A stretch of DNA of 64,000 nt, taken from Bugula neritina (Eukaryota; Animalia; Bryozoa). Both the position numbers and the translations under genes were made by a program. The notes under the pieces were generated by a model. That model had not been told where the DNA came from, made no database searches, and saw nothing but the letters and a program-made list of their open reading frames with translations. This document shows positions 1 through 64,000 of the stretch, in pieces (the stretch's first letter is position 1; each line of letters starts with the position of its first letter). The stretch is taken from positions 23,924,126 through 23,988,125 of the forward strand of contig OZ037766.1 in assembly GCA_964035545.1 (NCBI GenBank). Reading direction: 5' to 3'.

Positions 1-3000
1 ACAATTATCTTCAAAACAATAACTCATTTGTTGATATTTTAAAGAATATCCAGATGAATGGAGTATCAGCAGCCAACTTGACAGCAAAAGTCAACAACAC
101 TGGTGGACAAGGAGTTCCTCCAGGGACAAACTTCACTGTTTCTGGTAATCCATCCATCTCCAGCCATCAGCAAACACTAATACCAGCAACTAATACCACA
201 GCAACAACATCAACTACTAACATTACAAACACACCAACTACTACCATTACAAACACACCAACTACTACTACAGCAGCTACACCAAAAACTACCACAAAGG
301 CACCAATCACAAAAGCTTCCAAACTGTGTGATAGTGTGATAGTAGACTCTTTCCTAGTAACTTTACCCAACACATCAGATAACAGCTCTAGTACAATATT
401 ATTGATGCAGCTTGCCATGGCTAAAACGGTGAGTTGTTACTGCATATATATTCACAATATTACTATACTACATTTTAAACTAATGTATGAAGTAATATTT
501 TAGGAAACCCCAAAAATTTTTTAACAAGGCTAAAAATAGTTTGGTTATGTATAAGTTACAATGGAGTCATTTCAATTATTATACATGTACAGATAGTTAT
601 TATCAACAGATATATAGCATATAGGCTTATTTGAATGCTGTATATTATTATTGTGTTAACTAAAGTGACCATGGTTTGTATAAAATCAAGTAAATATTTG
701 AGCATGACTAGAATTATAACTGAAGTCATGTGTTGTAGTGTGATTGGTATACCATTTTGAAAATAGTTTTGTCTGCGAGTATTGTTGTATATTTGATGCA
801 TGCATCTTCTTTAGCGTTCGAAAAATATATATCCTACGTTCTAGACAATTGATAATTAAGCTAACATAACCATATATAGTGATAAATAATTTCAAGTGAC
901 TGCATATGAGCACTATTTACATAACAAGGAGCAAATAAGTTAGTTTAGCTAATCAAGTTACTGTAGATTTTACAAACTATTCCAATTATTGCTGTTGCTA
1001 GTCTCTGCCGTTTTAGTGTAGGCCTATTGCATAACTGGAAAGGTGTTTTGTAATGCTCCTTTTTTTCGTATTTTGTAGGCAACTAAGATCCCAATTTAAT
1101 TTTAATTTTTAATTTACTTGTGATATGTATACTTTATTCAACTCCAAAGCATTGTTTATTCTACAAATTCCAATTATCTCTTTAATAGTAACATATTTTA
1201 TCAAGTTTCTTACAATTCATATGGGAGCTTTTCAATTATAGCCTACTATTCTATATCTCTGTACAACTCAAACCACATAGAAACCATATTAGTATCAATA
1301 TAGACTTTTACAGAGGAATAAGTCAAAAGTGTTTCCAAATCATCAACGTACAACAGCTTTCTTAAAATTTGAAATCCCTAACATCTCTAATATTGAAGGA
1401 GTGCTCTACCTGCTGCTATAATTTGTTATGATGTCCCAAATAGTGTGAAACGCATGGTATTTGCTAAAAGTATCACATAATTAAAGGGTTTATATTTTCT
1501 GCTTTTTTATTCAGCGTGAAGTTATGACAGGACGTCAACAAGTCATAAATAAATCACTTGTGATGGGCAGTAATTGTTGTTCATTATAATTATCTCAGCT
1601 TGGTAACAAATTGATACCTTATCTATAGTGTTTTAACTCAAATAATGAAGTAAACTTTAAAGCATAGTATAAAAAAGATTTGCAATAAATATTTCTACAT
1701 CTGGTAAACTATTATATATTTAGTATAGCCTTTATTATTGTCCTTTAAAACATATAGTATGCATATAATAATATATTAAATAATTAATAATTTGACTTTG
1801 GTTTCAACAAAACAGCTCTTTATAATCTGTCACAATACTGTTTATTGATAGTTAACTTGGTAAGCAATATACATATTGTATACATAGTATACAAAAGTTA
1901 TTTATAATTGGTTTTTGTAGTTAGAACAGTACTTGATAGACAGGAATACACAGAGTACCACGTATAAAGTTGTTGATGTCAGTTGCTATTCCAACTCTCC
2001 AACTGATTACACCTGCAGAACCACATGTGAACAGAAACCAACCAGGTTACGCCAAAAGAGAAGTCAATCTCAGATCTCTTTAGACTTTAACAATTATCTT
2101 CAAAACAAAAACTCATTTGTTGATATTTTAAAGTATATCCAGATGAATGGAGTATCAGCAGCCAATTTGACAGCAAAAGTCAACAACACTGATGGACAAG
2201 GAGTTCCTCCAGGGACAAACTTTACTGTTTCTGGTAATCCATCCATCTCTAGTCATCAGCAAATACTAATACCAGCAAATACTACCACTACAGCCTCACC
2301 AACTACTACTACTACTACAAAAATACCAAATAATACCATTAGAGAAGCTCCAACTACTAATGCTACAAAGAGACTAACTACTGCTGCAATAGACACAACA
2401 ACTGTCACCATTGCAACAGCAAGAAATGCTACTACAATGTTAACCAATGTCCTTCCTGAGACTACAAATATGGGTACAGAAGTCAAAGCATCAGCCAGTT
2501 ATAAGAGTGCATCACAAAATGTTAATAATTTGTTCATGATTTTAATGGGCGGAATTAACATTAATACCCACAAAGATAACATTATAATAGAACAACCAAG
2601 AAGCTATGAATCAGAGATTGCTCAAACAACAGATAAAACAGGTGAGTGATTGTAATTGAAACGCATTTTTAAATGGCAATTTTGATAATTTTTATACTAT
2701 AAAGCTTCTTTAAAAGCTAAATAGTAATATATTATATCTTAAGTGATTTGGCTAAGTTTGATGTTAACGACTATAACATTACGACTAGTAACAGTATATT
2801 GCTCTACTTTTTAAAATATGTTCTAAAACATTCTTAGGTGTGAAATGTCACTGTTATATGAAACTAGCACAAATAATTATATTACATTTATTAGGTTATA
2901 GCTTACTAATTGTCATCTATTGTGTTGCTTTGTCTCATGTTACAGTATAGTTACTCTTGGATGGTTATAGAGAAACACTCAGGAATAGCAGTTTCAGCTG

Positions 3001-3770
3001 AATTATTGCATGCTGCTTAAATTTTTCTCACTGTGACAAATTATTGTATACTTTTTATTCAGAATGTTCTATGTGAAAATCTAATATAGTATGTGTATTT
3101 TTCAATTAAACAGCACTTGGAGCAGATATTTGTATTTCATGCTCTAGAGAAGCATCATGCAGATGGACACCTCTGAAAGGGCTACATTGTCAATGTAACC
3201 CTGGATTTGCTGGAGATGGGAGGCACTGTGTAGGTGAGAATAGAAATGCTTTCAACTATTGAACTAGTATTAATTTCTGACAGTTTCCTATTTACCAAGC
3301 TGTTGCAGTTCAAACTATTCACATAACCATGCAGCTAGTTCCATAAAAGTTTTATATTATTCTAGTGCATGGTAGTTAAATGTTTCTTTATTTTAGAGCT
3401 AAGTTTTTTCATATACTGCCATATATATGCTGACATTTATATACTAGGAAAAAGCCTAAAATTCATTATATTGCGACTAAGAACAATTTGATTTGGCATA
3501 AACGTTCTAGAATTTATGTACATAACAAACTGGAAGTTAGCTAGTTGGTTGGTAAAAAGTTTGACAGATTGTAATTAATAGTCTATATTTCTATGTAATA
3601 ATGTAGATATTGATGAATGTTCTTCTGGCACCCAACTGAGATGTAGTACCAAAGGTTACTGTGTAAACACCCATGGCTCTGCCAGATGTCAGTGTTATCC
3701 TGGCTACATTGGAAATGGAATTGATTGTATCCATCAAAGTTTTCAAAAATCATATGACAATTATAACTAA
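1..3770 (+). CDS. Secreted mucin-like protein, 3' part: repeated SEA-like + Thr/Pro-rich modules followed by EGF and calcium-binding EGF domains (5' end outside window)
   Basis: Exons <1-428, 1921-2641, 3114-3233, 3607-3770 (TAA), with GT-AG junctions and phases 0/1/1 consistent. Thr/Pro-rich stretches. EGF CISCSREASC...CQCNPGFAGDGRHC and cbEGF DIDECSSGTQLRC...CVNTHGSARCQCYPGYIGNGIDC. No transmembrane helix before the stop. Confidence 0.75.
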
Positions 3771-5587
3771 AACAATTATAATAATATATCTTTGTGATTT
3801 ATACCTGGTAATTCCAGTTTTAAATTGTACATGTAGTTCAAGTATAGTATGAGGCGCTGGTGCTTCTATTTTAACTAATTAAATTAGTTTATGATTATAT
3901 TTGATTCTATAGATATGCTTGAAAATTTATACCATGCTGTTGTAAGATTATAATGGAACATGACTAACTTACAGAAAATAATTTGGTAGTTGAACAACAA
4001 TTTGAGTTCTAAATATGACATCATGTGTTTCTGCTGTTCATTTTTAAATATAATTTAAACCATTGCGCAGCATGGGTTAAGTGATAACCATGAATGTTTT
4101 AAAGTAGCCTGAAAATTATAAATAAATCATTTGAATAAACTGCAGAAATAGTATTTCTAGCTGGTGTTAGATCCAAAGTCTTGCTAGTTCTAAGTAGGCT
4201 ATACCTAAGCTTATTATAATCCCCAGTTTCAAATTGATTGATAACTTGCTGGATGAGTTGACAGTGTGTATGTGCAAAAGTTTTTTTGTTGGTTAATTCA
4301 ACTTAATAGTTGACTTACTATTTAAAGTGATAGACTACCTAACTTATTGGGCGACTTTGCTATTATATGACTGCATTAATTATAAGTTCTATTAAGTGGC
4401 AAATAGCAGTTATTTCTGATTATTACATTCATCAGAAGCTATTTAAAAAAGCTGTTTGAAAATTAAAAACGTATATAAAACACATTACCATGAATTACTT
4501 GTGTTATAAACGCTAGAATTAGCAGGATGGTATATGGCAAGACTTTTTATTGCCTGATGTTGTGAAAATTACTAACAAAATTTAAGTTTTGCATTTAGAT
4601 TGACCTAGATGCACACTCTATCACATGTAATAACATTGTCAGCCAGCATGATGTCACTCGTGTGCACAAGCAATGCTATTGTTTGACATACTGTATGTAT
4701 ATTACCCTAGCGAGTAGGAGCATTGTGGGTTTTTCTCACAACGGTCAATGATAAAGTATAGTGATGTCATATTCCTTAAATTATGTTTTAAAGTATAAAA
4801 TGACAGGGTTTTATTGTAAAGTTTGAAGGAATCATTAGACTCTTGGAGTATTCGGGCTTATGAGCGAAGAGGAGACAAATGCTGTGTTGTGTTGACTGAC
4901 AGCAATTCTGGAAGCAGAACAGTATGTGGTTATTGGTAAATACTGTGTATTTCCAAGGACATGAGAAAATAGATATGCAGCAAATAGTCACATTAATTTC
5001 TGTTTGTAAAGAAAATATTTTGTTTAAGCTTAAAAAATAAAATAAGTGACATACTATATTAGTTCATAAAAAAATTATGAAAAAATGGCAAGTGTAGCTA
5101 AAATAGAATTTAGATACTGTCAAAAATATAAGATAATGGCGCACCTGGAATTTGAGAGCATAGCTTATAGAAGATTCTTATAGAGAGGTTGAGGTATAAA
5201 CAAAAGGATAACCAGTAAAAATAAAACGAAAAGGTAAAACGCCAAAAATTAAAAAGATCCATGTAGCCACGATTCTAAAAAATTTATGGGTAGTTATTCA
5301 TTAGATTTCAAAAATAAATTTTAGAAAAACCTCTACACGCTAAACTTCCAAGAATATTTGAAAGAAGTAAAGATTCCTTCTGAATTCAGTACTCAGTTAC
5401 ATAATACTGCAAAAAATTACGATAGAGATTATAAATGGCACCACATTGAAGGCATAGTTGAAACATACTTAATGATGGATTGAAACAGATTTAAAACAAA
5501 CCTTGTTAATAGGCTACAGATAGCTTTTAAAGAACCATAATACTATAATTCAGATCTAAGTACAACATTCCCTAAAGAGCACGAGAT

Positions 5588-8500
5588 CTAGACTGGTCTT
5601 ATACCAACAATAGATCTCAGCTGCTCGAATATAAAAAATGTGACTATAGTGTGTGGTCCTATTCTCATCCAGTTCGGTATGAAGCCCTTATATAACCCCT
5701 TTAAACCTTCTGCTTTAAGGCACTGACGGGCTGCGTCTAATGGTGAATTGTATTTAAGACCTTTTCCACCTGTTAAACAAAAATAATAATACTAGAATCC
5801 AAAAACTTATTTCAACAAATATTTCATTATATTAATATAAACAAAATATCATACATATATAGCAAGTAGCAACTTAGCAAGTTTTACAAAATTTTAAAGT
5901 ATAAAATCCAATCAAATTATTTTTGTAGAGTTTTTTTTTGCAAACTTAAACATCTCTAACCTGTCTTTCACTGCTCATGGTAAAAAACAACTACAGAACT
6001 CCACATAAAAATACAACCATTATATTGATTATTTCTATCACAAAATTGACTATTTTTATAAAAAAGCTGACGAGATACAAACCTATCTTATGCTGATTCA
6101 TAATCCTAGTTTTTATAGTGTCCACTGGAGAGGTGGTGATAGCACACATCAGGCCAGCGACCATTGAGGATACAATATGCAGAGGGACTCCTTCCTCCAT
6201 GAGCTGGTGGTTTAGTAAGGTGTGCTTCATGTGGTCATACGTGGGTATCTAAAGTATCCATACAGCGGATGAACAGAAGATAGGAGAAAAAAGCTCAACA
6301 CAGTTGCGCTTATATTTATTAAGCAGCACATCAACATGGAACTTACCTGTAAATTAAACCTACACAATCGCATCAGAGAAATTAAAAAAGGCACTAGTTA
6401 GTTTAATTTTTACCAGTGCGCCTGTATTTCTAGCATTTATGTTTAGCTATTTAAAAACCAGAAGAAAAAAATTGCTTTACGCCTGCGAATGAATGACATA
6501 TCATAGATTTACGAAACTGGTCAAAGTTAAGCGATTGTATTTTATACAATAAAGAGTTGTCTGCTCTTGATATAGCTGAATGCTCAGTACAGACTGGAAC
6601 TTATTTTGTCATCCTTAGTTACAACAAAAATCCAACAAGATTATTGGTACACCTGAGCGTAGGTGATAAACTATTTATATAAATACTGGCGCAGAAGCTT
6701 CCTCAAACTACTTTCCTAAATTAAGAAAACAACTGCAAAATACTGACAAAATAATTGAGCTTTAATATACTGCTATGTACTAAGAGACTTACAACTACTC
6801 ACACAAGTTTATAGTCGCTATCCCTGTGAGAAACCCCTGATAGAAAAGGTAAACTTTTGTTAAATCGGGCTAAGGACTTATTCAGATGAGGCACAGGAGC
6901 AATTATGACTAGATGCTCTTTTTAACATCACCAATGGCCTTTGTCTGGGCTCGAACCCATGACCTTCGTGCTTACTAGGCAAACGCTCTAACCCCTAGAC
7001 CAAAACTACTATTACGTAAAATAAGATATGCAATGTAAATATCTAACTAAACATTAAAATTTAATGTTAATTTTGTTACCAATAGTTGTGCCAAAGGTAA
7101 TACTTATTTACTTGAGTAGCTGTGAGTATCATAGCTCTACACACAGTAGGTGTACATCCTGTCCAAAGACCTCTAACACCTATGAAAATAAAACAATATA
7201 AGAAATAGACATTCTCAGCTGCACGTCAATGCCGTAGAGATAGACTGATTAACTGTCATTCAGAGGTGGTACTGCGTGAGGGTTACAAACCACTAGCAGA
7301 AAGGTTGTTCACATGACCCATAAGATTGCTCTACTCTACCAACTAAGTCACTCACATTCGTTTATTGCAGAGCAATGCACCTCATTATTATGTTTCATAA
7401 ATCAGAGCCGAATTTGCAAAAAATATATGTTATTGAGTAGCTATGACATAGAGGACACAAATCCTAATGACTTGAACATTACAATTACTTACATTTAAAT
7501 TTCAAGTATACCTGCAAAAAATAAACAGGTAATGCGGCAAATTTTAGTGAGTAATCTACAATTATCAGACAACAATTGTTCATTTTAGATAAAAAAAATC
7601 TGAAAAAATCCTTTTAATGTCATTCAAGTTGCAAACACAAGTGTAGGTCATTTCATACTGCCTGTAGGCAGCATTGCACAAAGTGGAGGCTAGACGCAGA
7701 CTGCAACGCTTCTAACTTATACACTCGAACATCTTTCAACTTAAAACCAAAGACTTCAAGTGTTTTAGACAACACTGTGCATACAATAATTATGATCATA
7801 CTAGTGTCTCTAGCCAATACCAGAAACATACACTGCGACGATTAAATGTTTGGTATCTATGAACTATAAACCTGTTGTAATTGCAAGTACCTTCAGTTTG
7901 GAGAATTTCCCGGAAAGCAGAGACGACTCCCGTATACCTTACAGATTCCTGAGGAGACAACTTTCCCTGAGCTTGAAGTCTGACCTTGATGAGGTCAGTT
8001 GGGTTAGCGAGAGCTGAACCTATTGCACCTACAACCAGTGCAAGGGAAGGGATTGAATACCACAGGCACTTATGTAAAGCTTGCGCAAGTTTATAGTGAC
8101 CAGCCCTGTGAGAAATCCATGATGGAAAGGGTTGTTTTTAAAGCGGGCTAAGGACTTATTCATATGTGACACAGAAGCAATTATGTCTGGATGCTCTTTC
8201 TAACATCACCAATGACCTTTACTAAAGTTTGAACCCATGACTTTAGGTTTACTAAGCCAGCGCTTCAACCCCTAGACCATGACTGCTCCCTGAACATCAC
8301 AATGACTGAAGCCCAATAAATGCAAGACTAATCAGCTGATACTTTGACCTCTATCAGATTCAATCTATACACCCAATAGACCTGAAATTAAACTATAACA
8401 TTTTTATACACTATAAATATGTTCTAGCTACAGAAAACACAGTAAATAATAGGTGAGGGCTGTCAAATTGTCCAAGTTTAAATAGTTGCTTCAAATGATA

Positions 8501-10048
8501 ACTGGTACGTCTTTGGTTTAAAATTCCGAGCTTCGATATAATATATTTGCTTTATCACTAAACAGAAGTGAACAGTGTGATGAACTACAATGGCATACCA
8601 GAAGTAGCACCAGCGAGGATTTTCTTCCAAAGAGGAGTATGGGCTGGGTCTGTAGCCCCCAACTTGGATTTCAAAGGTTCATAGGCACCTAGTCTAATGG
8701 TACTGTAACTTCCCTCCCTGAGCATGGAGGCAGACCAACTACCAGAAAAAGAAATAATCAAGAGATTACAACTCATAAAATCAATCAATCACGCAGCTAC
8801 ATGGCATCTAACCGATTAACATTCTAAACTTAAACATTACGAATTGCTTAAACAGTGCTGTTTGTGATACAGAAGAATTGATTCATATTTACTATTACAG
8901 TGATTCCTCTACATCTCATGAATCTAGCTCCAATGAAATTTAATAAGTCACAAAAAGGCTTAAACCCCATTTTGTGGCTTATGTATGTCAATAGGGTCAA
9001 AATAGCCGAATTTAACGAATCTGTGAGTTAAATCTGGTATTTTACTGTCTCATAAATTGAGGTTTCGAACTCGTAGCTTGTTGAGATACGGAGGGAGCAC
9101 TGTACCACAAAGAGAACCGCCATATTTAACTGCATACTGAAGAAATCAGAGTAATATCTACTTTTGTATCTATATAAGACTACACATAATATATGTATCA
9201 ATACGCATATAATATGTAACACTACACATAATACATGTAACAATACGCATAATTATATGTAACAATACATTGCCAAATCCCAACGCTATGCATTAAAAAA
9301 GGGCGCTCTGATATAACTGAAGATTCTTATCAACACTATATTTATATCTGAAATACTACCAATTATAGAGAATTTATCACTTTATTTTATGGTAATTTAT
9401 TATTTTTATAAGATTCAGAGTAACAATTTTTGATAAAAAAGCGAATTTCTTAAGGAAAAAACTTAGGCGATATTCCAATATTGCAAAACGTAATTAAAAA
9501 ATGATGCTTCAGTTTAACAAAACAGTATAAACCCTCACCCTTTATATAAACCCCTGAAACCCTCTTCTGCAATGATTCGACTGATTCCTCGTAGAAATCC
9601 TTGGTACTTGCTTGGTGCTGAGGTGTGACTGCGCAGTTCATTGTCTAGCTGAAGTCTGGTCTTAATCACATCCACAGGATTAGTCACTGAAATACTGATT
9701 TCTTTGAATTTTTATTGAAACAATATATCCCATGTTAATGTCCATTGTAGCTTGCAATTAATTTGGAGCTATTTCAACTTGAGAAACATGCATTAAACTT
9801 TAAAGTCACCAACAAAATTCAACTTGAAAATTTCATAAAATTTAATGATGCAACCGATTATTTTTTCATCTAACATTTCAAGGCCTTTGAATAAACCATG
9901 AACCATATTAAAAGACGCATTAAAACAGAATGCTGGCGCTCGGGTGAGCATTTAGTGACTCTAAATTACCTGTAGCCCCTGTCATGTTTGATGTGCCAGC
10001 AAGCATGAAGAGTACAGCATCAAAAGATGTGGCAGATTTGGAAGCCAT
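5588..10048 (-). CDS. Mitochondrial carrier (SLC25), UCP/BMCP1/KMCP1 (ucpB-like) subfamily
   Basis: Seven exons 10048-9970, 9686-9539, 8738-8599, 8028-7891, 7179-7112, 6248-6083, 5769-5588 (TAG). Three PX[DE]XXKXR signatures (PVDVIKTR, PTDLIKVR, PVDTIKTR), EGxRGL[YW]xG motifs, REGSYSTIRLGAYEPLK and PNWMRIGPHTIVTF typical of UCP-like carriers. Confidence 0.92.
6803..7010 (-). mobile_element. tRNA-Thr(AGT)-derived SINE, copy 1
   Basis: On the minus strand: A box TGGTCTAGGGG, TGC-CTAGTAA-GCA anticodon arm, B box GGTTCGAGCCC, then a conserved GGTGATGTTA..AAGAGCATC core and a CAGGGAT.GCGACTATAAACTTG tail shared with three other copies. Confidence 0.8.
8086..8290 (-). mobile_element. tRNA-derived SINE, copy 2
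   Basis: Aligns along its length with 6803-7010 (gggctaaggacttattca, gatgctct..taacatcaccaatg, aacccctagacca). Confidence 0.8.
9178..9270. repeat. ~20-bp tandem repeat
   Basis: Repeated tac[ag]cataata..tgtaaca units. Confidence 0.65.
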
Positions 10049-11725
10049 TTTATAATTCAGCAGTGCTTGAGATAGTTCTAAGACTAAAGAGAACATAACC
10101 ACTAAACTTTTGTATAAAGATAAACCCTTAAATATGATGCTCACTTTAAAAGCTGAATGTCTTTTTATAGACATTGAATGTTGGGCACATAGCTTGTACT
10201 GTTAACTGTAGCCAAAGCAATAATGAAGGAAAAGCAGTATAGACTCTGGATAGTCAGGTATTTGTTAAAAAAGAATCCGAACCGCCAGACTCTAGTTTGT
10301 AGATGCAGTTTACCTTCCCAGCAATTATTTAGAAGGAGCCTGATTTGGATGAAAATAAGAAGTTGCAAAAGGATACTAACATAGAACTTAAAGTAGAAAG
10401 CATTTACAATAAAAAATATAAGTCAGCAGCCAAAGTGTTGAGAGATTGCTAAAAGAATTGAAGTAGTAAAAGAAACCATGTGAAGACTAAAACTTGTTCC
10501 TGTATTAGAGTAAACAGACAAGAAAGATGCTGGTGACTAACAAATTCTCAAGGTAAAGTAAACCACACCAAATTCATAGAATAATTATGATAGATTAGCT
10601 CAGCTTCAAGTTCATCGGTTGAGTAATATTTATACCTATACATATACAGCTTAGTTACGACTGTTATAATTGATGCAATATGAATGTGTAACAAACAAGT
10701 AACTTTAAAATCACAGTGAGTGTGATTTTGGTGCTCCTAATTGTTATATTATTTGATATTTATATTGATATTGAATAACCGAAGAGAATCGTAGTATTAG
10801 TATATTATTAATACAAACTGAAACACTAAAAGTTATACTATATTTATACTACGAGTAAGTCTACTACTAGTACTACTACTAGTAACACTAAACGTAATTG
10901 TAATGAGCTCGGTGATAATATCAGCATAACACTTAGTAGGAGTTCGATAATCATAACGGTAACCATAATGATAAGCATCATCATGATGGTCATGGTGATT
11001 TAGCTTGACGGAGTCAGCTTCACTCTGACTCTCACTCTGAGTGAATCTTTTTATCCCAATAATGAATAATGATTATGCTAATTACTATTATTTTTATAGA
11101 ATTCGCATTTGGCTTAGCATCACTGACACTATCAATTACAATATCGCTGTGACCATCAGTATCAGTATCACTGTCACAGTCGTGCTGATACTCATGAGTC
11201 ATGCAGTCATCAGTCATGGGCTCATAGTGATAGTGATACTGATAGTCATGGCCATGCTGACAGTGACACACTGAAACTGAATTGAAATAAATAGCTATAG
11301 GTTTTTGAGTATACCTATAAGTTAATAACTGATATATCATACTGAACGATTAATATTTAAGCATTGCTGTATTAGTATTAGTAGCCGTCAACGAGTTAAA
11401 GGTACATAATGATAAAGATAATATATCACTGATCACTGTGACTATGGTAGCCGTGCAGAAATTCCGGTTTTCACCTTTCACTTTGCAAAAAGAAACCTTG
11501 ACATTTTCAAAATCAGAACTATTTTATACAGATCGGATGTTTTTTGTCAAATACAATACGTAATCCGAACTGGTTTGAAAGTACTAAAATATATGTTTTT
11601 ATCCATCTGTCACTTGCATCACTACATTATTTATTGTGAGGAAGACAACTCTATCAATACATCAAAGAACCCAATGATATCCAAAATTTTTCTACGATCT
11701 ATTATAAACTAAATCTGAGCTATTT

Positions 11726-12031
11726 GATAATAGATGTCGTCAAATGGAAACTGTTCTCTAATAGTAATAATTTTATCATCATCGATTAAATTATTTTACA
11801 AGCAGCGCAATACTGGGGGCGATTGAGTGCAGCAACCTGTAGTTCTCAGATTTTATAGTAAGGTTTATGTTCTCTAATAGATAATAGATAATAGATGTCG
11901 TCAAATGGAAACTGTTCTCTAATAGTAATAATTTTATCATCATCGATTAAATTATTTTACAAGCAGCGCAATACTGGGGGCGATTGAGTGCAGCAACCTG
12001 TAGTTCTCAGATTTTATAGTAAGGTTTATGT
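11726..12031. repeat. Direct tandem duplication, 161-bp period
   Basis: gataatagatgtcgtcaaatgg...gtaaggtttatgt occurs twice (gatgtcg at 11733 and 11894), essentially identical. Confidence 0.9.
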
Positions 12032-14806
12032 TGAACCCCCCAACTTAAAGTTTGAGGACTTTAAGCTACTGCACTTAGTCACTCCTAAATTGGAGCTGCT
12101 TATAAAATATTTCAATACATTCGTCTGATGGATTTTCCCCAATACCAACCTTTTACTACCTGGTAACACCATTACCATTAGCATTCTCTAAAACGGAAAG
12201 CAACTATTGTATAACTCCCTATCATAGTTCTAGACAGATTTTATGTATAGTTATTGCTTTGTAGTTTGTAATACATATGTTCATGTTTATAAAGTAATTA
12301 TATTTATATGAGATTGAATATCATCATGATTATCATTATCACTCAAAATGAAAATAATTAAATTTAATGATTATCATTAACATTATCATTATGACTATGA
12401 ACAAGTATAACAATAACATCAACAATAGACATAATGATAATGATTAATCAATATGATAACCAAGTTTAACTTTACTTTTAAGTTTAACTTCAAGTTGAAC
12501 AGTTTAAGTATCTACTGATTGTCTTTCAGTGAGCGTGACAGCGACTCTGACTACTCACTACTGACTGGGAGGTAGTTGATCAGCTCATCACCCATACTCA
12601 TAGTGATAGTCATACTGATAGTCCCCTGATTCAGTTTTAGACTGATAATTATTCAATAGTCAATTAATTACATTTTTGCTTTCTAATTCTAGCTTGCCTG
12701 CCTAGTGCCTACTACTATTGTCTATTAGTATTAGTATTACTATTAGTATATTAGTAATATTATTAATATTATACTTAGTATTACTATTAATATTCGCTAT
12801 TGGACATTAGTGTTACTATTACTATTACTATTAGTTATTAGTAGTATTCGCAGTCATACTCGCAGGTATAGTAACTGCTAATTTGTAATAGTTATGCTAA
12901 ATCAGTGAAGGACTCATGCTGATTACCTAATACTAAAAGTTAGTCATTGATTTCTAGTGGTGTGTAGTATAAGTGATTAGGTATACATCAACACTTAATG
13001 GTTGTGAGTAGGAATTTTTCTTACAGCTGAAAATAATTATGTTATTTATGTTTAGTATTTTGTCTAAAGAGTAGAAAAGTACTAGTTTATCTTTTAAAGT
13101 GAAGTAGAATTTGGTTGCAGGATATATATTGTAATGGATTTTTATCCTCTATTAGTTCTAAAATAACTTCAACCCTCCTTGTTCTTGCACTAAGTTACAT
13201 TCGACCCACAAGTTTATCACAATATTATAGAAATATGAATGAGAAAGAGATGAAAAATCTGTAAATGTCATGAAACTATCAATACTTTTAATAATTGTAA
13301 TACTAATAGTAATACTGATGGAATAATTGTATTTGTACCCTACCTAATCTTATGGCTGTACCTATATTAAATGTATTAGACATGTCAGAGAGCACTATAA
13401 CTTCAAGATATCACTATATGAATACTAATAAATTGAATTCTAAGTGAAATTCAAATATTAAAATTTTGAAATAGTAGTTTAACTTGGGAATATAATTATA
13501 ATACATATAAATTAGTATTATTAATAACTAGTATTGTAGAAAGAAGTTGTTATTATCATCAGGTAAATTATAATGAGCATAGCTGCTAGTCAATAGGTTT
13601 AAAAAAACCCATAGTGGCCCAACTAATACTGGATAGATTATTTTTTATATGGCAATGGAACTGGGAAAATATTAATTAGCTCACCTGGTTATTGTCATTA
13701 CTCTAAAAAGTATATGTGATAGACATCCTAGAACTAGCTATCGGTAAAGTTACCAAAAGTATACATATGTAGTACCAAAAGTAGTGTAAAGAGAAGTGTA
13801 AAACTAGTAAAATACGAGTGGTAATAATAGTGTTGCAGTAAGTATTAGTGTTCCTACCACTAATACTATTGGCACTGCTACTAATTCTAGTTTTAAATGT
13901 ATTATTATTAGTTTAATATTTGAAGAGTGTTAATATTGCATTATCATTTAGTAATATTTCCATATAAATAAAGGGTTACAGTTGAAGTACGAATAACTGC
14001 ATTCCTGATTGGTTAAAATTTATACAGCAGAATCAGCTTGATGCAAATATAAAAGGATTTATAAAGGTAAAACCATAAATTTATCAGTGCATAAAGTCAA
14101 ATATTGAATTTTGATAGTCCGTTGTACTTCTTGTCAAGTTTTAATGGACTATGTAGAATGTATTGATAACATATGCTACACTGTGACAGAGAAGGGTAGA
14201 GGAGAGGTAGCTAGCATATCATCATGTAATGATGTAATATGCTCAAGGCTAACATAAAGAAGGTCTCTGTTTGAAACCAAAGTTTATAGCTATACATCAC
14301 CAATGACAAAGCCACATTTTATTTTATTTTTAGACTTTGAGATTTATTTAAAACAAAGTTGGTTTAAAAGTTGCCATGCGCTTAACATTAAAGGTTGAGC
14401 ACTACACCAGTTTTATGTTTTCTTATTTGTTTAAATCAGTGCTATTCTATACTTATTGCTTTCTTTACCCTTGTGAATATTTCAGTTTGCATGAAAAATT
14501 CAAACATGAACTTGGTATAAGTAAGCCAATTTTATTAAGTTGTTTACTAATTTTCTGGAGAATTTACTTATCGCTCAAATTGTTTTTATTAGGAGTATAC
14601 TAGATTATTAAAACCAAAGAGTTAGGATGCTTGAAACTAGGTAATCTAGTGACTGATATTTTGTTTTTCTATTGAAGATGTAGCTTTCAACTTGTTAGAA
14701 TGTAAGCCTTTACCAACGCCATATCCTCAGAAGGCAACAGATTATCAATTCTTCCATCAGTCTCTCATTAGGCTGTGATAAATAACTATCAACACTGAGT
14801 GAAAAT

Positions 14807-17800
14807 ATGAGTAGCAACTACACTGTAGTAAGTAACATAAATTTACTTGACCCTTTCATAAGCTATTTATTATAAGCAGTGTGAATATGTTTGAGGCTCA
14901 TGCATTTAACTTAGTCATGGTATAAGTGCATATGTGTAAACAGCAAGATGAAATCATTTTTCATTCAGCATTTTAATGTTGGCCATTTTACTTAGTTTAG
15001 TACACACTGACAATCTCCAGTTTTTAGCTATTTTTCACAATTTAGCTGCTAATGAACATGGGTTGTTGCCCAAAATTAGTAAAATATTAATAACTACACT
15101 TGAATAATTAAGCTTTAACTTAACTTTGCTTGATTAATTCCCATGTTTTTTTCTAATTCAGCTACTTTTGATTGCGAATCGTTATGGTTTTTTCGTAACA
15201 GTCCGCAATTCAAATTAGCTAAATAAATAGGAAAAAACATGGGAAATCAAGCAAAATAAAATAAAAAAAAGCCTAATTATTTAAGTGTATTTATTAATAT
15301 TTTACTAGTTGTGGGTAAAAACCCATGTTCATTAGCAGCTAAATTGTGAAAAAATAGCTAAAAACTGGAGATTTTCAGTGTGTACTAAATTAAGTAATAT
15401 GACCCATATGTCTGAATGCTGTCAAAACTAATAATTATAACTGTAATTTTTTTTAATTTTAGGTTTGAAGTTTAGTTCTATAATTAGAAGAGTTTGTAAC
15501 AAACAATCTTTGAATTTTTTGTGACTCCATTTGTTCTGTTTTTACAATTGTTGCAAATATTTTAAATTTTCCAATATGTTGATGTTTTTTCGAGTAACCA
15601 TGAAATCAGCTAGCAATTACTTGTAGAACTTATAATAAAGTAGGTGAACATATGGAGTTATGTTCACCTGGCTAAAACAATTTATTCTGTGATTTTAGCC
15701 TCAACAGCCTACTTCAGAGCAAACAGGGCAGTGTAAGTGTTCCCATATTTTATATAATGACAGTTTATATATATTTAAATTTTTTTTGATATATATCATA
15801 TATACTGTCTATAAGATATAGAATGGCTGCTGATTCTAGCGCTTTCAGTTGCAGCTATAATCATATCAGCTTTGCCACACAGCCTTGGATGAGGCAATTG
15901 AGTAAAAAATGAAACACTTATTTTAGTAAATTACATAAAAACACAAATAATGAATATTAGACTATTGATGTGAAATGAATTGTTTTATTTTTAATATTTC
16001 AGCCTTTGGTGATGGACCTCCATCTGATGGGGAGTCTACTGTAACTACTGATTCAACATTGAGGTGAACATTTTATTTGGTTTATAGATTATATTGTAGT
16101 TCAATCAATGTTTTACCACAGCGAAAAAGACAGTGCAAAAACTAAAGAGAAACCTAGAATTTTATAGTAAGACAAATAGTTTGTTCAAATGTTCTAAGTT
16201 AAGGTATAGCTTAGGAAGAACTCTGTTAATGGAGAGTTATCTGCTTTTTGAATCTAACGCTCTGATTGTATATTAGTGCATAACATATGCTAATAAAATG
16301 AAAAGACAATTTCATCGGCACAGAACAGTCCACTGCTATTTACTCTGATCGTTTTACTCTTTTTTTATCCAAAATTGTTTTTATACAAGCTGACTCTTTT
16401 GTACTATTCAAATGTTTTGGCTTAGTCCAGATTCATTCAAGAGCTTTCAATTGTTACAAATTTATTTATTGTGGTTGCCATTTGTTTATTTTTAGTCTAT
16501 GATATTTTTTATAATATTTTAAAATGCATATTTTCCATTTTAGTGAACCAGAGAATGTTGCAGCATCAGTTGAGCCTCATACCGTTAAACTATCTAGTAA
16601 GTGATCTATGGGTTTATGTTACTTCTTATGCTGCGTTTTTATTGGCTTGAAATAATGTGTCTCACAGTGTGACGGGTTTTTTTTCTGTGGGCTGTAAATG
16701 TTAACTTTCTAATATAATTTGAAATAAAATTTGATAGCTGATCTTATATGATTAGGATTTATCTTCTTTTAATTCATGCATGCTTGTCAGTGATTTAGAG
16801 GAATTATTGCAACTTTTATTACTTTTTGAACACTTAAAATACAGCTGTAAAGCTTTTCATCCATTTATATTGTAACCTAAACTGTGAAGAAATAATCCTA
16901 TGGTAAAATTATGTAAATAATAAAATTAAGTCGTATGAATTAATTTAGTTTCTCGTCAAAATTCTCAACTCGAAACTTTATATGGTTTAGTGAAATGTGA
17001 TTGTGTTGTAGCGCCAACACCTTCTCTGAATGACAAGTCCCAGCGTCCTGTTGTTCTACCACGAAATAAGATTCCTCCAACCACCGTTGCTATGCAGACG
17101 ACTCCTAGCTTCACCTCACCACTTCAGTCCTATGATCAGCTGGCTGCTATACTGCCTGGTCATGCTAATGCCTTACTTGCTGCTCATAAATACGAGGCTA
17201 GAAACAGCTTGCACCACGCAGGTGTGATTTCATCTCAGTCGTCATCTTTCCTCGCGCCATCGCCTTTGGCTAGTAGGTCCACTATTTTCAAGTTTGATCT
17301 TTGTGCTGAGTTTTGTTTTCAATCCAAGTTGTTTTATTTTTGTGTGAAAATCTTCTTAGGTTTTTTGCCAACTGATATTTTTTACTTTTATTCCTAATTA
17401 TTCATTTTATGAACTTGAAAACTTCACAATCCGTTATTCTGTGGAAGTTAAAGAAATTATGTTTTTATAAGGTTGCTGTCTCATTATGTATAACTGTAAA
17501 TGAGTTTATAGCAAACTCTTTATTCAGTAGAAATCTTATACTTAGCTGACGGCACACTGAGATATCTTGGGCAGCTAATATGCCTATCTATCAGTTGTTT
17601 TGCTAGCTGTCTGTATAAATGACTTTAAAAGTGTAAGCACTAAAACACAGCCATAGGGTATCGAGTTGTTCATTTTACCTGTTGTTGTAAACCTTTAAAT
17701 ACAATTATAGTAATATGATTGAATAAATACAATTTTTTGGGTATGGGATAGATAAGATGCTTACAGTGGTCATGGTAGCGGACCATAATATTGGTGTGTA

Positions 17801-20800
17801 CTTTAAAAAAAATACTATAAAATAAGTGGAATACAGTTTGTCAAATGGTAGGCAATTAATGTGGTGTGTATCAAAAATAGTAAATACTATAACCAGTATA
17901 GCTTCCATTCTACTCTCTAATTTTAGATTCCGCTGTAAATGCAAACTCTGATACCAGTTCTGACCCTTCATCATCATACTCTACTGCGGCGTCTAGACAT
18001 GGTGATATCCCCAGTATTAGTGAGCATTATTTCACTTTCACATAGTTTTACTTTAAAAGCAGTCAGTTCGGGGTGTCACTAGAAGTAGCACTGAGTTGGG
18101 GGTTACTAAGTGTAGTATTTGTATACTACAGTGTATATTGTATAAGTGTCTGGATACTACACCTCAAACTTTAAACTTCACACCCTAACCAAATGCATCC
18201 AGTGACCACCAACTGACTCTGCTTTAAGTGATTTTCTTCTGTATTCTCTATGCCAATGTTTCCTCTGTATTAAATATATCTTTGAGTTGGTTCACAGCTT
18301 GTTTGACATACATACCTACTATTAGTTTGTGCGGCACTCGGTCTAATCAACAAATCATTTGATTGGTGGATGAACTTACTAACCCTCGGCTACCAAATAT
18401 CTTGTATTTTATCTTCCTTTATCATGAGATATATTCTCCCTATTGTCTTGGTAGATTTATTCTCCCTATTGCCTTGATAGATTCATTCTCCTTATTATCT
18501 TGGTAGAGTTTTGTAACGTAGGTTCAGTGAGTCATTGGCTTGCTTGTAAAATTCTGATTTAAAGATCTAAGCATTATCTACACGATCAGGAACTAAAACA
18601 CTTATATTTAAGTAGAAACCTGGAAAACGAATAATCCACTCGAATTTTAGAAAGGAAAACTGTTGATGCAGTTGTAAACTGTGTGATGGCCCAGCATGGT
18701 ATTCAGATATGTACTAAAAATACTTGGCATATAGGAAAGCTAATCTAACAGCTGAAGATTTTTGTGTTGGTGTGTGATGAGTCACATGGATTTTACAGTG
18801 CAAACCTTTATTTTATTTACTTAAATAGTAATAAATATTAACAGTGTTTTATTTTTAAATACTTACTATTAAATATCAACTAAAGTTTTATTTTTCCACG
18901 TAGGTCTATCTTTGGATGAGCTGTTACATGAAATGCCCGAGGTAAGTTTAGTATACTTGGAGTTGTCTTTTTCATAGAAATATTTTTATTGTATTTTATT
19001 GTGCATGAAAATACGAAAATAATGAAGAAATTTTACTAAAATGAAGTTTTTGACACATATTTTTGTCTGTTTTTATCAGATACGCATATTTATTAAGTTA
19101 CTGAAGTATGTGAACTATTTTTCTCTAATTTTACTAATCTTTTTTTTTGTCAATTTTAGCTCGCCAGTATTCCCCGAGATATAGTAGTAAGTGTTATATA
19201 GTTGTTTAAATTCTTAATGATATTATTGGTTGGTGGATGGCCAGTCTTGTACCGCCAAGTAAACTTTTGGTTAGAAATACGAGTGTATTTGCTGCAATAG
19301 CTTTTACTAGAATATTTTTTCAAGTGCCATTTTTAAATAGGGGTAGGCAACTTCAGTCTGTGAAGCATTTAAATTTTAGCTGTTCTAGAAAATCAAATTT
19401 TACTTGTTTTAGTTGAACTTATTCTGACATTTAATTTTTTTGAAATAGTATTTAATCTTGTGTAGCGACAATCAATGGTAAATGAGCCACCAGAGGTCTC
19501 CCTTCCACATGTTCAGCCATTAACAGAAGCACCACCCAATCACATGCAGCAACATCACGTGAGTACTTGACTAACACTCGTGTAATTCCATGCATATTTG
19601 TTACTGCAAAATTCAATATGTAGTTTTGATAAAATTGATTGCCTATGGGTTGGCTATTTCTATTTTTACTGGTCACATGGCTTGGGTGTATTTGTTGCCT
19701 GCTGTGTGACATTTGCAGCTAGCAATTCTCTGTCAGCAACCTCACAGTAGCTTTTTAACTACTAGAACTACCTTATGTTCGGGCATATGCTGTTAGAAGG
19801 TGGCCAGCTATCTAATGTATTATGCTATATCAGTGCTGTATATAGCAATGGTCAAATTTTTGTTTAAGCTCCAGGCACTACTGAAAGTGACAGTTTGCGA
19901 GTTTCAGCAGGTTTTATGGTTGCATTTCAACTCTCATAGCCCATTTTGACTGCTGAAACTGTGGTCCTTAGGCTAGGTCATATGATTTACCTGAGGTGGT
20001 TTTCGGCTCTTGATAAACTTTTGGTTTTATTTAAGTGATCAGCTATTTAGTTTTGTTTCAAATCTATAATTAGCTAGTGTTGAAAAATTTCGTTTATTTG
20101 CTTAAGCAAAGTGTCAAGTAGTGTTGCGAGTATGATTTTAGTGGCGTTTTATTGTGAATCTAGGACATGTGTATGTCATGCTATTAGGTGACCAGACCGA
20201 AGACAACTTTGAGACCCACACCGGCACCGCGCTCTATACGAGGCCAGCCGGGGCAGCAGTACAGTAGACAGCATCAGCAACACAGACTGGAGCAGCTGCA
20301 GCGAGAACAAGATATTAGGAGTCGAGAGGAAGCGGCAAGAAGGGCAGAAGAAGCCAAGCGTAAAGAAGAAAAAAGGAGAGCGGATCGTATTGCTGCACTT
20401 GATAGACAGCAAGCACTGAATCGGCAGCAAGCTGTACAGAGACGAAGCACAGAAGAAGTGGAGCGCCCCATGAATATGGGACCTCAATTGAGGGTCAGGA
20501 ATAAGAATTTCTCAGAAATATAAAGCCTGACTTATAAATATGTACATACGTGTAGGATCACACCTACTTTTTGTATTTGTGGAGAGTTATCTAAAACAGA
20601 ATAGCATTTTAGCAAAAAAAAACAATAAATTATAAAATTTTGAATAAAAATATTTGCCATAATGTAAATCAACTTTTAGTATTTCAACTATACTTGTAGA
20701 CAACGCCCTATCAGCCCGCTGTCCTCACGCCACCACAGCCAACAGGTAGAAATTCACCTGCTGCTGCTGTTAACAATGCTAATAACAATCAGTTCAACAA

Positions 20801-23800
20801 TGAGAATAAACACGTTTCCAAAGTGAACACCCGAAATGATGGTGCGACTGGAGGTGCCCCGCCCGCCAAGGGACTAACAGCACAAGCTATGGCTCTAAGT
20901 GAAAGAGTAAGCCACCTGTATAACTTCTTGTTTAGGAACCTGATAGTGTATCGCATTGCTATATGAAAGTTCACAGAATGATGAAGCTGTTGATCATATT
21001 AATAGTCAAATAGAAAGTTCTGCTGAGGAGGGGTTTAGCGCGGTTCATGGTTCTGTATGCAACTGTGTTGAGATGTTGCTATGTCTTTCCTTCATACTTA
21101 GCCTTTCGGCTTGTGACCTCTGTTCAAGGTCAAATGGGTCTGTTCGCCAAAGTCTTGTAAATTAAAATGGTTATACAATATAGACTGAGTTTGTTGCATT
21201 TAAACACAATTGGTTACATTATTATACGAAACTTTAAGAACTCATGCTACATATCATTAAGTACATGTTGTTGCTAAGTACACGTTGTTGCTAGATACAT
21301 GATGTAGCTAGGTACATGCCGTTGCTAGGTACATGGCGTTTTTAGGTACATGGTGTTGCTAGGTTCACACTGTTGCTAGGCACATGTTGTTGCTAGGTAG
21401 AAGTTGCTAGGTAGACGTTGCTAGGTACATTGTTGCTAGGTACATGCTGTTGCTAAGTACACATTGTTGCTAGGTACACCTTGTTGCTAATTACATGCTA
21501 AGTTTATGTTTTGTTGCTCTGTTCTGGTAGGAAGCCGGCAATAAGATTAGAGTGCTCCTTCAATCAGGCAAACTGAAAGACCGAAGTGGAAGACATGCTG
21601 AAGCTGTCAAAGATTTTTATGAGGCTCTTGAGTATGAGTAGGTGTTACAACTCAGTTATATTATTGTATTATATAATTATTCCAATAATTTCAAGTACGT
21701 TTAAAATAGCACCTAAACTCTATCTGAAAACTTGCATTCCTAAAACTACACTTGGTTTAAAGGTTTTTATAAACTGTGAAAATTAGCCGCCTTATCATTT
21801 GAACAGTGTTAGGATTTGTTTGCTCTTGAAATGTTATTGCTGAATATGATTTCTGTTGACCTTCGTCGGTAGCCTATATTGCTTTTTACTCTGTATATAT
21901 AGCTTCTGTTTGACTAAATATGATTCTCCTAGTAAATGCTGTATGAATTGGCTTGAGTTTTAAAAATACTATATTTTGTAACAGTAGACTAACATGGCGC
22001 ACTCTTTTTGCAATTACACAATTTTGACCAATAGACTTATAGATTGCAGTAGTAACAGTGAACTCCACTTTCTTCCATTAAACCTTATTTGCACGAGCTT
22101 TTGTAAACTAAAATGACAGTAATAGTACAACCATAAGTTGAATTATTTGCAACATCTACTTTTTTAATGTAGTTTGAATTATGGTTATTCTAGCTCTCCG
22201 ATAATTTCCTTTTAAATATTAATCTATTTATGGCCACAAAGCATTGAGCACGTTGTTGTATGTTCGCTCAGTAACAATCTTCAATGTATGCCTGCTGTCG
22301 TAGTGAAAGCTTGCAAATCACTGTATAGAGGAGTTTTTTTGTTACGTCATAAATTCAAACTTTTGATTTCCTTGCAGTCCTTGTCATTTCTCGGTGGTAT
22401 TCATCTACTTGTTGAGCATGTTATTAAGACTTACCTGCATGTTTATTTCCTAAATTATTCTTTTTTATTTTCAGAAAAAGATGTCATGGTGAAAATAGTG
22501 CAGAGGTTGCCAACACCCATGCAGTGATAGGCAAGGTAAGTTTTCACTACATCTGATGGCAAATAGGAAATTATGCTATTTGCTTTAAACTTTCTACTGT
22601 CCTAATTCGGGATAGTGAAATACTGCATCCATAGCATAGTCCAATATTTAACTCGTGTATGTGGGTCATTGTACTTTATTTAATACACATCAATAAATTA
22701 TAACCAACAATTGAGTTTTTTTTAAATTAATAAAAATGTATATATGGGGTTATTTTTTGTGCTGATTCTAACTATACATAGAAAAAAAGCTAGGAGAGGG
22801 TCTTGCACCATTAAAACGCAACGTTATTGTCATATGAGCTAAATATAAAAATACGGACCTTGATGAAAAAACCATCAAAATCCGTGTATCCCAATTTACT
22901 AAAACATTAGGAAAAATATAGAAAATAAAAAAAAATAAAAAGGCCTTGATTATTTAGTTGTATTTGTTAATATTTTATTAGTTTATGGCAAAAAAAACAT
23001 CTAAATTGGTAGCTAAGTTGTCAAAAATTGGTAAACGCTAGAGATATAGAGTGTGTACTAAGTTATGTAAAATGATTCATGTGTAATTAGCATCATATAA
23101 GTTCATCACCAATGAGTATATTGTACTACTCATTATTCGTCTGGCAGGTTTATCACAAGATGGGCCGACATAATGATGCTAGAAAAGAGTTAGAGGAAAG
23201 TCTTAGAATATTCCAGGTTATTGGTTATACTGCCGCAGCTAACCCCGACTCCCTATGGACTATACATGACTCACTTGCTCAGGTCTATGATGGGCTTAAA
23301 AATAGGCCAAAGGAGATAGAGCACTATGAGACGGCCATTAGAATCCTTACTCAATCAACGTCTGTCCCACCCGAGGTTTGTGCTACTCAATACTCGCTTT
23401 TTATTGGTTGAATTTATCGTATTGATTGTTTTCTTTTTAAATCGATGTATTTACTGTTCAATTATTAAACCTTAAATGAGATACTTTGCAGGGAATTGTT
23501 GTGTTTTGCTGTCTTTATTCTGAAATAAGGTAACATGTGTGTGTACCAAAGTTGTAACAATTAAGGTTTGAAATGTGTGAATATTTCTCAAGTCACACTG
23601 GTTGTATGGTGTATTGGATAAATTTAGTGTAAAATATTAAGAGTCATTTTCTCATTGCAGAGACTGCCTCATATGCACAACAATGTTGGCAATGCATATC
23701 GGGCTTCGGGCAATCTGAATAAAGCTGTTGAGCACCTGGAAAGGTCGAAGGAAATGATGTTAATGATGCATTTTGGGGATGCGTCAGAGGACATGGCTAA

Positions 23801-26800
23801 GGTGAGAAGGTCATTGCTATACTATTGTTGATGTAGAGATCTCTGGCCTACTATAGAGATAGTGTACTATAACTGTACTATAACTGTGAGTTGTTCCCTC
23901 TCTGTACAGTGTATCAACCTATCAAGTTAATTCACAGCTGATGCTGCCACACATGCAATCATTGCAGATAATTCTTATTCGAATTTCTTTTCAAATTTCA
24001 GTGTGATCCCCTATTATTGTAACTAGCCCTATTTTAGTTTTACAATTTAAATATGTGGTATTAGAGGAGATGAAATCATGGAGCAGCCATGGTTTAGGGG
24101 TTAGAGTGCTGTCTTAGGGAACTCGTTGTCATGGCTTTGAACATCATTGAAGGCCATTGGTGATGTTAGGAAGAGCATCCAGCCATAATTGCTCCTGTGC
24201 CTCTTCCTAATAAGTCCTCAGCCCGATTTAACGAAAACCCTTTCAATCAGGGAGTTTCTCACAGGGATGGCGACTGTAAACTTGTTTTTCATTACCAGGT
24301 GCACTCTAGTCTGGGTGATGTGTACAAGGACTTAGGCAGGCACAAGGATGCTATCAGAGAGCTGGAGGATAGTATTCGCATACGACAGAGGTTGAGGCCG
24401 GGCAGTGACGGTGACCTCATCAGAGGAAGTACTCACCAAACACTTGCTACGTTGTATGAAGCTATCGGAGTGAGTTATTACTTCCTTTCTGGTTCTGAGA
24501 GTGTGGTCTTCAAGGACTGTATCCAGTTCTTTTGAAATATAACTTGACACGTTTAATATATTGAAAATAAGAATACATTTTGCTAATTATGTATGGTAAT
24601 TCATTACATATATACCAAGTCTCCTTGTTAAAACTTCAGATTTTGTATAAGCTGTCTAAGAGCACTGAAATTATATATATTATAATAATATTTTATGTAG
24701 TAATTTATTTAATAATATTGAATACAGTATAATATTGCATATACTACTTGGCTCATTATAAAACCTGCTATGTTAGTAAAACATTACTACAGGTAAAATT
24801 TTACACAAACAGCTAGGCTATCTCTTCATGTAGATTCCATATGCCAGGTAATAATGTAGTTGTTGATCACATGGGACTTAATCTTGTTATTTAACTGTTC
24901 ATTTAGTGCAAATATATATGATATCAATTTCTCACACATGCTATATATAGTATATGGCATGTATGGGTACATCTGCCATGAGATAGATATCTGTAAGAGA
25001 AATTCTCTCTTTGTTGTAAAGCAGGAGTTCGCAACATATACTATCCGCCATTATTTCAGATATCTTTATGTTGATCTTTTAAAAATAAGCTCAATTTTAG
25101 CACGTTTTGTAAAACATGTATTAATGATCTGAAACTCGGAAAAAAGACATAATAATTCATGTCAAGTTAAAAGATAATGAGATATTCATGTTTCAAGTTT
25201 TCTAACATTTTCGTGATTGCTATGCTTTCTAATTTCATTTAATTAAGCTGCGCTTTTTTCAAAGTTGAGTTTTTGATTTTTCTTTATATGCATTTAGAAT
25301 ACCGAAAAAGCCAGCTATCACAAAGAAAAGTCTCAAAGCGGTTTGCAAGGCCTTATGGGAAGTAAAGAAGATCGAGAATCTTTGATGCAAAAACTTGGAG
25401 GTTACAAACAGATTCTATTAGAAATGTTTTGTAGGGTTCATCTGATCATATCCAATTGGTCAACTTTACTATGTCTGACTGTTACCGTGGTGATTTTTTG
25501 CAGGGGTTGTGAAAGGTCAAAGTGCATCGGGAGTTTTGGGGAAATTGGCAGCCGGTCTGACAGCGAGTGATGACATCAACAAAGCGCAACAGTTTCAGGC
25601 TGAAAATGATAGCTTGTCTGCTATAAAATACTATGAGAAGGTATGTGCAAATAATAGTGGAGTTGTCATACTTTATCTTGATACTTGAATGTAATGTTTG
25701 ATGTAGTGGCCTACATTTCTATACTCGCAGGACGATGATTTTTAGCTTTACATCAAAATCTTTGGCAACCAACAGACACGCCTTCTTGTTCAAGATTTAT
25801 TTTGTTGTTGTCTGTAACTTGATTGTGACTACTCAATAAAATTGTGGTTTTATGGCTGCAGTATTGAGATACATTCTATAAAGTATTTCTTTTTGTCTTT
25901 TTATTTTAAATATTTAGCAGCTTTGTTGAAGTGACTTTTTTATGACTTGAAATGTGTGGAGTGAAACTCAGCTTGATCAGTAATGCTATACATAGCACTT
26001 GTGTATGAATCACATATGATGATTCAATTTTAATACTTGATGCAGTGTGTGTTTAACTTTCTGTACTTGTAGGGTATTGCATCACTCATGCAGCTTCCAG
26101 ATGACATCAGAAACCAGGAAGAACTGCTATCCACACTTGCTTTATGTCATAATAATGTAGGCAATGCCTACAGGAAAACCAACCAGTTCGCTAAAGCTGA
26201 GGTATAACACGGTGTGGGAATATTCTCTTTGAAATACAAAAATAGATTGTGAAAATTATTTTTATTTATAATAATTGCTCAACACACCTCTGTGTTTGAG
26301 ATGTAACATCTCTTTGTTGTAAAGACATTCAAAAAGTGCTCAGTTGGTGTGATATTGCCTGGTCACATGCAGCTGAATTAGCAAGGCTGTCAACTTCCTT
26401 GATATTTCTCTTCTCACTCAGTTATTTGAATCTTATTTATTGGTATTTTCTAGTAAACGCATGTTTTTAGTGAATTTAGGACTTTCCGATTATTTAGCTT
26501 ACTAAAAAAATGAAATGTTATTTAGACTAATATCAAACTGTCTTCTAGAAAGATTAATAACAGCTGTTCCATTATTATTTTAGGAGAATTTGAGGAACGC
26601 TTTAAACATACGACGTCAGCTGTTTGCTGACGAATCAACTGACGATACAGCGTCAACACTTTTCAATCTAGGTCATCTTCTGCAAGGTATAGGAGGGCGG
26701 CAGAATACTCAAAGAGCTATTGAGTATCACGAAGAATGTCTCAGGATGTACCATGAACTTGGAGGCATTGGTATGTAGTAGGAAGGAGATTAACTGGCAT

Positions 26801-29614
26801 CATGTACTTTACTTGGTGGTCAAAACATAGACTGGGAACAGTTAAATGACTAGTGACCGTGTGCATTGAGTCATCATATTACATCCCGCAATGCATTTCA
26901 GCCATATTTAGTGACATCACATTACAATATTTGAAAGACAATTACTTTACTTGCATGTAAAGACTGCTGAATAATTTCACACTTGTGTGAATTGTGTTTA
27001 CTATAAAAACTTACTATAAAATCTATGTTTATATATTTGTAAATTTTGTGTTATTTACTAAAAGACTTTGTATGTACTCTACTACCATATACATATATAT
27101 GTACTGCAGATTGTGCATTGATACATTCCTGCATACTGTATATATCTCTATTTTTAGCATTACATATGAACTGGATTATCAGCTTATACAGGTCGTTGGG
27201 GGTGGGCTATGAACGTCTCGGTAATTCGCGTAAATCTATAGAAAATTATGAGTTTGCTAAGACTATTCTGGTAGACAGCGCAGGAGACCTTGATGAGTTG
27301 AGAGCTGTTTGCAATAACATGGGCAATTCTTACGAGTCTATTGGAGTGAGTAGTTGTGATGACACTATAAATATTGATACTGGTAATGATACTAGTCGTG
27401 GTGGCAATGGCAATGGTTTTGGCGGGCCGCAGCACCAGCAATAGTGGTAATAATAGTAAGGGTCGCAGCAGTAGTGGTTACAATGACCTTAGTTTGCACT
27501 GCTGCTGCTGTAATAATCAAATTGTTACATTCTGTAGTAGTTGTGGCAGCAAGGTCTGTGCTATATGTTTTTATTTTTGGAGTTCGATGATTTGACATAA
27601 GTCATGTAATAGTGCAATTAATTGATATGAAGCATCAAATTTCAATTGCTGTTAATGATGAAATATTGCTGTGGGCTCTCCCTTTATTTATTTTACCTTT
27701 CTGTTGTGTCAGTTCTATAGCTTGCCAATGACCTCCCTATTTATTTTATACAGGATTTCGAAAAGGCAAAAGAAAATATTGAAATGGCCTTGAATCTGTC
27801 ACTAGTGTTAGCAGAAGAACGACCTCATGACATTGACCTTCAGGTACTTTTTAAGATTTTGTCATGTTAATGTACAATCTATTGATAATATGCTATTCGC
27901 ACTTCTTTATTTCACTATAGAAGTTGTCATTATTTTTGTCATATAAATTTAACATTTTACTCTGACAATTTGCAGAAGTTTTAGTGTAAGAACGTATGAC
28001 CATAATATAAAGTTACTTCTAACACACAATTGTGTTTACCTATGTTTTTGTTATTATCCACTCAGTCTTCTGTATTACCAACTTCGTTGCATTATAAGCT
28101 GGTAATATACTCATAAATATAATGGCTCTCTGTATAATTTATTTACTCATGTTATTAATATATAGTTGTTTGTGAAACGTTAGCTCTCACCATCTGAGCA
28201 TATGTTGACAGAAGTCTTGGTCTCATCTCAGCTGCCACCAAGTGTTGATAATATTCAAATTTGAAAATCATTTTAATATAATGTTGTATGCTTGTTGAAT
28301 GATCATATTATTATTTAAAACTGTTGTATATTACATTGTTGCATCATTATATTGTACTTTTATATTGTTGTATCATTATAATATTATTATACTTTTACAT
28401 TGTTGTATGATGCATTGTTGAATTGTTAGTCTAGATTGTCAGTCTCTCTGTATATATTTAGAATCACATTGCCGCTGGCCACAATAACCTTGGCGTTCTC
28501 TATCAAACTTGGGGTAAACTGGACTTAGCCTTAGAGCATCTCTATCAAAGTAAAGATCTTCGTGAGAAGGTAACTTCAAATTAGCTTCTATACCATCTGC
28601 TTCAATTTCCTTTACTAACTATACATCTTAGTTGAACTGTTTCAATGTTTTACGATGGTGAATTCTGATTTGTGGTTTAAGCATTTTAACAAATGAACAA
28701 TATTGTTGAGTTGTATGAGCAATTGTTTTCAAATCTTTTTAATTTTGAAAATTAAAGAATACAACATTTTCGTGTTTAGACATTCTGGAATTGATGGTTG
28801 TATATCTTTTGTTATAAATTTTAACGCAATAGTTGGTAGATAGCATTGAATATGCCTGATAAATCTGCCTAGCAATCACATTTTATATAGAATATAGTGT
28901 AATAATGTTTTTATATTGATTTAATTGTAAATGTTTATATTTCAAGTTGTATTGCGTCATTCATCTTTAGTTTTTCTGACGCGGTTTTTTAGATACTGTT
29001 TCTTTTTACTTCAAAAGCTGCTGAGACATCTGTAGTAGTTAAAAATAATGTTTATATTATTTTAAATTGTTCATTCTGACTACCATGAATTTTAAAAATT
29101 TCTATTTTTTATGTTATTTAATTTAATTTGATTTGAAATAAAAATCTTAACCTGTATTCCTCTAGATAAAGGATGATAACATGGAAGCCTACCACGACGT
29201 TGCGTCTAGTTATCACAATATTGGCAATACATTGATCAAGAAAGGCGACTACCAAGGAGCATTGGGTACGGGGAAACACCTTAATTCAGTATTACTATTT
29301 TTTTGCACGTATTAACCTTTTTTATAAGTCAAGCACAGAGATACTGCGTTACAGTATACATTTTTATGCCAGAAGTTTCATTCTTTGATATTGAAGTGTT
29401 TTAATTTAGAGATATGTCCTTGACATTTCACTGACAGACGTTCATTGATCTCTTTGTAGACAACTACAAGAAAGAGTTAAGGATACGAACAAACCTTGGT
29501 GAGGATACAAGTGGCGTGAGAGTCGCCATGTCAAATGTCTGTGAGAAATTAGGAGACTTGAGGATGGCAGAGCAACTGGTCAATGATACGTATGCACTAG
29601 ATGAGGAAGTTTAA
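14807..29614 (+). CDS. Tetratricopeptide-repeat protein (long 42-aa-type TPRs as in KLC/nephrocystin-3/TTC28) with low-complexity N-terminus
   Basis: 25 phase-consistent exons: 14807-14827, 15699-15732, 16003-16063, 16544-16596, 17012-17221, 17927-18019, 18904-18941, 19160-19186, 19466-19558, 20188-20493, 20700-20907, 21531-21637, 22475-22535, 23148-23375, 23661-23801, 24299-24469, 25298-25400, 25504-25640, 26073-26201, 26584-26770, 27158-27345, 27754-27843, 28462-28569, 29166-29265, 29460-29614 (TAA). Repeated HNN[VL]GNxYxxxGxxxxA motifs. Start codon and the first small exons are less certain. Confidence 0.85.
14984..15401. mobile_element. Long palindromic MITE/foldback element
   Basis: Arms of roughly 170-180 bp are reverse complements (tagtacacactga..ctccagtttttagcta..gctgctaatgaacatggg vs cccatgttcattagcagc..tagctaaaaactggag..tcagtgtgtacta). 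A diverged single arm lies at about 22945-23075. Confidence 0.75.
18433..18508. repeat. 26-bp tandem repeat x3
   Basis: attctccctattgtcttggtagattt-like units. Confidence 0.7.
21255..21500. repeat. Minisatellite, ~17-20-bp unit (tgttgctaggtaca core)
   Basis: About a dozen degenerate copies of ttgctaggtac. Confidence 0.85.
24080..24285 (+). mobile_element. tRNA-derived SINE, copy 3
   Basis: Reverse complement of copies 1/2: tggtttaggggttagag...ggtgatgttaggaagagcatccagccataattgctcctgtg...cagggatggcgactgtaaacttg. Confidence 0.8.
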
Positions 29615-30772
29615 GTTCGGAGTTACACTACCAATGTTATACTTGTACATACAAATGGTTGCTCACCATAAGAAGACTTTCCAAACCAATTTAAATCTGT
29701 AATATTTATATTTTGCTGAAATGTTGTTGAAACCCTGTATAAGACTGTAATTTGGTTTTGCTTATACCAACCAGTGTTTAGATGCATTGCAGGACATTAC
29801 CTGTTTCACTTATTGCCATATTGCTGTGTTTCATTCCCCCAGACCTAATTGGTGTTGCAGATTACAATTATGTTTTATAATTAATATTACAAGACCCATT
29901 CCGCATTGACTTGAAAATTCTGATTGTTACCAACTTTTACTGACCAGATGAGATTTGCCTCAATAGCCTGCGATTATATAGATATATGTGTGAGACGTTT
30001 ACGCAGGCTTTGGGTAACTTGTAGAGCTCAGAAGATAAGAAATAATATGCTATGGTTATATTTTCTATATCTTGTGTCTATAGCTTTATGCAGATATCAA
30101 TGATGCTCAAAATTTATCCAAAGTAGAGTCTGTCAACTTTTCTTGCTGAAAAAAAACATCTAGCTTTCACCAATGTTGCAGCAAAATAATCAAACTGTTT
30201 TTCTACTCATATTTACATATTTTTATTATATTTTCATATCAAATATTTTTTGCGTCTGATGTAAAGTTCTCTTAATTTTAGTATTTTATTGAATTAGATA
30301 TAGACCAGTCGTGTGTTTTCTATATTAAATAATGGTGGAGTTCTAGAATCAATCCATCAGGTTTATGTGTGAACTGCGCATGAATTTCTACTTTAGCTTT
30401 TGTTTTGCTGGTAGTTTCTATTATATGTTTTAAATGAAAGGGTGCCACTTAATGTACTGATTTAATCATTAGTTTTTAAATTTCTATTGTTAATTAACAT
30501 AGCACTGGTTTTAACCTAAAATTTATCTTTTCATGCAATAAAAATGTTAGCAAAATTAAGTGTCCTAAAATATTGGTTGCTTATATATATTCACTGGACA
30601 GAGTTTAAACATTGGACAAGTTAAAAAGGCGAGCAGTAATGGCTGTTACCTGTTCTCTTAATTGTTTTCACGCTAGGATCTAAGTCTGGTTTTACTATTC
30701 AAGTCATTACTTCAGAATGGTAAAGTATGTAAATCAATCGGAAACTCACTGCAGCTACTATCTTCATTTATA

Positions 30773-31118
30773 AGCCTAGGGCCACACGGTGCGTATTTTC
30801 GCATGCGAAAATTGAAATCACAAGTAGCAAAGGTGTTCACTGTAGCGTCAGCGATGCGTGATAAATGAAGCTTTCATTTTTAAATCGCACTCGCTTTCAA
30901 TAAAACGCAATTCACTAGAATGTAGCACTAAAATAAAGAAATTGGGCTCGCTGAATAACTACCAGCCAATTAGGTGACGACGACAGAGACGATTCGCACT
31001 TGCGTTGAAAATGCTGAGCGACAAGTGCGAATGTTTTCTCAACGCGTACAGTGGACACCTTTGCTACTTGTGATTTCAATTTTCGCATGTGAAAATACGC
31101 ACCGTGTGGCCTTAGGCT
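30773..31118. mobile_element. MITE with ~70-bp terminal inverted repeats
   Basis: agcctagggccacacggtgcgtattttcgcatgcgaaaattgaaatcacaagtagcaaaggtg at the left end is the near-perfect reverse complement of the right end; no coding capacity inside. Confidence 0.8.
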
Positions 31119-31541
31119 ACCACTTTCATGTATGTTACCTTTATATACGCCGATTTCATCTTTATGTATGCCGATTTCATTTTTGGTAAATATTATACTT
31201 ATTGACTGAAGTTTAAATGAAGCATCAGGTTGTTGTTTTTTCATGCTGCTGAATTCTATTTAACCAAATATGAAGTAACATTACTTTCTATAAGAAAAAA
31301 TATAGTTTTAACAGCTCTTCAATATATAGCAATATAAATTCTAATTAAGAAGATGCACAAAAATTTATTAATTATGAATTAAAAAACATTTATAATTTTG
31401 GGATAACTAAAAATCAAAAATCAATATATAATCACATATTTGGTTTAAAAGCTTTATATTTCATTCGAAGGCTCTATGTCATGCAACAATATGTTTTCTA
31501 TTTATGATAAGATGTAAACAAAGTTTCAAATCTTAGCAACA

Positions 31542-51191
<19,650 letters not shown>

Positions 51192-51898
51192 ATTTTCTTA
51201 AGTCTTTTATGAGCTACTAAATAAGCTTTTAGCAGCCAAATGTTGACTACTAATGGAAGATTTTAGGTAATAATAGGTAACTAATAGTGAGAATTACAAC
51301 ATAAAATAGTTTGGGGGTAAAACATGCCAGCCTAGAATACAAAAGTCTGTTTAAGAAAAATTAGGCTGTATTAGATAAGGGTTATCTTGAGGCAAAGCGA
51401 CCAAATAGATAACCATTCAAAGCAAACTAATTATTACTAAACCAGTTTGCAAATGGCTACTTTTACTTGCTTATAGAAATAGACAATATTGTTATGCTAC
51501 ATGGAGTAACTATTTTTATATACTCAACACTGTTTTTGCAAAAAGAACCCATTTTAGTATGATTGAGTTTTGTTATCATGTTTACTGGGTGGTAAACCTG
51601 AATTATATGAAAATAAGGTGAACATTCAAATGGATCAAGTTTAGATAGATAAAGCTGCCTACAAGATAGGTATAATATAATATAATGATCTATAATGTAT
51701 AAATACTTCTCCTCATAAAATAGACATTCTATACAAGTAGCCTGTTGTAGATGTAGGTATTTGATTTCTATATACTACACACTGTTTTGAGTTATAAGTA
51801 GTATATAGCATAGAAGTTAACGTGCATTATAGGTACATTATAAAATGGTGTTTAGTGTACCACTAAAAAGAGCTCAATGCGTGACAGAGTAAAGTGAA

Positions 51899-52087
51899 TA
51901 AAAGTATTGTTCGATAAAATTTGATTTAAAACACTTTATTAATATTGGTTTCATGTGCATTATATATACACAATCATCAGTTGAAAATATATTAACATTT
52001 TATCTGATGATTGTGTATATATAATGCACATGAAACTAATAGTAATAAAGCGTTTTTTTAAATCAAATTTTATCGGAAAATACTTTT
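51899..52087. repeat. Hairpin inverted repeat (~80-bp arms, ~23-nt loop), probable MITE
   Basis: aaaagtatt..gataaaatttgattt..tttcatgtgcattatatatacacaatcatcag mirrored by ctgatgattgtgtatatataatgcacatgaaa..aaatcaaattttatc..aatactttt. Confidence 0.75.
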
Positions 52088-52088
52088 A

Positions 52089-52215
52089 ATATATATATAT
52101 ATATATATATATAAATATATATTTATATATATATATATATACAGGTATATACGTATATACATATATGCATGTGTGCGTATGCGTGTGTGTTTTTGTGTGC
52201 GCGTGTGTATATGCA
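52089..52215. repeat. (TA)n/(TG)n compound microsatellite
   Basis: Direct inspection. Confidence 0.85.
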
Positions 52216-52712
52216 TATCGTGTAGGAAATACATATTTATACATGCATGAAATACAAACCACACTACTGAGATAGGTTATTTGTGCACACATAATATGTA
52301 ATTATACCGACAAAGAAAGCTCACAACAAACTTTCCCACACCTCGAATATTCTCTGCTTTCTGTTGTGCCAGCATTGTTAATTAATATATTGCTGCTATT
52401 TTGCAGCCAAAAACATCAGTAAATATTTCCGATTATCAACTACTGATTGCAAGATGTCAGACATATAATATTGTTCAGTGAGATTGCATATATGGTAGGT
52501 TTGCAAGCTTTGCCAAAGTTTTATTTTTATTTAAAGCTGACTATATGATATTAAGTCTAATGCAAAATACATGTGATGTTTCCTAGCTAGGAGATATTGC
52601 ATATGAAGCAACATGCATAGAAAAAATGTTAGCGATGAATATATGAAAATTTGGTAGTTTTAATCAAATATTCTTTAAGTAATCATGGTAAATGAAAGTA
52701 CGTGTTTACATT

Positions 52713-55700
52713 TTACTGTTGACAGCTGTCACTGGCAGCATCATATGTCAAAGTCTCGTCAGCACAGGTGGAGATAAGCAGCAAGTGTATAGCTTCTCCT
52801 TGATCATTCTCTTCCGCATCAACAATTCTGTTAAAAATAATTTGCAGTATATTAAGGAAAGTTAAAATATTTTATAATAAAAAAACGATGTTTAGGACAT
52901 TTGATTGTTTTGTGCATAACAGAGAAATTAAACATGATTTGTGTAACAATTGTACTAAGTACATACATTAAATTAGTATTGTAATTACAATACTTTACTT
53001 ACATTGCATTAGTAGTAGCATTACACTGTACTTAGAATACGTTAGTATTAGTATTATATACACTGTACTTACATTACAACTTAGTATTAGTATTACGCTC
53101 TACTTACGGTTGGCTTAGGGTCTGAATCACAATCTCTGAATATGTTGTTTCGTGATCAACCAGCCTCTCTCTCAGAGTAACTCTCAAGTCATCAGGAACT
53201 TCCTTTGTGTCAACAGAGTACACATTGTCAGTTGGCCAATAGACTGTCAGCACATTTCTGTCACATTCATATGAAGGTGCCATCTCAGTAGACATGTGAC
53301 AGTCTTGAGTATGCAAAATAAATGTCTCAAATATTATGCTAACATTGTGATAATGCATATAAAAGCAAAAAAGCATATATTACAACATAGTACAGAAAAC
53401 ATTGGTGACCAGTTCTAACTATTAGAATAACTAAAAGAATAAATAATCAATTATCAATCAACATATTTTACTTCTTCTAGCCAATTATTTGAAATTAACA
53501 TAGTAAATTCTACATCAGTCGTGTTTTATACGATATATTAGTTTAAATAATTAGCATAACTAAAAGTTTCAGTGATGAATAATTAGCCAAATATATTTTT
53601 GACTTCTACTATAAGTAATTTCAGTGAGACACATTATTCAATTTACTCAAACACATTAAGTCTGACTGTGGGACATATCTAGTTGGTGGCATCAGTATTT
53701 ATATGTTGTATTGTTAGTATTAGCTAACCCTAAACCTTAATCAATGAATCAAGAGAATAGTATATTATTACCTATACGGAAAACGGGGTCAAGAAGAAAT
53801 GCAAAATACTAATAATACAAAACTATTTATTTTGTTTAATTTAGTTTACTTTCTATCCAAGAACACATACAAGTTCAAGCTGCATATAATATATCGAGCA
53901 TGTAAATGTGTTCTATCGCTATAATAATTTCAATAAAAAAATTTATAGTGCTATAAGGTAGCTATAAATTAAACGCATCTTCTTAGTTTTTCTTTCAAAG
54001 CAAACAAACAGACAGAAATTACAGCTAAAGCATAATTTATTAATGTTTTTGGTATTTTTCAATTTGAGTGTGTAATCTAAATTAACGTCATTGTTCTTGT
54101 ACTTGTTTGTTTTCTATTATATAGTACGATTTAAACAGTTTATATTGTTAAATAAATATTCAATTTGAACAATTTTTATTTACCGTTTGCACAAATTCTC
54201 TGGAAATGGTTTTTTTGACGAGACAAGGAGTTTCTAAGAGAATTCCTGTTGTAAGCATTTCTCAGAGCATTGCACGAGACATGATATTTTGCCATATATG
54301 TTAGCCTTCTTACAATTGGTGACTCTGCAAATAAACCATTTTTATACTAAAAATAAATACATATATGTGTGTGTGTGTGTTGTGTGTGCTGTGTGTGTTG
54401 TGTGCGTTGTGTGTGTGCGTTGTGTGTGTGCGTTGTGTGTGTGCGTTGTGTGTGTGCGTCGTGTGTGTGCGTTGTGTGCGGTGTGTGCGGAGTGTGCGGT
54501 GTGTGCGTGTGTGTCTGTGTAATGATGAAAGGTTTCAAACTAGTTAAGTGTTTTTTAATCATTTTTGAAAAAAGAACCTAATTATCAGATAACACCCAAT
54601 GCAAGTGATGACTTTATAGCTTACCTAAAACATTGACGTAATACTGGCATTCAACTGTGTAATGAGATTTAGTAAACTGATAGATTCCTTTTGGAACTGA
54701 TACTGTACTACTGCCCGGGAGTGTGACTTTAGCTGTATCATGGCCAGGAGTTAGGTATGTGGTAATGTTGGTGTATGGGCATAGAAAATGTAAATCTACA
54801 ATTATTAACAAGAATTAGCATGTCTTAGAAAGCACTAAGCACTAAGGTTTTATGTATGCTAATGTAATTGCTAATGAAATCAGGAAGAATATACATATAC
54901 TGCTGTGTGTTGAAAAAAGCTCAAACAAAACATTTTGGCTTGTTTTCCATTTTATCTGATGTGTTTACTTACCAGTCAGTCTGTACATGTCTCTGAGCAT
55001 CCCAATATATACTTCATTTCCAATTTTGGTTACAGACACAGGATGGTTTGGCAGCTGACTGCTAATGTTACAAGGGTTCTCACCATTAAAACAGACCGGG
55101 CCCACAACCTGCTCATTAAAGTCTACTAATCGCACCATTTTGCTGTTGTAATCAACGACCAGGTAGACACCTGATTCTAATTTTGCAAACTCTTCTGGGT
55201 GGCTAAACATTGCCTGAATAAAGCTGCCATCAACATGGTTGGAAGAGTGCGAACCAGTGATTATAGTGTTTGTAACAGACCCATCAATTGACCAGCTGAC
55301 TTGAGAGATATAGTTATTATTTGCTACTAACAAATGGCAGCCGTTCCATGCTAGACCTCTGGGGCCATCAAACCCAAAATTAGCAACAGTACCTAATTCT
55401 CCAGTAGCAATATCTACTGATCTTAGCGCATTGTTAAATACATCGGTAACAAGTAGCCTGCCATGACCTCTCATATCTATTTCAACACTATGAGGACAAT
55501 TGAATCTACCAACATTTGCCCTGCCTTCTCCATATCCTGTTTTTGTACAAATACCTGCTAGAGTTGAATAACTGTTTGTTTCCCTGTTCAAGATCTTGAT
55601 ACAATGGTGACCCCAAAATATTGTAGCAACTAAAGTGTCGTTTATTTGTTTGAAACTAGTTATGGCAGTACGTTCACCATCTATATTCCCCACAATTGTA

Positions 55701-57708
55701 GAGACGTTTCCGTCAGTAGTCCGTAGTTCATGTGTTGTGCTGAACAGAATTTGCCCATCATTATTATATAGATCTTTCTCTATATGGTAGATAGGGTGTG
55801 AAAACTCAAGAAAGTGGCCAGAATAATTGAATGAAACACTACAAGTATATTAGTTTAACAAAATATTATTATAACATTATTATATTGTATAAAAATCTTG
55901 TGCTAGTTAGACTAAGGCATTATTATTTGAAACCAATTAAAGATCTATTGTTCTCTGCTGAAGTGCAGTGGCTTGCACAATAACATAATATTCTGAACAG
56001 CTTTGCTAGTAGAGATAGATATTAAAAAATTCTGTCTTCTAGTCACAATTACAAAGAATTACTGCTATTTTATAAGTTTTAATTGAAAGGTATAGAGTGA
56101 CCCTTGCAAAATACTGCATGCAGCCGGAGTAGTGACTTAAAGTGTACCAACTAAGCTCTACTATAATGTGTGAAGTCAGCACTTTCAAAATGAAACATAA
56201 TAAAGTTAAACAGAATTATTAAAGTCTTTTCTTTTTTAAATTGTCAAACCTTTTACAATAAATTATGAAAATTTTATATTAGCAAAACACGAGAAACATA
56301 CATACGTAAAACGTTTTTCAAGGTTTTAATGCAGCAACGCAGGTCTTATTTACACTTATTGCATGTGTTGGCATTTTACCTTTTTTAGGCTAAAATAAGC
56401 AAGTAGAATGTAAGTTAATGCACCATCCTAGGTACTTACAGATATGGTGATACTTACCTTGGATTATAATTCACACTCTCTGCATATGTTTTCGGGCCAA
56501 ATATTAACACGAAAACCTAAAATTTAACCAAAAAATTGCTATATATTATTTAAAAAAGAAAATTTAACTCCACTAAGTTCCATTAGTAGATGAATCAATA
56601 GTGATGCATGATATACTGCATTGGACATTAAGCTATACTGATTTTTATTTATAATATTCATTGTACGTTTCAGGCTTGATTAATACTATTACTGTTATAA
56701 TGGATATCATAAAAAACTTTTCCATTGCCAGTGAAGAAATCATCTGAAAATGATTTTGTTTTTACAATAAAACCAGATAAAGCAAACTACAAATATTTAG
56801 TGGTCATGCTAAGTTACTTTCACCTAAAGCTGTTTTGCAATGTAAATAAATGCAAGTTTACAAAAATCACTAATCATATCATTTAGTCTCGAAAATTATG
56901 TCTATATAACATTATTTTTTACACTTTCCAGAGGAGCGTAACTGAATTTATTTGTATGCTTAGTCATAATACATCTGTAAAACAACTGGGTTAATAATTA
57001 CCATGCGAGTTGGTTTTTAGGAAAAAGTTCAGTTTTTCAGCAACTTAAATTGATTTAGCATGCAGGAAGCAGATATTGCAATTGTATATGTTAGTGTGTG
57101 TGTGTGTGTGTGTGCGCGTGTGAATTCGCAAAACTTAAAAAAAGAATGTAAAACACATATGCAGTGCATTAGAAATATGTCTATATAGCAGCAGTCTACC
57201 TTTAGTAACATATATTATGTAATAAATAAGTGTAAATAAACAGATGATGGGTAGTCTTAGCGTTTGACAAAGAAGCAGTTTCTAGAGTTTAAATAAAAAC
57301 ATATGCAAATGAGTATAAAATGAACTGAGCGGCCAATAATATGAAACCACATGTATAACTATATATAGATAGATAGTGTCTAATTTGTTTCTACGTTTCA
57401 AAATAACTTAATGAAATAAAAGTGAAAGTTGATGAATAATTTAGAAATGAAACCTTTATAGATAAATGGATTCAGCTTCTATCTAGATATACTTTGTAGC
57501 AACATATAAAAATATTCCACTGAATAAATTTAACATATATATCAAATTCTACTTGTTATACAACTTTTAAATACTGTAAAATATTTTACCAGTACTGTTT
57601 TCAATAAAACATCATATTGAAAAAAAAACACTTAGTTCTAGGTCTGTGTTCTAATACTGCAAAGATAACATGTTTGTCACTTACAGCAACCAACAGATGG
57701 TGCGTCAT
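52713..57708 (-). CDS. Secreted NHL-repeat beta-propeller protein with HYR-like domain and uncharacterised Cys-containing C-terminal module
   Basis: Exons 57708-57685, 56516-56458, 55838-54973, 54795-54625, 54324-54184, 53303-53108, 52827-52713 (TAA), phases consistent. Signal-like MTHHLLVAVFVLIFGPKTYA. NHL blades GEGRANVGRFNCPHSV, GFDGPRGL, DGSFIQAMFSHPEEF. Confidence 0.75.
54361..54520. repeat. Degenerate (GT)n / gcgttgtgtgtgt repeat
   Basis: Direct inspection. Confidence 0.85.
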
Positions 57709-58372
57709 TTTCTCTTCCAGGCTTATGATCCTCTTTCCTATATCTAGACTTTCTCGTAGGAGCGGTAACTAAATAACTAATATGATACACTCTGCAAAGA
57801 ATGAGTTTAAAATAGTCTAGTTTAATCAAAAGCAGTTGTATTACAGCAGGGAAGTGGGTGATAAAAGCAAAAATAACTGAAGCTTGACTTGCTCTATATT
57901 ATGCAAAGGTCAAAGGGATTTTGGAGGGAACCAAAACTAAAAACTCCACTAAATAGTCACATGAGTTTTGAAAATGTTTGCTCATAAAGATTAATTCTTA
58001 TAATAGGTCAAGCTGATGTCATGTTGCCTTCCGCTTTATATTAAAATATCTTAGATAAACAAATCAGTATACCAGGAAACAACATGAAAGTCTGCATGTA
58101 ACCTACTGTAAAAGCAGTACTTGTAGTGACAAAATATGATGTGGCACTGTAAGATATTCAAATACAATACACGTTTGTAATAACTAAAATTTTTTTAGTC
58201 TCTAGGAAAGAGAGCTTATTAAATACATTAGTTTTGAAGCTTCCAAATGACAGCAGTTTTGGCAAGAATGCTGCAAAATGACTACTAAGTTTACTGAGAG
58301 TTCATATGCTTGGGGTGTCAACTAGAGTTCATGCCTTATTAAATCTAACAGCTATAATTAGTAGATCTATCA

Positions 58373-58532
58373 CTGCGTTTCCATTATCGCATTATGCGAA
58401 TGGATTTTTTCATTCAGCTAATGGAAACAGTTACATCGGATGAAACCGCAACTATAAGGTAATGCAAACCACAAACCACAAATAATCCGTACGAAGCATT
58501 CATTCGCATTATGCGCAGTCATGGAAACGCAG
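58373..58532. mobile_element. Small MITE-like inverted repeat
   Basis: ctgcgtttccat..cgcattatgcgaatg at the left end and cattcgcattatgcg..atggaaacgcag at the right end. Confidence 0.6.
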
Positions 58533-59536
58533 CGTATGTGAATTATGTCTCCTTGTTATTGTCATAATCAACATCTATATATCACATTTGTATAGTTCTT
58601 GCTAACCAGTGTTATCATCATTAACATTCTTAGTAGTCTTACCAAATAAATCTACAATCTAGTGCATTACAAGTCAGCACCATCTTGTTGCATATCATTA
58701 CACTACATACCACCGCGAAAACCTCCAAAATGTCACCAAAAATCTCAAAATATATGACATGTATACAAGGAAAAAATATGCTAAATCTGTTGCCGAAAAT
58801 GCCAAAACTGTTGTCGAAAACATTGAAATGATTGCGTCTTGAAATAGTATATTCCATTCACATCTTCAGGGCATTACCACAGCCATAGTAGATGAATTAC
58901 AATAGTTAAAATTTGCAGTGCCTGCTAACAAGTCGACTTAAACTTATATAGAAACTTTAATGAAAAGATAATTTCTATAAAAGTATATGTGAATAATGGG
59001 CATGCATGTGTATTTCAACATAATTAACCAAAATCACGTCCTCATTCTATCACTCTTTGTATGTGATTATCAAGGTTTTATAATATGGTTTCTAGTTTAT
59101 TACCTTAGTATCTATAATATACTCATTATTACCAGTGCAACGCATCAAAGCATCAAAAGATAAGAATATAAATGAAGTGAAATTAAAACATGTTTATTGG
59201 TCAAACCTCAAAATTAGGAACCTCAGTGAGAAAAGACAAATCTCAAAAAGCTGCTAATGGCTGTTTCTAATTTTGAGTTCAACTTGTAAGACAACCTGAG
59301 GCATATTTTTACAAACTGAAGCATTTAGTCAGCGCCTAAAATGAATTATAATTGAAATATTATGTGTTAGTAATAACTTTAGATGAAAGATATCTATTTC
59401 TTTATAACAGATTAATTATAGTTTTATTCCCAGGTACATGTCTTGAAAGATGCAGCCAGCCGTCTTGACAATGCGGCAAGCTTGTAGTTTCGATCAAATA
59501 TTCTTTAAGTAAATTCAAGTATGTGTTGACATTTTG

Positions 59537-62500
59537 CTAGTAACAGCTGTCACTGGCAGCGTCATATGTCAAAGTCTCGTCAGCACAGGTGGAGATAAGC
59601 AGCAGGTGTATAGCTTCTCCTTCATCATTCTCTTCTGCATTCACAATTCTGTTGAAATATTTCAAAGTGAAAAACAGTAAAATAGGTTTAAAGCATTTTA
59701 TTATTCTGTGCATAACAGAGAAATGAAACATGAATCATGATATAATTATATTGCCTTTGCTTTAATATTACTATTATGATTACCTTTTACTTATAGTATT
59801 TGTACAACCATTACATTATAATTATTTACAGTACATGAGTATCAATATTGCACTGTACTTACATCACATTAGTATACATTCACTATACTATACATTACAT
59901 TAGTATCAATATTATACACTGTACTTACAGTACATTAGTATTATTAATATTACACACTATACTTATATTACATTACTAATAATATTACATTGTATACTTA
60001 CAGTACATTAGTATTACCATTACACTGTACATACATTACATTAGTATTATTACTACGCTATACTTACGGTTGGCTAAGGGTCGGAATCACAATCTCAGAG
60101 TATTTTGTCTCGTGATCAACCAGCCTCTGTATCAGAGTAACTCTCAAGTCACCAGGAACTTCCTTTGTGTCAACAGAGTACACATTGTCAGTTGGCCAAT
60201 AGACTGTCAGCACATTTTTGTCACATTCATATAAAGGTGACATCTCAGTAGACATGTGACAGTCTAAATAATATAAAACAAATGCAGTACAGCCAAAATT
60301 GGCAGTATTTGGTACAATTAATCTCATTAATATAATAATGAAGGATTCTTTCAATCAATAATTAGTCAAATATTTTTTATAACTTCTGGCAATTTTTCAT
60401 TAATATATCTCGTTCTTTAGACTCAAGCACAATAAATCTGAATACGAAATATTTAATTTCACTAGTATTGGTTTAACCATTGCTATATAATGACAAAATT
60501 ACGAATACGGTCTAAAGCTGACTCTGTACACATGTGTGCCATTTTTTGCTAAACTGTTTATCTGAAATGAGTAGTCTTTGTATCATGGTACTAAGTTAAA
60601 CAAAAGATAACGTAGAAATCAAGGTTTATTAATCACTTTGCATTTTTCAAAGTGTGCAAAACAATTTGGTCATTACTGTGGTTGTCCCTTTTTCTCTCAT
60701 AATGTTTATATAAAAGATATGATGATCTTGAGTCCGTAACAGCTTTAAGTATTATGTATTTACCATTTGCACAAATTATCTGAAAATGGCTTCTTTGATG
60801 AGACAAGGAGTTTCTAAGAGAATATCTGTTGTAGGCATTTCTCAGAGTATTGCACGAGACATGATATTTTGCCATATATGTTAGCCTTCTTACAATTGGT
60901 GATTCTGCAAATAAACAATTTCATAATAGAACAAATAAAATATTAGCAATTAAGCACAATCTAAATGAAAAAAATATTTATGTACCACTTCAAGCTATTA
61001 AAAGTCTTTTCATTTTTTCTTATTCGTCAGACAATGTTATGTACCATATAAGGCTAAATTCATAGCTTGCCTAAAACATTGATGTAATACTAGCACTCAA
61101 CTGTGTAGTAAGATTTAGTAAACTGATAGACTCCTTTTGGAAACGATACTGTATTACTGCCCGAGAGTGTGACTTTAGCTGTCTCATGGCCAGGAGTTAG
61201 GTATGTGGTACGTAATATTGGTGTATGGGCATGAAACATGGAACCATTTTATAGAAAGCAGTGACCCATGTAAGCTAATGTCATTATTGCAAAAAATTGA
61301 AAATTAATTTGCAGTGAAAATAGCTTGTTTCACTGAATAGACATGAGTCATAGCTAAATACACAAAAATTTGCATTTGTTATACTAAAAACAGACCAGTA
61401 AATTCTGACTTTCAGCTACAGTGTGAAAAGAAAGATAAAAGGGATGAACTAATGTTTTGCTAGCTGCTAAATTTGGGGCAGCATGTTGTGAACTCTTACA
61501 GCTGCTGTTTTGCAGGCATGGGATCAGCCATTGAAACAGTTGCTGATTGCATACATGCACAGGTTTTGGAATGCTGTGCTTCTATGTAGCAAATTGGACC
61601 AGCTTAGTTTGCTACTTAGAAACGCAGCATTCCAAAACTTGACACAACCTTTGAATATCCATATTGTAAATTTATAGTATCATTAGAAAAAAATAGAAAA
61701 TTACTTTCTTGACTGAAACCAGCTTACGTATATTAAATCATGTTTTGAAGTAAAGTATATTATATAGATGCTTAAATTCTGTTTTCAAAAAAATTTATGA
61801 GCGTTGGTTTAAGAGTATAACGAAGTAGCGGTGGTCTGGCGGTTAAAGCACTTGCTTAGTAAGCACAAAGTCAATGGTTTGAATCTTAGCAAAAGCAATT
61901 GGTGATGTTAGAAAGAGCATCCAGTCATAAATGCTCCTGCATGTACAACATGTAAATAAATCTTCAGTCTGTCTAAAACCCTTTCTTATTAGGGATGGCG
62001 ACTATAAACCCATGTGGGTATAAAGATATTTTTTTGTTTAACAAAATCTTTCTTCTTGTTAACGACACATAATGCTGTGCTGACTTACCAAAAACATCAA
62101 TAAAATAAATTGACTTGTCATTCCCATGTGTTTTAGCAAACATGTATGAGCCTTTGGGAAAGTACCAGGTGTATTCACTGTTTGGCAACTGCACTGCTGT
62201 CATGTTTTGACCAGGATTTAGAATAATGCTGATGTTTTCCCCAACAGATAAACAAGTACCCACTGCAATGAAAATATGTAAAGTTACATCAAACTTCAAA
62301 GTGTTAGAGTTTGTAAGGAAATGATTTCAATACCATGTAGCAGCATAATATTGGCAGATTTCTGTATTAAACAACTAGTCCATGTTGAATCATGAATACA
62401 ATATGAAGAATGTATACGGGCTTTTTATAGCAAAAATAGATTAAAGATTTGCATTAATTGACTTTTGCAAACTAAAATATCACGAATACAACACCTACAA

Positions 62501-63905
62501 CTGTTACCTTGGTCAATATGATCACCAGATATTGCTCTAACATAAAGCTCAGTTGGTTTACATTGAGTATTGGAGTCATTGGAGAAACCAGAACTGCAAC
62601 CTTCGCTATTGAGAGAGTCCAGACTGTGGTAGCCAGATTTACATGTGTCACAGTTTAAGCCTTCAACATTTATCTGTATTTACAAATACAGCAGCATAAT
62701 TAGAATCGACCAGCATATAATGTTATCACAAATTTCCGAATAAAGTGTTTTAAAAACCAGAATGTACGCATAATGCTTTCAATCTGATTTCCTAAATTGA
62801 ACAATCTAACAATTGGTTGCATGGTAAACTTGTTAACAATTTGCCAAAGTACAACTTGCTAAATGCAACAATTTTACCTGATAACTATTTGATAAGATCA
62901 GTGTGTGACTATTATTGCTATATATCAGCCATGTGTCTTACCTTGCATTTGCATTGACCAGTCACGCTGTCACATTTCACGGTATTATTGAAGCTGCCAG
63001 CCTCTACACACTGACATAGCTTGCACCCATTGACCCCAAAGTCATAGTAGTTAGCACTGCACCTATCACATTTCAAACCTTCTACTCCGGGCATACACGT
63101 GCACTGCCCATTCATGTCGCACTGTGGACTCAGAGCTCCTGAGATATAATATAATTTGTATAAATGAAGTATTATTAAGTATTATATTATGAGCTTTCAA
63201 ATGAAATCAATTCTATAATCAGCTTCATGTTGAGGGTGACTGAGTGCAATAGTTTGGGGTTCTCGGGTTGGAAATTGGGCGCTCTAATTTCAAATTCAAA
63301 CTTGAGAATCCCAAACTTCTGCACTCGGTCACCCCCAACTGGAGCTGTCTATAAAGCTATTCTTCCAAATGTGTGTCTCAAACAATTTATTTGATTGCTG
63401 TAGAAAAAAGCAAAGGCTCAAAATTTCAAATAATTACATAATACAAGTTATCCGTATATAATGTTGCCGTAATTATTACAAAAGCTACCCATTCATAGCC
63501 ACATTTTTAAATTATCAACTCACACAATTTCTAAACTTTTAAAGTGTAAGAAATGCATTTAAATATCTGAAATACTTACGGAGCAAAATCAGTTATTTCT
63601 GTAACAACTCTATATGTCAATGTATGAAAAATTTGTTTTAAGCTTGATAAACATGCCTAAGCCTGCAGTAATGCATATAACTATTGCCTGTTAAACATAC
63701 ATCCTAGTGCACATACCTATTTCGCTACATTCACACTCTATACACAGATTTGCAGGAGTTTTTCTGAAATAATTTGCTTTGCATTTTTCACAGTGAGGAC
63801 CATCTGTGAAATCTGAGCAGTTCTGGCAGTATCCACCAGAGCCGGTCTGGTCATAGAGGGTTTGGTTGAAGACACAGCTATTAGATTTATTATTACACTG
63901 GCATT
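59537..63905 (-). CDS. Chimeric protein: laminin gamma-type LE (laminin-EGF) repeats fused to a HYR-like exon and the same C-terminal module as the neighbouring NHL gene (5' end beyond window)
   Basis: Exons 63905-63717, 63138-62942, 62673-62508, 62262-62089, 60904-60764, 60263-60068, 59648-59537 (TAG). The LE sequence CQCNNKSNSCVFNQTLYDQTGSGGYCQNCSDFTDGPHCEKC...CKINVEGLNCDTCKSGY follows the laminin gamma-1 short-arm LE2-LE4 pattern as I recall it. The last three exons are paralogous to 54324-52713. Confidence 0.75.
59820..60060. repeat. Intronic minisatellite (tacattagtatt..tacactgtact), with a shorter paralogous array at ~52960-53100
   Basis: The same ~30-35-bp degenerate unit occurs in the equivalent intron of both paralogous genes. 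Confidence 0.7.
61071..61232 (-). pseudogene. Pseudo-exon: inactivated copy of the HYR-like exon 54625-54795
   Basis: Near-identical to 54625-54782 but with a 4-nt insertion (ggtaCGTAat near 61211), CAG>TAG stop (cta at 61090-61092), donor GT>GC and no acceptor. Confidence 0.8.
61562..61640. repeat. Short palindrome
   Basis: gttttggaatgctg..tcta..tagcaaa / tttgcta..tagaa..cagcattccaaaac. Confidence 0.55.
61822..62010 (+). mobile_element. tRNA-derived SINE, copy 4
   Basis: tggtctggcggttaaagcacttgcttagtaagca head, ggtgatgttagaaagagcatccagtcataa core, agggatggcgactataaac tail. Confidence 0.75.
63212..63357. mobile_element. Short palindromic MITE (family also at ~11960-12110 and, more diverged, ~18053-18227)
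   Basis: gggtgactgagtgca...tttggggttctc vs gagaatcccaaac..tgcactcggtcaccc inverted arms; a similar ggggcgattgagtgcag / ctgcacttagtcactcc pair lies near 12000. Confidence 0.65.
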
Positions 63906-64000
63906 CTACAAAAGTCATTTTGTGAGTGAGTTATATTACAGCAAAATTTGCTGCGATATAACTCACTCACGGGACTTTTCTTAAATTTAAATTTAAGAAA

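Follow-up and report, generated by a model that had tools for sequence, protein, structure and literature searches.

The window analysed here, a stretch of 64,000 nucleotides from a bugulid bryozoan (Bugula neritina, contig OZ037766.1), contains half of a palindromic four-gene cluster, with genes A and B on the minus strand inside the window and genes C and D on the plus strand past its end. Genes A and D are typical of a large, lineage-specific set of secreted NHL-propeller proteins. In this family a signal peptide precedes an NHL-type propeller of six blades; the small beta modules that come next number one or two (the 'HYR-like' exon), and the C-terminal domain, ~150 aa from three exons (t1, t2 and t3), is referred to below as the tail. 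Genes B and C carry this tail behind laminin-type heads and, as predicted from the layout, are transcribed head-to-head with a common 4.5-kb spacer. The parts of gene A are as follows.

56667..56725, minus strand: candidate first exon with a donor in phase 2; its short peptide is hydrophobic and signal-like (putative; ORF and donor found by script)
54973..55838, minus strand: head, a six-bladed NHL-type beta-propeller in one exon, phase 2 in and phase 1 out
54625..54795, minus strand: 'HYR-like' exon with phase 1 on either side, encoding a small beta module that has two cysteines (splice sites read from the sequence)
54184..54324, minus strand: tail exon 1, encoding beta1 and the long alpha1 helix of a ferredoxin-like domain
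53108..53303, minus strand: tail exon 2, encoding helix alpha2 after the beta2-beta3 hairpin
52713..52827, minus strand: tail exon 3, with the stop codon

The propeller exon of gene A encodes 289 aa, which AF2 models (pLDDT 95.5, pTM 0.92) as 24 strands in six four-stranded blades. When the PDB was searched with Foldseek, the top matches were NHL propellers (prob 1.00, E 5e-12 to 1e-9, TM 0.6-0.76), including NHLRC2, TRIM71, Thin, PknD, Pizza6 and Bacteroides NHL proteins. The exon itself has no Pfam match, PF01436 included; several of its close homologues have precomputed PF01436 assignments, and remote bacterial homologues have NHL or SGL families. The initial annotation had placed an NHL propeller in gene A and laminin EGF (LE) repeats in gene B, and both assignments hold, the first by predicted fold and Foldseek and the second by PF00053. 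Compared with its orthologue in contig L026, the A propeller exon has a pS of 0.153 and a pN of 0.037. The second ATG and the donor of the candidate first exon are kept in L026, although conservation is no higher there than in the flanks; paralogues of A have a clearly conserved signal-peptide exon at the matching relative position.

The 'HYR-like' exon is kept in paralogues, where a Cys-Pro motif at its start precedes an N-glycosylation-type site, and the AF2 model of the paralogue P0063 gives it five beta strands. It had been called HYR-like, but neither the A and B exons nor contiguous family proteins match Pfam HYR (PF02494) at E<=1, and the label is used here as a name only.

The tail had been described as a module outside the named domains, and so it is: it is real and shared, phase-1 joins connect it at this locus with two unrelated types of head, and it has no match in Pfam, whether searched as single exons or as contiguous family proteins. 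Nor did P0063 give any phmmer match in the PDB, and no usable match for the tail came from the ESM Atlas, whether searched on features or on shape. In the AF2 model of P0063, whose tail is 55-60 % identical to that of A, the tail has a pLDDT of 90.2, and the 'HYR-like' part and the tail together are predicted to form a small beta module before a disulfide-rich, ferredoxin-like beta-alpha-beta-beta-alpha-beta domain of SEA/S6-like topology. The tail has six conserved cysteines, with no unpaired cysteine and no membrane anchor. Its best structural neighbours by VIA Z are the S6-like domain of alpha-dystroglycan (residues 181-303; 5.7), the SEA domains of MUC16 (5.5 and 5.4) and TMPRSS6 (5.1) and a transmembrane-protease SEA domain (4.4), and the weak top rows of a Foldseek search are alpha-dystroglycan; with Z below 8 throughout, these scores faintly suggest a common arrangement, not homology, and lie within the range of chance fold resemblance. 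The SEA family PF01390 had no match at E<=1 in an hmmscan of P0063, P0130, P0075 and P0083.

Gene B is represented in the window by the following parts.

63717..63905, minus strand: LE exon (Pfam PF00053 and PF24973)
62942..63138, minus strand: LE exon, phase 1 in and phase 0 out (PF00053, E 9e-13; splice sites are candidates)
62508..62673, minus strand: last LE exon, with a phase-1 donor at 62508 and an alternative at 62562
62089..62262, minus strand: the 'HYR-like' exon proper to gene B, with phase 1 on either side and 41 % identity to that of A (tblastn)
61059..61243, minus strand: dead partial copy of the A-type 'HYR-like' exon, 92 % identity to A
60764..60904, minus strand: tail exon 1
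60068..60263, minus strand: tail exon 2
59537..59648, minus strand: tail exon 3, with the stop codon

The LN domain, the first LE exon and the signal-peptide exon of gene B lie past the window end, up to ~5.7 kb further (the upstream exons were read in L001). Laminin_N (PF00055) scores above its cut-off in three exons, the exon matches are without stops, and about four LE repeats were counted by exon reading, with PF00053 present. The best PDB matches of the head are laminin gamma-1 and netrin-1 (E 8e-15 for LN by phmmer). The head, earlier described as a laminin-gamma fragment, is of gamma/netrin-1 type and more than a bare fragment, since the LN and signal-peptide exons lie beyond the window edge.

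Two exons between the last LE exon and the tail of gene B resemble the 'HYR-like' exon. Gene B's own version has a canonical acceptor and donor, is in phase with 60904, and is probably the working link to the tail. In the second, A-type copy the homology to A begins ~10 nt inside the exon, so that there is no acceptor, and the copy also has a B-specific 4-nt insertion, which shifts the frame, and a CAG-to-TAG stop, both absent from A and from its orthologue in L026. The GT-to-GC change at its donor was considered as a further lesion and discarded, because the A orthologue has an identical GC donor. Since the copy began inside the A 'HYR-like' exon and left only a dead partial exon, B most likely splices from 62262-62089 directly to 60904. 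We infer the splice chains of both B and C from phases, open frames and conservation.

Gene C lies just past the window and has an LN-LE head of laminin-beta/netrin-4 type, with about four LE repeats by exon reading and its stop at extended coordinate 80127. Laminin_N (PF00055) is above cut-off in a single exon of 221 aa (E 1e-57 by phmmer against the PDB), the best PDB matches of the head being laminin beta-1 and netrin-4, and the junctions have canonical splice sites with matching phases. Contig L030, 9 kb long and from a related lineage, runs collinear with the whole of gene C, LN through stop, with all exons open, and omega between the two is 0.05-0.5 per exon and 0.33 overall. By this comparison the gene C chimera is conserved and under purifying selection in the related lineage. 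For gene B, no orthologue was found among public proteins (searched with the B 'HYR-like' frame) or metagenome contigs (searched with the 'HYR-like' and LE exons), so that constraint on B has to be read solely from the small A-B pN/pS count given below.

The shared three-exon tail that had been claimed for A and B was recovered with the same coordinates and matching phases, the nucleotide differences in exons 1, 2 and 3 being 11/141, 12/196 and 10/115. The exon lengths agree as reported, exactly in the first two; in B the stop falls one codon earlier, so that the third exon has 112 nt there and 115 nt in A. Over full codons 130 of 145 amino acids are identical (~90 %, close to the ~88 % first estimated), and the other common elements that had been listed, namely minisatellites of 35-39 nt in the exon 2-3 intron and a 3′UTR block of ~120 nt that aligns at 66 %, are present in both genes. 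There is in addition a fourth homologous block, A 54613-54793 against B 61059-61243, with 88-92 % nucleotide identity.

Homology between A and B is mostly limited to exons and their immediate flanks, and the tail exon 1-2 introns of the two genes are unrelated. A and B could on this account be old duplicates kept alike by purifying selection alone, with neither copying nor conversion in the recent past, but the synonymous sites argue otherwise. Over the tail we count 12 synonymous differences in 95 sites and 16 non-synonymous in 340 (pS 0.126, pN 0.047, pN/pS ~0.37), and an A-B pS of this size is unsaturated, whereas exon 1 of A or B differs from that of C or D with a pS of 0.69-0.90. A partial exon without function and the intron that follows it are also common to both genes, and over the exon 2 core the paralogue pS falls below the orthologue pS. 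An old duplication with selection alone is therefore very improbable, and the synonymous-site data already contradict it. The A-B copy is better called patchy, because the exon 1-2 introns are unrelated; it would have been made in two or more tracts, or else the intron was remodelled later. An account of the A-B likeness as conversion confined to exons had to be softened, since the intron after the 'HYR-like' exon occurs in both B and L026, and in A a (TG)n array interrupts it.

The first 150 nt of exon 2 are nearly identical in A, B, C and D. The pS of this core is 0-0.06, and that between C and its orthologue in L030 is 0.163; the paralogues are closer to one another at synonymous sites than orthologues are, which is the pattern expected of gene conversion. 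No Rfam family or tRNA was found within 52-64 kb, so that an embedded RNA gene does not explain the nucleotide identity of exon 2. The statement that the tail was recently duplicated has to be qualified: the A-B copy, whose pS of ~0.13 is similar to the orthologue divergence (pS 0.13-0.15), is as old as the split from a sister lineage, and the conversion of exon 2 among the four genes is much more recent.

So close a repeat might also be produced by the assembly or by uncollapsed haplotypes, and half read depth over the tail would be expected in that case. Gene B is instead covered at single-copy depth, ~105x, its unique tail parts at 105-108x like their surroundings, and only the exon 2 core is raised, with a contig depth of 225-363x against flanks of ~105x, as expected for three to four true copies. 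A search for sequencing runs with this sequence listed no RNA run and a single run of DNA type, which is probably the one from which the assembly was built, so that this check is not independent of it. The copies nevertheless differ by 6-9 % in their exons, with unrelated introns and different flanks, and the orthologues of A and C stand on separate contigs of another sample; the chance that the duplicated tail is an artefact seems to us negligible.

Gene B could also be a decaying, non-functional chimera formed by partial duplication of A behind a laminin-like gene, with A, C and D as the only working genes. Its dead exon has a frameshift and a stop, and its tail branch is longer than that of A (0.10 vs 0.00) in a tree that places A and B as sisters and C and D as sisters (66 % support), both pairs nesting among propeller-headed tails. 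All six A-B differences in the exon 2 core are non-synonymous, and the failure to find an orthologue in public proteins or metagenome contigs points the same way. The dead exon, however, never had an acceptor and need not disturb the splicing of B, and the LN, LE, own 'HYR-like' and t1-t3 exons are all open with canonical in-phase splice sites. The pN/pS over the whole tail, together with purifying selection on the sister chimera C, argues further for function, and we regard decay of gene B as unlikely.

Across the genome at least 85 matches to tail exon 2 and at least 120 to the propeller exon were found, which puts the propeller family at 85-120 members or more. The initial annotation had envisaged a modular scheme of general use, with many unrelated binding heads plugged onto one constant tail, and some features do suit it: four head types occur, namely the NHL propeller, LN-LE (of two laminin types), FN3 (gene L018, on another contig) and EGF (the metagenome transcript P0117), and all junctions are phase 1. 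The FN3 and EGF heads are the only others seen. There are also 12 of the 85 tail copies without a nearby propeller, of which three were inspected. The great majority of tails tell against this scheme, for at least 73 of the 85 (>=86 %) lie downstream of one type of propeller exon, the median gap being 2 kb, and 19 of 20 fetched loci have the same order of propeller, 'HYR-like' exon and t1-t2-t3. The tail adjoins only two of eight Laminin_N loci. An exhaustive profile search of 1.84 billion proteins returned, above 200 aa in length, only seven that have the tail: four with propeller heads, one with EGF repeats and two without a recognisable head. A tail with many different heads is thus fairly improbable; the propeller counts make the propeller the default head and the laminin-headed genes rare chimeras. 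An array at C2 24.67-24.85 Mb has a 31-34 % match to the A propeller and contains the exon 2 motif. Transcription of the family architecture is indicated by P0083, an ORF of 520 aa on a 1.9-kb Logan contig. The public members with the tail are all named 'hypothetical protein', and we found nothing relevant to this family in the literature on bryozoans.

We consider it quite probable that the tail of the propeller family was transferred to laminin short arms in B and C, and that A-to-B copying and conversion of exon 2 came later. The source of the tail would be the propeller family, as the B and C tails each nest beside a propeller-headed neighbour. The present B tail would then go back to a copy event about one species-divergence ago that took in ~2 kb of an A-type 3′ end, started inside the A 'HYR-like' exon and left the dead partial exon in B as its scar; short-tract gene conversion still homogenizes the first 150 nt of exon 2 across A-D. 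As to function, the heads presumably give binding specificity, LN for laminin-node partners and the propellers for variable ligands, and the role of the common tail would be the same throughout and not enzymatic, docking to the matrix or to a single extracellular partner being the most likely one. A bolder proposal, to which we attach little weight, is that the tail has docking or assembly as its dedicated role and gathers very different heads at one extracellular site, with B and C tying or capping laminin-polymer nodes beside ~100 variable propellers, in a bryozoan-specific, matrix-anchored form of recognition.

To our knowledge almost no matrix or recognition molecules have been described in bryozoans. 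The locus would show how new extracellular proteins originate, partial gene copying having carried a lineage-specific C-terminal cassette over to ancient laminin short arms, with the scar of the breakpoint still visible, an orthologue in a sister lineage that shows C to be kept by selection, and short-tract gene conversion ongoing. The tail is an unannotated domain, predicted to fold confidently, and is what stays constant in one of the largest secreted gene families of a bryozoan.

Comparison of the tail with named domains leads to the SEA and alpha-dystroglycan S6-like domains, which are also extracellular and ferredoxin-like and follow a beta module, a likeness at the level of fold only. 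SEA domains have an adjacent membrane anchor, whereas the tail ends the protein 35 residues past its last strand, with no hydrophobic segment. SEA domains often contain an autoproteolysis motif in the beta2-beta3 turn; no such glycine-serine motif was seen in the beta2-beta3 hairpin of the tail. The LN and LEa parts of laminin beta and gamma chains are clearly homologous to the heads of B and C, but there are no open frames for the L4/LF domain, LEb repeats or coiled-coil exons of those chains between the last LE of B or C and the tail, and the gene ends with tail and stop ~3 kb after the last LE exon (at 59537 in B).

The closer parallel is with the netrins (netrin-1 and netrin-4 types), which like B and C are secreted and end in a single unrelated C-terminal domain after LN and a small number of LE repeats, the short arm being gamma-derived in netrin-1 and beta-derived in netrin-4. 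An LN domain and about four LE repeats joined via phase-1 introns to a beta module and tail give a netrin-like layout with a different C-terminal domain. Netrins have three LE repeats against the approximately four counted by exon reading in B and C, and their C-terminus is an NTR/C345C domain, in place of which B and C have the beta module and a ferredoxin-like domain without a Pfam match; the tail of B and C, unlike anything in netrins, would be borrowed from the bryozoan propeller family. Two netrin-like proteins with the NTR domain replaced bear on the reuse of LN-LE arms as modulators of basement-membrane assembly. The cluster finally resembles known cases of phase-1 exon shuffling with concerted evolution of tandem paralogues, in that its shared modules are phase 1 at both ends, a breakpoint scar is present and paralogues are closer than orthologues over a short tract, with nothing different in principle; it is a clear and fairly ordinary instance of exon shuffling and gene conversion, and a clean example in a little-studied phylum.

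The C-terminal domains of genes A (propeller-headed) and B (laminin-headed) match as closely as the initial annotation had proposed: alignment of the three exons (t1, t2 and t3) that encode this tail of about 150 aa gives 11 differences in 141 nt, 12 in 196 and 10 in 115 respectively, with approximately 90 % amino acid identity over full codons and exon phases of 1, 1 and 2. The t2–t3 introns of both genes contain minisatellites of 35–39 nt, a short block of 3′UTR is common to the two, and self-comparison identifies a fourth related block upstream, corresponding to a HYR-like exon that encodes a small beta module. The window corresponds to G000:C2:23924126-23988125; the genome as a whole is 216 Mb at 32.6 mol% G+C, with GT–AG introns. 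Two further genes were found by reading 49 kb past the window end, and the features concerned are as follows.

54613–54793, minus strand: HYR-like exon of gene A
61059–61243, minus strand: partial copy of that exon within gene B
62262–62089, minus strand: gene B's own HYR-like exon
Gene C, plus strand, beyond the window: LN exon, LE exons, HYR-like exon and three tail exons
Gene D, plus strand, beyond the window: propeller exon (44 % identical to that of A), HYR-like exon and tail

Gene B also runs past the window edge, with LN-domain exons up to a signal-peptide exon, and the contig order A(−), B(−), C(+), D(+) is palindromic, each laminin-headed gene (B, C) lying upstream of a propeller-headed one (A, D). 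The LN and first LE exons of B have their best matches in laminin gamma-1 and netrin-1, whereas the LN exon of C is closest to laminin beta-1 (E-value, 1e-57) and then to netrin-4, so the two heads are not recent duplicates of each other; the LE repeats are confirmed by Pfam. The 289-aa head exon of A has no Pfam match, folds as 24 strands (pLDDT 95.5, from an alignment of 48 homologues) and gives a model that matches solved NHL propellers with a Foldseek probability of 1.00. Its close public homologues are exclusively single-exon ORFs on metagenome contigs, and the remote ones are bacterial NHL/SGL propellers. The head-to-head spacer between B and C is about 4.5 kb long, extending (in window coordinates continued beyond the edge) from approximately 69722 (B signal-peptide exon, minus strand) to 74368 (C LN exon, plus strand), and is packed with (CA)n and (TA)n arrays; it is possibly a shared bidirectional control region.

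The tail is widely distributed in the genome, with at least 85 matches to its exon 2 and at least 120 to the propeller exon. Of the 85 tail copies, 73 follow a same-strand propeller exon at a distance of no more than 8 kb (median 2 kb), and the order propeller, one or two HYR-like exons, t1, t2 and t3 is seen in 19 of 20 fetched loci; several paralogues have a conserved signal-peptide exon 0.3–0.6 kb upstream in the right phase. Searching 1.84 billion representative proteins with an exon 2 profile gave 105 matches, mostly single-exon ORFs, with seven longer than 200 aa.

P0071, P0075, P0083 and P0161: tail proteins with propeller parts
P0117, from a JGI sample: tail preceded by two EGF repeats
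P0063: begins at the HYR-like module
P0130: a signal peptide alone before the HYR-like module

In P0083, encoded on a Logan contig of 1.9 kb, a single open frame of 520 aa presents the whole propeller-to-tail architecture. The named members come from Bugula neritina and Watersipora subatra, where they are annotated as hypothetical proteins; the best genome match of P0063 is 83–90 % identical per exon, and orthologous contigs of JGI sample 3300002729 differ from this genome by about 10 %. On these values the genome belongs to a bugulid bryozoan that is near to the B. neritina of GenBank yet distinct from it. The EGF repeats of P0117 (a 242-aa ORF on the 1214-nt contig L028, JGI sample 3300032616) run straight into a complete tail, no HYR-like module intervening, and since many single-exon matches carry its exon 2 variant, the tail domain reaches beyond Bugula. 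From the pairing, the exon order and the profile matches we conclude that the tail forms the constant C-terminal part of a family of secreted propellers in bryozoans.

The idea, raised in the initial annotation, of many unrelated heads plugged onto a common tail thus holds only in part: an unnamed tail is indeed shared by laminin and propeller heads, but its general association with the propeller does not fit a many-headed system. Among the tail copies whose heads were catalogued, laminin, FN3 and EGF heads are rare exceptions in the propeller family; nine further copies, with no propeller close by, lie at C2:24738851, 24739042, 27423895 and 31647349, at C3:31139048, and at C7:2932721, 10717306, 13533762 and 13686299. 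Only two of eight Laminin_N loci (B and C) adjoin a tail. At L018, a locus on contig 5 (G000:C5:1478235-1488234; plus strand, 1452–8427), the intact tail and its HYR-like exon have FN3 exons upstream, a third type of head; one of these exons matches an insulin-receptor FN3 domain (E-value, 6e-7), and the half domains are below threshold for Pfam fn3. We note that these exons are duplicated internally, along with a cysteine-rich exon. A separate locus, L011 (G000:C2:24730851-24740850), contains three exon 2-like open frames inside 6 kb, two of them (8004–8132 and 8198–8338) only about 70 nt apart, and neither t1 nor t3 was found there using the exons of A; it may be a tandem exon duplication in a divergent array at 24.7 Mb.

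Exon columns of t1 and t3 were aligned separately and then concatenated, and the resulting supermatrix tree pairs A with B, and C with D (the latter at 66 % support), both pairs lying inside the propeller-headed tails, as does the FN3-headed tail. Because the laminin tails nest in this way, the tail was transferred to the laminin heads out of the propeller family. Judged from sequence, the evidence that gene C is a real gene is good, and that for gene B is weaker. The JGI sample that yielded L026 (the contig orthologous to A) also contains a 9-kb contig, of which the 7 kb designated L030 follow gene C collinearly from its LN exon to past the stop codon at 85–94 % identity; every C exon is open in both lineages. 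Gene C is under selection, with omega values of 0.05–0.5 per exon (0.32–0.50 in the tail exons) and introns that are 87–94 % identical; the frame of t1 survives a 27-nt deletion in L030, and t1 of C differs from its orthologue by in-frame deletions of one and eight codons in a long helix. This exon (78988–79122 in extended coordinates, L030:4769-4900) is the most divergent in the cluster, with a branch length of 0.69. Gene B has open exons, canonical in-phase splice sites and a pN/pS of about 0.37 against A, and no orthologue of it was found by protein homologue search or metagenome scans.

The manner in which B acquired its tail is illuminated by aligning A and B with L026, a contig from a JGI metagenome that runs collinear with gene A over 2.5 kb, in introns as well as exons (89.5 % identity). 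In B, similarity to A begins some 10 nt into the HYR-like exon, and the copied exon therefore never had an acceptor; it also contains a 4-nt insertion, which disrupts the reading frame ahead of a conserved cysteine, and a CAG to TAG change, both of them found only in B. Its GC donor was considered as a further lesion and rejected, since L026 has the same donor. GC is present in L026 (position 2603) and in the dead copy (61066) and GT in gene A (54625), which looks like a GC–AG intron that became GT–AG in one lineage. B's own HYR-like exon is 41 % identical to that of A, and because its two splice sites are canonical and agree in phase with the last LE exon and with the tail exon beginning at 60904, the working chain most likely runs from the last LE exon through this exon to t1, t2 and t3, the copied partial exon being a scar. 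The A–B tails differ at 12 of 95 synonymous and 16 of 340 non-synonymous sites (pS 0.126, pN 0.047); comparison with the pS values of the A propeller exon against L026 (0.153) and of gene C against L030 (0.130) gives the copy about the age of the split of the sister lineages. B keeps several states shared with L026 that have since changed in A. The copy does not form a single clean tract: the intron after the HYR-like exon is common to B and L026 but interrupted in A by a (TG)n array, and the t1–t2 introns of A and B are unrelated, through either copying in two or more conversion tracts or later remodelling of the intron. Two very high-copy short repeats lie nearby, at 58201–58600 between A and B (summed contig depth about 15 000–26 000×) and at 61898–61939 in the B intron just downstream of its own HYR-like exon (about 76 000×; background 105×), and neither matches a tRNA or Rfam family.

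The first 150 nt of exon 2 are near-identical in A, B, C and D (pS 0–0.06), its last 14 codons have diverged, and exon 1 is saturated between A/B and C/D (pS 0.69–0.90). The 5′ border of identity falls within about 8 nt of the acceptor, and the introns upstream do not align. Exon 2 of C against L030 has a pS of 0.163, and L030 shares some states with A of this genome and not with C; paralogues are therefore more alike than orthologues, the hallmark of concerted evolution, here by gene conversion that is still ongoing. Contig depth over the exon 2 core (225–363×, against about 105× around it) is as expected for three to four copies in the genome and excludes a high-copy element, and no RNA family or tRNA was detected there. 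Over the first 50 codons (53110–53301 against 60070–60261) all six A–B differences are non-synonymous (pN 0.051, pS 0); these could reflect adaptation of the tail to a new head, although the sites are too few for a statistical test.

The fold of the tail was predicted for P0063 (Bugula neritina KAF6019239.1), which comprises the HYR-like module and a tail 55–60 % identical to that of A, using an alignment (A7) of 64 rows that combines spliced relatives and per-exon fragments. The model (pLDDT 90.2, pTM 0.78) has five beta strands at residues 6–57, followed at residues 58–201 by a domain of beta-alpha-beta-beta-alpha-beta order in which the first helix is long; the conserved cysteines number six in the tail and two in the beta module. 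Pfam, phmmer against PDB and the ESM Atlas all return nothing for the tail, and Foldseek of the model against PDB gives no match at E≤0.001. An exhaustive VIA search has a top Z of 5.8, and its highest-ranking matches include the following ferredoxin-like extracellular domains.

Alpha-dystroglycan S6-like domain: Z 5.7 over 97 residues, r.m.s.d. 3.1
MUC16 SEA: Z 5.5 and 5.4
TMPRSS6 SEA: Z 5.1

At these values the likeness is one of common fold and not of membership. The protein terminates with the tail and has no hydrophobic segment there.

Since the tail is conserved over about 100 genes with variable heads, is secreted and has no anchor and an even cysteine count, it most likely docks to a shared extracellular partner, such that the heads would bind and the tail would supply a common non-enzymatic service. 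LN domains of the beta and gamma types are the parts through which laminin forms its polymer nodes, and netrin-4 interferes with these nodes by means of a domain of this kind; the head-to-head pair of a beta-type and a gamma-type gene with a common tail could thus conceivably act on basement-membrane assembly, although we consider this improbable. Netrin-like LN–LE proteins, exon shuffling and concerted evolution are all of already known kinds; the tail is an undescribed domain.
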